A stretch of DNA of 64,000 nt. Origin: an uncultured Gemmatimonadales bacterium (GTDB taxonomy: Bacteria; Gemmatimonadota; Gemmatimonadetes; Longimicrobiales; RSA9). Below are positions 1 through 64,000 of this stretch, one piece after another; position 1 is the stretch's first letter; the number at the start of each line of letters is the position of its first letter. The translations under genes and the position numbers were made by a program. The notes beneath the pieces were generated by a model. That model ran no database searches. It had not been told where the DNA came from and worked only from the letters and a program-made list of their open reading frames with translations. Where the stretch lies: assembly GCA_963708135.1 (NCBI GenBank), contig OY970192.1, positions 1,600,001 to 1,664,000 of the forward strand. Reading direction: 5' to 3'.

Positions 1-535
1 CGGCCAGTGCGAGGAGGACGGCATCGTAGCGTCCGTCGCGGAGCCGCTGGACGCGGGTGTCGAGGTTGCCGCGCAGGTCCTCGACGCGGAGGTCCGGGCG
101 CAGGTGGAGCAGCTGGGCGCGCCGGCGGAGGGAGCTGGTGCCGACGGTGGCGCCTGCGGGGAGGTCGGTGAGGCCGACGTCGCCGGAGGCGAGCAGGGCA
201 TCGCGCGGGTCCTCGCGCTCGAGGACGGCGCCGAGCGCGAGGCCGTCGGCGAGGCGGGTGGGTACGTCCTTCAGGGAATGGACGGCGAGGTCGATCTCGG
301 CGTCGACCATGGCGCGGTCGATCTCGCGCGTGAAGAGGCCCTTGTCGCCGATGCGGGAGAGGGGCACGTCGGTTATGCGGTCCCCGGTGGTGCGCAGGAT
401 GACGATCTCGACCTGGAGACCGGCGTGGGCCTCCTCGAGGCGGGCCTTGACGTGCCGTGCCTGCCAGAGGGCGAGCGCGCTGCCGCGGGAGCCGAGGCGG
501 AGCGAGTTGGCGGCGGTGCCGCGGCCGGTCACCAT
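1..535 (-). CDS. hemC: Hydroxymethylbilane synthase (porphobilinogen deaminase); runs off the window start
   Basis: Not in the ORF track. Manual minus-strand translation from ATG at 535 gives [26 protein letters not shown]...GLFTREID...[11 protein letters not shown]...[12 protein letters not shown]...DLRGNLDTR, all HemC motifs. Confidence 0.95.
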
Positions 536-1068
536 TGGGACTGGGCTCCATCGATCATCTGCTGGACGAGGTCGGCGACTGCGACCTTGCGGCCGACGGA
601 GTCGTCCTGCTTGTCAGGCTGGTAGTCGCCCTTGCCGACGAGGCTGGAGGACTCCCAGAGGACAACGTTGCGCTTCGTGTCGATGATCTGAACGGACACG
701 GCGATCTGCACCTGGTTCTGTACGACCTGCGGCGTCTGGCTCGAGGTGGCCGAGCCGGCGCGGTAGTTCTGGGCGGAGTCATCGTAGCGGACGACCTTGC
801 CGCGGATGACGGCGTCGGCGACCTGCTCGCCGCCGGGCTTGACGCCGAGCGCCCGCGGGACGCGGTCCATCATCGCCTGGAACAGCTCGGTGGAGACCTG
901 GAACTGCGGGGTCTCGTTGTCGAAGGGCGCGATATAGACGGTGCGCACGCTGGCGGGGAACCCGCCGCCGCCGCGGAACCCGTAGTTGCAGCCGGCGGCG
1001 GCGAGAAGCGCCAGCGTGGCGAGCAGGCTAATTCCCGCCCGGCGTCCAGATGGCGGACGGAAAGGCAT
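529..1068 (-). CDS. lptE: LPS assembly lipoprotein LptE family
   Basis: 3' part of ORF 529..1596. Signal peptide with lipobox (LLAAAGC) followed by NYGFRGG...[13 protein letters not shown]...ADAVIRG. Start could be 1077. Confidence 0.8.
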
Positions 1069-1768
1069 CGACTTCATCGGCCTGGTCCAGGGTGAGGGTG
1101 AGCTCCCGGAAGGCGGTCCAGTCACGGTACACGGCCTTTCGGGGCAGCCCGAGCGGTCCGCCCGCATCGAGCTCGACGGTCTGCCGGCCGGAGGGGCCGG
1201 TCCATTCGGCCCTCCGCAGGCGGAACCGATCGAAGGAGAAGCGCCAGTGGTCGTCGCCGCGGGCGAAGTCGAGCTCGAGCGCGCCGTCGCTGCCGAGGTG
1301 GCTCGCGACGAGCGGCTCGGCCGGGGCCTGGAACACCCCGAGCGAGCTCCAGAGGAAGGCAGGCGGCGGGACGGGCGCGTCCGCACCTGCGCCGGGCGGC
1401 AGACGCAGGTCCATGCCCACGAGGCCCGCGGCGAGGTAGGTCTCACCGCGCGGCCCGAAGAGATCGAGGCGCGCGTGGTAGGGCGGCTCGACGCGGGCGG
1501 CGCCGCGACCGCCGAAGCGGGCGTCGCGGTCCGTGAGCTTCCAGTCGAAGCGGATCCGCACGGGGGTGCGGGGCGCGGTGGAGTCCTCGGCCGCACGGAC
1601 GAGGGTTGTGTCCGCGGACGCGGTGGCCGCGGCGGCGGCGGCGGGCGGCGGATTGCCGCCGCACGCGGCGAGCGTCCCGGCGCTCAGGACGGCGAGCAGG
1701 GCTCGGGCCGCGCCCCGCGGCGGAAGAGTGTGGGCGGGCCGGCGGCCCGCGTCGATCGCGTTTCGCAT
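1028..1768 (-). CDS. Uncharacterised lipoprotein, possibly with a LolA/LolB-like fold
   Basis: 3' part of ORF 1028..3175 from MRNAIDAG. Lipobox TLAAC and a beta-rich body (RLDLFGPRGE...LELDF...LTLTL). Confidence 0.7.
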   Translation of the reverse strand: MRNAIDAGRRPAHTLPPRGAARALLAVLSAGTLAACGGNPPPAAAAAATASADTTLVRAAEDSTAPRTPVRIRFDWKLTDRDARFGGRGAARVEPPYHARLDLFGPRGETYLAAGLVGMDLRLPPGAGADAPVPPPAFLWSSLGVFQAPAEPLVASHLGSDGALELDFARGDDHWRFSFDRFRLRRAEWTGPSGRQTVELDAGGPLGLPRKAVYRDWTAFRELTLTLDQADEVDAFPSAIWTPGGN

Positions 1769-1809
1769 CGGGGAAGAGTAACCCCGGACCCCGCCGTCGT
1801 TCCACCGGC

Positions 1810-4803
1810 TCAGTAGTCGAAGCCGATGAAGAGGGTGGCGAAGTGGTGGTCGAAGGAGCTGCGGCGGAAGACGAGGGGCGGGCGGTCGCCGAGGGCGAAG
1901 CGGCGCCCGATGTCGAAGCGGACGACGAAGGGGCCGCCGAGCGGCATGCGGAGCGCGCCGCCGTAGCTGCCCCAGGCGCCGTCGGGCTGCTGCCTCTCGA
2001 GCCAGCTCGAGCCGAGGTCGGCGAAGAGGGCGCCCTGGATGCCCGGGAGGGTCAGGCGGCCGAAGGGGAAGTCGAGGCCGATCCCGTGGAGCAGCGGAAA
2101 GCGCCATTCCTGGTTGAGGAGGAGGAGGCGCGAGCCGGCGAGCGAGAATCGGGGATAGCCGCGCAGCGCCATCGGGCCGCCGAGCACCTCGCGCTCGGGG
2201 ATCGCCCCGGCACTGAGGAAGGCATAGGCTCGGACGGCGTAGGCGCTGCGCAGGCTGGTGCGGATGTAGTGCCGGAAGTCCGCGCTGAGCGAGTAGCTCT
2301 CCACGAGGGCGTGACCGGCGCCGAGGGTGCCGAGGCTGTCGATGGGGAGCTGGCACGCGAAGCAGCCGACGAGCCCGGCCGTGAGGTTGAAGCGCCCGCC
2401 GTCGATGGGGCCGGTCGGGAGCCAGAGGGTGTTGTCCTTGACGTAGGAGAGATAGCCGCTCGCCAGGTCGCCGCGGCGGGTGAGGCTGCGGGGATCCTTG
2501 CGGGTGTCCTGGTCGAGGAGCAGGTCGCGGTAGAACTCGGAGACGTCGACGCGGTCGCTGCGCTGCAGCCGCAGCTGGGCCTCGATGCGGCGGAACTTGG
2601 AGAGCGGATAGGCGCCGAGCAGGAACCCGCCGTAGGTGTTCTCGTCGTAGACGTACCAGGCGACGTCGCGGAAGAGTCCGCGGTATCGGAAGGCGCCGGC
2701 GCCCCAGTTGAGCCGGTGCTTCAGGTTCACGTAGGAGAGCTGGCCGCTGAAATTGTCCACGAGCTGGCTGAGGCTGGCCGCCTGGAAGGCGGAGATGCCG
2801 GCGAAGATCAGATGGTCTCCAAGCAGATCCGAGGCGACGAACTGCACGCCCTGGGAGTTGCCGTAGCCGGGCGAGACCGCGGCCTCGGCGCCGGCGAAGT
2901 CGATGGACATCTTCTTCCACTGGCGGTACGGCGCCGCGCGGGCGGTGCGAACGGCGGGCTTCTGGATGTCCTCCCACTCCCAGCCGATGGGCGCGACGCC
3001 GACGGAATCCGCGGGAGCGTTGCCGCCGGTGGCGGCCAGCAGGGGCCCGGCGGGCGGAGGCGCGAGCGCGACGGCAGGGGCACTCGCGCTGTCGGCGCCG
3101 AAGGCGAGGTGGTAGATGCCGAAGGTCTGGCCGGAGAAGCCGGCGAAGACGAGGCCGCGGTCGTCGGGGAGCCACGCGGGATCGAACGCTCCGCCGGCGA
3201 GGTGCGTCAGGCGGCGGCCGGTACCGGCGGCATCGACGGCGTAGAGGTCGTAGAAGCCGGAGCGGTCGGAGCTGAACGCGATGCGCCTCCCGTCATGGGA
3301 CCAGTGCGGGTTCTGGTCGTGCCAGCGCCCGAAAGTGAGGTAGCGGATACGGCCGGAGCCGAGATCGTAGAGGAAGAGATTCGTGTCGCCGTCGCGGCCC
3401 GAGGCGGTGCGGTCGGAGGCAAAGACGATGGTCGAGCCGTCGGGCGACCAGTCGGGGTCCTCGTCGCGGTAGCGGTCGTCGGTCAGCGCGGCGCGCGCGC
3501 CGGTGCCGACGTCGAGCGTGTAGAGGTCGGAGAAGCCGGTCTCGGAGATGCCCTCGAAGACGAGGCGCGTGCCGGTGGGGTCCCAGGCGGGGGAGCGCAG
3601 GCCGACGAGGTCCGGCCACTCGAAGCGCGCCACGACGGCGCGGCGGCGGGTGTCGAAGATGACGAGCGCGTCGCGGTCCTGGGAGCGGGCGACGAGGGCC
3701 ACCCTGCCGCCGGCGTTCACGTCGATGCGCGACTCGTAGGCGTGCAGCGACTCGAGCCCGGCACTGCGCTCGCCCTCGAGGATGGCGTGGACGCCCTTCT
3801 CGCCCCGGTCGAGGCGGGTCTCGTAGAGGTCGGTGTAGCCATCGCGCGGCGAGAGGAACAGCACGCGAGGCATGGAATCGCCGGCCGGCACATAGACGAT
3901 CGGCTTGAAGTTGGCGCCGCGGTCGGCCACGACGCGCGCGCCGACGTCGAGCGGCGGCCGGTCCGCATAGACGGGAAAGAAGCGCTTCTGGAGCGCGTAC
4001 TTCCACTCGCGCGAAAGCTGCTCGAGGCTCTCCCCGAACACGGCCTCGAGGGTCTTCTCGAAGGAGTCGTACTTCCAGAAGTCCCGGTAGACGCGGTCGA
4101 TGTACTGCTCACCGAAGCGGGCGGCGAGGTACTTGTGCAGCTCCGCGCCGAGCGGGTAGGCGGCATAGGCGTACATGCGCGAGAACTGCTGGATGGTGGG
4201 GAGCTCGTCGTGGAGGACCATGTCCCGCACGTACATCTCGTCCTCGGCCGTCTGCTCGCTCGACCAGTACTCGGCGAGCCCCTCGGTCCACCACTGGATC
4301 TCCTGCGGGGTAATGCGGTGAGCCCGCGGATGCTCGCGCTCGACCTCAAGGATCTCCGAGATCTGGAACGCGTGCACCAGCTCATGGCGCAGCGTGTGGC
4401 GGAACTGCTCGTAATCGCCGCGGAACGGCAGGGCGACGCGGCGCTTCAGGTACTCGGTGAAGCCGAGCACGCCCTCGGGGATGAACCCGGGCAGCAGGTT
4501 GGTCTGCTCGAAATCCTGGTCCGAGGCGTAGACGATCAGCGGGATGCGCGCCTCGGGGTGGTGACTGAACCTGCGCTCGAGGAGCACGTAGCTCTCCTCG
4601 CCGTATGCGAGGGCGAGTCGGGCGACGGTCTCCTCCGCCGGGTAGTAGTAGACGTCCAGGTGGGGCGAGGAGAGCACCTGCCAGTGGAAGTCGCGGTACT
4701 GGACCTTGTTCTTGCCGAACGCGCCCATCTGCGCCGCCGCGGGAGGGGCGGCGGCCAGGAGCAGGAGCACGGAGAGGAGCCAGTGTCGCTTCGTGGGAAT
4801 CAT
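1810..4803 (-). CDS. Omp85/BamA-TamA family outer membrane protein with N-terminal zinc-peptidase-like domain and PD40 (TolB-like) repeats
   Basis: Signal peptide, FGKNKVQY, HELVH and WWTEGLAEY (gluzincin-like), PDWSPDG/PHWSHDG repeats, LRGY motif and C-terminal FIGFDY beta-signal. Confidence 0.85.
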   Translation of the reverse strand: MIPTKRHWLLSVLLLLAAAPPAAAQMGAFGKNKVQYRDFHWQVLSSPHLDVYYYPAEETVARLALAYGEESYVLLERRFSHHPEARIPLIVYASDQDFEQTNLLPGFIPEGVLGFTEYLKRRVALPFRGDYEQFRHTLRHELVHAFQISEILEVEREHPRAHRITPQEIQWWTEGLAEYWSSEQTAEDEMYVRDMVLHDELPTIQQFSRMYAYAAYPLGAELHKYLAARFGEQYIDRVYRDFWKYDSFEKTLEAVFGESLEQLSREWKYALQKRFFPVYADRPPLDVGARVVADRGANFKPIVYVPAGDSMPRVLFLSPRDGYTDLYETRLDRGEKGVHAILEGERSAGLESLHAYESRIDVNAGGRVALVARSQDRDALVIFDTRRRAVVARFEWPDLVGLRSPAWDPTGTRLVFEGISETGFSDLYTLDVGTGARAALTDDRYRDEDPDWSPDGSTIVFASDRTASGRDGDTNLFLYDLGSGRIRYLTFGRWHDQNPHWSHDGRRIAFSSDRSGFYDLYAVDAAGTGRRLTHLAGGAFDPAWLPDDRGLVFAGFSGQTFGIYHLAFGADSASAPAVALAPPPAGPLLAATGGNAPADSVGVAPIGWEWEDIQKPAVRTARAAPYRQWKKMSIDFAGAEAAVSPGYGNSQGVQFVASDLLGDHLIFAGISAFQAASLSQLVDNFSGQLSYVNLKHRLNWGAGAFRYRGLFRDVAWYVYDENTYGGFLLGAYPLSKFRRIEAQLRLQRSDRVDVSEFYRDLLLDQDTRKDPRSLTRRGDLASGYLSYVKDNTLWLPTGPIDGGRFNLTAGLVGCFACQLPIDSLGTLGAGHALVESYSLSADFRHYIRTSLRSAYAVRAYAFLSAGAIPEREVLGGPMALRGYPRFSLAGSRLLLLNQEWRFPLLHGIGLDFPFGRLTLPGIQGALFADLGSSWLERQQPDGAWGSYGGALRMPLGGPFVVRFDIGRRFALGDRPPLVFRRSSFDHHFATLFIGFDY

Positions 4804-4816
4804 GGGATGCTGCGCT

Positions 4817-7048
4817 TCATTGGATGGCTTCGATCGCCTGGATGCCGTCGCCCTGAACGACCCGGTCGACGACATCCATTCCCGCCGTGACGTGGCCGAA
4901 GACGGTATACCCGCCGTCGAGGTGCGGCTGCGGCGAGTGCGTGATGAAGAACTGGCTGCCGCCGGTGTCGGGGCCCGCCAGCGCCATGCCGAGCGCGCCG
5001 CGGTCGTAGGGCAGTGGGTTCATCTCGTCACGAATGCTGTACCCCGGCCCACCGTTCCCGTCCCCGCGTGGATCGCCGTCCTGTATCACGAAATTGGCGA
5101 CGACGCGATGCCAGCGTGCGCCGTCGAAGTACCGCCGGCGCACGAGGCGCAGGAAGTTGTCCGTGGTCCGGGGCGCTTCCGACCCCGCCAGGGCGAGGAC
5201 GATCTCGCCGCCGGCGGTACGTATGCGGACGGCGGGGTCCGGGGCGCCCTGGAGCGCGGGAACGATGTAGCGGCGCACGAGCGTCTCGTAGTCGGCCGCC
5301 GTGCGGCCGGCCGCGGCCGGCCATGCGGGGGGCCAGGATCCAGCGCCGAGCTCATGCTGCGCCTCGCGCCGCACGAGCGGGTCCGGGCTCGCCGGGAAGC
5401 GGAGATAGAAGCTGCGGGCGACCGGAACACCGTCCCGTGCCAGCGCGCCGAGGGCGTCGATCGCAGCGAGGGCGGCGTCATCGAGGGTGTCGGCGCGCGC
5501 GCGGGCGTATGCGTCGAGGAGCACGCCCAGGTCTCCAGGACGGGCGCGGCGCTCCAGCCCCTTCAACGCGTTGGCACGCACGATCGGATCCGGGGCCCCG
5601 ACCTCCTGCAGAAACAACGTGTAAGCGGCATCGATCGTGTCTCCCACCAGGGCGACGGCGCTCTCGAGCGCTGCGGCCGCGACGCGGGGATCGGCATCCT
5701 CGGCGAGCTCGCGGACGAGAGAGGCCTCGCCCGACCAGCGGCCCCCGGCGAGGGCGCGGGCGGCGTAGAGACGGGCGCGCCAGTCGGCTGCGCCGGCGAG
5801 CTGCGCGGCGCGGGCGACCCCCCGGGCGGGATCGAGCCGGACCAGGGAGGCGAGCGCCGCGCCGCGGAGCGCCAGCCGCGGGGAATCCCGGCCCACGACC
5901 GCCTCCAGGGGCACGGCGGCGGCGGGAGCGGACAGCGATCCCAGCGTCTCGGCGGCGGTGATGGCCAGGTTGTCGTCGGCACCGGCGAGGAGAGGCGCGA
6001 GGAGCGGAACCAGGGCGGGGTCGTGGTAGGAGCCGAGGGCCCGGATGGCGTTGGTGCGCACCCCGGCGTCCGGATCGGCCACCGCGGCGCGGAGCGCGAC
6101 CTCGGCCGCGCGGCGCAGGCCGGCGGAGTCGGCGAGCGCGGCGCGGAGGCCGCGGGCGGCGAACGACCGCACGAGAGCGTCGGGGTCCCGCATGGCGGCC
6201 AGGAGCGCGGGGGCGGCGGCGGGACCGCCGAGGCGCATGAGCGCGTAGACGGCGCGCCAGCGGGTGTCCGCCCGCGCGGCGCGAGTGAACGGAAGCACGA
6301 GCGCGAGCGCGCGTGGGCGGGGACCGAAGCGCCAGGCCGCGAGGAGCGCTGCGTGCAGCACGGAGTCGGGGCGTGGGGTCGGACCCGCACCCGCGGGGCC
6401 GCGTGCACCGGGCTGAGCGGTGGCGGCGCGGGAAAGCACCCCCGCGACCGCCTCGAAGGCCCCGGAGCCGCCGATCCATCCGAGCGCGGTGACCGCCCGC
6501 GCGGCGGGGGTGGCCGGGGCGGGGCCGGGGGCGGCGCCGCGAGGCCCCGAGGGCGCGGCGGGCTCCGTGGCGCCGGGTGCCGGGCCGGGGAGGGCCAGCT
6601 CGGCCAGGCCGCGGACGACCATGGCGCTCGTGTCCTTCAGGAGGCCGAGGGCGAAGGCGGCATCCGCCCGGACGGCGGCCGCGCCATCCCCGAGCGCGGC
6701 AAGGAGGAGTGGCTCGGCGCGGCGGTCGCCGATGCGGCCGGCGGCCAGGACCGCGCGGCGGCGCACCTCGGGGGAAGCGGACGCGAGCAGTCGGCGGAGA
6801 GTGTCCGGCTCGAGCGCGTGCCGGTCCTCCATCGCGATGGCGCTGGCCACGTCCGTGATCTCCGCCGCCGACAGCACGACCACGGGCCGCGGCGCCGGGG
6901 CGGGCGGCGGCGCGGGGCGAGCGCAGGCCAGGACGAGAAGGAGGTACGGGGTGCAGCGGGCGCGGCGGATGCGCTCAGCGGCCCGTCCTCCCGAGCGCGA
7001 TCTCGAGGCGGGCGCGGAAATCCGGCGGGAGCGTGCGAAGTGAGCCAT
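4817..7048 (-). CDS. HEAT-repeat lipoprotein with C-terminal cyclophilin-type peptidyl-prolyl isomerase
   Basis: HEAT repeats (DPDAGVRTNAIRALG). Cyclophilin motifs HRVVANFVIQDGDP, GSQFFITHSPQPHLDGGYTVFG. Lipobox-like LVLAC. Start uncertain. Confidence 0.88.
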   Translation of the reverse strand: MAHFARSRRISAPASRSRSGGRAAERIRRARCTPYLLLVLACARPAPPPAPAPRPVVVLSAAEITDVASAIAMEDRHALEPDTLRRLLASASPEVRRRAVLAAGRIGDRRAEPLLLAALGDGAAAVRADAAFALGLLKDTSAMVVRGLAELALPGPAPGATEPAAPSGPRGAAPGPAPATPAARAVTALGWIGGSGAFEAVAGVLSRAATAQPGARGPAGAGPTPRPDSVLHAALLAAWRFGPRPRALALVLPFTRAARADTRWRAVYALMRLGGPAAAPALLAAMRDPDALVRSFAARGLRAALADSAGLRRAAEVALRAAVADPDAGVRTNAIRALGSYHDPALVPLLAPLLAGADDNLAITAAETLGSLSAPAAAVPLEAVVGRDSPRLALRGAALASLVRLDPARGVARAAQLAGAADWRARLYAARALAGGRWSGEASLVRELAEDADPRVAAAALESAVALVGDTIDAAYTLFLQEVGAPDPIVRANALKGLERRARPGDLGVLLDAYARARADTLDDAALAAIDALGALARDGVPVARSFYLRFPASPDPLVRREAQHELGAGSWPPAWPAAAGRTAADYETLVRRYIVPALQGAPDPAVRIRTAGGEIVLALAGSEAPRTTDNFLRLVRRRYFDGARWHRVVANFVIQDGDPRGDGNGGPGYSIRDEMNPLPYDRGALGMALAGPDTGGSQFFITHSPQPHLDGGYTVFGHVTAGMDVVDRVVQGDGIQAIEAIQ

Positions 7049-7409
7049 TCGAGTCGAGCGCGATCAGGCTGGTGGTTGCGGTGGCGAGGCGACGCGGCTC
7101 GGGCTCGAGACGCAGGATCTCGTAGCCGAAGGTGACGCCGCGGGACTGCACGCGCTCGAGCCAGGTGCGAACGCGGATGAGGTCGTCGTAGCGGGCGCCG
7201 GCGTGGTAGCGGACCCGGACGTCGGAGACGGCCAGGAACAGGCCCTGGCGCTCGAGCTGCGCGTAGGTGACGCCATGGCCGCGGATGAAGTCCGTGCGGC
7301 CGATCTCACACCAGACGAGATAGTTCGCATGGTACGCCACGCCCATCTGGTCGGTCTCGGCGTAGCGGACGCGGAGCTCCGAGGCGGCGACGTGGGGGCC
7401 TTCGGTCAT
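6975..7409 (-). CDS. Acyl-CoA thioesterase, YbgC/FadM family
   Basis: RVRYAETDQMGVAYHANYLVWCEIGR hot-dog motif. Confidence 0.92.
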   Translation of the reverse strand: MTEGPHVAASELRVRYAETDQMGVAYHANYLVWCEIGRTDFIRGHGVTYAQLERQGLFLAVSDVRVRYHAGARYDDLIRVRTWLERVQSRGVTFGYEILRLEPEPRRLATATTSLIALDSNGSLRTLPPDFRARLEIALGRTGR

Positions 7410-9994
7410 TCGCCGTAGGGCACCCAGATGTTCTTCACCTGCGTGGCCTCGCGCAGGAACTCCTGTCCCCCGCCCTGGCGCGCGTCGGTCCAGTCCCGGT
7501 CATGGCCGCAGGACACCCAGGTTCGCTTCATGTTGCCGGCGGAGAGGCGCTCGACCTCGGCGCAGCCTTCGCGCGGGCCGAAGTACCAGACCGCGTCCAC
7601 GTCGTCGTGGGCGGCCAGGACGGGCGCGAGCTCATCGCGGCGGCCGGTCACGATGTTCAGGACGCCGCCGGGCAGGTCGGAGGTGTCGAGGACCTGGTAC
7701 AGGTCCGTGGCCGCGAGCGGCCCGCGCTCGGACGGCACGGCGACGACGGTGTTGCCGAGCGCCACCGGCGGGATCACCGTCGCGACGAACCCGAGGAGCG
7801 GCATCTCGGTCGGGCAGACCACGCCCACCACGCCGATCGGCTCGGGCATGGCGAGGGTGACGTTGCGGAACGGCGTGTGGTGCACGGCGCCGTCCCACTT
7901 GTCGGCCCAGGCGGCGTAGTCGAAGAGGCGACGGACGGCGAGGTCGACCTCGCGGGCGGCGGCGGCGGCGTCGCATGCGCTCATGGTCCGCAGGCGGGAG
8001 GCGAATTCCTCGGCGCGGGCGGCGAGGTTCTCGGCGACGTAGAAGAGGACCTGCGCGCGGTTGTGCGCGGTGGCGCGGGCCCAGCCGGCGGCCTTGTGGG
8101 CGGCCTCGACGGCGTTTCTGATGTCCTTGCGGTTGCCGTGGCCGACCTCGCCGACGAGGGTGCCATCGGGAGCGAGGACGGGAAGGCTGTGGCCCTGGTC
8201 GGGACGGGCCTGCCTGCCGCCGATGTAGAGCTTCGGGGTGCGGTCGATTCCCGGCCCCGCCACCCCGCCGGAGTGGGAGAGTGGGAGAGTGGGGGACCGG
8301 GGCGACGTGCCGGGCGCGGACGGGGCATCGGCCGATCCGGCGTCGAGGGCGGCCGCGTGCTTCGCGGCGGCGGCACTTGTCCCGGCGGCGGCGTTCTTCG
8401 CGGCCGCTTCCTGCTGCGCGGCGCTGGCTCGCGGCGCGGCTGCCTCTCTCTTCGCGCCCGAGTCCCTCGCGGCGACGGACTGGGGCGCGGGCTCTTCGCG
8501 CTCGGCCTGCCACTTCGGCTTCACGTACTCCCAGAGGCCTTCCCTGCCGCCCTCGCGGCCGAAGCCGGACTCGCGATAGCCGCCGAAGCCGGAGGCGGCG
8601 TCGAAGACGTTGGTGCAGTTCACCCAGACGGTGCCGGCCTTGATCTTCGGGGCGATGTCGAGGGCGAGGTTGACGTTCTCGGTCCAGACGCTGGCGGCAA
8701 GGCCGTAGCGGGTGTTGTTGGCGAGGGCGACGGACTCCTCGGGCGTGCGGAAGGTCATGAGCACGATCACGGGCCCGAAGATCTCCTCCTGCGCGATGGT
8801 GGCCGCGGGTGAGACGCCGGTGAAGAGCGTCGGTTTGAAGAAGCAGCCCTCGGGCGGGCAGTCCCAGGAGGGCTGCCACATGGTGGCACCCTCTTCCCTG
8901 CCCCGGGCGACGAGGCGCTCGATCTTCTCGAGCTGGACGGGCGCGATGATGGCGCCGATGTCGGTGGCCTTGTCGAGCGGGTCGCCGACGCGGAGCGTCT
9001 CCATGCGGGCGCGCAGCTTCCTCACGAGCGCGTCGGCCACACCCTCCTGCACGAGGATGCGCGAGCCGGCGCAGCAGACCTGGCCCTGGTTGAACCAGAT
9101 GGCGTCCACGACGCCCTCGACCACACTGTCGAGGTCGGCATCCTCGTAGACGAGAAACGGCGACTTGCCGCCGAGCTCGAGCGAGAGGCGCTTGCCGCTG
9201 CCGGCCGTGGCCGTGCGGATGATGCGGCCGACCTCGGTCGAGCCGGTGAAGGCGATCTTGTCGACGTCCGGATGCTCGACGAGGAGCGCGCCCGTGCGGC
9301 CATCGCCGGTGATGACGTTGACGACGCCGTCCGGGAGGCCCACTTCGCGACAGGTTTCGGCGAAGAGGAGCGCCGTGAGCGGCGTGAACTCGGCCGGCTT
9401 GAGCACCACGGTGTTACCCATGGCCAGCGCGGGCGCGACCTTCCAGGCCAGCATGAGGAGCGGGAAGTTCCACGGGATGATCTGCCCGACGACGCCGACG
9501 GCGGTCGTGTCGCGGAGCTCGGCGTCGGCGGCCATGAGCTGGGCCCAGCCGGCGTGGTGGTAGAAGTGCCGGGCGACGAGCGGGATGTCGATGTCGCGGC
9601 TCTCGCGGATCGGCTTGCCGTTGTCGAGGGACTCGAGGACGGCGAAGAGTCGCGAGTGCTTCTGGACCTGGCGGGCGAGGGCGTAGAGCCAGCGGGCGCG
9701 GGCGTGGCCGTCGGCGTCGCGCCAGGCGGGCAGCGCCGCGCGGGCGGCCGCGACGGCGGCGTCGACGTCGCCGGCGCCGGCCTGTGCGATGCGCGCGAGG
9801 GGCCGAGCGTCGGACGGGTTCGTGGTATCGAAGGACTCGCCGGAGGCGGCCTCCCTCCAGGCGCCGCCGATGAAGAGGCCGAAGGCGCGCTCGCGGGCAT
9901 CCAGCCACTGGCGGGCGGGCGCGACGCTCTCCGGGGCGGGGCCGTACTCGAGAGTCTCGAAGATCTCAGCGACGTTCACCGTGTCTGCCTTCAT
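7406..9994 (-). CDS. Aldehyde dehydrogenase with a second truncated ALDH domain (ALDH16-like)
   Basis: From MKADTVNVAEIFETLEYGPAPES. Motifs IIPWNFP, FTGSTEVG, ELGGKS, GQVCCAG, EEIFGPV, then a second partial ALDH domain. ATGA overlap with deoC. Confidence 0.93.
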   Translation of the reverse strand: MKADTVNVAEIFETLEYGPAPESVAPARQWLDARERAFGLFIGGAWREAASGESFDTTNPSDARPLARIAQAGAGDVDAAVAAARAALPAWRDADGHARARWLYALARQVQKHSRLFAVLESLDNGKPIRESRDIDIPLVARHFYHHAGWAQLMAADAELRDTTAVGVVGQIIPWNFPLLMLAWKVAPALAMGNTVVLKPAEFTPLTALLFAETCREVGLPDGVVNVITGDGRTGALLVEHPDVDKIAFTGSTEVGRIIRTATAGSGKRLSLELGGKSPFLVYEDADLDSVVEGVVDAIWFNQGQVCCAGSRILVQEGVADALVRKLRARMETLRVGDPLDKATDIGAIIAPVQLEKIERLVARGREEGATMWQPSWDCPPEGCFFKPTLFTGVSPAATIAQEEIFGPVIVLMTFRTPEESVALANNTRYGLAASVWTENVNLALDIAPKIKAGTVWVNCTNVFDAASGFGGYRESGFGREGGREGLWEYVKPKWQAEREEPAPQSVAARDSGAKREAAAPRASAAQQEAAAKNAAAGTSAAAAKHAAALDAGSADAPSAPGTSPRSPTLPLSHSGGVAGPGIDRTPKLYIGGRQARPDQGHSLPVLAPDGTLVGEVGHGNRKDIRNAVEAAHKAAGWARATAHNRAQVLFYVAENLAARAEEFASRLRTMSACDAAAAAREVDLAVRRLFDYAAWADKWDGAVHHTPFRNVTLAMPEPIGVVGVVCPTEMPLLGFVATVIPPVALGNTVVAVPSERGPLAATDLYQVLDTSDLPGGVLNIVTGRRDELAPVLAAHDDVDAVWYFGPREGCAEVERLSAGNMKRTWVSCGHDRDWTDARQGGGQEFLREATQVKNIWVPYGE

Positions 9995-11007
9995 GCCATG
10001 GGGTGCCGGTGCGCGGCCGAATACCGGCCGGTGACATGGTGCTCGAGCTGCCGTTCGATATCGCCGAGCAGGGAACTGGCGCCAAAGCGGAAGAGCTCGG
10101 GCCGGATCCAGTCGGTGCCGAGCTCCTCCTTCATCATGAGCAGCCACTCGAGCGACTGCTTCGCGGTGCGGATGCCACCCGCGGGCTTCAGGCCGATCTT
10201 CACGCCGGTGCGCTCGTGGTACGCGCGGATGGCGCGGGCCATGACGAGGGAGACGGGCATCGTCGCATTGACGCCCTCCTTCCCCGTCGAGGTCTTCACG
10301 AAGTCGGCGCCGGCCATCATGCACACGAGCGAGGCGCGGGCGACGTTGCCGAGCGTACCGAGCTCGCCCGTGGCCAGGATCGTCTTCATGTGCGCCTCGC
10401 CCGAGGCCTCGCGGAAGGCGCGCACCTCGTCGTAGAGGGCGGGCCAGCTGCCGGTGAGGACGTGGGCACGCGTGATGACGATGTCGATCTCGCGTGCGCC
10501 GGCGTCCACGGACGCGCGGATCTCGGCCAGCCGCTGCGGGAACGGACTCAGCCCGGCCGGGAAGCCGGTGGAGACGGCGGCGACGGGAATGCCGGTGCCG
10601 CGCAGCGCGTGGACGGCCGTCTCGACGAAGTGGTGGTAGACGCACACGGCGGCGACGCGGATGCCGAGGTCCGAGGCGCCGAGGGCGTCGAGCAGGTCGG
10701 CACGCACGGGCTGGCGCGCCTTGGCGCAGAGGCGGCGCACGGTACCCGCGGTGTCGTCCCCGGAGAGGGTGGTCAGGTCGATGAGCGTGACGGCGCGCAG
10801 CAGCCAGGCGGCCTGCCACTGCTTCTTCACCGTGCGGCGGGTGGCGATGGTGGCGGCGCGGCGCTCGACGGCGCTCCGGTTCACGCGCACGGCGCGGACC
10901 CAGTCGAGCTCCAGGGGCATGCCGGGGTTGCGCACGGGGCCGTGGGAGCCCTGCGGACGGAGGGCGGCGCGGGGGGCGGCCATGGGACCGGCGTCGGTGG
11001 AACTCAT
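9991..11007 (-). CDS. deoC: Deoxyribose-phosphate aldolase (long form)
   Basis: IDLTTLSGDDT, VAAVSTGFPAG, EIDIVI, ADFVKTSTGK, KPAGGIR, RFGASSLL. Confidence 0.95.
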   Translation of the reverse strand: MSSTDAGPMAAPRAALRPQGSHGPVRNPGMPLELDWVRAVRVNRSAVERRAATIATRRTVKKQWQAAWLLRAVTLIDLTTLSGDDTAGTVRRLCAKARQPVRADLLDALGASDLGIRVAAVCVYHHFVETAVHALRGTGIPVAAVSTGFPAGLSPFPQRLAEIRASVDAGAREIDIVITRAHVLTGSWPALYDEVRAFREASGEAHMKTILATGELGTLGNVARASLVCMMAGADFVKTSTGKEGVNATMPVSLVMARAIRAYHERTGVKIGLKPAGGIRTAKQSLEWLLMMKEELGTDWIRPELFRFGASSLLGDIERQLEHHVTGRYSAAHRHPMA

Positions 11008-11089
11008 AACGGAAAAGATACCCACCGCAGGCGACGGCGCCAGTCCGCTCTCTCGCGCCCGCGGGGCCGCGGGCATAGCTTGGCGCGCC

Positions 11090-11815
11090 ATGGAGAAGCC
11101 CGACTACATCGCATCGGACGTCCACCTCGGCGCGGTGCCGCGCGAGACGGAGCAGAGGTTCCTGCGCTTCCTGGACCGCGTGGGCGCGGAGGCGCGCTCG
11201 CTGCTGATTCCCGGGGACCTGTTCGACTTCTGGTTCTCGTGGGGGGACGTCATCCCGGGGCGCCACGTGCGGGTGCTGGGCGCGCTCGGGCGGCTGGTGG
11301 ACGCGGGCGTGCCGGTCTCGATGGTGGCGGGGAACCATGACGCGTGGGGCGGCCGGTTCCTGCGGGAGGAGCTGGGCATCACGTACTCGGAGACGATGCT
11401 GCGGCTGGAGCTGGGCGGCCGGCCGGCGCTGGTGGCGCACGGCGACGGGGTTGGAGGAGGCGACCTCAAGTACCGCGCGCTGAAGGCCACGATCCGCAGC
11501 CGGCTGGCGAGGGGCGGGTTCCGGGCGCTGCACCCGGAGCTGGGGCTGCGGATCGCGCGGGCGGTGTCAACGACGGAGGAGAAAGCCGGCCGGGACCCGC
11601 TGGCGGGGCGGGCGCGCTACATCCAGGCATGGGCGCTGGGGCAGCTCGAGGCGGAGCCGGAGCTGACGTGGGTGGTGTGCGGGCACGCGCACGTGCCGGC
11701 GATCGTCCGGGCGGGTGAGGGGCAGGCGTATCTGAACGCGGGGGACTGGGTGAGGAACCGGACGTACATCACGGTGGGGGAGAGCTCCGGAGCCGAGCTC
11801 AGGAGCTGGGACTAG
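11090..11815 (+). CDS. lpxH: UDP-2,3-diacylglucosamine diphosphatase (LpxH-like metallophosphoesterase)
   Basis: SDVHLG, GDLFDFW, GNHD, HGDG, GHAH and YLNAGDW motifs. Confidence 0.85.
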   Translation: MEKPDYIASDVHLGAVPRETEQRFLRFLDRVGAEARSLLIPGDLFDFWFSWGDVIPGRHVRVLGALGRLVDAGVPVSMVAGNHDAWGGRFLREELGITYSETMLRLELGGRPALVAHGDGVGGGDLKYRALKATIRSRLARGGFRALHPELGLRIARAVSTTEEKAGRDPLAGRARYIQAWALGQLEAEPELTWVVCGHAHVPAIVRAGEGQAYLNAGDWVRNRTYITVGESSGAELRSWD

Positions 11816-11843
11816 AGGGCAGGGCCGCGCGAAGACGGGAGGG

Positions 11844-12674
11844 TCAGGCGGCGCGGCCGAACTCCTCGAGGTCCACGCGCTCGACGTGCTGGATGAGGTC
11901 GCCGACGAAGGTGCGGCCGACGTCGCGGAAGCGGAGCGGCGCGTCGCTGGCGAAGAAGGCGTGGCGCGGGGGCGCGGCGGCGGCGTCGCGGAGCAGGGCC
12001 GCGGCGCCCAGCGTCTGCTCGACCTCGCGGGCGGTCTCGTGGGCGGAATCCACGAGCGTCACCTGCGGCCCCATGATGTCCTGCAGCAGGTCCCGCAGCA
12101 GTGGGTAGTGGGTGCAGCCGAGGATCAGCACATCGACGTCCATCTGCTTCAGCGGCGCGAGATAGCTCTCCGCGATCAGGCGGGTCGCGGTTCCCTCCAG
12201 CATCCCTTCCTCCACGAGCGGCACGAAGAGCGGGCAGGGCTGCGCGTAGACGCGGGTTTCGGCGAGGCGGCGGCGAACGGCCAGGTCATAGGCGCCGGAG
12301 TGGATCGTGCCGGTGGTGCCGATGACGCCGATGCGCCCGGTGCGAGTGGCGTGGGCGGCCGCGCGGGCGCCCGGCTCGATGACGCCGATGACGGGGATGG
12401 GCAGCGCATCGGCGAGCGCGTCGTAGGCCGCGGCGGTGGCGGTGTTACAGGCGATGACCAGCGCCTTCACGCCGCGGGAGAGGAGGAAGGCCGAGGCCTC
12501 ACGCGCGTAGCGGCGCACGGTGGCGGGGGACTTGGATCCGTACGGGACGCGGGCCGTATCGCCGAAGTAGACGAGCGGTTCGGCCGGCAGGCGGGCGACG
12601 AGCTCGCGCACGACGGTCAGACCGCCGAGGCCGGAGTCGAAGACGCCGATGGGACGTTCGGCGGTGTCGCTCAC
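11844..12674 (-). CDS. murI: Glutamate racemase
   Basis: IGVFDSGLGGLTV, VPYG, IACNTA, LILGCTHYP. Confidence 0.97.
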   Translation of the reverse strand: MSDTAERPIGVFDSGLGGLTVVRELVARLPAEPLVYFGDTARVPYGSKSPATVRRYAREASAFLLSRGVKALVIACNTATAAAYDALADALPIPVIGVIEPGARAAAHATRTGRIGVIGTTGTIHSGAYDLAVRRRLAETRVYAQPCPLFVPLVEEGMLEGTATRLIAESYLAPLKQMDVDVLILGCTHYPLLRDLLQDIMGPQVTLVDSAHETAREVEQTLGAAALLRDAAAAPPRHAFFASDAPLRFRDVGRTFVGDLIQHVERVDLEEFGRAA

Positions 12675-13381
12675 CAGGGTTTCCGGGCGGGGAGCACGGC
12701 GCGGATCTCGAGGCCGCCGCCGCTGCGGGGCTCGATCTGGATGGCGGTCGGGAAATCGGAGAGCTGCGCGTTGATGTAGGCATCGGCGCCGCCCGCCAGG
12801 GTCCAGAAGATGGCGAGAGTGATCCAGTCTTCGCGTTGCTTCTTGCGGCTCCTGACGAGGCCGTGGGCGTCGCGGACGGCGGGCACGCTGTCGATAGCGA
12901 GCTCGAGGCCTCCGCGCCTCGCGATCGAGTCGGCGAAGACGCTGTCCTGGCCGGCCCGCGTCCAGAAGGAATCGGTGACGAAGGTGCGTCTCACGTTCTC
13001 CCAGCTCTTGGCGCTGTTCAGCTTCGCGATCGTCTTGATCAGCATGTAGTCGCTGACGGTCTCGATCGCGAAGAAGATACCACCGCGCACGTAGGAGTGG
13101 GCGCTGGCCTCGCCCCAGCCCGGCACGAGGAGCGAGCGGAGGAACGCCTTGGCAGGGCTGATCAGAAGCGTGCGTCCGGCGGTATCGGCGGCCGCGGTCC
13201 GGCCGGTGTCCGCCGCGACGCGGCCGGTGGCGAGCGGCGCCACGCGCGTGGTATCGAGCGGCGCGGCGCGGGTCGTGTCGACGCGCGGCTTCGGCTTCTG
13301 CTGCGCGGCGGCGGGCGGGGCGGCGAGACAGAGGCCGGCGAGGGTCGCGAGCAGAGCGCGGCGGAGGAGGGGGCGGCTCAC
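12671..13381 (-). CDS. Exported/membrane protein, DUF5683-like
   Basis: GTG at 13381 overlaps the upstream stop. Signal peptide, SPAKAFLRSLLVPGWG and ADAYINAQLSDF. Confidence 0.7.
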   Translation of the reverse strand: MSRPLLRRALLATLAGLCLAAPPAAAQQKPKPRVDTTRAAPLDTTRVAPLATGRVAADTGRTAAADTAGRTLLISPAKAFLRSLLVPGWGEASAHSYVRGGIFFAIETVSDYMLIKTIAKLNSAKSWENVRRTFVTDSFWTRAGQDSVFADSIARRGGLELAIDSVPAVRDAHGLVRSRKKQREDWITLAIFWTLAGGADAYINAQLSDFPTAIQIEPRSGGGLEIRAVLPARKPW

Positions 13382-14409
13382 GCTTCCCCGCCTTTCAGCG
13401 CGCCGGCGGCGCTCGGCTCGCCGGCGAGCGGCGCCGGATCGTCGAAGGGGCCGGGGCGGGCCGCCACGCCGGCCGGGCGCCCCCCCACGACGCGGAGCGC
13501 ACCGGGCTCGACGCTCACACGGATGCGTGTGGCGCCGGGCGGCTCGCGCAGCTCGCCATCGAGATGGAAGAAAAGGGGCGCGCCGCCGGCGCTCTCCACG
13601 GAGATCTCGCAGGCGCGACGGAGGGAGACGCGGGGGTGCCCGACGTGCGTGCCGCGCATGACGCGCGGCAGCACGCGAGCGATCTGCGGAAGCGTCAGCT
13701 GGTCCACGATGCACACGTCGAAGAGGCCGTCGGAGGGGCGGGCGCCGGGGCAAACCCAGAAGCCGCCGCCGAGACACGGGCCGTTGCCGATGGCCACGAT
13801 CATGACCCTGCGCTCGAGCGCCTCGCGATCCAGGCGGATGCGGAGGGGGATGGCCCGGAATCGCGCGAGCGACCGGAGCAGGGCGATCAGGTAGGAGAGC
13901 ATGCCGGGCAGGCGTGGCAGCCGCTCCATCTGGCGCACCACCTCGACATCGATGCCGGTGCCCATCCCGTTGACGAAGTACTCGCTCCCGCCCTGCCACT
14001 CGACGCGTCCCACGTCGAAGGCGGCGAGCCGGCCGGCCGCCAGCACGTCGTAAGCCGCGGCGCGGTCGGCGCCGGATGCGAGCAGCTTGGCGAAGTCGTT
14101 GCCGGTGCCGATCGGGATGACGCCGAGGCGCGGGACGTCGATGCCGCCGCGACCGCGCGCGCCGGCCCAGGACAGGATGCCGTTCGCGACTTCGTGGATG
14201 GTGCCGTCGCCGCCGGCGGCCACGATCGTCCCTGCGCCGGCCGCGGCGGCGTCCGCCGCGAGCGCCGCGGCATGGCCGGGCGCGGTGGTGGTCGACAGCT
14301 CGAAGGCGAGTCCACGGGCGCGGAGCTCGCGCTCGAGCTCGTTGCGGAGCCTCCGGCCGGCGCCGCCACCGGACGCTGGATTCAGGATGACGTGGAGCGG
14401 GGCAGCCAT
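13378..14409 (-). CDS. Diacylglycerol/lipid kinase family protein (YegS/DagK-like)
   Basis: ILNPASG, GGDGTIHEVANG, IPIGTGNDFA, DGE. Alternative start is GTG at 14442. Confidence 0.92.
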   Translation of the reverse strand: MAAPLHVILNPASGGGAGRRLRNELERELRARGLAFELSTTTAPGHAAALAADAAAAGAGTIVAAGGDGTIHEVANGILSWAGARGRGGIDVPRLGVIPIGTGNDFAKLLASGADRAAAYDVLAAGRLAAFDVGRVEWQGGSEYFVNGMGTGIDVEVVRQMERLPRLPGMLSYLIALLRSLARFRAIPLRIRLDREALERRVMIVAIGNGPCLGGGFWVCPGARPSDGLFDVCIVDQLTLPQIARVLPRVMRGTHVGHPRVSLRRACEISVESAGGAPLFFHLDGELREPPGATRIRVSVEPGALRVVGGRPAGVAARPGPFDDPAPLAGEPSAAGALKGGEA

Positions 14410-14451
14410 TCCGACAGCGGACCTTCTTCCAAGGGGTGGCACGGAGCGAGG

Positions 14452-14480
14452 ATGCTAGGCGTCGGCCGGCCGGCCGTCAA
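14452..14480 (-). promoter_or_regulatory. Sigma70-type promoter for the lipid kinase-DUF5683-murI unit
   Basis: Minus strand TTGACG-17 nt-TAGCAT. Confidence 0.7.
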
Positions 14481-15148
14481 TCACCCGGCGCCGGCTCGAA
14501 GAGCGCCGCGGCGATGGTGCGGATCACGTCGGCGCCGAAGCCGCGTCGGGCCAGGTATCCCCAGAGGCGACGCTTCAGCCGCAGTCCCTCGTCCGATCCG
14601 GCACCGGGCGCGGCGCGGGCGCCGACGTTCCGGCGCCACCAGGCCTGCGCGGCGCGGCGAGCGAGATCGGCCTCGGAGAGCTGCTGGTCGCGGAACACGG
14701 CCTCCACGGCGTCTCCGGCGAGGGCCCGGTCCACACCGCGCGCGCTTAGCTCCTGCACGAGGCGGCGGGCAGAGCGGGGGCGGGAGCGGACGCGATCACG
14801 CACGAAGGTCTCGGCGAACTCGTCGTCGCGCACGAGCCCTTCCTGCACGAGGTCCCGGACGCAGGCATCGGCAATGGCCAAGCCGAAGCCCTTGCGGGCG
14901 AGGCGGCGGGCCAGCTCGGCGGCGGTGCGCGCGCGGTGTGAAAGCAGGTCGAGGGCCGCCTGGCGGGCACGGAAGGCCTCGTCGCCCTCGAGGAGGACGG
15001 TGAGCGCCGCCGGCTCGAGCTCGCGGCCCTCGCGGAGGCCGGCGCGGAGGACGATCTCGGCGGCCAGCGTCGCGCGCAACCCGCCCTCGAGCCAGAGCTC
15101 GAGGCGGTCCGGGTGTCGCGGGACGGGCTTCAGTGCGGTGACGCGCAC
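14477..15148 (-). CDS. recX: Regulatory protein RecX
   Basis: GGAGGAGG RBS before GTG at 15148. AALDLLSHRARTAAELARRL, DDEFAE, ELSARGV, YLARRGF. Confidence 0.88.
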   Translation of the reverse strand: MRVTALKPVPRHPDRLELWLEGGLRATLAAEIVLRAGLREGRELEPAALTVLLEGDEAFRARQAALDLLSHRARTAAELARRLARKGFGLAIADACVRDLVQEGLVRDDEFAETFVRDRVRSRPRSARRLVQELSARGVDRALAGDAVEAVFRDQQLSEADLARRAAQAWWRRNVGARAAPGAGSDEGLRLKRRLWGYLARRGFGADVIRTIAAALFEPAPGD

Positions 15149-15224
15149 GCGCCTCCTCCGGGTGCGAAGGGGAGGACTAATACCGCGGCCGCGGCGGATC
15201 GTGCCCGCGGCAGGGCGCACGCCC

Positions 15225-15253
15225 TTGTTGCCCGGGCCGGTGGGACGTAGCGT
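15225..15253 (+). promoter_or_regulatory. Putative sigma70 promoter upstream of the CDF transporter
   Basis: TTGTTG-17 nt-TAGCGT. Confidence 0.45.
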
Positions 15254-15303
15254 GCGGGACGCCCGCGGCGGGGGTACGGATCGGACGACAGGCGAGCGGA
15301 GGC

Positions 15304-16272
15304 ATGAAGAGGCACGGGGACACGGAGCTGGAGCTCGAGGAGCGGCGGGGGCTCATGCGCTACGCCGCGTTCTCGATCCTGGCGGCGGTGGCGAACATCG
15401 CGCTGAAGGGCGGCGCGTACGTGCTCACCGGGTCCGTGGGCCTGCTCTCCGACGCGCTCGAGAGCCTCGTGAACCTGGCCGCGGCCGTGGTGGCGCTCGT
15501 TGCGCTGGGGGTGGCCGCGCTGCCAGCGGACGAGGAGCACACGTACGGCCACACCAAGGCGGAGTACCTCTCGAGCGGGTTCGAGGGCGCGCTGATCCTG
15601 GTGGCGGCCGGAAGCATCGCGTACGCGGCGATCCGCAGGCTGCTCCACCCGCAAGCGATCACGGCGGTGGGGATCGGGATCGCGATTTCCCTGCTGGCGT
15701 CCGCGCTCAATTTCGGGGTGGCCCGGGTACTGTTCCGGGCCGGCCGGCGGTTCGAATCGGTCTCACTCGAGGCCGACGCGCACCACCTGATAACGGATGT
15801 CTGGACGTCGGTCGGGGTCGTGGTGGGCGTATCGGCGGCGGCGTTGACGCGGCTGGACTTCCTGGATCCGGCGGTCGCGCTGCTGGTGGCGGCCAACATC
15901 GTGCGGATCGGGGTGCAGCTCCTGCGGCGCTCGGCGCTCGGGCTGCTGGACACGGCGCTGCCGGCGGAGATGCGCGACCTGATCCTCGCCATTCTCGACT
16001 CGGAGAAGGAGCACGGGATCGATTACCACGCGCTGCGGACGCGGCAGGCCGGGGTGCGACGGTTCGTTTCGTTCCACATCCTGGTGCCGGGCGAGTGGAG
16101 CGTGCAGCGGGGGCACGACGCGCTGGAGCGGATCGAGGACCGGATCCGTTCGGCGCTGCCCTACACGACGGTGTTCACGCACCTCGAGCCGCTGGAGGAC
16201 CCGGTGTCGTTCGAGGACACGCGGCTCGAGCGGCGGCGCGGAGAGCCCCCCGGCGGCAGCGGGCGGGCGTAG
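15304..16272 (+). CDS. Cation diffusion facilitator (FieF-like) transporter
   Basis: [42 protein letters not shown]. Confidence 0.93.
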
Positions 16273-16281
16273 CGGCGGCAC

Positions 16282-16938
16282 ATGGAGATCCGGGCGCTCT
16301 TTCTCGACATCGGCGGCGTGCTGCTGACGAACGGCTGGGACACGGCCGCGCGCCGGCGCACCGCGGAGCGCTTCGGGCTGGCGTGGGACGAGCTCGAGGA
16401 GCGGCACCAGCTCCAGGTTGGCGCGCTCGAGACGGGCCGCCTCACGCTGGACGAGTACCTGGACAGCGTGGTCTTCCACCGGGAGCGGAGCTTCGGCCGG
16501 GAGGAGCTCCGCGCTTTCATGTACGCCCTGTCGGCGCCACACGAGAAGGCGTTGCGGCTGGCGCGCTCTCTCGCGCGTGAGCGGCGGTGGCTCATCGCCG
16601 CGGTGAACAACGAGTCGCGGGAGCTGAACGCATACCGGATCGCGACGTTCGCGCTGGAGGAGATCTTCGACGTGTTCCTCAGCTCGTGCTACCTCGGCGT
16701 GGCGAAGCCGGGGCGGGAGATCTACAGGCGCGTGCTGGAGCTGACGCAGCACGAGGCGGCGGCGTGCGCGTTCGTGGACGACCGCGCGCTGAACGTGGAG
16801 GTGGCGGCGCGCACAGGGATGCACGCGCTGCGATACACGGACGCGGCACGGCTCGCGGAGTGGCTGGCGGAGCTCGGCGTGCGCGGCGGCGACGATGCGG
16901 CGGAGGGCGGGGACGCGCGGTCCCCGTCGGGGTCCTGA
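16282..16938 (+). CDS. HAD-family phosphatase
   Basis: FLDIGGVLL, KP, FVDDR..NV motifs. Confidence 0.9.
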   Translation: MEIRALFLDIGGVLLTNGWDTAARRRTAERFGLAWDELEERHQLQVGALETGRLTLDEYLDSVVFHRERSFGREELRAFMYALSAPHEKALRLARSLARERRWLIAAVNNESRELNAYRIATFALEEIFDVFLSSCYLGVAKPGREIYRRVLELTQHEAAACAFVDDRALNVEVAARTGMHALRYTDAARLAEWLAELGVRGGDDAAEGGDARSPSGS

Positions 16939-16957
16939 GCGGGGAGAGGAGACGGCA

Positions 16958-17872
<915 letters not shown>

Positions 17873-18027
17873 GGGGAACCGGCCGGGGCGGCGCGCGCCC
17901 CCGCACACCGGGACTCGAGCCGACGAAGCGCGGCGGGCCAGAGGGGGAGAGCACGGCCCGGGCGGCGGCCCGGGCGGCGGCGAGCGCGCGGCAGGGCGAG
18001 CGGGCGCCGGGGGCGGAGGAGGCCGTG

Positions 18028-19485
18028 ATGCCGCGCGCGCCCGTCGAGCCGCACCTGTTCGTGATCCTGGGCGCGACGGGCGATCTCACGCGGCGGAAGC
18101 TGCTGCCGGCGGTGGCGGGCCTGATCCGCCGGGGCGGGCTGGGCGGCGAGACGGTGATCCTGGCCGCGGCGCTGGGGGAGGAGCCGACGGAGGGGGAGTA
18201 CCGGACGTGGGCGCACGGGTCGCTCGGGGATGCGGAACTGGACGACGGCGAGCTGCGGCACTGGTGCGACGACTGCCTGCACTACCAGCCGCTCGGCGAG
18301 GGCGGGGCGGACGGGTACGCAGCGCTGGCGCGGCGGATCGAGGAGGTCGAGCAGGAACACGGGCTGCCGGGGAACCGGATCTTCTACCTCGCGCTGCCGC
18401 CGCGGGCGTTTCCGCGCGCGATCAATGCGCTGGGTGGAACGGGGCTCAACCGGGCGCCCGGGTGGGCGCGGCTGGTGATCGAGAAGCCGTTCGGGCGGGA
18501 CCTCGAGAGCGCGCGTCGGCTGAACGAGGTGGTGCACCGCTGGTTCGACGAGTCGCAGGTGTACCGGATCGACCACTACCTGGGCAAGGAGACGGTTCGG
18601 AACCTGCTCGTGTTCCGCTTCGCCAACCCGATCTTCGAGTCACTGTGGAACCGTGACCGGATCGAGAGCGTGCAGATCACGGTGGCCGAGTCGCTCGGCG
18701 TGGGCCACCGGGCGGGTTACTACGAAACGGCGGGCGCGCTGCGCGACATGGTGCAGAACCATCTCACGCAGCTGCTCACGCTGGTGGCAATGGAGGTGCC
18801 GGCGACCTTCGACGCGGATGCCATCCGGGCCGAGAAGGTGAAGGTGCTGCGCACGATGGAGCCGGTGTGGCCCGAGGACGTGGTCTACGGCCAGTACACG
18901 GCCGGCGAGGTGGACGGGGTGCCGGTACCCGGATACCGTGAGGAGCCGGACGTGGCGCCGGATTCGCGCACGCCCACCTTCGTCGCGCTCCGGCTCGACG
19001 TGCCGAACTGGCGCTGGGAGGGAGTGCCCTTCTACCTGCGCACCGGCAAGCGGCTGGCACGGCGGCAGACGCGCATCGTGGTGCGGTTCCGGCGCGCGCC
19101 CGTGGCGTTGTTCCAGGACTCCGAGACGCCCGAGGTGCGGCACAACGTGCTGACCATGACGCTCCAGCCGAACGAGGGCTTCGCCATCGCGTTCCAGGTG
19201 AAGCGGCCCGGGGCCGACGTGGACCTGGCCGAGGAGCGGCTGCACTTCGAGTACGCGGACGCGTTCGGGACGCTGCCGGAGGCCTACGAGACGCTGCTCT
19301 ACGACGTCGCGATCGGGGACCAGACGCTGTTCGTGCACGCGGAGGAGGTCGAGGCGTCGTGGCGGCTGTACGAGAAGGTCCTGGACTGGAGCGGCCGCGC
19401 GGTGGAGCCGTACCCCGCGGGGAGCGAGGGCCCGGCGGAGGCGGACCGCCTGATGCCCGCGGAGGAGGGCTGGACAGAGGAGTGA
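18028..19485 (+). CDS. zwf: Glucose-6-phosphate 1-dehydrogenase
   Basis: GATGDL, EKPFG, RIDHYLGKE, RDMVQNH, GVPFYLRTGK. GGAGGAGG RBS. Confidence 0.97.
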   Translation: MPRAPVEPHLFVILGATGDLTRRKLLPAVAGLIRRGGLGGETVILAAALGEEPTEGEYRTWAHGSLGDAELDDGELRHWCDDCLHYQPLGEGGADGYAALARRIEEVEQEHGLPGNRIFYLALPPRAFPRAINALGGTGLNRAPGWARLVIEKPFGRDLESARRLNEVVHRWFDESQVYRIDHYLGKETVRNLLVFRFANPIFESLWNRDRIESVQITVAESLGVGHRAGYYETAGALRDMVQNHLTQLLTLVAMEVPATFDADAIRAEKVKVLRTMEPVWPEDVVYGQYTAGEVDGVPVPGYREEPDVAPDSRTPTFVALRLDVPNWRWEGVPFYLRTGKRLARRQTRIVVRFRRAPVALFQDSETPEVRHNVLTMTLQPNEGFAIAFQVKRPGADVDLAEERLHFEYADAFGTLPEAYETLLYDVAIGDQTLFVHAEEVEASWRLYEKVLDWSGRAVEPYPAGSEGPAEADRLMPAEEGWTEE

Positions 19486-19557
19486 GCGGCGCCCGCTCCG
19501 GCGGCGGGGCGGGCGAACCGGCGAGGCGAAACGCGAACGGCGGACGGGAGCGGTGGA

Positions 19558-21039
19558 ATGGCGGAGGGCCTGGTGCAGCTGGCACCGGTGGAGCATCACG
19601 TCGCGCTCGAGGACTACGGCGCGGTGGCGCACCTCGCGCAGGCCGTGCAGGAGCTCCGCGCGCACGCGGCACAGGTGCTCCCCGCCCTGCGCGGCCGCAC
19701 GCTGTGGATGGTCAACTCGACGGCGCAGGGCGGCGGCGTGGCGGAGATGCTGCCGACCATGGTCGCGCTGCTGCGGGACCTTGGCTTCAGCGTCGAGTGG
19801 GCGGTGATCTCGCCGGGTGAGCCGGACTTCTTCGCGCTGACCAAGCGGCTTCACAACCTGATCCACGGGGCGGGCGACCCGGGGCTGGGCGAAGCGGAGC
19901 GGAACCTCTACGAGCGGGTGAGCCGCGCGTGCGCGGAGGCGCTCGGCGCGCTGGTCGGGCCGAGGGACCTGCTCGTGATCCACGACCCGCAGCCGGCGGG
20001 CGTGGGCGCGCTGGTGCGCGAGGCGCTGGGCGTGCCGGCGGTGTGGCGGTGCCACATCGGGATCGAGGAGCAGGTCCCCGAGACGCGCGCCGCCTGGCGG
20101 TTCCTCGAGCCATACGTGACGGCCTACGATGCGGCGGTGTTCACGGCCGCGGAGTACATCCCCTCCTACCTGACCGGCCGGGCACGGGTGATCCATCCGG
20201 CCATCGATCCGCTCAGCCACAAGAACCGGCCGCTCTCGCTGCACAAGCTGGTGGGCGTCATGCGCTGCGGCGCGCTGGTGCCCGCCTACGGACCGGTGAT
20301 CGCGCCGGCGTACGCGGAGCCGGTGCTCCGCCTGCAGCCGACGGGGGACTGGCGGGCGGCGACGGACCCGGAGGACATCGGTCTGCTGTTCCGGCCGATC
20401 GTGACGCAGGTCTCGCGCTGGGACCGGCTCAAGGGGCTCGCGCCGCTGCTCGAGGCGTTCGCGCTGCTCAAGCGCTCGCTCTCGGGGGGCGGCCCCGCGC
20501 GCTCTGCGGTGCATCAGCGGACCGTGGAGCTCGTGCGCCTCGTGCTCGCGGGACCCGCGCCCGGCGCGGTGGCGGACGATCCCGAGGCCACGGCCGTGCT
20601 GGACGACCTGCGCTCGGCCTACCTGGCGCTGGAGCCGGCGGTGCAGCAGGACGTGGCGCTGCTGCTGCTGCCGATGGGATCGCGCAAGGAGAACGCGCTG
20701 CTCGTGAACGCGCTGCAGCACGCCTCCAGCGTGGTGGCGCAGAACTCGTTGCGGGAGGGCTTCGGTCTCACGGCCGCGGAAGCGATGTGGAAGCGGGTGC
20801 CCGTGCTGGGCAGCCCCGCGAGGGGGCTCCAGATCCAGGTGCGGGACGGGCTGGACGGGCGCATCGGCCCCGATCCGGCGGATCCCGCGGCCGTGGCAGC
20901 GGTGCTGGACGAGATGCTCAAGGACGAGGGGGGGCGGACGCGCATGGGCGAGCGGGCGCAGCGGCGGGTCCACGACGAGTTCCTGATCTTCACGCAACTC
21001 CGGCAATGGCTGGAGCTTCTCGCGCCGCTGGCGGCGTGA
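19558..21039 (+). CDS. GT4 glycosyltransferase, trehalose synthase TreT-like
   Basis: VNSTAQGGGVAEML, IHDPQP, WRCHI, PAIDPLS, VSRWDRLKG, EGFGLTAAEAMWK. Confidence 0.85.
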   Translation: MAEGLVQLAPVEHHVALEDYGAVAHLAQAVQELRAHAAQVLPALRGRTLWMVNSTAQGGGVAEMLPTMVALLRDLGFSVEWAVISPGEPDFFALTKRLHNLIHGAGDPGLGEAERNLYERVSRACAEALGALVGPRDLLVIHDPQPAGVGALVREALGVPAVWRCHIGIEEQVPETRAAWRFLEPYVTAYDAAVFTAAEYIPSYLTGRARVIHPAIDPLSHKNRPLSLHKLVGVMRCGALVPAYGPVIAPAYAEPVLRLQPTGDWRAATDPEDIGLLFRPIVTQVSRWDRLKGLAPLLEAFALLKRSLSGGGPARSAVHQRTVELVRLVLAGPAPGAVADDPEATAVLDDLRSAYLALEPAVQQDVALLLLPMGSRKENALLVNALQHASSVVAQNSLREGFGLTAAEAMWKRVPVLGSPARGLQIQVRDGLDGRIGPDPADPAAVAAVLDEMLKDEGGRTRMGERAQRRVHDEFLIFTQLRQWLELLAPLAA

Positions 21040-23794
21040 ACGGTCCGTCGGGAGCGGGCGAGGGAGCCGGGCTCGCGGACGCGTACCGCCGCGCTGCAGC
21101 GGCGGTGCTCAGCGCGCTGGCCTCGCGGCCGGATGGCCTGACGGAGGCCGAGGCGGCGGAGCGATTGGCGCGCGCGGGGCCGAACCGGCTCGAGGCGGCC
21201 GCGCCCGTGACCGCGTGGGCGGTGCTCGTCGCGCAGCTGCGCAGCATCGTCGTGCTGCTGCTGGTCGGCGCGGCCCTGGTGGCGCTGGGGCTCGGCGAGA
21301 GGGTGGAGGCGGCGGCGATCGCAGTGGTCCTCGCCATCAACACGGTCCTGGGATTCGCCACGGAGCTGCGGGCGCGCCGCGCCATGGAGGGGCTGCTGGG
21401 CCTCGAGACCCCGCGCGCGACGGTGGTACGCGAGGGGCTGGAGAGGGACATCGACGCGGCGGGCGTCGTGCCGGGCGACGTCCTCCAGCTGGAGGCGGGG
21501 GGCGGCGTGCCGGCCGACGCGCGCCTGCTCACTGCGACCGAGCTGCGCACGAACGAGGCGCCGCTCACGGGGGAGTCGCTTCCGGTGAGCAAGCGGCCGG
21601 ATGCGGACCTCGGCGCCGACGTGGCATTGGCCGACCGTACGACGATGGTCTACAAGGGCACCACCGTGGCGGCCGGCGTGGGACGGGCAGTGGTGGTGGC
21701 GACGGGGATGCGGACCGAGCTCGGGCGCATCGGCGGCCTCGTGGCATCGGTGGAGGAGCAGGCGCCGCCACTCGAGCGGAAGCTGGACGCGCTCGGCCGG
21801 CGGCTGGTATGGCTCACGCTCGGCATCGCCGGGGTGGTGACGGGGATCGGGGTGCTGCGGGGGCGGGCGCTCGGGGCGATGGTCGAGACCGGCATCGCCC
21901 TGGCGATCGCGGCGGTGCCGGAGGGGCTGCCCGCCGTGGCGACGATCGCGCTCGCGGTCGGGCTGCGGCGGATGGCGCGGCGCCGGGCGCTGGTCCGGCG
22001 GCTGCCGGCGGTGGAGGCGCTGGGCTCGACGACCGTCGTCTGCACGGACAAGACGGGGACGCTGACGGCCGGCGAGATGACCGTGACGGTGCTCTCGGTG
22101 GCCAGCGGGCGGGTAGAGGTTACGGGGGTGGGCTACGGTCCCGAGGGGCGGCTGCAGCGCGCGGGCGAGCAGCTCGATCCGGCGCGGGATGCCGGCGTGC
22201 GGGCGGCGCTGCGCACGATGCTGCTGGCCAGCCGGGCGGACGTGCGACTCGTCGAGGGGGGCTGGCGCGCGCAGGGGGACCCCACGGAGGCGGCGCTCGT
22301 GGTGCTGGCGCGGAAGGCGGGGCTGACGCGCACGACGCAACTGGCGGAGGCGCCGCAGGAGGCGGAGCTGCCGTTCTCGAGCGAGCGCCGGCTGCTGGCG
22401 TCCTTCCACCGGGAGGGTGAGCGGCTGGTGGCGCACGTGAAGGGGGCTCCCGGCGCGGTGCTCGGGCGCTGCGACCGCTGGCTCGCGGAAGAGGGCGAGC
22501 GGCCGCTCGAGGAGGGGAGGCGCCGACTCCTCAAGGAGGAGAACGACCGCCTGGCGGCGGAGGGCCTGCGCGTGCTCGGCCTGGCCTCGGGGGCGGTGCA
22601 GGAGGCCTCGGAGACGGGGCTGCGCGGCCTGGTGTTCGTCGGTCTCGTCGGTCTCGTGGATCCGCCCGCGCCGGGCGTCCGCGAGACGATCGGGAAGCTG
22701 CGCACGGCGGGCATCCGCACGGTCATGGTCACGGGCGACCAGCGCGGCACGGCTGAGGCGATCGCGCGCGACCTCGGGATGCTCGGCCCGGCGGATGAGA
22801 CGCTGGACGGGCGCGAGCTGCTCCGGCTGGGCGAGGGCGAGCTGCGCGAGCGGGTGGCGCGCGTGGGCGCCTTCAGCCGGGTCACGGCGGAGGACAAGCT
22901 GGCGATCGTGGAGGCGCTCCAGGGGCGGGGCGAGGTGGTGGCGATGCTGGGCGACGGCGTGAACGACGCGGCCGCGCTCAAGCGGGCGGACGTCGGAGTC
23001 GCCATGGGCGGGCGGGGCACGGACGTGGCCCGGGAAGTGGCGTCGGTCGTGCTGCAGGACGACCGCTTCCCCACGATCGCGGCGGCGGTCGAGGAAGGGC
23101 GGGTCATCTATGACAACATCCGCAAGTTCCTCTTCTACCTATTCAGCTGCAACCTCGCCGAGGTGCTGGTGCTGTTCGCGGCGGCGCTGGCGTCGCTGCC
23201 GCTGCCGCTGCGGCCGCTCCAGATCCTGTGGCTGAACCTGGTGACGGACACCTTCCCCGCCCTGGCCCTCGCCCTCGAGCCGCGTGAGCCAGGCGTGATG
23301 CAGCGGCCTCCACGCGACCCGGCGCGCGGCCTGCTCTCGGGGGCCTTCATCCGGCGCATCCTCCTCTTCTCGGCGCTCATCACGGCCGGCACGCTGGCCG
23401 CGTTCGGGTGGGGGCTGGCCGAGTCGGGGGGGACGCGAACGAGGCGGTGACGCTCAGCTTCATGACGCTCGCGCTCGCGCAGCTCTTCCATCTCGGCAAC
23501 GCCCGCAGCCGGCTGCCGGTGCTGAGGCCGCAGCGCGTGCTGGCCAATCCGTACGCGCTGGCCGCGCTCGCGCTCGTCCTCGTGCTCCAGGTGCTGACGG
23601 TGTCGTGGGCGCCGCTGCGCGGGCTCTTGCGGCTGGCGCCGATGAACGGCACGGAATGGGGCGTCGTGCTCCTGCTCTCGCTCGTGCCCGCGGTGGCGGG
23701 ACAGCTGCTGTCCTGGCTTCGGGCGCGCCGGCCCCAGCGGAGACAGGCCGAGGGCGGGAGCGACGAGGCGCCGGCCGCCGGCGCCCGGCGCTGA
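21036..23794 (+). CDS. P-type cation (Ca2+-type, P2A) ATPase, frameshifted at a G7 run (23426-23432)
   Basis: TGES, PEGLP, DKTGT, KGAP, TGD, GDGVNDA, QILWLNLVTD. The last helices (AVTLSFMTLALAQLFH...) are in ORF 23408..23794. Confidence 0.9.
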
Positions 23795-23951
23795 GCCTCA
23801 GAGCACCCTTCCCCGCCGCGCCGCCAGGCCGCATCTTGGCGGCGCCCCCATCGAAACGCCGCCCGCCGGCGGCCCACGAACGCGTTCGGGCGCCGTGCGC
23901 CCGGACCTCCCGACCACGCCGCCCCCGGGCGGCCCTCAGGCGAGGAGGACC

Positions 23952-24797
23952 ATGGCCTCATCCGCCTCCAACCGGACGCAGGTCGCCACGTACCTCGGGA
24001 TCGTGCTGGGCACGAGCGCGATCTTCTGGTGGCTCATCATCTCGGGAGGCAGCCTGGCGGGACACGGCGGCCTGTACGTGCTCGGGCTCATGTGGTGCCC
24101 GGGCGTGGCCGGGCTGACCACCCGGCTGGCGTACCAGGGCAACCTGAAGGGCCATGGCTGGGGCTGGGGCGGGACGCGCTGGCAGCTGCTGGCCTACGCG
24201 CTGCCGATCGCCTACGCCGCGGCCGTCTACGGGATCGTCTGGCTGACCGGCACCGGCGCGCTGGACCTCTCCCGGTTCGGCACGCCGTGGCTGCGCTTCA
24301 TCTTCGTCGGCTCGGCGCTGAGCTGCACGTCCGCGCTGGGCGAGGAGCTCGGCTGGCGCGGCTTCCTGGTGCCGAAGCTGGCCGAGATGACCACCTTCAC
24401 CCGGACGGCGCTGCTCAGCGGCGCGATCTGGACGCTGTGGCACGTGCCGCTGATCCTCTTCGCCGACTACAACGGCGGCACTCCCGGCTGGTACTCGGTG
24501 GCGTGCTTCGCCGTGATGGTGGTCGGGATCAGCTTCGCCTTCGCGTGGCTGCGGCTCCGCTCCGGCAGCGTCTGGACCGGGATGCTCATGCACGCGAGCC
24601 ACAACCTGTGGATCCAGGGCTTCTTCGACCGGGTCACCGTGGACACCGGGCCGACGAAGTGGCTGATCGGGGAGTTCGGCGCCGGACTCGCCTTGGCGGC
24701 CGTCGTCGTGGCGCTCGTGTTCTGGCGGTTGCGGGACCGGCTGCCCGGCAGGGCGGCGGCGGCGCCGCGCGCCGAGGCCGAGCCGCAGCCGGCCTGA
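23952..24797 (+). CDS. CPBP (CAAX/Abi) family intramembrane metalloprotease
   Basis: GEELGWRGFL, WTLWHVP, HASHN. GAGGAGG RBS. Confidence 0.93.
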   Translation: MASSASNRTQVATYLGIVLGTSAIFWWLIISGGSLAGHGGLYVLGLMWCPGVAGLTTRLAYQGNLKGHGWGWGGTRWQLLAYALPIAYAAAVYGIVWLTGTGALDLSRFGTPWLRFIFVGSALSCTSALGEELGWRGFLVPKLAEMTTFTRTALLSGAIWTLWHVPLILFADYNGGTPGWYSVACFAVMVVGISFAFAWLRLRSGSVWTGMLMHASHNLWIQGFFDRVTVDTGPTKWLIGEFGAGLALAAVVVALVFWRLRDRLPGRAAAAPRAEAEPQPA

Positions 24798-24869
24798 GCG
24801 GCCCGGCGGCGGCCGCAGGCGACGCACGGACCGGAGCGGAGGTCGCCGCGCGCCCGGCGCATCCGCGGC

Positions 24870-26288
24870 TCAGCCGGCCGGCCGCCGCCGCCAGAAGAGG
24901 AACACCGGGACGCCCGCGCCGATGAGCACGGCGCCGATCAGCGCGTTGGCGGGGTTCGACCAGACGGAGCTCGCCACGACGTAGGCGGCGGCGGCCACGA
25001 AGACGGCGGGGATCCAGGGGTAGCCGAAGGTACGGAAGCCAGGGGTCTGCGACCCTCCGCTCCGGGCTCGGTCCGCCTCGCGGCGGCGGTAGACGAAGAG
25101 CGTGGAGACCACGAGGCCGAAGAAGATCCAGTCGCCGAAGACGACGTAGTCGAGGAGCTGCCCGTACGTGCCGCTCAGCAGCAGCGCGATCGACCACGCC
25201 GCCTGGAAGAGGAGCGCGCCGGCGGGGGTGCGGTAGCGGGGGTGCAGGCGGGCGGCCCAGCGGAAGAAGAGGCCGTCGCCGGCCATGGCCTGGTAGACGC
25301 GCGGCGAGACCAGGATCACCAGGTTCAGGAAACCGAAGGCGGACGCGACGATGCCCCACCCGATGAGCGTCCCGCCCGTCGCGCCCAGCGTGGCGCGCAT
25401 GGTCTCGGACGCCGGCGCGAGGCTCGCGGCGAGGCGGGGCGCGCCGAGCGTGGTCAGGTAGGCGACGTTGGCGAGCACGTAGACGCTCACCACGATGACC
25501 ACGCCGAGCAAGAGCGCGCGCGGCAGGTTGCGGCGCGGCTCCACGATCTCCTCGGCCACGAAGTTGGCCTGTTGCCAACCGCCATAGCTGAAGAGGACGG
25601 GGATCAGCGCCGCGCCGAAGGCGGCGATGAGGCCCACGCCGGCCGCCGGCGGGCGGGCCGGAGCCGCGGCGCGGGCGGACGTCGCGCTCGCGGGAAGGCC
25701 GGCGGCGACGTGCGCGCCGCCGAGCAGCGCCCCGGCCGCGAAGGCGGAGAGGATCAGCGCGGCGAGTGCCACCAGCTTCAGGATGGTCAGGACGTTCTGC
25801 GTGGTCGCGCCGGGCCGCACGCCCACGTAGTTCACGGCCGTGAGCACCAGGATCGCGGCAATGGCGAGCGGGTCCACGGCCGCGGCGCCGAGATGGAGCG
25901 CGTCGGCCGCATAGCGGGCGAAGGTCACGGCCACGGCGGCGATGGCGCCGGTGGCGATGACGAGCAGGAGCGTCCAGCCGTAGAGGAAGCCGGGGAGCGG
26001 GCCGAAGGCGTCGCGCAGGTAGACGTAGCCGCCGCCGGCGGCGGGGCGGCGGGCGCCGAGCTCGGCGAAGCAGAGCGCGCCGATGAGGGCGATGACGCCG
26101 CCGGCGATCCAGGCACCGAGGATCCAGGCGGGCGTGGGGAGGCGCTGCGCGACGATGGCGGGGTTCAGGAAGATGCCGGCGCCGATGATGCCACCCACGA
26201 CGATCATCGTGCCGTCGAAGAGGCCGAGCCGGCGGGCGTAGCCGGTGTCGCAGGGGGCGTCGGACTCCGTGGCGCGGGCGCTACTCAT
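24870..26288 (-). CDS. APC family amino acid permease (LAT-like)
   Basis: GGIIGAGIF, FAELG, GGGYVYL, FSYGGW, P..NLPRA and about 12 hydrophobic segments. Confidence 0.92.
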   Translation of the reverse strand: MSSARATESDAPCDTGYARRLGLFDGTMIVVGGIIGAGIFLNPAIVAQRLPTPAWILGAWIAGGVIALIGALCFAELGARRPAAGGGYVYLRDAFGPLPGFLYGWTLLLVIATGAIAAVAVTFARYAADALHLGAAAVDPLAIAAILVLTAVNYVGVRPGATTQNVLTILKLVALAALILSAFAAGALLGGAHVAAGLPASATSARAAAPARPPAAGVGLIAAFGAALIPVLFSYGGWQQANFVAEEIVEPRRNLPRALLLGVVIVVSVYVLANVAYLTTLGAPRLAASLAPASETMRATLGATGGTLIGWGIVASAFGFLNLVILVSPRVYQAMAGDGLFFRWAARLHPRYRTPAGALLFQAAWSIALLLSGTYGQLLDYVVFGDWIFFGLVVSTLFVYRRREADRARSGGSQTPGFRTFGYPWIPAVFVAAAAYVVASSVWSNPANALIGAVLIGAGVPVFLFWRRRPAG

Positions 26289-28804
26289 TCCAGGCGATGC
26301 GCGGGCATTCCGTGGGCACAATCGCCTCGGAATGCGCGGGAACGACGCGGGCGGTAAAGTCGCGCGCGGGTCGCGAGGCGGGGAGCGTCGCCTGATAGAC
26401 GGCGCCGTGGACGGCGCCGGGCAGGGCGCCGGCGTGGGTCAGCGGGACGCGCTGTGCGGGGTGCTCGCCGGCGGCGTCGGCGTAGAGCTCGACGGCCACG
26501 TCGTCGGGACGGATGTCGCCGAGGTAGACCTGGGCGGTGAAGCACCAGTGGCCGTCGCGCTCGGCGGCGCCGACGTTGCCGAAACGGATCTCGTGCCAGT
26601 CGCGCTCGAGGCGGTTCTCCCACTCGCGCAGCTCGGCCACACGGGCGGCGCCATCGGCCTGGCGCCGGCGGATGGCCGCGGCGGCGGGCAGATAGAGGCG
26701 CTCGGTGTACTCGCGCACCATCCGGTTGGCGCTGAACTGGGGGGCGAGGACGGCCATGCTGACGCGCATGCGCTCGACCCAGGGGCGGGGCAGGCCGTCG
26801 TCACCGCGGGTGTAGAACTCGGGGACGACGGAGCTCTCCAGGATGTGGTAGAGCTGCTCGGCCTCCAGGGCGTCCACGTCGGGGCCGGTGCCCGCGAGGG
26901 AGGCGCCGAGAGCCCAGCCGGCATCGGGGCGGAATGCCTCCGCCCACCAGCCATCCAGCTCCGAGACGTTGAGGCCGCCGTTCACGAGCACCTTCATCCC
27001 GCTCGTGCCGCTGGCCTCGAGGGGGCGGCGCGGCGTGTTGATCCGAGATGTCGACGCCGCGCACGAGCTCCTGCGCCATGCGCATGTCGTAGTCCTCCAG
27101 GAAGACCACGTGGCCGCGCACGCGCGGGTCGCGCGAGAACTCGACCCACTCCCCCACCATCGAGCGGCCCAGCGGGTCGGCCGGGTGGGCCTTGCCGGCC
27201 ACCACGATCTGCACGGGACGGTGGGGATCGGAAAGCAGGCGGGCGAAGCGGTCGCGGTCGCGCAGCAGCATGGTCGGGCGCTTGTACTCGGTGATGCGGC
27301 GGGCGAAGCCGAGCGTCAGGGCGTTCACGTCGAAGACGTGGCGGGCCGCCTCGATGCGCTCGCGGGGGACGCCGTGGTAGCCGAGCTGGCGGGCCAGCCG
27401 GCGCCGCACGTACTCGACCAGCGCCCGCCGCGACTCCGCACGCAGCGCCCAGAGCGCCTCGGCATCGACCTCGGAGAGCGCCTCGATGACGCCCGCCAGC
27501 GTGCCGCGCCAGCGCTCCTTGCCCGCGGCCTTCTCCCAGAGCCGATCCGCGGCCGGCGAGTCCCACGTGGGGACGTGCACGCCGTTCGTCACGTACGTCA
27601 CGGGCACCTCCCGCTCCGGCCAGCGCGGGAAGAGGCCCTGGAAGAGGCGGCGGCTGACGGCCCCGTGCAGCCGGCTCACGCCGTTCGCGGCGCCCGAGCC
27701 GCGCAGCGCGAGATAGGCCATGTTGAAGGACTCTTCGCGGTCGGTCGGATCCTTCCGTCCGAGCGCCAGGAACTCCTGGACGCGCAACCCCAGCCCGGCC
27801 ACGTAGTCGCGCAGCACGGGCTCGTAGCGATGGATCAGGTCCGTGCCGTACACGTCCATCCCGGCCGGCAGCGGTGTGTGGGTCGTGAAGATGTTGCCGG
27901 GGCGGGTGGCCCAGAGCGCGTCGCGGAAGTCGCCGCCGTTCCTGCGCATGTAGCCGCGCGCGCGCTCGACCAGCGCGAAGGCCGCGTGGCCCTCGTTCAG
28001 GTGGAGCACCTCCGGGTCGCGGCCGAGCGCCTCGAGCGCGCGCCAGCCGCCCACGCCGAGCACGATCTCCTGCAGGATGCGCATCTCCTGGCTGCCGCCG
28101 TAGAGCGTGCCCGTGATGCCGCGGTCGGCCGGGCTGTTGGCCGGGTCGTTGGTGTCGAGCAGGATCAGCTCGACGCGGCCGACCTGCGCGCGCCAGAGGC
28201 GGATCTGGAGGATGCGGCCGGGCAGGATGAGGGGGACGTGGAGCCAGCCGCCCTCCGGCCCGAGCACCGGCTGGACGGGCAGCCCCGACGGGTCGTTGAA
28301 CGGGTAGGCCTCGCCCTGCTCGCCCTCCGGCCCGAGGACCTGCCGGAAGTAGCCCTGATGGTAGAGCAGGCCCACGCCCGTGAGGGGGACGCCCAGGTCG
28401 CTGGACGCCTTCAGGTGGTCTCCGGCCAGCACGCCCAGGCCACCGGCGTACAGCGGCAGCGCCTCGCCCAACCCGAACTCCATCGAGAAGTAGGCGACGC
28501 CGCCCAACTCGCCCGCGTGCGTGCGCCCGAACCAGCCGGGGTCCGCCAGGTGCGCCCGCCGCTCGTCATCGAGCCGGCGGAGCTCCTCCATCCATTCCGG
28601 GTCGCCGGCCATCTCCTCCAGCCGGCGCCGGTCGATCTCCTGGACCAGGACCCAGGGGTTCTCGAGCTGCTCCCAAGCGCGCGGCTCCAGCTGCCGCCAG
28701 AGCGGGTCCGCGGCGTGGCTCCAGGTCCAGCGTAGATCGAGCGCCAGCGCCGCCAGAGGCCGAAGCGCCTCGGGTAGCTCCAGCGGGATGTACGACCCGT
28801 ACAT
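26281..28804 (-). CDS. glgP: Alpha-glucan (glycogen/maltodextrin) phosphorylase, frameshifted by a 1-base insertion near 27045
   Basis: [34 protein letters not shown]. The PLP-site motif EASGTSGMK is reached only after a frame change. Confidence 0.93.
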
Positions 28805-28955
28805 GGCTCCCTTTCGAGTGGGTCTCGCGGCGCGGCGCGGCTCTGCTCCGGGCTGGTCGGCCGCGCGGAATCCGGTAGTCTCGCGGTGGCCCCCGATCGA
28901 TGCAAGCGCTACACCGCCTCTTGACGCGGTCGGGCGCGCCCGCTCGATTCCCCCG

Positions 28956-29986
28956 ATGCCTCCACCCTCCCATCGCCGCCGGAACGCCCTCACAGGCGAG
29001 TGGGTCCTCGTCTCGCCGCAGCGGCTGGAGCGGCCGTGGCGGGGACGCATCGAGGCGACGGCCGCGGAGGGCGCCCCCAGCTACGATCCGGCCTGCCCGC
29101 TCTGTCCCGGCAACCGCCGCGCGAGCGGCGCCGTGAACCCCGCCTACACCGGCACCTACGCCTTCGACAACGACTTCCCCGCCCTCCTGGCCGAGACGGA
29201 CGGCGCACCCCCCGACGCGGATTCGGAGCTGCTCCGAGCGGTCCCGGAGTCGGGCGTCTGCCGCGTGCTCTGCTTCTCCCCGCGCCACGACCTCACCCTC
29301 GCGGGAATGACGCACGCGGAGCGACGGGCGGTGGTCGAGCTGTGGGTGGAGGAGACGCGGAGCCTGGGGGCGCGCCCCGGCATCGACGCGGTCCAGATCT
29401 TCGAGAACCGCGGCGCGCTGATGGGGTGCAGCGATCCGCACCCGCACGGGCAGGTGTGGGCGCAACGCACGGTGCCGGTCGAGCCGGCGCGCGAGGGACG
29501 GCGCCTGGGCGAGCACTATGCCGCCCACGGAAGGACCCTGCTGGAGGACTACCTGGCGGTGGAGCGGGGACGCGCGGAGCGGATCCTCCTGGAGAACGAC
29601 CGCTTCACCGCGCTCGTGCCCTTCTGGGCCGCGTGGCCGTTCGAGACGCTCGTGGTGCCGCGGCGGCCGGCGCCGGAGCTGACCGGCCTCGGCCCCGACG
29701 AGCGCGACGCGCTGGCCGACGTGCTCGGGCGGCTGACCGCCTGCTACGACGCCCTGTTCGCGACATCGTTCCCCTACTCGGCGGGCGTGCACCAGGCGCC
29801 CACCGACGGTCGGCCGCACCCCGAGTGGCACCTCCACCTCCACTTCCTGCCCCCCCTCCTGCGCTCGGCAACGGTGCGAAAATTCATGGTAGGTTACGAG
29901 ATGCTGGCGGAGCCCCAGCGCGATCTCACGCCCGAGACCGCCGCCGCCCGGCTGCGCGAGGCCGCGGACGCCGCGGGGGTGCGCAC

Positions 29987-29990
<4 letters not shown>
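28956..29990 (+). CDS. galT: Galactose-1-phosphate uridylyltransferase
   Basis: [54 protein letters not shown]. Confidence 0.96.
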
Positions 29991-31261
<1,271 letters not shown>

Positions 31262-31344
31262 CCCGGGCCCGGAACCGCAGCGTGCCCGACACACGCAAGT
31301 ACGGGCCTGGAGTGGGGTTGGGATTCGTCGCTTGAAGCTATGTC

Positions 31345-31998
31345 TCAACCGCCTCCCGGCGCGCCGGAGGACGAGGCCGGATGCGACACCGGGTCGGGCT
31401 CGGCCAGCAGCCGGTCCACCGCCTCGGCCAGCGCTGGCTCCGCGAACATGCCGCGGATCACGTAGCGCACCGTGCCGGCGCGGTCGATCAGGTAGGAGGT
31501 GGGAAGCGCGCTCGGCTCCACGATGCCGCGCAGCCGCGCGGCCGAAGCCATCCCTACCGGGTAGGTGATGCCGTGCTGCTCCACGTAGCGGCGAACATCA
31601 CCGCTCGCCCCGACATCCGCCGCGAGGCCCAGGACCGTGAACCCACGGTCCCGCTTGTCCCGGTATACGCGCTCGAACCCCGGCATCTCGAAACGGCACG
31701 GCGGGCACCACGTGGCCCAGAAGTTCACCAGCACGACCCGGCCCCGCAGCGACGCGAGCGTCACCTGCCCATCAGACAACGTGTTCACGGCTACCCAGGT
31801 CGAGCCGTCCGCCGGCGGCGGCCGGAGCGCCCCCGCCTCGTGGGCGATACCGGTCGCCGCGGCCACCTGCGGCCACAGGCGCGTGCCCACGAAGCCGAGC
31901 AGGAGGGCCCAGAACGCCAGCTCAGCGCCGCGCCGGAGCGCCCTCGAGCGACGCTCCCGCCGATCCCGCGCCTCGCGCCGCGAACGCCGGCCGCTCAC
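31345..31998 (-). CDS. TlpA/ResA family membrane-anchored thiol-disulfide reductase
   Basis: N-terminal TM helix, LVNFWATWCPPCRFEMP, LPTSYLID. Confidence 0.92.
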   Translation of the reverse strand: MSGRRSRREARDRRERRSRALRRGAELAFWALLLGFVGTRLWPQVAAATGIAHEAGALRPPPADGSTWVAVNTLSDGQVTLASLRGRVVLVNFWATWCPPCRFEMPGFERVYRDKRDRGFTVLGLAADVGASGDVRRYVEQHGITYPVGMASAARLRGIVEPSALPTSYLIDRAGTVRYVIRGMFAEPALAEAVDRLLAEPDPVSHPASSSGAPGGG

Positions 31999-32459
31999 GC
32001 CGGCGCCCGCTGCCCGGCCTCCAGCAGCGCCTCCACCCGCGCCCGCGGAACCACGCCCACCTCGCGCCCCACCTCCACCCCGCCCCGGAACACCACCAGC
32101 GTCGGGATGCCGCGGATCATGTAGCGCTGTGCCGTGGCCGGGTTCGCGTCCACGTCCAGCTTGGCCACCAGCACCTCGCCCTTCCAGTCCCGCGCCAGCT
32201 GGTCCAGTACCGGCGCCATGTAGCGGCACGGCATGCACCAGTCGGCCCAGAAGTCCACCACCACCGGCACGCCGCTTTCCGCGATCACCCGCTCGAACGT
32301 CGCGTCGCTCACCTGCACCGGCCGATCCAGCGCCAGCGGCCGCCCGCACTCGCCGCACTTGGGGCCCTCCTCCAGCCGCTCCAGCGCCACGCGGTTCAGC
32401 CGCCCGCAGAACGGACAGCCCACCGTGGCGTGCCGCCTCTCCTCTCCCCTCGCGCTCAT
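31995..32459 (-). CDS. trxC: Thioredoxin with N-terminal zinc ribbon (TrxC/Trx2 type)
   Basis: CPFC...CGEC zinc ribbon, VVDFWADWCMPC, IRGIPT. Confidence 0.88.
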   Translation of the reverse strand: MSARGEERRHATVGCPFCGRLNRVALERLEEGPKCGECGRPLALDRPVQVSDATFERVIAESGVPVVVDFWADWCMPCRYMAPVLDQLARDWKGEVLVAKLDVDANPATAQRYMIRGIPTLVVFRGGVEVGREVGVVPRARVEALLEAGQRAPA

Positions 32460-32593
32460 CGCTCGCTCCGATCCGAACCGTTTGAGGGACGCCTCCCCCG
32501 GAAGTCGCGCCCCGGGCGGCGCGTGTTTTCCCCGGCGGCGCCGCCTTGCGCCGGCCGCGCGCGTGCGGCACCGTTGAGCGTGGGTCGTAGCGC

Positions 32594-32619
32594 ACTATAT
32601 AACTACTTAACGATACAGT
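32594..32619. promoter_or_regulatory. Putative ArsR/SmtB 12-2-12 operator overlapping divergent promoters
   Basis: AT-rich imperfect inverted repeat ACTATATAACTA-CT-TAACGATACAGT (8 of 12 pairs) directly upstream of the ArsR gene. Confidence 0.6.
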
Positions 32620-32636
32620 CAAGAGCGGAGCCCACC

Positions 32637-32969
32637 GTGCAGTACCCGCTGCCACCCGAGCTGCTGAAGGTCCTGGCCGAGCGATTCCGCCTGCTGGGCG
32701 AGCCGACGCGTCTGGCGATCCTGAGCGCGCTGCGCGCAGGGGAGAAGACGGTGTCGGAGCTGCAGGAGGAGACGGGGCTGGGGCAGGCGAACCTGTCGAA
32801 GCACCTGCAGCTGCTGCACGGGCAGCGGTTCGTGCAGCGGCGCAAGGAGGGGCTGTACGTGTTCTACCGGCTGGCGGGCGAGGACGTGTTCCGGCTGTGC
32901 GACATCATGTGCGGTCGGATCGCGGAGGAGTCGGAGGAGAGGCGCCGGCTGGTGGACGACGCTCTCTGA
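32637..32969 (+). CDS. ArsR/SmtB family transcriptional repressor
   Basis: FRLLGEPTRLAIL, TVSEL, QANLSKHL, RRKEG..VFY. C-terminal CDIMC. Confidence 0.92.
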   Translation: MQYPLPPELLKVLAERFRLLGEPTRLAILSALRAGEKTVSELQEETGLGQANLSKHLQLLHGQRFVQRRKEGLYVFYRLAGEDVFRLCDIMCGRIAEESEERRRLVDDAL

Positions 32970-33133
32970 GCGAAGGGGTCGGCGGCTGCCACGGCGTGGT
33001 CGTCGCAGCCTTGCGCGGCGTGGCGCGAGCGGGCCCGGGGCCGGGCAGCCGGGCACGATTTATCGCACGCACGCACGCGCGCACACGCGGCCGAACGCGG
33101 GGCGCTCGGCATGCGGGGGCCGCGCCGCCGGGC

Positions 33134-33445
33134 TCATCCCCCCGGGGCGGGCGTGATGATGGCCAGGAAGCGGAGTCCCTCCTCCCCGGCGGTGATGCCG
33201 TGCTTCTCGCCGGGCTGGTAGGCGGCGGTCTGGCCGGCGGCGAGACGGGCCTCGTCGCCATCTCCGATGAAGATGCCCTGGCCGCTCACGACGTGGAGGA
33301 TGACGCTCGAGGCGCTGCGGTGCGGGGCCACGACCTGGGCAGGCCGGAGGGTGAAGGCGACGATGCGTGCGTCGCGGGCGTCGTGGAGGATCTCGCTGGC
33401 GGGGCGGTCCTGCCGGGGCTCGGGTCCGGCTGCGAGGACTTTCAT
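33134..33445 (-). CDS. Small cupin-domain protein
   Basis: From MKVLAAGP after a CAGGAGG RBS. ARIVAFTL...PH...HVVSGQG...PGEKHG cupin pattern. Confidence 0.8.
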   Translation of the reverse strand: MKVLAAGPEPRQDRPASEILHDARDARIVAFTLRPAQVVAPHRSASSVILHVVSGQGIFIGDGDEARLAAGQTAAYQPGEKHGITAGEEGLRFLAIITPAPGG

Positions 33446-33900
33446 GCCTGCCTCCTGAGGGTGGGGCGCGCCGTGTCGAGGCGCATGGGTTCGGCGGCGT
33501 CGTCGAGGGTGCGCCAGAGGTTGTAGATGAAGAGGGCGCCGCCGGCGGCGCTGGCGGCGGCGCCTCCGGCCACGAGGATCTGCCCGAAGGTAGCGGAGGC
33601 GGCGCGGATGATCCAGCCGGCCACGAGGCCGGCCAGCCCGAGGTTGGCGAGCCAGAGGTGGGCTGCGGCGGCGCGCCGGCTGTGGAGCGGGGCGCCGCTG
33701 AAGCGCGGCAGGACGTGGTAGCCGACGCCGAAGATCATCATGCTGACGAAGCCGAGCAGGTTGGCGTGGACGTGGGCGGGACGCACGATGGCGGCGCGCA
33801 TCGGGTCGGCCACGAGGCAGAGGCCGAGTAGGCCGCCCACGCCGAACCAGGCGAGGGCGGAGCGGATGAAGCGGCGAACGAACGGTTCCATCGGAGGCAT
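33442..33900 (-). CDS. Small four-TM membrane protein related to a heme-copper oxidase/NorB subunit I segment
   Basis: MEPFVRRFIRSALAW...AHVHANLLGFVSMMIFGVGYHVLPRF...HLWLANLG. Start is 33900 or 33891. Confidence 0.72.
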   Translation of the reverse strand: MPPMEPFVRRFIRSALAWFGVGGLLGLCLVADPMRAAIVRPAHVHANLLGFVSMMIFGVGYHVLPRFSGAPLHSRRAAAAHLWLANLGLAGLVAGWIIRAASATFGQILVAGGAAASAAGGALFIYNLWRTLDDAAEPMRLDTARPTLRRQA

Positions 33901-33986
33901 TCTCCCTTCCGGCATCGGCGGGGGGACGGCGCGGCGGCGAGCGTCCAGGGTCTGCGACCAAGCTCGGGGACCGGTGGCCGCGGCGC

Positions 33987-34002
33987 TGTGATGCCGGTCA
34001 CA
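33987..34002. promoter_or_regulatory. CRP/FNR-family binding site
   Basis: Exact TGTGA-N6-TCACA, centred at -41.5 relative to the start site implied by a GAGCTT -10 (33960-33965, minus strand). Confidence 0.7.
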
Positions 34003-34054
34003 CGACGCGCGGGAGGGGGCGGAACCCGGGTCATCGCGGGGGGTTTGGAGAGCC

Positions 34055-34735
34055 ATGCGCATCCTGGTGGTGGAGGACGACCGCAAGGTGGCGAGCTTCC
34101 TCGAGCGGGGGCTGCGCGAGGAGGGCTACGCGGTGGACGTGGCGCACGACGGGGCGACGGGTGCCATGGAGGCGCACGTCTACGATTACGATGCCCTGGT
34201 CCTGGACGTCATGCTGCCGGGGCGGAGCGGGCTGGAGATCGTGCGCGACCTGCGGGCGGCGGGGAAGGCGGTGCCGGTGCTCCTGCTCACGGCGCGCGAC
34301 TCCACGGACGACGTCGTGCGCGGGCTGGATGCCGGCGCGGACGACTACCTGACCAAGCCGTTCGCCTTCGATGAGCTGCTGGCGCGCGTGCGGGCGCTGG
34401 TGCGCCGGGGCGGGGCGCAGCGGCTCGAGCGGCTCGCGTACGCGGACGTCGAGATGGACCGCATCGCGCACACCGCCGCGCGCGCCGGCGAGCCGCTCGA
34501 CCTGACGCCGAAGGAGTTCGAGCTGCTCGAGCACTTCCTGCTGCGCCCGGAGGCGGTGGTCCGGCGCACGGAGCTCCTCGAGAAGGTGTGGGACCTGCAC
34601 TTCGATCCTGGCTCGAACGTGGTGGACGTGCACGTGGGCAACCTGCGCCGGAAGCTGGCCCGACCCGGCGCGCCGCCGCTGATCCACACGATCCGGGGCG
34701 TCGGCTACATGATGCACACTGGCGAGCCGGCGTGA
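34055..34735 (+). CDS. OmpR-family response regulator (CusR/CzcR-like)
   Basis: ILVVEDD, LDVMLP, LTARD, GADDYLTKPF, NVVDVH, TIRGVGY. Confidence 0.95.
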   Translation: MRILVVEDDRKVASFLERGLREEGYAVDVAHDGATGAMEAHVYDYDALVLDVMLPGRSGLEIVRDLRAAGKAVPVLLLTARDSTDDVVRGLDAGADDYLTKPFAFDELLARVRALVRRGGAQRLERLAYADVEMDRIAHTAARAGEPLDLTPKEFELLEHFLLRPEAVVRRTELLEKVWDLHFDPGSNVVDVHVGNLRRKLARPGAPPLIHTIRGVGYMMHTGEPA

Positions 34736-36174
34736 CGCGCTCCTTCCGCTTCCAGCTGGCCGGCCGGCTCACGGCCGCGATGGCCGCCGTGCTCGCGGCG
34801 GTCGGCCTCGCGGGCTACATCGCGCTCCGCGCCACGCTCGACCGGCAGATCAACGCGAGCCTGCTGAACGTGGCCTCCATCCAGGGGGCCTCCGTGGCGC
34901 AGCCGAACAGCCCGGTCATGCGCTTCCACGAATGGGAGCTCACGCCGGCGGAGGCCGCATCGATCCGGGACCTGAACCGCTACGCGGAGGTCTGGTCGGA
35001 GGCGGGGCGGAGCCTCCTGCGCACCCGCTACATGACCCGCGACCTGCCGCTCGACCTGGCGGCGCTGAAGGCGGCCGGGGCCGGCCGGATCACCTGGGCC
35101 GAGCAGCGCTACATGGGAATTCCGATCCGGTCCGTCTTCTACCCGCTGGGCCGGATCGGTGCGATCCACGGGCAGCACGTGCTCCAGGTGGCCGCGCCGC
35201 TCGATGCGCGCAACCGGACGCTGCGCGGGATGATGCTCATCCTCGTCGGGCTGGGCCTCGTGGCCACCGTCGGCACCTTTCTCGGTGCGTCCTGGCTGGC
35301 CGGCCGGGCCGTCCAGCCGGTGCACCAGATCACGGACCAGGCCGAGGCGATCGGCGCCGGCACCCTTGCCCACCGCATCCGCGCGGACGCCTTCTCGGCC
35401 GAGTATCAGCGCCTCGTCCAGGTGCTGAACACGATGCTGGCGCGCCTCGACGGCGCCTTTCAGAGCCAGCGCCGCTTCACCGCGGATGCCAGCCACGAGC
35501 TGCGCTCCCCGCTCACCGCGATGCGCGGCGAGATCGAGCTGGCGCTCCGCAAGCCGCGCGAGCCGGAGGAATACCGGCGCGTGCTCGCGAGCGTGCTGGA
35601 GGAGGTCGAGCGGCTGTCCGAGACCGCCTTCGACCTGCTCACGCTCGCGCGATCGGACGCCGGCGTGCTCCCGGCCCGACTGCGCGCCGACGATCTCGTG
35701 CCGCCGGTGCGGGCCGCAGCGACGCGCCTCGGGATCGCCGCCAGCGAGAAGGGCGTGGAGCTCGAGCTCGACCTCCCGCCCGCCGCCCCCGCCATCCTCA
35801 ATGCCGCCCTCGTCGGACGACTCGCCTGGAACCTGATCGAGAACGCCGTGAAGTTCACCCCGTCCGGGGGCAGGGTGCAGGTGAGCGTGCGCGCCGATGG
35901 CGACGGCCCCGCCCTCGAGGTGGCCGACAGCGGCCCCGGCCTGCCGGAAAGCGACCTGCCGCGCCTCTTCGACCGCTTCTACCGCGGCGATCCCGCGCGC
36001 GTCCGCCCCGGCGAGGCAGGCGGCACGGGGCTCGGCCTCTCGATCGTGCGGGCGATCGCGGAGGCTCACGACGCGGACCTCTGCGCCACCAACGGCCCGG
36101 CCGGGGGCGCGCTCTTCCAGGTCCGCTTCCGGGCCGCCACGCCCACCTCCTCGCCCGCGCCGACCCCCGGCTGA
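34732..36174 (+). CDS. HAMP-domain sensor histidine kinase (heavy-metal sensor-like)
   Basis: Two TM segments, RRFTADASHELRSPL, ENAVKF, DSGPG, FDRFYR, GTGLGLSI. Confidence 0.95.
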   Translation: MTRSFRFQLAGRLTAAMAAVLAAVGLAGYIALRATLDRQINASLLNVASIQGASVAQPNSPVMRFHEWELTPAEAASIRDLNRYAEVWSEAGRSLLRTRYMTRDLPLDLAALKAAGAGRITWAEQRYMGIPIRSVFYPLGRIGAIHGQHVLQVAAPLDARNRTLRGMMLILVGLGLVATVGTFLGASWLAGRAVQPVHQITDQAEAIGAGTLAHRIRADAFSAEYQRLVQVLNTMLARLDGAFQSQRRFTADASHELRSPLTAMRGEIELALRKPREPEEYRRVLASVLEEVERLSETAFDLLTLARSDAGVLPARLRADDLVPPVRAAATRLGIAASEKGVELELDLPPAAPAILNAALVGRLAWNLIENAVKFTPSGGRVQVSVRADGDGPALEVADSGPGLPESDLPRLFDRFYRGDPARVRPGEAGGTGLGLSIVRAIAEAHDADLCATNGPAGGALFQVRFRAATPTSSPAPTPG

Positions 36175-36190
36175 GGCGCGCAGCTCCGCC

Positions 36191-36210
36191 GCGTGAAGGA
36201 ATCTTCACGC
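36191..36210. promoter_or_regulatory. Palindrome upstream of usp, candidate response regulator site
   Basis: GCGTGAAG-GAAT-CTTCACGC, followed by CCTCAC and CTTCAT half-sites. Confidence 0.45.
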
Positions 36211-36290
36211 GCGCCTCACCTTCCCTTCATCGGCCCCAGGCCAGATTGCGTCAGGGAAGTTGGAGTCCGCATCACAAGAGGAGGAGTCCC

Positions 36291-37253
36291 GTGATACGCC
36301 GCGTCGTGGTGGCGGTCGAGGACCGCGCTGAAGGGGTGTCCGCGGATGGCTGCGCGCTCGACTGTGCGGGCGAGATCTCGCACAGGAGCGGTGCGGAAGT
36401 GACGATGCTCCGGGTGGACCCCGCGCCCGCGGTGAGGGCCGAGCTGGAGAGCCTCACACCGTACCGGCTCGAGGGGATGGTCGAGCAGGACGTGGCCTCC
36501 GGGAGCGCCGATACCGCGACCGGTCGGGCGGCGTTCGGCACGCTGAAGGCGCGGGTCGAAGGCGCGTGGGGCGTGGAGGTTGACCCCGCCACCGCGCGCG
36601 CCGCGTCCGGTGCCTGGGTGGGCGCGGAGCGGCGCCTCGAGCGCCTCGAGGGCGATCTGTTGGTGGCCCGCTTCGGGCGCGGTCCGTGCCCGCACGGCAA
36701 CCTGGCGGAGGTCACCGAGCCGATGCTGCGCGGGCTCGTGCTCCCCGTGCTCCTCGTCCCGTCCGGGACGTGCCCGTTCCTGAGGACCCTGGACCACGTG
36801 CTCGTCGCGCTGGATGGCTCGCTCGAGGCGGAGCGGGCGCTGCCGGTGGTGGCGGACCTGCTGGCGGGCCGCGAGGCGACGCTCCACCTGCTGACGGTGG
36901 TGCAGCCGTTCTCGCCCTGGGGCGCGCTCCGGCACCGGGGCCCCGCCACGCTCTCGCGGGCGGGAGCGGAGACGTACCTGGCGGAAGTCGCCGGCGTGCT
37001 CGAGCGGACGGGCCGCGCGGTCGAGACGCACGTGCTCGAGGCGATGGATCCGGCCGAGAGCATCCTGGCGGAGGCGGGCCGGCTGCGCACCGACCTCCTC
37101 GCGCTGGCGATCGCGCCGCATGCGGGGCTGCGGCGCCTGCTCCCGCGGCGTGTCGTCCCTACGGTGCTCGAGCAGCTCGATCGTCCGCTCCTGCTGGTGC
37201 CGCCGGCCGGGCCGGAGGCGGGCGCCGGCGGGTCGGGCACACGTGCGCACTGA
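36291..37253 (+). CDS. Tandem universal stress protein
   Basis: GAGGAGGAG RBS. IRRVVVAV...LPVLLVP, then HVLVALDGS..AERAL...PLLLVP. Confidence 0.85.
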   Translation: MIRRVVVAVEDRAEGVSADGCALDCAGEISHRSGAEVTMLRVDPAPAVRAELESLTPYRLEGMVEQDVASGSADTATGRAAFGTLKARVEGAWGVEVDPATARAASGAWVGAERRLERLEGDLLVARFGRGPCPHGNLAEVTEPMLRGLVLPVLLVPSGTCPFLRTLDHVLVALDGSLEAERALPVVADLLAGREATLHLLTVVQPFSPWGALRHRGPATLSRAGAETYLAEVAGVLERTGRAVETHVLEAMDPAESILAEAGRLRTDLLALAIAPHAGLRRLLPRRVVPTVLEQLDRPLLLVPPAGPEAGAGGSGTRAH

Positions 37254-37272
37254 ACCGAAAGGGGAACAGGTG

Positions 37273-37824
37273 ATGACGCTCAGGTCCCTCGCCGCGGCAG
37301 CAGTGCTCACGGTGCTGTCGGGCGGCCTCGGCGGCTGCGGCCACGAGGTGGCTGCACCCGCCGCGTCGCCTACGATCCTGGCGTCGGTGATCCCGGCCGG
37401 CGGCTCGACCGGCGTCGATCCGAACGGCCCGATCGAGGTGGCCTTCAGCCATCCGATGATGCAGGGCATGGAGGCGTACGCCATGCTCCACGAGGGCGAC
37501 GTCACGGGGCCCGAGGTCCCGGGGGCGTGGAGCTGGTCCGACGACCGCGCCACCCTGCGGTTCGTGCCCGATGCGGCGCTGCGGCCGCGGATGCAGTACA
37601 CGATACACCTGGGCGGCAGGATGATGGACGAGGAGGGCGCGACGGTGGACATGGACGAGGCCGCGCAGAGCTGCGGCGGGCAGTGGGCGACCGGCGCGAT
37701 GTGGGGCGGCGTCGGATCCGGGCCGGGCGGGATGATGGGCGGCGCGCCGGGAGGGATGATGGGTAGCGGCTGGCAGGGCGCCAACGGCAGCTACGGGATG
37801 GTGTTCACGTTCACCACCGCCTGA
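37273..37824 (+). CDS. Met/Gly-rich lipoprotein with Ig-like (Big_5/SbsA-type) domain
   Basis: Lipobox LGGC, SVIPAGGSTGVDPNGPIEVAFSHPM, LRFVP..ALRP..QYTI, terminal FTFTT. Several MM/GMMG motifs. Confidence 0.75.
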   Translation: MTLRSLAAAAVLTVLSGGLGGCGHEVAAPAASPTILASVIPAGGSTGVDPNGPIEVAFSHPMMQGMEAYAMLHEGDVTGPEVPGAWSWSDDRATLRFVPDAALRPRMQYTIHLGGRMMDEEGATVDMDEAAQSCGGQWATGAMWGGVGSGPGGMMGGAPGGMMGSGWQGANGSYGMVFTFTTA

Positions 37825-37876
37825 GCGCCGCTTCACCGCGTCCGCCGGCGCGGTGGGGCGGAGCGGCGGCAGGATA

Positions 37877-38752
37877 TCAGGCCGCCGGGGCGGCGAGCAG
37901 CGCGCCGGCCAGGGCCGGCAGCAGGATGGCGGTGCGGCCCTCCAGCCTGGCCGCCGCGGCCTCGTCGGCACGCGTCGGGCCGAGGTTCAGGATGGCGATC
38001 GGGACCCCGTCCCGCACCGCGCGGTCGGTGAAGCGCCGCCCCGAATAGACGGTGAGCGAGGAGCCGACCACGAGCAGCGCCTCGGCCTCCTCGAAGAGCC
38101 GCCACGCCTCGTCCACGCGCTCGCGCGGCACGTTCTCCCCGAAGAAGACGACGTCGGGCTTCACGATCCCGCCGCACTCCTCGCAGGGCGGCACGCGGAA
38201 GCTCGCCGGAACCGCGGAGTCCAGCTCCGCGTCGCCGTCTGGGGCCGCCTCGACCACGGCCTCCTCGGCCGGCCGGACGATCCGCTCGGCCCAGCCGGGA
38301 TTGGCCGCGAGCAGCAACCGCTGGTACTCCTCGCGGGAAAGGGCGCGGCCGCAGCCGAGACAGCGCACGCGGCCAAGGGAGCCGTGCAGCTCCACCACCC
38401 GGCGGCTGCCGGCGGCCTGGTGCAGTCCGTCAACGTTCTGGGTGATCACTCCGCGCACGACGCCGCCGTTCTCGAGCCGCGCCAGGGAGCGGTGGCCGGG
38501 GTTCGGGCGGGCCGCGGCCACCCTGCCCCACCCGACCGAGCTGCGTGCCCAGTAGCGCGCGCGACCCTCGTGGCTGCGCACGAACTCCTGGTACTGCATC
38601 GGCTTGCGCGCACGGAGGCTGCCATCCGGGCCGCGGTAGTCGGGGATCCCCGACTCGGTGCTGCACCCGGCGCCGGCGAGGACGACCACGCGGCGGCCGC
38701 GTAGCACGTCGAGCAGGGGCGCGAGGTCGGGTGTCCTGAAGGGGTTCGGCAT
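37877..38752 (-). CDS. NAD-dependent protein deacylase, sirtuin class II (SIRT4-like)
   Basis: GAGCSTESGIPDYR, RYWARS, ITQNVDGLH, ELHG, PDGDA, KPDVVFFGE, VGSSL. Confidence 0.93.
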   Translation of the reverse strand: MPNPFRTPDLAPLLDVLRGRRVVVLAGAGCSTESGIPDYRGPDGSLRARKPMQYQEFVRSHEGRARYWARSSVGWGRVAAARPNPGHRSLARLENGGVVRGVITQNVDGLHQAAGSRRVVELHGSLGRVRCLGCGRALSREEYQRLLLAANPGWAERIVRPAEEAVVEAAPDGDAELDSAVPASFRVPPCEECGGIVKPDVVFFGENVPRERVDEAWRLFEEAEALLVVGSSLTVYSGRRFTDRAVRDGVPIAILNLGPTRADEAAAARLEGRTAILLPALAGALLAAPAA

Positions 38753-38801
38753 GGGCTCCAATCAGGGGAAACACACGGACACGGGGGTGCGCTCGGCGGG
38801 C

Positions 38802-39287
38802 TTAACCCCGGGGCCGGCTCCTCCGCAGCGTCTCCACGACCAGGCCATCCTCCAGGGTCTCGCGCGAGGCGAGCTCGAAACCCTCGAAGATGCCAGCCGG
38901 GAGGTAGGTGTCGGCGTCCGGGACGCGCTCGGGGAAGCGGGTGACGCGCCATTCCCGGATCAGCGGGGCCAGGGCCGCGTAGACCTCGGCGCCGCCGATG
39001 ACGACGACGTCGCACGGTAGCCGCTCGGCCAGCTCCGCCACCTCGGCGGCTGAGCGCAGCACGCGCGTGCCGGCCGGCGCCGGCGCGGAGCGGCTGAGCA
39101 CGTAGTTGTCGCGTTCTGGAAGAGGGCGGCCGATGGAATCGAAGGTGAGGCGGCCCATGACGACGGCATGGCCCAGCGTCGCCTTCCGGAACTGCTTGAG
39201 GTCGGCGCGGGAGTGCCAGGGGAGCGTGCCTTCGCGGCCGATGGCGAGGGCGGGGTCCACGGCCACGATGGCGCGAACCACGCGCAC
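38802..39287 (-). CDS. folA: Dihydrofolate reductase
   Basis: AIG..GTLPW, DLKQF, VMGRLTFDSIGRPLP.R, IGGAEVY. Confidence 0.93.
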   Translation of the reverse strand: MRVVRAIVAVDPALAIGREGTLPWHSRADLKQFRKATLGHAVVMGRLTFDSIGRPLPERDNYVLSRSAPAPAGTRVLRSAAEVAELAERLPCDVVVIGGAEVYAALAPLIREWRVTRFPERVPDADTYLPAGIFEGFELASRETLEDGLVVETLRRSRPRG

Positions 39288-40148
39288 CTAGACGGCCACC
39301 GGCGCGGGGACGGCGCCGTGGGGGTCATAGCCCTCGAGCAGGAGGTGCTCGTAGCGGAAGGACAGCAGCGCCTCGAGGCCGCCGCCGCGCAGGTCTCCGG
39401 CCTCGTCCACGATGCGCAGCGTGGGAGCGGGGCGCGGCTCGCGGGCGAGCACGGTCTCGACCTGCTGGAAGTGGCTCATGTAGATGTGCGCGTCGCCGAA
39501 GCTGTGGGTGAAGGTGCCCGCCTCGAGGCCGGTGACGTGGGCGACGAGGTGCGTGAGCAGCGCGTAGCTGGCGATGTTGAACGGGACGCCGAGGAAGAGG
39601 TCCGCGGAGCGCTGGAACAGCTGGCAGTGGAGGGTCCGGCCGCGCTCGACGTAGAACTGGAAGAGCGTGTGGCAGGGCGGCAGGTCCACGGCATCGGCCA
39701 CGCGCGGGTCCCAGCCGCTGACGATGAGCCGGGTGGAGTCGGGCCTGGCGACGATCTGCTCGAGCAGCCGCGCGATCTGGTCCACGCCGTTCCGCTCCGG
39801 GTAGTCCCCGCCGAAGCTGCGCCAGAGGTAGCCGTAGACGGGCCCGAGGTCGCCGGCATCGCGGCCGAAGCGGCCGGTGTGCTCCGGGTCGGCCCACTCC
39901 CGCCAGATGTCCACGCCGCGGGCGCGGAGCTCCGCCTCATCTGTGCTGCCGGAGAGGAACCAGAACAGCTCCTCCGCCACCCAGCGGAACGGCACCCGCT
40001 TGACGGTCACGAGCGGGAAGCCCTCGCGCAGGTCGAAGACGAGCTTGGGCGCGTGCGGCGTGCGCCGCCGGCCGACGCCGGTGCGGTCGTTCGGCTCGTC
40101 CCAGCCGTGGTCGCGGGTGAAGCGGAGCAGGTCCTGGTAGGGTTTCAT
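39288..40148 (-). CDS. thyA: Thymidylate synthase
   Basis: DRTGVG, FPLVTVK, LGPVYG, LPPCH, QRSADLFLGVPFN, GDAHIY. Confidence 0.96.
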   Translation of the reverse strand: MKPYQDLLRFTRDHGWDEPNDRTGVGRRRTPHAPKLVFDLREGFPLVTVKRVPFRWVAEELFWFLSGSTDEAELRARGVDIWREWADPEHTGRFGRDAGDLGPVYGYLWRSFGGDYPERNGVDQIARLLEQIVARPDSTRLIVSGWDPRVADAVDLPPCHTLFQFYVERGRTLHCQLFQRSADLFLGVPFNIASYALLTHLVAHVTGLEAGTFTHSFGDAHIYMSHFQQVETVLAREPRPAPTLRIVDEAGDLRGGGLEALLSFRYEHLLLEGYDPHGAVPAPVAV

Positions 40149-40268
40149 GGCCGCCTTGGCGTCGGGTCCCCTGCGCGTCCCACAGATTCCGGTCCGCGCG
40201 CAGGTTTGGCAAGGTCGGCGGCGCCGGCGGCGCTTGCTCGCGAGGCCGGTGCGGCCGACCTTCGAGGA

Positions 40269-40742
40269 ATGCCGACAGCACGCTCCTTCACGATCTGGGT
40301 GGATGCCGATGCCGCCCCGCGCGACGTCAAGGAGATCGTCTATCGCGCGGCCCGCCGGCTCGGCGTTCAGGCCGTGCTGGTGGCCAACCAGCGGCTCTCC
40401 CTGCCGCGGGACAACCCGCACCTGAGCGCGGTGTGGGTCCGCGGCGGTCCGGACGTGGCCGACGCGCACATCGCCGAGCACGCCCTCGCGGGCGACGTGG
40501 CGATCACGGCCGACATCCCGCTCGCAGCGATCCTGGTCGAGAAGGGCGCGGTCGTGCTCGATCCGCGCGGCGAGCGCTACACGGAAGAGAACGTGCGCGA
40601 GCGCCTCTCGATCCGCGACTTCATGGAATCGCTGCGCGGCTCCGGCGTCGAGACCGGCGGTCCCAGGCCCTACGGCGCGCGCGCGAAGCAGGCCTTCGCG
40701 GCCGCGCTCGACCGTGTGCTGGCGGAGGTGCGGCGGGGTTGA
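40269..40742 (+). CDS. YaiI/YqxD (UPF0178) family protein
   Basis: IWVDADA.P, TADIPLA, DPRGE, FAAALDR. Confidence 0.9.
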   Translation: MPTARSFTIWVDADAAPRDVKEIVYRAARRLGVQAVLVANQRLSLPRDNPHLSAVWVRGGPDVADAHIAEHALAGDVAITADIPLAAILVEKGAVVLDPRGERYTEENVRERLSIRDFMESLRGSGVETGGPRPYGARAKQAFAAALDRVLAEVRRG

Positions 40743-40749
40743 GGCGAGG

Positions 40750-40846
40750 TGGCGGGAGTGCGTGGGAGTCGAACCCACCCACCGGGGTCTTAACCCGGCG
40801 CAACGCTTTTGAAGAGCGCGAGCCGCACCGGCGACCATGCACCCCC
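40750..40846 (-). tRNA. selC: tRNA-Sec (anticodon UCA)
   Basis: 97 nt. 8-bp acceptor stem GGGGGTGC/GCACTCCC, 6-bp D stem with 4-nt loop, CTTCAAA anticodon loop, long variable arm, GTGGG-TTCGACT-CCCAC T arm, G discriminator and encoded CCA. Confidence 0.95.
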
Positions 40847-40854
40847 ACGCCCGA

Positions 40855-40883
40855 ACCGTAGCGGTATCCGGGGGCTGGAGCAA
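40855..40883 (-). promoter_or_regulatory. Putative sigma70 promoter of selC
   Basis: TTGCTC-17 nt-TACGGT, 8 nt upstream of the tRNA 5' end. Confidence 0.65.
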
Positions 40884-40893
40884 GCGGCGGCGG

Positions 40894-40977
40894 CTGGAGG
40901 TGCTCGCGGCCAACGGCGTCGAGTTCATGCTGGCGCACGACGCTGGACCGGGACGGCGCCTGACCCCGACGCCGGCC
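40894..40977 (+). pseudogene. Short remnant of phosphoglucomutase
   Basis: Reads LEVLAANGVEFMLAHDAGPGRRLTPTPA, matching the Pgm segment LEVLAANGV...TPTPA. No flanking Pgm sequence. Confidence 0.6.
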
Positions 40978-41017
40978 GCAGCCGCGGGCCCGCGGCTGCG
41001 GTTCGGCTCGCCCGCCG

Positions 41018-42565
41018 TCAGCCAGCGGTCCAGCTCCCGCCCCTGGCGCGTCCCTCCATCTCGCGTTCCGCCTCGAGGCTCTCGAGATCCCGGTAGATCG
41101 TCGCGACCGCGATCCTGCGCCCGTCCTTGACATAGTTGACCGTGCAGTCGCGTGCCGCCGGGTCGCCCTCCACGAGGGCCTCGTCCCAGCCAGGCGCGTG
41201 TCCCACGTAGTTGATGGGCACGTCGTAGTGCTGGCTCCAGAAGAACGGCACGTCGCTGAAGCCGCTGCCCCGGCCGACCATGTCCGCCGCCGCCGCGGCA
41301 CCCTGCCGCTGTGCCACCACCCAGTGCTCGATGCGTGCGCTCTCGCCACTGACCGGGTCCGGGTAGCGCGCGATGTCGCCGGCCGCCCAGATACCGGGGA
41401 CGCTCGTGCGCAGCCGACCATCGACCCTCACGCCATCCGCGACCTCCAGCCCGGCCGCCCGCGCCAGCTCCACGACGGGACGGACGCCGATCCCCACCAC
41501 GATGAGATCCGCGGCGAGCGACGTGCCGTCGTCCAGCTCCACGCCGCTCCCGCCCACGCGCCCCACCGTGCGGCCGAGCTGGAAGCGGACCCCGTGCTCC
41601 TCGTGCAGCGAGCGGATGGCCGCGCCCAGCGCCCGCCCCAGCACGTGCTCGAGCGGGACCTCCTCCGGCGCGACCACGTCCACTTCCAGCCCCCGTGCGC
41701 GCAGCGACGCCGCCACCTCGAGCCCGATGAAGCTGGCCCCCACCACCACGGCGCGCCGCGCCCGCTCCGCCGCGGCGATGATCGCGCGGCTGTCCGCCAG
41801 GGAGCGGAGGTAGTGCACGCGGGGATCGTCCGCGCCGGGCGCCGGCAGGCGCACGGGCGCGGCGCCCGTGGCGAGCAGCAGCGCGTCGTACTCGAGCACC
41901 CCCCCACCTGCCAGACGCACCCGCCTCGCCTCCGGCTCCACCGCCTCCGCCGCCGAACGGTGCACCCTCACACCGTGCTCCTCGTACCAGCCCTCCGGGC
42001 GCAGGGGAATCCACTCCTCCGGCGCGCTCCCGGCCAGGTAGTCCTTCGAGAGGTTCGGCCGATCGTAGGGCGCCGACGGCTCCGGCTCGACCACGTCGAT
42101 GCGCCCGCCCCAGCCGTGCCGCAAGAGCGCCTCGACCGCCGCGGAGCCCGCCGCCCCGAAGCCCACGACCACCACGCGCTCCACGGGCTCCGCGGCGCCG
42201 GCGGCGCGCGGCCGGTAGGTCGCGGGCTCCAGCTTCTCTGCCAACCGGACGGTGTCTCCCTCACGCACCACCCGCCAGGTCGGCACCGGGTTCAGCGCCG
42301 GGGCGCGCAGGCTCTCTCCCGTTCGCAGCGAGAAGCACGCGTGATGCCACGGGCAGCGCACCGTGCCCTCCCCCACCAGCCCCTCGCCCAGCGGACCGCC
42401 GTAATGGGTGCACGTGCCACCCACCGCGGTCACCTCGTCCCCCTCGCGGTAGAGCAGGACCGCCTCCCCTCCCGCGTGCCCCACGAGGATCCCACCATCC
42501 GGGATCTCGGCGAACGCCACGCCCGCGGTCAGGTCCGGTCCGCTCGCCCCGGTCGTCTCTGCCAT
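41018..42565 (-). CDS. Rieske [2Fe-2S] plus FAD-dependent ferredoxin reductase fusion (AIF-like)
   Basis: AGGAGG RBS. CTHYG...CPWH Rieske, GFGAAG, YDRPNLSK, GASFIGLE, WAAGD, RIEHW, PFFWS. Confidence 0.93.
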   Translation of the reverse strand: MAETTGASGPDLTAGVAFAEIPDGGILVGHAGGEAVLLYREGDEVTAVGGTCTHYGGPLGEGLVGEGTVRCPWHHACFSLRTGESLRAPALNPVPTWRVVREGDTVRLAEKLEPATYRPRAAGAAEPVERVVVVGFGAAGSAAVEALLRHGWGGRIDVVEPEPSAPYDRPNLSKDYLAGSAPEEWIPLRPEGWYEEHGVRVHRSAAEAVEPEARRVRLAGGGVLEYDALLLATGAAPVRLPAPGADDPRVHYLRSLADSRAIIAAAERARRAVVVGASFIGLEVAASLRARGLEVDVVAPEEVPLEHVLGRALGAAIRSLHEEHGVRFQLGRTVGRVGGSGVELDDGTSLAADLIVVGIGVRPVVELARAAGLEVADGVRVDGRLRTSVPGIWAAGDIARYPDPVSGESARIEHWVVAQRQGAAAAADMVGRGSGFSDVPFFWSQHYDVPINYVGHAPGWDEALVEGDPAARDCTVNYVKDGRRIAVATIYRDLESLEAEREMEGRARGGSWTAG

Positions 42566-42699
42566 GCCTTCGCCTCCTGGTCGGAACGTCCTCGCACTGA
42601 TACCAGAAGGAAAAGACAGGGTGGCCGCGTGGAGTGCCCGGCGGCCAACGCCGGCGCGCCCCCGCCAGGGTAGCGTGTGGCACCGCGGGGAGGCGCCCG

Positions 42700-42934
42700 G
42701 CTGCGTCATCGTGCTGTCGAAGTCCGGCTCGAGCAGCGCCACCTGACCGCCGGGCCGCAGGACCCTGGCCATCTCGGCGATCGCCGCCGCCGGCCGCGGG
42801 AGGTGCAGCAACGCCGGCGAGCAGAGCGCCCGATCGAGGGAGGCGTCGGAATGCCCACCACGGTCAGACCCTGTGCGCTCGCGGCCCCGTCAGCTCGTGC
42901 TCTGCAGGTACGTGTGCCCGCTCGTGGGGTCCAT
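42700..42934 (-). pseudogene. Deleted class I SAM-dependent methyltransferase remnant
   Basis: GGAGGTG RBS and ATG at 42934, in-frame TGA at codon 15, then DASLD...LLHLP.P..AIAEMARVLRPGGQVALLEPD. Motif I is missing. Confidence 0.65.
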
Positions 42935-43111
42935 CTTCACCTCCCACCGCGCAGACGCTCGCCGCTTCATCCGTGCTGCCGGTGCCGGTGTACTTGGCCA
43001 AGGGTGGCGTCGGCGAAAGCGCCGCCGCGGGCTGGCCCGCTGGGCTGACGGGCGCGCGCCGGCATCCAACCTGCGGTGACACCCAAAAGAACTCGATCAC
43101 GGAGACGGAGA

Positions 43112-43483
43112 ATGAAACTAGCCGCAATCCGCTGGCTCGCGCTGCTCGGGCTCGCCGCCCTGTGCGCCGGCTGCTTCGGTTTTCTGGGGGGCGGGCCCAA
43201 GATGCACGCAGCGGTGCTCGTTTCCAACGACCTGGTCCCGCCGGCCCGTATGACCATCGAGCTGCGAAAGGACGGGAAGAAGAAGGCGACGTTGGGCGAC
43301 GTGTCCCCCGGCGACACTCGGACGCTGACATATTCCTCCGGGGACCTGTCCGGCTCGTACCAGCTCGTGGCCCGTCAGGTCAGCGGCGCCGCGTTGACCT
43401 CGCGCAATTTCGCGCTGTTCGACAACGCCCGGATCCGGTGGGAGCTCCGCGGCAACGACCTGTCCGTGCTGCAGGGACAGTGA
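43112..43483 (+). CDS. Small hypothetical lipoprotein
   Basis: GGAG RBS, signal peptide with LCAGC lipobox, beta-rich body. Confidence 0.75.
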
Positions 43484-43663
43484 AGGGCCGCGGCGGGTGC
43501 CGCGGCCATTGTATCCCCGGTACCCGCAGCGCCGCTCCGTGATCGGTCGAGTAGCTCACTTGAAAACTCCTGCGCGTGCTCGTCGTATACGTCCCGACCC
43601 GCCGCCCGGCTGTGATGGAAGGCGACCTCGGCCCGCGCATGATCGACTCGGCGCGGAGGACGC

Positions 43664-44075
43664 ATGGCTGAGCTCCAGGCTTCGTCTGCTCGGCCGCGTC
43701 CAGCTCTCGGCGCACGAGAGTGGCGGCGAACGTCTGATCGCGTTGGCGCCCAAGCCGCTGGCGCTGCTGGTGGACCTCGCCGCGGCGGGCGCGGATGGCC
43801 GGGCGATCCGGCGCGACACACTGCTCGCCCTCTTCTGGCCCGAGCTGCCGACCGCTCGGCCTCGCGCCGTCCTGCGCCAGTTGCTGTTTCATCTGCGCCG
43901 GGCGCTGGGCGCCGCTGCGCTCCGCACGGATCGGCAGAGCATCGCGTTGGCGCACGACGCGCTGTCGTACGATGTGGTCGCCTTCGAGCAGGCACTGGCG
44001 AGGGACTCGACCGCTACTACGCGGACGACGCACACGAGAGCGCCCGGCTGATGAACGCGGCGCTTGCGGAGGACA
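43664..44075 (+). pseudogene. SARP/BTAD-family regulator remnant (frameshifted, internally deleted)
   Basis: GGAGGA RBS and MAELQ, then an extra base and LRLLG...KPLALL...[12 protein letters not shown]...[13 protein letters not shown]...DVVAFE. It then jumps to a downstream helical segment in another frame. Confidence 0.75.
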
Positions 44076-44079
44076 GATC

Positions 44080-44192
44080 GTGCCCCCGGCCTCGAGCAGC
44101 AGCACGCGTACGCTTCGGTCTTCCGACAGACGCGCTGCCACCACACAGCCGGCGGACCCGGCGCCGACGACCACGTAGTCGAACGTCTCCAA
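44080..44192 (-). pseudogene. GMC oxidoreductase N-terminal remnant
   Basis: [34 protein letters not shown], after which similarity ends abruptly. Confidence 0.85.
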
Positions 44193-44350
44193 TCTCTTGT
44201 CTCCGGAGCGTGGAGGGGATGGCAGTCGCGAAGTCCTGAGCGAGCGACGGCGCCGTCTGCATGGGTGCGATCATGTCCTCGGCGCGCCCGGCCCGCACAA
44301 GGTAGCACGCACAGCACTGTTGCGCGCTCCGCCGATGGACAGGAGCGCAC

Positions 44351-44420
44351 GCGCGACGCTCCGCTCGCGCGACGCTCCGCTCGCGCGACGCTCCGCCCGC
44401 GCGACGCTCCGCCCGCGCGA
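44351..44420. repeat. 16-bp tandem repeat, about 4.4 copies
   Basis: GCGCGACGCTCCGCTC x2, GCGCGACGCTCCGCCC x2, then GCGCGA. Confidence 0.92.
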
Positions 44421-44430
44421 GGCGGAGCGC

Positions 44431-45462
44431 CTACCGGGCGACGAGCTCGACCCGTCGATTCCTGGCGCGGCCCTGTTCCGTGGCGTTGGATGCGACGGGC
44501 GCGAGCGGGCCGACGCCCCACGGCGAGAGGCGACGGGCGTCAACGCCGTAGTGCGCGACCAGGGCATCGACGACCGCGCGGGCGCGAGCTTCCGACAGCG
44601 CGCGGTTCCTCTCGACGGTTCCGGTGTTGTCGGTGTGGCCGACGACGAACAGGCGGAGGTCCGGCTGCTGGCGAAGCAGTTCGCCGATCTGCATGAGCAC
44701 CGGCCCGGACGCGGGTTTGAGGTCGGCGCGGTCGGTGTCGAAGTAGATGCCGTAGACGGAGACGCTGCCCTTCGCGTTGATGTCGCGCGCCATCGCGGCG
44801 GCATCGGCGGTGACCAGATCCTCCTCCATCGGCTTGACCTCCACGATGTCGAGTTGCGTCAACGGCTTCTTCAGGTTGAGCACGAGCAGCGAGACGTACA
44901 CATCGCCATCGGGTCCATGCAGACGCCCGGCGAGGTAGCGCTGCCCCTCATACACGGGGCCGGAGAGGTTCATTCCGGCCCGGTGCATGATCCCTTTCGC
45001 GAACGTGTTCAGATAGTCACCGCACAGTCTGCAGGCGGGCGGAGGCGCCTTGCCGGCACATTCGCGGCCGGCGCACTGGAAGATCGCCTCGAGGCGCGCG
45101 CCCTTCAGCGCACGCTCGTAACTCCTGAGGATCTCGAGCGTGGTGCTGTTCTGCGGCGCCTCGTAGGTGATCATCGTCAGCCGGCCCTCCACGGGCCGGC
45201 TGTTGCGACCGTCGATCACAGCCGCCACGGGCTCTGCCCTGATGCCGCTCCTGTAGCCGTTGATCGGCTTCGTCACGAGGCGATACTGGTCGAAGTCGGA
45301 GGATCGATACTTGACGATCCTGCTTCCCTGGAAGCGGGACACGAGCGGGTGGTCGCTCGAGCCCGCGACGTCCTGGGCGTGCGTGGCGACCGGTGGAGCG
45401 AGGAGCAGCGCGAGGCCGAATACGACGCCGGAGCTGCGCGAGGGGATGCGGGGACGCGGCAT
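44431..45462 (-). CDS. OmpA-family protein with N-terminal DUF4892-like domain
   Basis: Signal peptide, DVAGSSDHPLVSRF.GS.I, IYFDTD, VGHTD, N.ALSEARA, NRRVELV. Confidence 0.9.
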   Translation of the reverse strand: MPRPRIPSRSSGVVFGLALLLAPPVATHAQDVAGSSDHPLVSRFQGSRIVKYRSSDFDQYRLVTKPINGYRSGIRAEPVAAVIDGRNSRPVEGRLTMITYEAPQNSTTLEILRSYERALKGARLEAIFQCAGRECAGKAPPPACRLCGDYLNTFAKGIMHRAGMNLSGPVYEGQRYLAGRLHGPDGDVYVSLLVLNLKKPLTQLDIVEVKPMEEDLVTADAAAMARDINAKGSVSVYGIYFDTDRADLKPASGPVLMQIGELLRQQPDLRLFVVGHTDNTGTVERNRALSEARARAVVDALVAHYGVDARRLSPWGVGPLAPVASNATEQGRARNRRVELVAR

Positions 45463-45689
45463 GACCTGAACCTCCTGGCAGAGGGTGAGCCGGCGGGAGG
45501 AAGGCACCAGAAGCAGCATCGTGCGGATCTTGCCATGGTACGTCCGGGACGGCGGGTCCCGCAAGCGACCCGTCCGCGGCCCGGTGGCGGACGGTCGGTC
45601 CGGTGCCTGCAAAACCGGTGTCGGGGGGGACACCACGGGGCACTACGGGTGAGGGAACTGCGGGGCCACCGCTGCGGCCCTACCACCCG

Positions 45690-45721
45690 CGGGAGTGGGA
45701 GAGCGCGCTCTCCCACTCCCG
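45690..45721. terminator. Perfect 32-bp palindrome immediately after the stop of 45727..46155
   Basis: CGGGAGTGGGAGAGCG/CGCTCTCCCACTCCCG. No U-tract. Confidence 0.6.
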
Positions 45722-45726
45722 GGCAT

Positions 45727-46155
45727 TCAGCCGATCATCTTGCCGAGCCGGTAGGCGGCCCACATGGCCACGCCGAGGCTCAGGAAGGGGTGCTGCCGGA
45801 TGGTGCCCTGGAGGCCGTTGCGCATCGCGGAGACGTCGTGGCTGCGCAGGTAGCCGGCGCCGCTCTCGAGCACATCGCTGCCACCGCGCACGACGTTGGC
45901 GGCGGCGCGGCCGACGAAGTTGCCCTGGCTCTCCATCCGGGTGGCACGCCGCTCGAGCTCGTCGCCCAGGTTCTCGATGCGTCCGGCCACGCGACTCTTG
46001 CCCGATTCGACCACGTCGTTGGCGTGGCTCTTCAGGCGTGAGCCGAGGCCGTTGCCATCGCCGGCGTGGCGGTGGTGGACGGTGGTGCCGGGGTCCTGTG
46101 ACCCCATCTCCATGCGGCTCGGCCGGATGGTCTCGGCGCTGCGATCCTCGGTCAT
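45727..46155 (-). CDS. Hypothetical tail-anchored protein (ElaB/YqjD-like C-terminus)
   Basis: AGGAG RBS, helical body, IRQHPFLSLGVA...GKMIG tail. Confidence 0.7.
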   Translation of the reverse strand: MTEDRSAETIRPSRMEMGSQDPGTTVHHRHAGDGNGLGSRLKSHANDVVESGKSRVAGRIENLGDELERRATRMESQGNFVGRAAANVVRGGSDVLESGAGYLRSHDVSAMRNGLQGTIRQHPFLSLGVAMWAAYRLGKMIG

Positions 46156-46275
46156 CTGGCTGCTCCTGCTCGAGGTGAAGCTCGCGCGCCCGCACGGCGC
46201 GCTCCCCGGACTGCATCGGAGCAAGAGACGTACCTCGGACGCCCCCGGGCGGCCACACCGCAAACCCGTGCGGCC

Positions 46276-46518
46276 TCACACGATGCGATGTCCTTCGAGG
46301 TCGAAGACGGAGAGCGCGTCGGAGGGGCAGACGTCGCAGGCCACGACAAGGCGGTCGCGCGGCGGCTCCGCGAGGTCCGCGCGGAAGCGGCACACCCCGT
46401 TCTCGTCCAGCTCGAAGACCTCGGGCGCCATGTCGATGCAGTCGCCGTACGCCAGGCAGGCGCGGCGATCGATGCGCACCACGAGGTCGCCTATGCGACG
46501 CTCCAGCGTCGGCTCCAT
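46276..46518 (-). CDS. Single-cluster ferredoxin (3Fe-4S type)
   Basis: RIDRRACLAYGDC...APEVFELD...ACDVCP. GGAGG RBS. Confidence 0.88.
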   Translation of the reverse strand: MEPTLERRIGDLVVRIDRRACLAYGDCIDMAPEVFELDENGVCRFRADLAEPPRDRLVVACDVCPSDALSVFDLEGHRIV

Positions 46519-46581
46519 CGGGTTTCCTCCCTCCGCTCCAGCGGGCACGCCGCGGCCGTCCGGCCGGGGCTTCCCGCCGCA

Positions 46582-46610
46582 TTGTTGGCCGTTTTCGGCC
46601 GCTGTATACT
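46582..46610 (+). promoter_or_regulatory. Sigma70 promoter of the DAK2-DegV gene
   Basis: TTGTTG-17 nt-TATACT, 9 nt before the ATG. Confidence 0.65.
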
Positions 46611-46619
46611 ACCCTGCGT

Positions 46620-48452
46620 ATGCGGATCAAGTACGTGGATGGCCCCCGGCTCCGACGCGCCCTCCTGGCCGCCTGCGAGTACGCACAGCAGCGGCGGCTC
46701 GAGCTGAACCGGATCAACGTCTTCCCCGTTCCGGATGGCGACACCGGGACCAACCTCTCGCTGACGCTGGGCTCGATCTCCGACCGACTGCGCTGGAACC
46801 GGGAGGAGTCGGTTTCCGCGGTGGCACGCGAGGTGGCGGAGGCCGGTGTGCTGGGCGCCCGCGGCAACTGCGGGATGATCCTCTCGCACTTCCTCCTCGG
46901 GTTCTCGAACAGCGTGGACGGGCGGCGGCGGCTGGGGGCGGCAGACTTCGCGCGGGCGCTGCGCGACGCCGTCGAGCATGTCTACCGCGCGCTCGAGAAG
47001 CCGGTCGAAGGCACCATCGTCACGGTCATGCGGGAGACGGCCGAGGCGGCAGAGGCGCACGAGACGCGCGACTTCGCGGAGCTGCTCGAGGTGCTGCTGG
47101 AGCGGGCACAGGAGGCGCTCGAGCGAACGCCGGAGCTGCTCCCCGCGCTGCGCGCCGCGGGAGTGGTGGACGCGGGCGCGAAGGGGTTCGTCCACCTGCT
47201 CGAGGGGGTCGTCGGCTACATCCACGGCGAGCCCTTCGTGACGCTGGACGCCTGGGCGGCGTTCATGCCGGAGCCGGCGGCCGCGCAGGCGACGGCCGCG
47301 GCGGGACGCGTGGAGCTGGGCGCGGATTCGGAGCGCTACCGCTTCTGCACGGAGGTGCTCGTGCGGGGCGGCGCCCTGCCGGATGAGCGGGCGCTGCGCG
47401 AGCGGCTGCACGGCCGGGGCGACTCGCTGCTCGTGATCCGCACGGGCGATCTGCTCAAGGTTCACATCCATACGGACGATCCGGAGGCGCTCGTCTCGGA
47501 GCTCGGCTCGCACGGCCGGCTGGTGGCGCACAAGGCGGAGGACATGCGCGCGCAGCACGAGGCGATCCGGCGCTCGGCGGGCGCGCACGCTCGGCTGGCG
47601 CGGCGGGCGGTGGCGGTGCTCGCGGACAGCGGCTGCAACCTGCCGGACGAGGTGATCCGGGCGCACGGGATCCACGTGGTGCCGCTCTCGCTCATCTTCG
47701 AGGACCGGGTCTACCGCGACCGGGTGGACATGTCGGCCGAGGACTTCGCGCGCCGGCTGGTGGCCGGCGAGCACGGCACGACGTCGCAGCCGGCGCCGGC
47801 GGCGTTCCTGGAGGCGTATCGCGAGGCCGCGCTCGACGGCGAGAGCGTGGTGGGCGTGCTGCTCGGCTCGGCGCTCTCCGGCACCTACGCGTCGGCGGAG
47901 GCGGCGGCACGCGGCTTCGAGGCCGCGCCCGTCCGGCTGGTGGACTCGCGCGCCGTGTCGCTCTCGCAGGGGCTGCTCACGCTGCTGGCGGCCGAGCTGG
48001 CCGAGGCGGGGCGTGACGCCGAGGCCATCGCCGCGGAGCTGGACCGGGTGCGCGGGCGCTCGGGGTTCGTCTTCACGGTGGACGTGTTCGACAACCTGCT
48101 GCGCTCCGGCCGCGTCGGGCGGGGCAGGGTCTGGCTCGCGGGGCTGCTCGACATCAAGCCGATCCTGGGTCTCGACGCGGACGGGAAGGTGGTCCCGATC
48201 GCGCGGGCGCGCGGGCGGGCGACGGTGCTTCCCCGGCTGCTGGCGGTGCTCGAGGAGAGGATCCCGCGCAACCCGCGCCGGCTCCGCTTCGGCATCGTGC
48301 ACGTGGCGCGCGAGTCGATCGTGGCGGAGATCGCCGCGGCGCTCCGGGAGCGCTGGGGCGAGCGCGAGATCATCAGCGCGCCCGCGAGCCCCGTCATCGC
48401 GACGCACGCCGGTCCGGGCGCCTTCGGCGTGGCCTATCAGGTCGAGGACTAG
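46620..48452 (+). CDS. DAK2 (FakA-like) plus DegV (FakB-like) fusion, putative fatty acid kinase
   Basis: INVFPVPDGDTGTN, GARGN, PVEGT, VVDAG, KVHIHT, then DS..LP, TTSQP, LSGTY, SGR, HAGPG. Confidence 0.92.
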   Translation: MRIKYVDGPRLRRALLAACEYAQQRRLELNRINVFPVPDGDTGTNLSLTLGSISDRLRWNREESVSAVAREVAEAGVLGARGNCGMILSHFLLGFSNSVDGRRRLGAADFARALRDAVEHVYRALEKPVEGTIVTVMRETAEAAEAHETRDFAELLEVLLERAQEALERTPELLPALRAAGVVDAGAKGFVHLLEGVVGYIHGEPFVTLDAWAAFMPEPAAAQATAAAGRVELGADSERYRFCTEVLVRGGALPDERALRERLHGRGDSLLVIRTGDLLKVHIHTDDPEALVSELGSHGRLVAHKAEDMRAQHEAIRRSAGAHARLARRAVAVLADSGCNLPDEVIRAHGIHVVPLSLIFEDRVYRDRVDMSAEDFARRLVAGEHGTTSQPAPAAFLEAYREAALDGESVVGVLLGSALSGTYASAEAAARGFEAAPVRLVDSRAVSLSQGLLTLLAAELAEAGRDAEAIAAELDRVRGRSGFVFTVDVFDNLLRSGRVGRGRVWLAGLLDIKPILGLDADGKVVPIARARGRATVLPRLLAVLEERIPRNPRRLRFGIVHVARESIVAEIAAALRERWGEREIISAPASPVIATHAGPGAFGVAYQVED

Positions 48453-48462
48453 AGCGGCCTGG

Positions 48463-48849
48463 CTAGCCGACCACGGCGATGGTGTCGATCTCGACCCGCA
48501 CGTTCCTGGGCAGTCCCGCGGCCTGAACGGTCGAGCGCGCCGGCTTGTGGTCGGCGAAGTGGCGGGCGTAGACCTCGTTCATGGCGGCGAAGTCGGCCAT
48601 GTCGGCCAGGAAGACCGTCGTCTTCACGACGCGGTCGAGGCCCGAGCCGGCGGCTTCGAGGACGGCGCGGACGTTGTTCAGCACGCGCTCCGTCTGCGCG
48701 GTCACATCGCCTTCCTCGATCCGGCCGGTGGCGGGATCGAGCGCGATCTGCCCGGCCGTGTAGACCATCCCTGCGGCGACGATCGCCTGGCTGTACGGCC
48801 CGATCGCCGCCGGCGCCGAATCCGTCTCCACCCGCTCGAGCTGCGCCAT
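48463..48849 (-). CDS. ridA: RidA family enamine/imine deaminase
   Basis: APAAIGPYSQA, AGQI, VVKTTVFL, PARS, VEI. Confidence 0.95.
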   Translation of the reverse strand: MAQLERVETDSAPAAIGPYSQAIVAAGMVYTAGQIALDPATGRIEEGDVTAQTERVLNNVRAVLEAAGSGLDRVVKTTVFLADMADFAAMNEVYARHFADHKPARSTVQAAGLPRNVRVEIDTIAVVG

Positions 48850-48940
48850 CCTGCTTCCCTCCCCCTCTCGAGTGGACCGGCCGTGCTCCGGCCGGCTGCA
48901 GCGCGGAAGCGGAACCGCTCCGCCGCCGCGCGTCGCTCCA

Positions 48941-49963
48941 TCAGATGCCGTGGGGCTCTCCGGCCAGCGCGCGCACCGTGGCGCGCAGCTCCTCCGGCGA
49001 GACCGTGGCCACGCCCGCCTTGCCGACCTCGATCCCGGCCGCGTGGTTGGCGAGCAGCGCCGCCTCGGTCACGTCGGCGCCGGCCGCCAGAGCCACGGCC
49101 ACGGCGGCGGTCACGGTGTCGCCCGCGCCGGAAACGTCGTAGACGGAGCGGGCCAGCGTGGGAATCCGGATGAAGGCGCCCTCCTCCGTCGCCAGCGCCA
49201 TTCCATCCTCGCCCAGGGTGACCATGAGGTGGGTGCAGTCGAGGTGGCGGCGCGTGCGCTCGAGCCACGCTGGCTCATCGGGCAGGACGGGCGCCCGCAG
49301 CGCGTCCTGCAGCTCGGCGCGGTTCGGCTTGAAGACGGTCGCGCCGCGGTAGTCGAAGAAGTGGCGCGCCTTGGGATCGACGACCACCGGGATGCCGCGG
49401 CGCCGGGCCGCATCGAGGGCGGCCTCGATGACCACGGGCACGAGCACCCCCTTGTCGTAGTCCTCCAGCACGACGGCATCGGCGTCGGCGGCCAGCCGCT
49501 CCACGGCGGCGGCGAGCAGCGCGGCGGAGGCCGCATCCACGTCGTCCTCGACCTCGCGATCGTAGCGGGCGACCTGGTGCTGGCGGGTGAGGACGCGGGT
49601 CTTCACGGTCGTGGGCCGGCCCTCGACGGCGAGCAGGCCGGCAACCTCGATGCCGGCCGCGGCGAGGGCGTCGCGCAGGTCGCGCCCCGGGGACTCGGTG
49701 CCGACTGCGCCGACCAGGGCGCAGGAGGCACCGAGCGCCACGACGTTCATGGCGACGTTGGCCGCGCCACCGACCGCGCGCCACTCCTCGAGCACGCGCA
49801 CGACGGGGACGGGCGCCTCGGGCGAGACGCGGGAGACGGAGCCGCGCAGGTAGACGTCGAGCATGAGGTCGCCCACGACCAGAATGCGCGTCCGGGCGCC
49901 CCGCTCCAGGAGCGTCTCCAGACGCGCGGGCGTCAGGCGGTTCACACCGGTCGTCTGCGGCAC
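48941..49963 (-). CDS. rfaE1: D-glycero-D-manno-heptose-7-phosphate kinase (RfaE1/HldA)
   Basis: VVGDLMLD, SPEAPVPVV, GGAANVA, DYDKG, VDPK, KPN, YDVSGAGDTV. Confidence 0.92.
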   Translation of the reverse strand: MPQTTGVNRLTPARLETLLERGARTRILVVGDLMLDVYLRGSVSRVSPEAPVPVVRVLEEWRAVGGAANVAMNVVALGASCALVGAVGTESPGRDLRDALAAAGIEVAGLLAVEGRPTTVKTRVLTRQHQVARYDREVEDDVDAASAALLAAAVERLAADADAVVLEDYDKGVLVPVVIEAALDAARRRGIPVVVDPKARHFFDYRGATVFKPNRAELQDALRAPVLPDEPAWLERTRRHLDCTHLMVTLGEDGMALATEEGAFIRIPTLARSVYDVSGAGDTVTAAVAVALAAGADVTEAALLANHAAGIEVGKAGVATVSPEELRATVRALAGEPHGI

Positions 49964-50068
49964 GGAACTTGTGTCCCTCGGGGCGCGCCGAATGGGGAAT
50001 CGGGGGGCCGAAGCTATCGCCCTCCGGCCGGATTGTAAAGCCGAGCGATCCAGTTACTTAGGAGGCCG

Positions 50069-50890
50069 ATGCTGCGCGGCGTGGCCGCCACCGTAGATGA
50101 ACGGATGCAGGGGTTCGCGCTGGGGGTGAACGACTTCTTCACTCTCGGCGCGCGCGCGGTGCGCTTCTTCGTGAGCCGGCCGTTCTACGTGCGCGACGTG
50201 CTCACGCAGATGGACCGGGTCGGCGTGGGCTCGCTGCCGATCATCGTGCTCACGGGGATCTTCTCCGGGATGGTGCTCGCGCTCCAGGGGGCGGAGGAGC
50301 TCGGGCAGTACGGCGCGGCCTCGTTCCTGGGCAGCCTGGTGGGGGCGAGCATGGTGCGCGAGCTGGGCCCGGTGCTCACGGGACTGGGCGTGGCGGGACG
50401 GGTGGGTTCGAGCATCGCGGCGGAGCTGGCCTCGATGCGGGTGGGCGAGCAGATCGATGCGCTGCAGACGTTCGGCACGGATCCGATCCGCAAGCTGGTC
50501 ACGCCCCGCCTCCTGGCCTGCCTGGTCATGGTACCGGTGCTCACGATCGTGATGGACACCGTGGCGATCGTCGGCGGGCTCTTCATCGCCAAGGGAGCCG
50601 GCGGCGTGTCGCCGCAGACGTTCCTGACCGGGATGTGGAGCAGCTTCGCCTTCAGCGGCTTCGTCTTCGGCATCCTGCCACGCGACTTCTTCGGCGGGCT
50701 GCTGAAGCCGTTCGTGTTTGGCGGGGTGCTGGCGCTGGTGGGCGCCTACTACGGGCTGAACGTGAAGGGCGGCGCCGAGTCGGTGGGGACCGCGACGACG
50801 CGGGCCGTGGTGGTGGCGTCGGTGCTGATCTTCGCGCTCGACTACTTCATCACCCAGCTGCTGCTGGTCTTCCTCGGGCCGCCGTCATGA
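50069..50890 (+). CDS. mlaE: MCE ABC transporter permease
   Basis: GVGSLPI, RELGPVL, AGRVGS, EQIDAL, GGAESVG.ATT.AVV. Confidence 0.93.
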   Translation: MLRGVAATVDERMQGFALGVNDFFTLGARAVRFFVSRPFYVRDVLTQMDRVGVGSLPIIVLTGIFSGMVLALQGAEELGQYGAASFLGSLVGASMVRELGPVLTGLGVAGRVGSSIAAELASMRVGEQIDALQTFGTDPIRKLVTPRLLACLVMVPVLTIVMDTVAIVGGLFIAKGAGGVSPQTFLTGMWSSFAFSGFVFGILPRDFFGGLLKPFVFGGVLALVGAYYGLNVKGGAESVGTATTRAVVVASVLIFALDYFITQLLLVFLGPPS

Positions 50891-51741
50891 GGTCGGACGA
50901 GTATCTGAGCGGAATCCGCGGCGCCCTGGACGAGCAGGACCGGGAGGAGCGCGTGGAGCAGGAGGAGCGGGCGGCGCGCCAGCCGGCCGGGACGCGCCCG
51001 CCGAGGCAGCGGCACCTGATCCGGCTGGAGCACGTGTCGCTGGCGTTCGACCGGCCGGTGCTCGACGACGTGGACATGGACGTGGTGGAGGGGGAGACGC
51101 TGCTCGTGCTCGGCGAATCGGGGGTGGGCAAGTCGACGATCCTCAAGCTGATCCTGCGGCTGCTGCTGCCGGACGAGGGGCACATCCGGGTGTGTGGGCA
51201 GGAGATCACCGAGCTGTCGTTCGAGGAGGTGCTGGACCTGCGGCGGCGGATCGGGATGGTGTTCCAGAGCTCGGCCCTCTTCGACTCGATGTCGGTCTAC
51301 GGCAACGTGGCGTATCCGCTCGAGGAGAACACGAAGATGGACCAGGACCGCATCGAGCAGATCGTGCGCGAGAAGCTGGAGTTCGTGGACCTCGACCCCG
51401 ACCAGGTGATGGACCAGCTGCCGGCCGAGCTGTCGGGCGGGATGCGCAAGCGGGTCGGCATCGCGCGCGCCATCGCGACGAACCCCGAGATCGTGCTCTA
51501 CGACGAGCCGACCGCGGGCCTCGATCCGCTGGCGGTCGAGACGATCACCGATCTGATCAAGAAGCTGCAGCGCGAGCTCGGCGTCACGTCCATTCTCGTG
51601 ACGCACGACCTGCGCGCCGGCTTCAAGGTGGCGTCGCGGGTGAATCTGCTGCGCGACGGAGAGATCATCTTTCGCGGCACGCCCGAGGAGATGGTGGCCA
51701 CGGAGGATCCTTACATCCGCACGTTCATCAACGCGAGCTGA
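50887..51741 (+). CDS. mlaF: MCE ABC transporter ATP-binding protein
   Basis: GESGVGKS, FQSSALFDS, LSGGMRKR, YDEPTAGLDP, VTHD. Confidence 0.93.
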   Translation: MRSDEYLSGIRGALDEQDREERVEQEERAARQPAGTRPPRQRHLIRLEHVSLAFDRPVLDDVDMDVVEGETLLVLGESGVGKSTILKLILRLLLPDEGHIRVCGQEITELSFEEVLDLRRRIGMVFQSSALFDSMSVYGNVAYPLEENTKMDQDRIEQIVREKLEFVDLDPDQVMDQLPAELSGGMRKRVGIARAIATNPEIVLYDEPTAGLDPLAVETITDLIKKLQRELGVTSILVTHDLRAGFKVASRVNLLRDGEIIFRGTPEEMVATEDPYIRTFINAS

Positions 51742-51744
51742 GCC

Positions 51745-52755
51745 ATGGCGCGGCGGCGAGGGAAAGGGTTGGAGTGGAGCCAGGTGCGGGTCGGCATCGT
51801 GCTGGTGGTCGCGATGCTGGTCCTGCTCTTCGGGATCCTCAGCGTGGGCAAGCTGTTCAACCTCTTCGCCAAGAACTATCAGCTCGTCGCGCTGGTGCGC
51901 TCCGCCGCCGGCCTGCCGCACGGCGCCCCCGTCGCCCTGGCCGGCGAGCGGGTGGGCAAGGTAGAGGCGATCGACTTCATCCCGATGGGCGAGAAGCCCG
52001 CCGACTTCAACATCCTCGTCCACCTCACCGTGGCGAAGAAGGTCGAGAGCCAGATCCGGCGCGACTCCAGGGTCCGGCTCCGCACCCAGGGGCTGCTCGG
52101 TGACAAGTACATCGACATCTCGCCCGGCAGCCTCAACGCCCCGCCGCTCCAGCCGGGCGACACACTCCGCAGCCTGCCGTCGGCCGACTTCGACGAGCTG
52201 CTCGCCAACGCCGGCCAGGCGCTCGAGCAGGGCCGCGCCACGGTCGCGGACATGCGCGCCCTGGTGCACCGGATGTCCAGCGGCCAGGGAACACTGGGCC
52301 GCCTCATCGACGACGACCGGCTGTACCTGCACATGGATGCGGCCACCGTGCAGCTGCAGCAGACGCTCGCCGCGATGAACGACCCGAACGGCTCCCTCGG
52401 CCGGCTCATTCACGATCCGGCGATGTACGACCACCTCGCGCGCGCCACCGCCCGCGTGGACAGCATTGCCCGCCTGGTGCTCGCCGGGCAGGGCAGCCTC
52501 GGCAAGCTCATCGCCAGCGACTCCCTCTACCGCGGCTTCCTCAACATCATGGGCAGCGCCGACCAGGCCGCCACCGGCCTCGCCGGCATGCTCGGCACCT
52601 TCCAGTCCGGCCAGGGGACGATGCAGCGCCTCATGACCGACCCCGGCCTCTACGACGAGCTGCTCAAGTCGGTCATCGATCTGCAGACCATGATCAACGA
52701 TGTCCGGCAGAACCCCACCAAGTACAAGCCCGACATCCACGTGAAGGTCTTCTAG
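51745..52755 (+). CDS. mlaD: MCE (MlaD) protein with long helical extension
   Basis: TM anchor, GL..GAPV.LAG..VG.V, GLLGDKYIDI.PG, four G(T/S)(L/M)xx(L/M) repeats. Confidence 0.9.
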   Translation: MARRRGKGLEWSQVRVGIVLVVAMLVLLFGILSVGKLFNLFAKNYQLVALVRSAAGLPHGAPVALAGERVGKVEAIDFIPMGEKPADFNILVHLTVAKKVESQIRRDSRVRLRTQGLLGDKYIDISPGSLNAPPLQPGDTLRSLPSADFDELLANAGQALEQGRATVADMRALVHRMSSGQGTLGRLIDDDRLYLHMDAATVQLQQTLAAMNDPNGSLGRLIHDPAMYDHLARATARVDSIARLVLAGQGSLGKLIASDSLYRGFLNIMGSADQAATGLAGMLGTFQSGQGTMQRLMTDPGLYDELLKSVIDLQTMINDVRQNPTKYKPDIHVKVF

Positions 52756-53178
52756 GGGCCGCCGCCGCGCGCCCCGCCCCCGGGGCTCGGGGTCCGGCGG
52801 TCGGGGCGCGACGCTGTCCGTTTCTCGCGGCCTCGGACGTTGTGGAGTGGCATTCCGCCGGGACTCACCGCCTTGCGGAACGGTTGCATTCGTCCCAGGC
52901 TCCGGAACTCCGAGACAGCGATTCGTCAGATCGTGGCAGCCGAAGAAACGAAATCCTCGGCGGTCGCGCCACGGGCGCGGCTCGCCGGAAACGTCCTATC
53001 TCGTATCCCGACGCGACTCCGCCTCCCGTCACTCGGCACGCGTGGCCGGTGGTGTCGTCGCGCACTCAACCCCGGCGCGGCCTGGCCGTCCGGGACCGTG
53101 GGGCCGCTCCACGCACCCTTGGCGTGGGCCGGCCCCACACTTCATCTCACGCGGTCGAGAGACCAAAGGAGGAAGTTC

Positions 53179-56100
53179 ATGCAGCAACTCTCGCGTTGCG
53201 TCCCTCCGGGACGCGTGCGGAGGCGGGGAGCCGCAGTGCTCCTGGCGGCCTTCGCGGCGGTGGCCGCCCTTCTCTCTCCGGGGGCGGTACGGGCCCAGGC
53301 GGGCGAGGTGGGCGGCACCGTGGTGGCTGCGAACTCGCTGCAACCGTTGTCGGGGGCGCAGATCAGCGTCGTCGGGACGAACAACGGCGTGGTTGCCGGT
53401 CCGGACGGGCGGTTCGTGCTGCACGGCGTCGCAGGGGCGCAGGTCGAGCTGCAGGCGACGATGCTCGGCTACAAGACGGCGACGCAGACGGTGGCGGTCG
53501 GCACGATGGACGTGCGCTTCGAGCTGGCGCAGTCGGCGATCTCGCTGAACGAGCTGGTGGTGACGGGGACCCCGCAGGCGGAGCAGAAGCGGGCGCTCGG
53601 GAACGTGGTCTCGACAGTGGACGCCGCCGCGATCGTCGCGAAGGCGCCTGTAAGCACCGTAGACGAGGTGCTGAACGGGCGCGTGGCCGGCGTGAGCATC
53701 CTCTCCTCGACGGGCGAGGTCGGCGGCGCGAGCCGGATCCACATCCGCGGCGCGACGAGCTTCTCGCTTTCGAACACGCCGCTGATCTACATCGACGGCA
53801 TCCGGGTCAACAACTCCGAGGCTACGGGTCCGCAGACCCAGTCCTTCGGCTCGAGCACGATCTCGCGGTGGAACGACCTGGACCCGAACGAGATCGAGAG
53901 CATCCAGGTGATCAAGGGGCCGGCGGCCGCCACGTTGTACGGCACGGAGGCGGCGCATGGCGTGATCCAGATCATCACCAAGCACGGGCAGAGCGGCGCG
54001 CCCCAGTTTCACCTCCAGGTCAGGGGTGGCGGCAACTCGTTCAGCAACCCCGAGGGGCGGCTTTGGACCAACTATTTCATGGTCAACAATCAGCTCCAGT
54101 CGATCGATCTCACGCAGCTGGAGCAGCGCTGGACGGCGGCCGCGGACTCGATGGGCGTCTCGCCGACGATCTTCCGCACCGGCGGGCTGGCGTCGGCGGA
54201 CCTGAACGTCTCCGGCGGAAACGGCGGCACACACTACTTCCTCTCGGGCGGCCTCGAGCAGAACCAGGGCGTCGTCCCGAGCAACCAGGTCCGCAAGGGC
54301 AACGCGCGGATGAACGTCACGGTCACGCCGGGCGAGCACTGGTCCGCGAACGGCAGCTTCGGGTACGTGGTCGGCCGCACCGACATGGGGCCGGAGTCCG
54401 GCTGGGGCGGCATTCCGTGGACCACCTACTATATGCGCCCCGACAAGATCAACACGTACCACAGGGGCTTCTACAGCTACACGCCCGACGCGTACAACAC
54501 GGCCTTCCAGCTCTGGCAGGACCTGTCCCGCTTCACGGGGAGCGTGCAGCTGCACTACAACCCGACGTCGTGGTTCACGAACCGGGTGACGGTCGGTCTC
54601 GACCAGGTTCACCAGGGGGACAACGAAATCGACAAGAACGTGCCGCAGTACGCCTATCAGGACTCCTACTTCGCCATCGGCGGCCACTGGACGACGGCCT
54701 GGGACATCAACTACACGACGGTCGACTACGCGGGCAACATCACCGCCGACCTGAGTCCGAACTTCAAGTCAACGACGTCTATCGGCGCGCAGTACTACCG
54801 CAAGCACCAGGACTGGATCTCCGCGGGCAACTCGGACTTCCCGGTCCCCGGCCTCACCTCGATCACCGCCACGACCGGCCAGCCCGACCTGCCAACGGGT
54901 GACTACATCAACAACATCACGGCCGGGGTCTTCGCACAGGAGCAGATCGGCTGGCTGAACCGCCGCTTCCTGACCGTGGCGCTACGGCGCGACCAGAACA
55001 GCGCGTTCGGAACGAACTACGGGGCGGCCTACTATCCGAAGGTCAGTGGCTCCTGGGTTCTCACCGATGAGCCGTTCTTCCATGTCTCCGCGCTCAACAC
55101 GCTGAAGCTGCGGGCGGCCTACGGCGCAACGGGCGAGCAGCCCGACCAGTTCGCAGCGCTACGCACGTTCCAGCCCGTGCCAGGCCCGATTGGCGGCACG
55201 GTCACACCGCAGAACGTCGGCAACCCGGATCTCGGTCCGGAGCGCACGGCCGGGCTCGAGGCCGGCTTCGATGCGGGCGTGGCGAACGATCGGATCGGCA
55301 TCGAGTTCACCTACTTCAACCAGGTGACGAAGGACGCGATCCTGCTCCGGCAGATCGCTCCATCGACCGGTTTCTCCGGCAGCCAGTACGTGAACGCCGG
55401 ACGCGTGGACAACAACGGGCTCGAGGTGAACATCCACGGGTCGCCGATCGTGCGCCCCGCCTTCGGGTGGGACCTCGGCGTCAACTTCTCGACCAACAAC
55501 AACACGATCAAGAGCCTGGGTAGCGTGACCGACCAGAATTACGTCCAGGCCGGCAGCTACGTCCGCCACGAGATCGGCTACCCGGTCGGCTCCTGGTTCG
55601 AGAAGAAGCTGGTGAGCGCCACGCTGAACGCGGACGGCACGACCAGCAACCTGATGTGCGACAACGGCAGCGGCGGCACCGTCGATTGCGCCAACGCGCC
55701 GCAGGTCTTCCTCGGCCGCAACATCCCGAAGTTCCAGGGCGGCGTCAACAGCACGTTCACGCTGTTCCGCAACCTCGAGCTGTTCGGGCAGATCGACTTC
55801 GAGACCGGCTTCTCCAAGCTCGACGGGAACGAGCGCGTGCGCTGCTGGTTCTTTGCCGAGTGCCTGGCCAACTGGGATCCCACCTCGGCGGACCCGGTCA
55901 CGGTGGCAGGCTACCAGCACGACTTCGTGTCCGGCCTGATTCACAAAGCCGGCTTCGCAAGGCTGCGCGAGCTCTCGGCGACGTATCACCTCCCGCACTC
56001 GCTCACGCAGCGTCTCGGCGTGAATGGCGCCAGCCTGACGGTTGCCGGACGCAACCTCGCCATTTGGACCAAGTACCCGGGCCTCGACCCCGAGGCCACG

Positions 56101-56199
56101 TTCAACGGCGGCAGCCGCGGCGGCTCGTACAGCCTGTGGGAGCAGGACGTCTTCCCGCAGCTCGAGCAGTTCACCGCGACCCTCAACCTCACCTTCTGA
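53179..56199 (+). CDS. SusC/RagA family TonB-dependent outer membrane transporter
   Basis: AAGGAGG RBS, signal peptide, CarboxypepD-like domain, VVTG, IRG, PLIYIDG, IESIQVIKGPAAATLYG.EAAHGVIQIITK, NPDL.PE, terminal F. Confidence 0.95.
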   Translation: MQQLSRCVPPGRVRRRGAAVLLAAFAAVAALLSPGAVRAQAGEVGGTVVAANSLQPLSGAQISVVGTNNGVVAGPDGRFVLHGVAGAQVELQATMLGYKTATQTVAVGTMDVRFELAQSAISLNELVVTGTPQAEQKRALGNVVSTVDAAAIVAKAPVSTVDEVLNGRVAGVSILSSTGEVGGASRIHIRGATSFSLSNTPLIYIDGIRVNNSEATGPQTQSFGSSTISRWNDLDPNEIESIQVIKGPAAATLYGTEAAHGVIQIITKHGQSGAPQFHLQVRGGGNSFSNPEGRLWTNYFMVNNQLQSIDLTQLEQRWTAAADSMGVSPTIFRTGGLASADLNVSGGNGGTHYFLSGGLEQNQGVVPSNQVRKGNARMNVTVTPGEHWSANGSFGYVVGRTDMGPESGWGGIPWTTYYMRPDKINTYHRGFYSYTPDAYNTAFQLWQDLSRFTGSVQLHYNPTSWFTNRVTVGLDQVHQGDNEIDKNVPQYAYQDSYFAIGGHWTTAWDINYTTVDYAGNITADLSPNFKSTTSIGAQYYRKHQDWISAGNSDFPVPGLTSITATTGQPDLPTGDYINNITAGVFAQEQIGWLNRRFLTVALRRDQNSAFGTNYGAAYYPKVSGSWVLTDEPFFHVSALNTLKLRAAYGATGEQPDQFAALRTFQPVPGPIGGTVTPQNVGNPDLGPERTAGLEAGFDAGVANDRIGIEFTYFNQVTKDAILLRQIAPSTGFSGSQYVNAGRVDNNGLEVNIHGSPIVRPAFGWDLGVNFSTNNNTIKSLGSVTDQNYVQAGSYVRHEIGYPVGSWFEKKLVSATLNADGTTSNLMCDNGSGGTVDCANAPQVFLGRNIPKFQGGVNSTFTLFRNLELFGQIDFETGFSKLDGNERVRCWFFAECLANWDPTSADPVTVAGYQHDFVSGLIHKAGFARLRELSATYHLPHSLTQRLGVNGASLTVAGRNLAIWTKYPGLDPEATFNGGSRGGSYSLWEQDVFPQLEQFTATLNLTF

Positions 56200-56211
56200 G
56201 CGGGGCTAGCC

Positions 56212-57495
56212 ATGAATTCGAACCACACGCGCAGAACGCTCCGCGAGGTGCTCCGGCCCGCCCGCTGGGGGCTGGCCGGCGCCGCGCTGGCGGCTCTGCT
56301 TGCCGGCTGTAACCTCCTGAAGGTGGACGCGCCGAGCCGGATCCCGGCCGACCAGCTCGCGTCTCCCAACAACGCCTCACTCCTCGTGCAGGGTGCCGTG
56401 GCGGATTTCGAGTGCGCGTACGGCGCATACGTCGGCCTCACGGCGGAGCTCTCCCACGAGATGGTGGATGCCACCGAGACCGCCGCCCGCTGGGTCTACG
56501 ACAAGCGGGACGTACACTCGAACGACGCGCTGTACGGCACCTCGGGGTGCGAGGCCCTGGGCGTCTACACGCCCCTGTCCACCGCCCGCTGGTCGGCGGA
56601 CAACATCCTGACCAAGCTCCAGGCCTGGAGTGACGCGGAGGTGCCGGACCGGCAGAAGCTGATCGCGACGGCTGCCGCATACGCAGGCTACGACTACCTG
56701 CTCCTCGGCGAGGGCTTCTGCAGCGCCGCGATCGACCTTTCGGCGCCGCTGACCTCGCAGGAGCTCTTTGCTCAGGCCGAGGATCGTTTCACCACCGCCA
56801 TCCAGGCCGCGCAGAGCTCGGGGTCTACCGACATCCTGAACCTCGCCTACGTCGGCAGGGCCAGGGCGCGACTGGACCAGGGCGACCTCCAGGGCGCCGG
56901 CGCCAATGCCGCGCTCGTTCCCGCCGGTTTCGAGTTCGACGCAACGGCGTCCGCATCCGCCAGCCGCCGCAGCAACCGCGTCTATGCCCAGAACGGGCAG
57001 AATCCGACCACCGGCGGCGAGGCGATGTCGGTGGACTCCGCCTACATCGATGTGATGTTCGACGGGGTCGCGGATCCGCGCGTTCCGGTGGTCGATGCCC
57101 ACTTCAGCACGACCAACGGGACGCCGATGTTCTATCAGCTCAAGTACAACTCGCTCTCCGATCCGATCCCGGTCGCGACCTACACGGAGGCGCAGCTGAT
57201 TCTGGCCGAGGCGGAGGGCGGGCAGCAGGCGGTCAACATCATCAATCAGCTGCACGATGCCGTCGGGTTGCCGCACTTCCAGAGCACGAACCCGGATTCC
57301 ATCGAGGCGCAGATCCTCTGGGAGCGGCGCAGCGCGCTGTGGCTCCAGGGTGAGCGCTTCTACGACATCCGCCGCATGAACCTGCCGCTCGTGCCGGCGC
57401 CTGGCGCGCCGTACAAGAACGGCGGCGTGTACGGCGACACGCGCTGTCTGCCGCTTCCGGACGTGGAGACCAACAACAACCCCAACGCCGGCTGA
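56212..57495 (+). CDS. SusD/RagB family lipoprotein
   Basis: Lipobox LAGC, EAQLILAEA, ERR.ALW..G.R.YDIRR, LPLPDVE..NNPN. Confidence 0.9.
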   Translation: MNSNHTRRTLREVLRPARWGLAGAALAALLAGCNLLKVDAPSRIPADQLASPNNASLLVQGAVADFECAYGAYVGLTAELSHEMVDATETAARWVYDKRDVHSNDALYGTSGCEALGVYTPLSTARWSADNILTKLQAWSDAEVPDRQKLIATAAAYAGYDYLLLGEGFCSAAIDLSAPLTSQELFAQAEDRFTTAIQAAQSSGSTDILNLAYVGRARARLDQGDLQGAGANAALVPAGFEFDATASASASRRSNRVYAQNGQNPTTGGEAMSVDSAYIDVMFDGVADPRVPVVDAHFSTTNGTPMFYQLKYNSLSDPIPVATYTEAQLILAEAEGGQQAVNIINQLHDAVGLPHFQSTNPDSIEAQILWERRSALWLQGERFYDIRRMNLPLVPAPGAPYKNGGVYGDTRCLPLPDVETNNNPNAG

Positions 57496-57522
57496 GCCGT
57501 TCCGGCCGGTCCTGACAGGCGA

Positions 57523-57552
57523 CGGCCCCCGCACCGCGAGGTGCGGGGGCCG
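57523..57552. terminator. Hairpin terminator between convergent susD and soxR
   Basis: 13-bp stem CGGCCCCCGCACC/GGTGCGGGGGCCG with a GCGA loop, followed by CTTCGTT. Confidence 0.8.
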
Positions 57553-57614
57553 CTTCGTTCCCGGCCGGGTGTTGGCGCGCCGCACGGCTACTCGCGCGGC
57601 CGCGGGCTGCAGCC

Positions 57615-58082
57615 TCAACCGCGCGCTCCCGCCTCCCGCAGCAGCGGAGGGAGGAAGCGGGCCCCGGCGCCCCCCCTCCGCGCCGCGTCGCCGGGATTCG
57701 AGACGGCGCAGCGGTCGAGCGAGAGACAGCCGCACCCGATGCACGAGTCCAGCCCGTCCCGCAGCGCGACCAGCGCCTCGATCTGCTCGTCAAGCCGCGC
57801 CCGCCAGCCGCGCGAGAGACGGGTCCAGTCCGCCCGCGTGGGCGCCCGGCCGCCCGGAAGCTGCGCCAGCGCCTCTCGCACCTCGTCCAGACTCAGCCCG
57901 ATGTTCTGCGCCGCCCGCAGGAAGGCCAGCCGCCGCAGCACGTCGCGCCCGAAGCGACGCTGCCCGCCGCCGGTGCGCGTGGCGGCAATGAGCCCCTCGC
58001 GCTCGTAGTAGCGCACGGCCGAGGCGGCCAGCCCGCTGCGCGCGGCGACCTCGCCGACGGCGAGGGTGTTGGAGGTGGTCAT
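57615..58082 (-). CDS. soxR: Redox-sensitive transcriptional activator SoxR
   Basis: MerR HTH (VGEVAARSG.AASAVRYYE) and the [2Fe-2S] motif LDSCIGCGCLSLDRC. Confidence 0.96.
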   Translation of the reverse strand: MTTSNTLAVGEVAARSGLAASAVRYYEREGLIAATRTGGGQRRFGRDVLRRLAFLRAAQNIGLSLDEVREALAQLPGGRAPTRADWTRLSRGWRARLDEQIEALVALRDGLDSCIGCGCLSLDRCAVSNPGDAARRGGAGARFLPPLLREAGARG

Positions 58083-58091
58083 GTCGGCCCC

Positions 58092-58122
58092 TTGACTTGA
58101 AGTTGACTTCAACTTGTAAGAT
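58092..58122 (+). promoter_or_regulatory. MerR-type promoter with SoxR box
   Basis: -35 TTGACT (58092-97), 19-nt spacer, -10 TAAGAT (58117-22). Inverted repeat TTGAAGT-TG-ACTTCAA at 58097-58112. Confidence 0.88.
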
Positions 58123-58156
58123 GGGGGGACGACGCTCACGACACAAGGAGAGAGAC

Positions 58157-58855
58157 ATGCGCACGGCCCTCATCACCGGCGGCTCCCGCGGCCTCGGCCG
58201 CGCCATCGTCCATGCCCTCGCCCGGCGGGGCTGGTCGGTCATCCTCGACGGGCGCGACGCCGCCGTCCTGCGCGCGTCCGTAGCGGCGCTGCCGGCGGGC
58301 CGCGTTCGCGCGCTCGCCGGGGACGTCACGGACGCGGTGCACCGGGAGGCCCTGCTCTCGACGGCGCGGGAGCTGGGCGCGCTGGACCTGCTGTGCAACA
58401 ACGCCAGCGCGCTCGGTCCGAGCCCGCTCCGGGAGCTGGCCGTCTACCCGCCGGCGGAGCTCGCCCGGGTGCTGGAGTCCAACCTGCTCGCGCCGCTGGC
58501 GCTCATGCAGGGCACGCTGCCGATGCTGGCGGAGGCCGGCGGCACGATCGTGAACGTGAGCTCGGACGCGGCGGTGGAGGCGTATCCGGGCTGGGGCGGC
58601 TACGGCGCGTCGAAGGCGGCGCTGGATCGTGTCTCGGCGGTGCTGGCGGCCGAGCGGCCGGCCGTGCGGGTGTACGCGTTCGACCCCGGGGACATGCGCA
58701 CGGAAATGCACCAGCGTGCCTATCCCGGGCAGGACATCTCGGACCGGCCGGAGCCGGAGACGGTGGTCCCTTCCCTGCTCCGGCTGCTGGAGGAGCGGCC
58801 GCCGAGCGGACGCTACCGCGCGGCAGACCTCCGTCCGGCCTCGGTTTTCCCGTGA
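58157..58855 (+). CDS. Short-chain dehydrogenase/reductase
   Basis: AAGGAG RBS, TGGSRGLG, NNA, NVSS, YGASK, DPG.M.T. Confidence 0.94.
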   Translation: MRTALITGGSRGLGRAIVHALARRGWSVILDGRDAAVLRASVAALPAGRVRALAGDVTDAVHREALLSTARELGALDLLCNNASALGPSPLRELAVYPPAELARVLESNLLAPLALMQGTLPMLAEAGGTIVNVSSDAAVEAYPGWGGYGASKAALDRVSAVLAAERPAVRVYAFDPGDMRTEMHQRAYPGQDISDRPEPETVVPSLLRLLEERPPSGRYRAADLRPASVFP

Positions 58856-59919
58856 ACGCCGGGTCCGCCGGTCCCCATCGGGCCGTGAAGTCGGGTCTCC
58901 CGCGGGAGCCGGTGGCGACGACACCGCCGGAGGCGAGAGGGCTGGCCAGGGATGAGGTCCGGCTCCTCGTCGCCGGACCGGGCGGTGCCATACACACGCG
59001 GTTCCGCGCCCTGCCGCGCTTTATCCGGCCCGGCGACCTGCTGGTGGTCAACACGTCGGCCACCTTGCCGGCGGCGGTGGACGCGCGCCGGGACGACGGC
59101 GCGCCGGTGACCGTTCACGCCTCCACGTCGCTGGATGATGGAAGCTGGCTGGTGGAGGTGCGCCCGCCCGGCCACGCCACGGGCCCGCTGCCCGACGCGC
59201 GGCGCGGCGAGCGTCTCGCGCTTCCGGGCGGCGCGCGGCTGACGCTCGAGGCGGCGTACCCCGACCAGGCGGCGGAGCGCTCCCGGCTATGGCGGGCGCG
59301 GATCTCGGGGGCCGCGGGGCTGCGCGGGATCCTCGCGCGGCACGGGCGGCCGATCGCGTACGCCTACGTGCGGGGGCGCTGGCCGCTGGCGGCGTACCAG
59401 GCGGTCTTCGCGCGGCACCCCGGGAGCGCGGAGATGCCGAGCGCCGGCCGTCCGTTCAGCCGCCGGCTGGTGCGTTCGCTGCTTGCCCGCGGGGTCGGGA
59501 TCGCGCCTGTGGTGCTGCACACGGGCGTGTCCTCGGGGGAAGGTCCGCTTCCCGAGCCGTTCCGGGTGCCGCGAGGCACTGCCCGGCGGATCGAGGCGGT
59601 GCATGCGGCCGGCGGGCGCGTCATCGCCGTGGGAACGACCGTGACGCGCGCCCTGGAGACGCTCGCGGCGGAGGACGGGACGGTGCGCCACGGCGGCGGC
59701 TGGACCGATCTGGTGCTTGGGCCGCGGCGTCCGGCGCGGGCGGTGGACGGGATCGTGACCGGGTGGCACCCGGCGGGTGCATCGCACCTGGAGCTGCTCG
59801 CGGCCGTGGCCGGGCGCCGGCTCGTACGCCGGGCGTACCGCGCGGCGCGCGCCGCGCGGTACCTGTGGCACGAGTTCGGGGACAGCGCGCTGTTCCTGCG
59901 CGCTACTTCGGGAGCGTGA
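58852..59919 (+). CDS. QueA-like SAM:ribosyltransferase-isomerase family protein (divergent)
   Basis: GTGA overlap with the SDR. RD..RLLV, PGDLLVVN, AVGTT..RALE, YQAVFA, GSAEMPSAGRPF, YLWHEFGDS. Confidence 0.88.
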   Translation: MNAGSAGPHRAVKSGLPREPVATTPPEARGLARDEVRLLVAGPGGAIHTRFRALPRFIRPGDLLVVNTSATLPAAVDARRDDGAPVTVHASTSLDDGSWLVEVRPPGHATGPLPDARRGERLALPGGARLTLEAAYPDQAAERSRLWRARISGAAGLRGILARHGRPIAYAYVRGRWPLAAYQAVFARHPGSAEMPSAGRPFSRRLVRSLLARGVGIAPVVLHTGVSSGEGPLPEPFRVPRGTARRIEAVHAAGGRVIAVGTTVTRALETLAAEDGTVRHGGGWTDLVLGPRRPARAVDGIVTGWHPAGASHLELLAAVAGRRLVRRAYRAARAARYLWHEFGDSALFLRATSGA

Positions 59920-62900
59920 CCGGCGCCTGCCCTGCGGCGCGCAAGCGGGCGTTCAGGGCGTCGAGTCCGGTGGTGGAGAGCGCGGTCCACTTCGGCAGCA
60001 CGCCCTGCAGCTCGGCGCGCGCCGCGGCGGCCTCCGCCACCTCGCGCGCGGTCGGGGCGACATCGGCGCCCTGCATGGCCATAGCGGCGCCGAGCAGCGC
60101 GGTCGCGGCGCTGCGCAGACTGGGCGGCCCCGATGGCGCGGCGCGGAAGAAGAAGCCGCGGCGGGCCGAGGGCGCGGGCGCGAGGGCCTCGACCTTCGCC
60201 TTGAAGGTCTGGACATCGCTGCCCTGGAGCGAGTCGAGTGCGGCCACGAGCGCCCGCGCCCGGGCGTAGGCCGCATGGGCCTGGACGGCGCCGTCGTACA
60301 TCTCGCGCGAGAGGGAGGCGAGGCGGGCGAGGTCGGCGGGCGGCGTTTTCACGCGCGGATCGAGGCGCAGCGTGAGCGGCCGCGTGAACTGCCGTCCCGC
60401 CACCGTCAGCCGCACGGTATAGCGCCCCGGCGGCGCCCAGGGCGCCTGGACCGACGGGTAGGTGCGGTGGGGCACCGCGGCTCCGCCCTCGGCACGCGGC
60501 TCCTCGCCATCGACGGGGTCATACTTGAGGTCCCAGCTGAAGCGGTGCATCCCGGCTCCGGTGGAGAGGGTCATCTGCGGCGCGGCCCAGTAGAGGGGCA
60601 CGTCGCAATCGGGTGCGCCGGGGTTGCGCTGGCACACCTCGTCGTAGGCGGCGGGATCGGTGCCCGGGTCGGGCTCGAGCACGGGATCATGGCTCGAGTA
60701 GGAGCGGATCACCTTGCCGCCTGTGTCCAGGATGTCCAGGGTCACGGGTCCCGACGTCGCGTGCGCCAGGTAGTAGTCGATGATGCCACCGGGGGGCGGG
60801 TTCTCCCCGGCCGGCAGCTCGGGCGGCCAGGGCGTGGGGTCGTTGGTGCCGAAGCGCACGCGCACGGCCGTCTCGGGCCTGAAGAGGTAGGCGGTGCTCG
60901 CCGCCTCGGCCTCGGCCGCCTGCCGCAGCGGCGTGACGTCGTCGAGGATCCAGAAGCCGCGGCCGTGGGTCCCGGCCACGAGGTCGGAGCAGAGGCAGTG
61001 GTCGTCGTCCTTCACCTGGATGTCGCGCACGGAGACGGCGGGCATGTTCAGCCGCAGCGAGCGCCAGTGGTCGCCGTCATCGAAGGACACCCAGACCTGG
61101 GCGTCGGTGGCGGCGTAGAGGAGGCCCTTCCTGCGCGGGTCCTCGCGGATCGAGTTGGCCACCGCGCCGGGCGCGATCCCGGTGTCGATCTCCGTCCAGG
61201 TCCTGCCGCCGTCGTGGGTGCGCCAGAAGTGCGGGTTCATGTCGTCGATCCGCATCGTGTTGGCGGCGGCGTAGGCGGTGAGCGTGTCGAAGTGGCCGGC
61301 ATCCATGTTGAAGATGCGGGTCCACGGCTTCACGGCGGGAGGCGTCACGTCGCTCCAGTGGGCGCCGCCGTCCATGGTGACCTGGATGTTGCCGTCGTCG
61401 GTACCGGCCCAGAGCACGCCCACGCCGAGCGGCGAGGGCGCGAGCGCGGTGATCACGCCCTGCGGCGAGACCTCGACGTCGCTCGCGTACTTCCCCGCGC
61501 TGGCCGGCACCTTCCAGGTCTTGCGGGAAAGGTCGGGGCTGATGCGCGTCCAGGTGTGCGCGTGGTCCGTCGTCTTCCAGACGGCGTCCGACGTGTAGAA
61601 CAGCACGTCCGGATCTGCCGGAGACCACTGCAGCGGCATGGTGCGCACGTTCCGGTTGTACGGCCCGCCCCGCGGCCCCATGTCCGGCCCGACGTTCGTC
61701 GTCTGCCCCGTCTTCCGGTTGTAGAGCGAGACGTTGTTGCGGCTGCCGCCGTAGACCATGTCGGGGTCGTTCGGGTCGGGCGCGGCGATACCGTACTCCT
61801 GGATGTTGACGGGGTGCCAGTCGTGGAAGGTGATCTCGCCGTCCATGGAGCGGCTCTCGACGCAGGCGGAGCCGGAGTCCTGCTGGCCGCCGCAGAGGCG
61901 GTAGGGGAAGGCGTTGTCCGCGGTGACGTGGTACATGGCGGCCGTGGGCTGGGTGTACCAGTTGCTCCACGAGGCGCCGCGGTTGCCGGAGACCACCGCG
62001 CCCTGGTCCGCCACGGCGAGGATGATGTTCGGGTCGTTCGGGTTGATCCAGATCTTCTGGTAGTCGTCGCCGCCCGGCGCGCCGCGCACGGCGCTCCACA
62101 TGCGGCCGCCGTCCTCCGTCCGCCACATGACGACGGAAGCGCTGTAGACCACGTTCGGGTCCTTCGGGTCAATGGTGATGGTCGGCAGATCGCCGCCGCC
62201 GATACGGCGCAGGGGACGCGGATCGGCGACCCCGTCGCCGGCATCCTTCGCCGCCGGGTCGTCCACGGCCTGCCAGTGCGCGCCCGCGTCGGTGGAGCGG
62301 TAGAGGGCGACGACGCCGGTCGTGCCACCGTCGCGTCCCGCCCCCGTGGCGGCCGACCGCTCCGGCGTCACCGCGGCGATGGCGTAGACGATGTCGGGGT
62401 TGCTCGGCGCGATGGCCAGGTTGGCCTCGATCACCTGCGGCAGGCCGGCGCTCAGCTGCGTCCAGGTGGTGCCGCCGTCGGTGGACTTGAAGATGCCGTT
62501 GCCGGTGCCGCCGAACTCGCCGCTCTCGCGGAAGCTCTGCTGCTGCTGCCAGAGCGTGGCGTACACGACGCTCGGGTCGGCGGGGTCGATCAGCACGTCG
62601 TTGCCGCTCGTGTACTCATCCTTGTAGAGCACCTTCTCGAAGGTCTTGCCGCCATCGGTCGAGCGGAAGATCCCGCGCTCCGGGTTGGGGCCGTAGGGGT
62701 GGCCGAGCGCCGCCACGAACAGCCGGTCCGGGTTGGTGGGGTCCACGGCGATGTTGGCGATCATCTGCGTCTCGTCGAGGCCCAGGTGCGTCCACGTCGC
62801 GCCCGCGTCCGCCGACCTGTAGACGCCGTCGCCCGTGGACAGGTCGGGGCGGATGATGCCGGCGCCGGTGCCGACGTAGATCAGGCTCGGGTTGGTGGGC

Positions 62901-63187
62901 GCGACCGCGATGGCGCCGATCGAGCCGGTGGCCTCGTTGTCGAAGAGCGGATGCCAGGTGGAGCCGTAGTCGGTCGAGCGCCAGACGCCGCCGTTGTCGA
63001 AGCCGACGTAGAAGACGTTGGGCTGGCCGGGCACGCCGGAGAGCGCGCGGGCGCGGCCGGCGCGGGGCGGACCGATCTGGCGCCAGCGCATGCCGGAATA
63101 CAGGTCGGGCGCCTGCGCCGCCGCGAGCGAGGCCGAGGCGGCGAGCAGGATCAGGGTGAGGGTCGCTCGGAAGAGGGCTGTGCGCAC
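59903..63187 (-). CDS. Secreted VPS10/BNR-repeat (sortilin-like) glycosyl hydrolase-related protein
   Basis: Signal peptide, WRQIGP..AGR, many S.D.G..W Asp-box repeats, GTHGRGFWILDD. Confidence 0.88.
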   Translation of the reverse strand: MRTALFRATLTLILLAASASLAAAQAPDLYSGMRWRQIGPPRAGRARALSGVPGQPNVFYVGFDNGGVWRSTDYGSTWHPLFDNEATGSIGAIAVAPTNPSLIYVGTGAGIIRPDLSTGDGVYRSADAGATWTHLGLDETQMIANIAVDPTNPDRLFVAALGHPYGPNPERGIFRSTDGGKTFEKVLYKDEYTSGNDVLIDPADPSVVYATLWQQQQSFRESGEFGGTGNGIFKSTDGGTTWTQLSAGLPQVIEANLAIAPSNPDIVYAIAAVTPERSAATGAGRDGGTTGVVALYRSTDAGAHWQAVDDPAAKDAGDGVADPRPLRRIGGGDLPTITIDPKDPNVVYSASVVMWRTEDGGRMWSAVRGAPGGDDYQKIWINPNDPNIILAVADQGAVVSGNRGASWSNWYTQPTAAMYHVTADNAFPYRLCGGQQDSGSACVESRSMDGEITFHDWHPVNIQEYGIAAPDPNDPDMVYGGSRNNVSLYNRKTGQTTNVGPDMGPRGGPYNRNVRTMPLQWSPADPDVLFYTSDAVWKTTDHAHTWTRISPDLSRKTWKVPASAGKYASDVEVSPQGVITALAPSPLGVGVLWAGTDDGNIQVTMDGGAHWSDVTPPAVKPWTRIFNMDAGHFDTLTAYAAANTMRIDDMNPHFWRTHDGGRTWTEIDTGIAPGAVANSIREDPRRKGLLYAATDAQVWVSFDDGDHWRSLRLNMPAVSVRDIQVKDDDHCLCSDLVAGTHGRGFWILDDVTPLRQAAEAEAASTAYLFRPETAVRVRFGTNDPTPWPPELPAGENPPPGGIIDYYLAHATSGPVTLDILDTGGKVIRSYSSHDPVLEPDPGTDPAAYDEVCQRNPGAPDCDVPLYWAAPQMTLSTGAGMHRFSWDLKYDPVDGEEPRAEGGAAVPHRTYPSVQAPWAPPGRYTVRLTVAGRQFTRPLTLRLDPRVKTPPADLARLASLSREMYDGAVQAHAAYARARALVAALDSLQGSDVQTFKAKVEALAPAPSARRGFFFRAAPSGPPSLRSAATALLGAAMAMQGADVAPTAREVAEAAAARAELQGVLPKWTALSTTGLDALNARLRAAGQAPVTLPK

Positions 63188-63367
63188 GGAGACCGCCTCC
63201 TGGCTCTGCGTGGAGCATCCGATGGATTCGGAATCGATGAGCCATGAAGATGGGGCGGGCGCGGTCCCCGTGCCAGCGGGAGCGGCCGCGGGCCGTCCGG
63301 GCGCTTCAGCCGAGGGGCCGCCGCGGCAGGGGAGGAGGGCCGCCTCTCGGCGGCGGGTCTCGCCGTC

Positions 63368-63979
63368 CTATTGCGGGCCCGGTCCCCGCGAAGCGGCGGA
63401 GCGGCGGTAGAGGCCGACGAAGGCCTGCCGCCACGTCGCGCCGGCGTCGGGCGAGATCTCCCACACCTGGCGGACGCGGCCGTCGGGGAGCGGCGTCCAG
63501 GTGATCCGGTCGAGGACCCGGCCGCGCACGGTGGTGCGCGCGGCGGCCCCGGCCAGGACCATGGCCGCGCCGTCGAGGCCGCCCACGAGCCAGAGCGTGG
63601 ATCCGCCGCCGACCCAGCGCTGCGTCCAGCGGCCGAGATCGGTGTCGTAGGTGTTGATGCTGGTGCCGTGGCTGCCGTCGCCGCCGTCCCAGCTCTCGAG
63701 CAGCCCGCAGCCGTCGGCGATGCGGCGCACGCGGTCGCGGCCGAGCACCTGCCCCTTCGGGCTCCGCACCTCCCAGTCCCCCAGCCAGAAGTCGAAGCTG
63801 CGGAACTCCGGGCGACGGCAGCGGGTGGCGGTCGAGTCGGCCGTGGCCCCGGCGCCCGCGAGCGCGCGACGCTCCGCTGCGGAGCCGGCGCCGCCGCGCC
63901 CGCCCCAGACGGCCGCGCCGACCAGCGCGGCGGCGGTCAGCGGCAGCGCGCAACGCATGGCGAACGCTCCGGCGGCCAT
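63368..63979 (-). CDS. Exported hypothetical protein (DUF1579-like beta-barrel)
   Basis: AGGAGG RBS, C..PEFRSFDFWLGDW.V, E.W, S.D.G.TW pattern. Confidence 0.7.
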   Translation of the reverse strand: MAAGAFAMRCALPLTAAALVGAAVWGGRGGAGSAAERRALAGAGATADSTATRCRRPEFRSFDFWLGDWEVRSPKGQVLGRDRVRRIADGCGLLESWDGGDGSHGTSINTYDTDLGRWTQRWVGGGSTLWLVGGLDGAAMVLAGAAARTTVRGRVLDRITWTPLPDGRVRQVWEISPDAGATWRQAFVGLYRRSAASRGPGPQ

Positions 63980-64000
63980 CACGCCTCCTATTCCTCCCGG

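Follow-up and report, generated by a model that had tools for sequence, protein, structure and literature searches.

A short-chain reductase gene overlapping a QueA-family paralog behind a predicted SoxR-type promoter: a candidate redox-induced module outside queuosine synthesis

Introduction

QueA is the S-adenosylmethionine:tRNA ribosyltransferase-isomerase (EC 2.4.99.17). To our knowledge it is the only enzyme known to build with the ribose of S-adenosylmethionine (SAM) and the only characterised activity of its fold, and the QueA family has, as far as we know, been treated so far as having a single function.

Published SoxR regulons, in the passages of PMC4146615 and PMC4411124 used here, are mostly described as consisting of efflux functions and redox enzymes. 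That of Streptomyces coelicolor comprises six genes according to the same passages of PMC4146615, the main text of which contains neither the word "queuosine" nor the word "dehydrogenase" and reports no QueA-family target of SoxR.

We analysed a locus of an uncultured Gemmatimonadales bacterium in which both families meet: a soxR gene is divergent from an operon encoding a short-chain dehydrogenase/reductase (SDR) and a QueA-like protein. The locus lies in a stretch of 64,000 nt of contig OY970192.1, referred to as the window, whose numbering is used unless otherwise indicated. The literature searched for this gene cassette, i.e. listings, abstracts and passages (among them PMC1282579 and PMC9092360) with subscription journals outside the scope, contained no description of it.

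Results

The soxR gene and the promoter facing it

The soxR gene (positions 57615-58082, minus strand) encodes a 155-aa redox sensor of the MerR family, of the [2Fe-2S] type. Its product reaches 194.9 bits with the NCBIfam model TIGR01950 (SoxR), above the equivalog cut-off of 116.9, and its N-terminal HTH and dimerisation helix are matched by the Pfam models MerR_1, MerR and MerR-DNA-bind. The translation reads C114-x2-C117-x-C119-x5-C125 within CIGCGCLSLDRC, i.e. the C-terminal CX2CXCX5C arrangement that we take to be the [2Fe-2S] motif of SoxR. Genome-wide, this gene is the only one whose product exceeds the TIGR01950 cut-off.

A MerR-type promoter of the SDR operon was read from the sequence at 58092-58122 (plus strand). 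The -35 element TTGACT (58092-58097) and the -10 element TAAGAT (58117-58122) are separated by a 19-nt spacer, and two perfect palindrome arms of 7 nt each, TTGAAGT and ACTTCAA, occupy 58097-58103 and 58106-58112 respectively. The original prediction had noted a 19-bp spacer with a SoxR-like palindrome, the signature of MerR regulators, at this promoter, and our reading confirms it. The standard promoter and terminator scan detected no promoter in the region because it allows spacers of 16-18 nt, a range that 19 nt exceeds. The 20-nt SoxR-box-like element ACTTGAAGTTGACTTCAACT extends from 58094 to 58113, 12 nt from the ATG of soxR, and agrees at 12 of 18 positions with the E. coli SoxR-box consensus in the form quoted in the available passages of PMC4411124.

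In the whole genome of 5.45 Mb the full SoxR-box promoter occurs at a single site, that of the SDR operon. Judged from the sequence, this operon appears to be the sole predicted target of SoxR, and apparently its whole regulon, in this genome.

The SDR gene and its overlap with the QueA-like gene

The first gene of the operon (58157-58855, plus strand) encodes a 232-aa classical SDR, matched by Pfam adh_short (PF00106) with 128 bits. The protein carries TGGSRGLG (TGxxxGxG), NNAS, S136, Y149 and K153; the cofactor motif TGxxxGxG, a motif of the NNAG type and the catalytic residues Ser-Tyr-Lys are presumably the marks of classical SDRs. Seven residues, G12, G14, R33, N82, S136, Y149 and K153, are invariant across 54 SDR orthologs. 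Among solved structures, those most closely related to the SDR profile are the ketoreductase 6yc8, YIR035C, sepiapterin reductase and YciK (E values from 1e-30 to 1e-39), and none of the NCBIfam models reached its cut-off with this protein. The SDR is probably a classical NADPH-dependent carbonyl reductase resembling sepiapterin reductase.

A GTGA sequence (58852-58855, plus strand) contains both the stop codon of the SDR gene and the overlapping GTG start codon of the QueA-like gene, a translational coupling of the two. The original prediction of a soxR gene divergent from a coupled SDR-queA-like operon is borne out: all three genes are found in this arrangement and the GTGA overlap is read directly. 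Among the 82 loci where the SDR gene directly precedes the QueA-like gene (see below), a 4-nt overlap, ATGA or GTGA, is present in 63, and a further 7 probably have it. In two Streptomyces strains the two proteins are naturally joined in an SDR::QueA-like fusion, whose SDR part is degenerate, having lost the glycine motif. The predicted complex of the SDR with the QueA-like protein scored 0.01 (mark 0.32), a value that counts neither for nor against a complex.

A QueA-fold protein with other motifs

The QueA-like gene (58852-59919, plus strand) encodes a 355-aa paralog of QueA fold. It aligns with the Pfam family PF02547 over profile positions 8-321 of 322 (214.7 bits) but stays below the equivalog cut-offs of the NCBIfam QueA models: 152.8 versus 324 for NF001140 and 119.9 versus 267.45 for TIGR00113. 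With a third NCBIfam model it scores 65.6 for a cut-off of 588. The AF2 model of the protein has a pLDDT of 92.9, and its fold matches are QueA structures only (PDB 1VKY, 1YY3 and 1WDI; Foldseek E about 1e-22). In the ESM Atlas the matches were confined to QueA-family clusters with generic names, most of them from Actinomycetota.

The motifs RPIAYAYV, GSAEMPSAGRPF, TGWHPAG and YLWHEFGD of this protein stand at the sites where 17 canonical QueAs have PPY(L/I), GSVAAPTAGLHF, TNFHLP and YRF(Y/F)SYGD. The alignment with these 17 sequences corroborates the systematic replacement of canonical motifs noticed in the original prediction, and the replacement is general: the four canonical motifs (PPYI, GSVAAPTAGLHF, TNFHLPRST and YRF(Y/F)S(Y/F)GD) are replaced in the window protein and across 78 paralog rows. 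Intermediate sequences blur the boundary between paralogs and canonical QueAs; P0259, for example, retains TNFH. Comparison of the two groups gave 38 positions common to both, ten conserved in both with different residues, and ten basic positions whose conservation is limited to the canonical sample, which is a narrow one (16 sequences from the order of the window's own organism and one from Deinococcota). Residues conserved clade-wide and unlike the canonical set, E194, M195, R200, S228, H312, H340 and E341, lie in loops that follow beta-strands, a position in the model which suggests that the switched residues belong to remodelled active-site loops.

In the unrooted family tree the 17 canonical QueAs and the window protein stand on opposite sides of a branch with SH-aLRT support of 100; with a midpoint root, five rows classed as paralogs fall on the canonical side. 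The phylogeny called for by the original prediction thus does not group the protein with canonical QueAs. This separation and the scores below the equivalog cut-offs support its assignment as a separate paralog rather than as a queuosine enzyme. The net charge is +22 (pI 11.6) for the window protein and -5 for the family median, and therefore charge does not discriminate here as regards a loss of RNA binding.

Conservation of the gene pair

In a species-genome collection the paralog has at least 595 matching stretches and is conserved over its full length. We compared 84 loci, of which the 80 public ones are the best matches of these at least 595, a choice that favours close relatives of the window protein. 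In 82 of the 84 the SDR gene immediately precedes the paralog gene on the same strand; a soxR gene is nearby in 38, and in 35 it is divergent and adjacent. The survey of soxR-SDR-queA-like synteny that had been proposed thus gives a positive answer. Dozens of loci show the same gene pair, overlap and promoter architecture, so the pair is not due to chance. The composition of the cassette is identical in hosts from several phyla.

A SoxR-type promoter, strictly defined as TTGA, a 20-nt box (at least 7 of 9 pairs) and a -10 element upstream of the SDR gene, was found in 32 of the 38 loci with soxR and in 17 of the 43 that have none; in null windows its frequency is 5 of 6404. The conserved soxR-box-SDR-QueA-like layout, together with the uniqueness of the box in the genome, gives comparative support to the predicted control by SoxR. 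This control would be common but not universal, because in 26 of the 43 loci devoid of soxR the strict definition yields no SoxR-type promoter, and regulators of other types (LuxR-type, TetR, ArsR, TipAS-MerR) or different palindromes occur at some loci. A true SoxR is encoded elsewhere in each of four actinobacterial genomes whose pair has no adjacent soxR. Other frequent neighbours are efflux and detoxification genes, i.e. DrrAB-like ABC-2 and MFS transporters, a glyoxalase-family protein and a TipAS-type MerR. No conserved third gene or common alternative regulator occurs in more than 7 of the 84 loci, and no RNA-related gene was found as a conserved neighbour among the loci compared.

Queuosine genes in the source genome and in other hosts

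In the source genome a whole-genome search located a canonical queA adjoining an intact tgt, outside the window, as well as a weak QueF match and a partial QueC match, also outside. The statement of the original prediction that the window holds neither tgt nor any other que gene stands for tgt, canonical queA, QueF and QueC, the genes covered, all of whose matches are elsewhere. The separate canonical queA near tgt that was to be looked for does exist, but it is interrupted by a repeat array of 1637 nt (genome coordinates C1:539821-541457), and its two halves are in different frames. This interruption leaves some doubt as to whether a functional canonical QueA is present in the genome. The frame change, of one base, may be an assembly error in the G-rich repeat.

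Among 40 relatives, orthologs of the SDR (56-57% identity) are present in only G012, G016 and G030, each of which has a clear copy of the paralog adjacent to the SDR gene. Of 201 sampled Actinomycetota genomes 50 (about a quarter) carry the paralog; 40 of these 50 have no canonical-type match and 36 have no TGT. In five host genomes tested QueF was found in none and QueC only as partial matches. The presence of the paralog in genomes without TGT, QueF or canonical QueA agrees with the non-queuosine function proposed at the outset, and the locus is independent of the queuosine pathway. The SDR-QueA-like pair is scattered through several soil phyla and is common in soil bacteria that, for the most part, are unable to make queuosine. 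Culturable strains of Kribbella, Amycolatopsis and Actinomycetospora are among its carriers.

A plasmid collection searched with the QueA-like protein gave no sign of a plasmid-borne cassette; the one match was an unannotated region of a Nonomuraea record of 11.85 Mb that is classed as a plasmid. When public reads were sampled, no RNA run came up as sharing the sampled words, and one soil DNA run shared a small fraction of them.

Discussion

The interpretation that we favour, and to which we give roughly even chances, is a SoxR-induced module of two enzymes acting on a non-queuosine, probably small-molecule, substrate. As the QueA fold and the residues common to QueA-family proteins are retained, the QueA-like enzyme most likely still uses SAM. 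Its acceptor would not be preQ1-tRNA, because the hosts are mostly without TGT, QueF and canonical QueA. Considered as a candidate acceptor, preQ1, either free or tRNA-bound, was rejected for most hosts (no TGT in 36 of 50, QueF in none of five).

For activation by SoxR, use of SAM, acceptor and order of the steps we infer the following scheme. SoxR would occupy the palindrome within the over-long 19-nt spacer; redox-active compounds such as quinones and phenazines would oxidise its [2Fe-2S] cluster, and SoxR would then remodel the promoter so that the operon is transcribed. By way of the GTGA stop/start overlap both enzymes would be produced in fixed proportion. The reductase could turn a redox-cycling carbonyl or quinone into its nucleophilic reduced form, or else process the product, and the QueA-like enzyme could move the ribose-derived C5 unit of SAM to the small-molecule nucleophile, which would end redox cycling. 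We put forward this "reduce and cap" mechanism of the SDR and the QueA-like enzyme as a tentative proposal, and consider it rather less than an even bet. The same reserve applies to its broader form: a second SAM ribosyl (C5 carbocycle) transfer, possible but still doubtful, would be directed to a small molecule and not to tRNA and, with a dedicated NADPH reductase, would disarm redox-cycling antibiotics upon induction by SoxR.

The pair could also make a metabolite from SAM alone: the ribose would be converted to an epoxy- or hydroxy-cyclopentane unit, the acceptor being water or a common cellular nucleophile, and by oxidation or reduction of this unit the SDR would make a protective (reductone-like) or signalling compound under redox stress. 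Several features go in this direction. The two-gene unit is self-contained, a third conserved gene being absent in the 84 loci; the overlap and the fusion would be in keeping with the passing of an unstable intermediate from one enzyme to the other; the residues common to QueA-family proteins are retained; and a cassette uniform across several phyla fits a universal substrate, SAM, better than diverse xenobiotics. We nevertheless regard a SAM-only product as unlikely. We know of no SAM-derived epoxy- or hydroxy-cyclopentane compound of redox stress. Such a compound does not figure in the available part of the ribomimetics review PMC9092360, and the passages of PMC4146615 and PMC4411124 cited above present SoxR regulons mostly as efflux and redox enzymes. 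The evidence does not separate a product of SAM alone from the conjugation model.

Modification of RNA seems to us quite improbable. Here the target under redox stress would be some other tRNA or rRNA nucleoside with an amine, which would receive a SAM-derived group before the SDR completes the modification. The full QueA architecture, beta-barrel domain included, is retained, the window protein has a high pI of 11.6 and the sole characterised activity of the fold is that of QueA; but the known acceptor is missing (TGT absent in 36 of 50 hosts, QueF in all five), the paralogs do not conserve the ten basic positions of the canonical sample, the median net charge of the family is -5, conserved RNA-related neighbours are absent from the loci compared and nothing in queuosine synthesis corresponds to an SDR partner. 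That the paralog replaces the interrupted canonical QueA of the source genome and makes epoxyqueuosine is very improbable indeed: the 1637-nt repeat array does leave the halves of queA in different frames beside an intact tgt, but the frame change may come from assembly of the G-rich repeat, while the paralog is without the canonical motifs and below the equivalog cut-offs, is under predicted SoxR control away from tgt, and belongs to a family found mostly in genomes devoid of TGT. We give just as little credence to a QueA-like protein that is catalytically dead, a partner or scaffold with the SoxR-induced chemistry left to the SDR alone. The canonical motifs are indeed replaced, and a lone SDR would be an ordinary target of SoxR, but a highly diverse clade preserves both the 38 shared positions and a novel group of polar residues, and at least 595 matching stretches are conserved over the full length of the protein, which speaks for an active site under selection.

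The two-enzyme module on a non-queuosine substrate thus draws attention to a large unstudied branch of the QueA family, which has its own reductase and in many lineages is tied to a sensor of redox-active antibiotics. Working out its reaction would probably yield a new type of SAM chemistry, and could reveal a new defence of soil bacteria against phenazines and quinones. The source genome, whose SoxR regulon is apparently this operon, offers a clean test system.

Among described systems, the E. coli soxR-soxS and Stenotrophomonas maltophilia soxR-mfsA pairs, as presented in the available passages of PMC4411124, are likewise head-to-head arrangements of soxR and its target, with an inverted repeat between the -35 and -10 elements in a 19-bp spacer. 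The gap between box and soxR start is 12 nt here and 7 bp in soxR-mfsA, the half-site is (A)CTTGAAGT here and CCTCAAGT in the E. coli consensus, and the predicted target here is a pair of enzymes instead of a regulator or a pump (PMC4411124, same passages). The small regulon of S. coelicolor, a non-enteric bacterium, likewise contains redox and detoxification enzymes with a SoxR box before each, but it has six genes against the single predicted operon here (PMC4146615, in the passages used).

The SDR shares TGxxxGxG, NNAS and the S-Y-K residues with sepiapterin reductase, YciK and yeast YIR035C, but is shorter (232 aa), has its own invariant C-terminal motif DPGDMRT-MHQ-AFPGEDISDRP and, unlike that group, always accompanies a QueA-like gene. 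Canonical QueA (TIGR00113 / NF001140) has the same two-domain fold as the QueA-like protein and aligns with it over the full length at about 25-30% identity; YQT, GS, LH-G, AVGTT-R-LE and FGD are among the 38 shared positions. The QueA-like protein has lost the canonical motifs TNFHLPRST, GLHF and YRFYSYGD, and whereas the canonical queA of this genome is encoded with tgt, the QueA-like gene is encoded with an SDR behind a SoxR-type promoter.

The soxR/SDR intergenic region carries a SoxR-type promoter

As judged from sequence, positions 57615–59919 hold a soxR gene, a SoxR-type promoter and a coupled pair formed by a short-chain dehydrogenase/reductase (SDR) and a QueA-fold protein, in a host genome that is a single contig of 5.45 Mb (72% G+C). 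The soxR gene (57615–58082, minus strand) encodes 155 aa scoring 194.9 bits against the NCBIfam SoxR model TIGR01950 (cut-off 116.9), with both the MerR HTH and the dimerisation domains matched. Its translation reads C114-x2-C117-x-C119-x5-C125, which we take to be the four-cysteine pattern of SoxR. No second SoxR exceeds the cut-off in this genome.

On the plus strand, the promoter of the SDR operon was read as a -35 TTGACT (58092–58097) and a -10 TAAGAT (58117–58122) 19 nt apart. The spacer holds a SoxR-box-like element, ACTTGAAGTTGACTTCAACT (58094–58113), in which TTGAAGT and ACTTCAA form a perfect palindrome with 7-nt arms. The MerR signature of the original prediction, a 19-bp spacer with a SoxR-like palindrome, is thus confirmed. 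A standard scan restricted to 16–18-nt spacers called no promoter in this intergenic region, which fits a promoter of the MerR type. According to PMC4411124, a typical SoxR target has an inverted repeat between -35 and -10 elements separated by 19 bp, and lies head-to-head with soxR; the E. coli box quoted there is CCTCAAGTTAACTTGAGG, to which the box described here is identical at 12 of 18 positions, with the AAGTT/AACTT core kept. Because the box lies 12 nt from the ATG of soxR at 58082, this start is favoured over the upstream GTG at 58139. The full architecture occurs once in the genome, the next TTGA-anchored palindrome differing at 10 or more of the 20 positions. Two weaker SoxR-box-like palindromes devoid of a TTGA -35 were also seen, at C1:92759 and C1:1768722; they depart from the reference boxes at 4 and 5 positions, and the second is located between two divergent open frames.

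The SDR gene (58157–58855, plus strand; 232 aa) encodes a classical SDR (adh_short, 128 bits) in which we read TGGSRGLG, NNAS, S136, Y149 and K153; none of the NCBIfam models attains its cut-off. When 54 orthologs were combined into a profile, its nearest relatives were the ketoreductase 6YC8, the uncharacterised Brucella-type SDR 4Z0T, yeast YIR035C, sepiapterin reductases and YciK, at E-values of 1e-39 to 1e-30. In classical SDRs an arginine just after the second strand goes with NADP(H); the residue at this place, R33, is invariant in the 54 orthologs, which suggests NADP(H) as the probable cofactor. The C-terminal motif DPGDMRT-MHQ-AFPGEDISDRP is also invariant among them, and peculiar to this SDR family.

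The QueA-like gene (58852–59919, plus strand; 355 aa) starts with a GTG that overlaps the SDR stop as GTGA. It is convergent with a gene for a 1094-aa Sortilin/Vps10-type repeat protein (59903–63187, minus strand), the 3' ends overlapping by 17 nt. Just upstream of soxR (52840–57495, plus strand) a 1119-aa open frame precedes a gene for a 427-aa SusD/RagB-family protein; these look like an outer-membrane nutrient-uptake pair, the Pfam match concerning the second gene only.

The QueA-like protein belongs to a separate branch of the family

PF02547, the Pfam QueA family, covers the QueA-like protein over the whole profile (214.7 bits), but two general QueA equivalog models give it only 152.8 bits of the 324 and 119.9 of the 267.45 called for. 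From canonical QueA to the paralogs, PPY(I/L) becomes PI-Y-YV, GSVAAPTAGLHFT becomes GSAEMPSAGRPFT, LHVG-GT becomes LHTGVSS, TNFHLPRSTLLML becomes TG(W/F/L)H-P-ASHL-LL and YRF(Y/F)SYGD becomes YLWHEFGD; the canonical forms are also those of Thermotoga and Thermus QueA (two PDB alignments). The systematic replacement of QueA motifs, first noticed in the single sequence, is therefore borne out at the level of the groups.

We compared conservation in 16 canonical and 78 paralog sequences at a threshold of 88%. The same residue is conserved in both groups at 38 positions (in the numbering of the QueA-like protein, e.g. R33, D62, N67, R104, R145, Y182-Q183-T184, G191-S192, H223, E235, G261-T262-T263, R266, E269, H306 and G343-D344), and a different one in each group at 10: V>T71, A>E194, A>M195, T>S197, L>R200, T>S228, T>A267, N>G304, L>H312 and S>E341. 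Conservation is confined to the paralogs at 17 positions, H340 among them, and to canonical QueA at 63, a figure inflated by the narrow canonical sample. The AlphaFold2 model, built from 83 paralog sequences, is confident (pLDDT 92.9, pTM 0.91), and Foldseek matched it to QueA structures only (1YY3, 1VKY, 1WDI; E about 1e-22), the next match being at E >0.1. In this model the switched motifs lie in loops directly after strands 189–192, 216–222, 257–260 and 300–304 and before strand 345–349, i.e. where alpha/beta enzymes usually bind substrates, so that they may line the substrate site.

The closest database proteins (60–69% identity), all named generically as QueA, come mainly from Actinomycetota and also from Longimicrobiales and Thermoanaerobaculia MAGs. 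An unrooted tree (quick search, LG+G4) was computed from 78 paralogs and 17 canonical sequences, 95 in all. Of the 17, 16 derive from relatives and a Deinococcaceae MAG, and one is the C-terminal portion of the copy in this genome. The canonical sequences occupy one side of a branch with an SH-aLRT of 100 and the QueA-like protein the other, as the original prediction of a paralog implied; the boundary is imperfect, since P0259, an intermediate sequence, retains TNFH and midpoint rooting places five deep "paralog" sequences on the side of the canonical ones. By sequence, the protein is nevertheless a paralog separate from canonical QueA. Its nearest neighbour in the tree is from a Thermoanaerobaculia MAG (L017, 66% identity) and not one of the copies of its own order (L006, L007), which suggests horizontal transfer.

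The SDR and QueA-like genes travel together

A full HMMER scan returned 570 cluster representatives at E <=1e-30, more than 150 of them above 190 bits, and a scan of one genome per species returned at least 599 matching stretches, at least 595 of them confirmed. We retained the best 80 of the latter, to which the locus studied here and three from relatives were added (one, L008, from the unpublished genome G016). In 82 of these 84 loci (81 of 83 without L008) the SDR gene immediately precedes the QueA-like gene on the same strand, the exceptions being L019, at a contig end, and L085. Its stop overlaps the QueA-like start by 4 nt at 63 of the 82 (38 ATGA, 25 GTGA); a further 7 have this codon in frame, with a tblastn match that starts a few codons upstream. 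No further gene is conserved across the 84 loci, the biggest cluster of neighbours covering 7. These neighbours include cytosine/purine permeases (3 Amycolatopsis loci), DrrAB-like ABC-2 exporters (4 Nocardia loci), MFS pumps, a glyoxalase-family protein, oxidoreductases, LigA and a TipAS-type MerR regulator.

Matches to the paralog at 50% identity or more were found in three of 40 relatives (G012, G016 and G030), with fragments of one in G020. SDR orthologs (56–57% identity) are limited to the same three, each adjoining the paralog. A more distant SDR and QueA-family pair (43% and 42% identity) is present at G010:C234:7262-8961, in a relative whose canonical QueA is on another contig. In two Streptomyces strains the two proteins are fused (P0200, 606 aa; with P0274 and P0275, 599–617 aa). 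The SDR half of P0200 is orthologous (40% identity) but retains neither the glycine-rich cofactor motif nor DPGDMRT; the QueA-like half (45% identity) reads YLWGEFGD.

A SoxR ortholog (55–73% identity to the one described here) is encoded at 38 of the 84 loci, hosted by Actinomycetota, one Acidobacteriota MAG and a bin labelled Cyanobacteriota; at 35 of the 38 it is divergent and less than 300 bp from the SDR gene. The promoters align closely as CTTGAC-TTGAAGTTGACTTCAACT-N2-(C/T)A-N3-T. A strict definition required TTGA and then a 20-nt box, with 7 or more of the 9 positions paired, within 150 nt upstream of the SDR gene. By this definition the promoter was found at 32 of the 38 soxR-bearing loci and at 17 of 43 that lack soxR, against 5 of 6404 windows drawn at random from these loci; a looser palindrome definition gave 35/38, 19/43 and 63/2387. 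The synteny and the promoters together give good comparative support to the predicted control by SoxR. Some boxes at loci lacking soxR are nearer the E. coli consensus, e.g. ACCTCAAGTTAACTTGAAGT in Kribbella (L062), and in all four tested actinobacterial genomes whose pair has no soxR beside it, one or two true SoxRs are encoded at other sites.

The strict definition found no SoxR-type promoter at the other 26 of the 43 soxR-less loci, and some soxR-less loci have other regulators or a different palindrome. In three Acidimicrobiales (L065, L083, L087) an AT-rich palindrome, AAAACAAG-N6-CTTGTTAT, replaces the SoxR-type box 60–70 nt upstream of the SDR gene and is presumably the operator of another regulator. 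Two Actinomycetospora loci (L047, L049) lack soxR and have a TipAS-type MerR regulator some 400 nt beyond the QueA-like gene, on its downstream side; their SDR promoter bears the palindrome GACCT...AGGTC. This arrangement suggests control by another drug sensor of the MerR family.

The pair is independent of queuosine genes

This genome does possess a separate canonical queA (about C1:539560-542228) directly upstream of tgt (C1:542360-543451), and a canonical-type match exists in all 40 relatives (34–45% identity to the QueA-like protein). The canonical queA is interrupted at C1:539821-541457 by seven head-to-tail copies of a 234-nt unit, 98–100% identical (the last of 233 nt; 1637 nt in all). 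The array falls between positions 83 and 85 of the Pfam profile. The sequences on either side of it, which encode the N- and C-terminal portions, are out of frame with each other, and each of the three frames is open from end to end of the array. The gene may truly be disrupted, or the array may encode a 546-aa insertion and contain a single-base assembly error, or there may be some other explanation. The 16 translated canonical matches of relatives have neither such an array nor a stop. As a member of a dispersed repeat family, the unit has over 100 partial matches across both strands of the genome, many of them arrayed in tandem with a period of about 225–250 nt (e.g. C1:3232057-3234385, 4709326-4710602 and 3128588-3129811; a 28-nt match lies at window positions 8271–8298). 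The unit is an inverted repeat in its own right, since one half matches in the orientation opposite to the other. The only QueF match is weak (C1:3445822-3446004, 29.5 bits, 61 of 81 positions) and the only QueC match is PP-loop-sized (C1:2138700-2138876, 22.2 bits). With the interrupted queA, these matches indicate that the queuosine pathway may be salvage-based or decaying here. In the MAG of L017 (G046) canonical queA (C2:1410774-1411808) and tgt (C5:432395-433453) are each in 3–4 pieces in different frames, through long-read indel errors or gene decay perhaps, whereas the paralog is intact.

Eight of ten pair-bearing genomes have no second PF02547 match and five no TGT; in five actinobacterial hosts QueF was found in none, and QueC gave short PP-loop matches only. 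We then scored an even sample of 201 Actinomycetota genomes against the QueA-like protein. The scores are bimodal (>=168 or <=125 bits): 50 genomes carry the paralog, 10 of them with a canonical-type match as well, 71 the canonical type only and 80 neither. TGT was found in 14 of the 50 carriers versus 95 of the 151 other genomes (cross-tabulated by eye), counts for which we give no statistic because related genomes are not independent. Without the unpublished carriers G068, G170 and G221, 47 of 198 genomes carry the paralog and 33 of the 47 have no TGT. On this comparative evidence the pair is independent of the queuosine pathway, and the predicted non-queuosine role is well supported, 36 of the 50 carriers being without TGT and 40 without a canonical-type match.

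Possible function of the pair

Oxidised SoxR would activate the SDR/QueA-like operon. The core shared with QueA is conserved, which argues that the QueA-like enzyme still uses SAM. Its acceptor would be a small molecule, given that the tRNA acceptor is missing in most hosts, that the loops have new polar residues and that the partner is a carbonyl reductase. Our best guess, tentative as regards the chemistry, is that the SDR reduces a redox-cycling carbonyl or quinone, to which the QueA-like enzyme then adds a C5 unit derived from the ribose of SAM; the 4-nt overlap and the fusion are consistent with an unstable intermediate being passed from one enzyme to the other.

Synthesis of a SAM-derived metabolite by the cassette, for which the conserved core also speaks, is somewhat less probable. 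A stress-induced RNA modification, for which the QueA fold speaks, we consider improbable, most hosts missing the tRNA acceptor. That the paralog stands in for the broken canonical QueA of this genome is very unlikely: the repeat array speaks for it, the many carriers without TGT against it. We give just as little credit to a dead scaffold, to which the replaced canonical motifs might point and to which the 38 positions shared with canonical QueA are opposed.

Literature searches covering few subscription journals found no report of a QueA paralog, SDR–QueA pair or SoxR-controlled QueA-family gene, and the word queuosine is absent from the main text of the S. coelicolor SoxR regulon paper (PMC4146615). 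The cassette is an uncharacterised variant of known parts, and its paralogs form a large branch, as yet unstudied, within a family regarded as having a single function.
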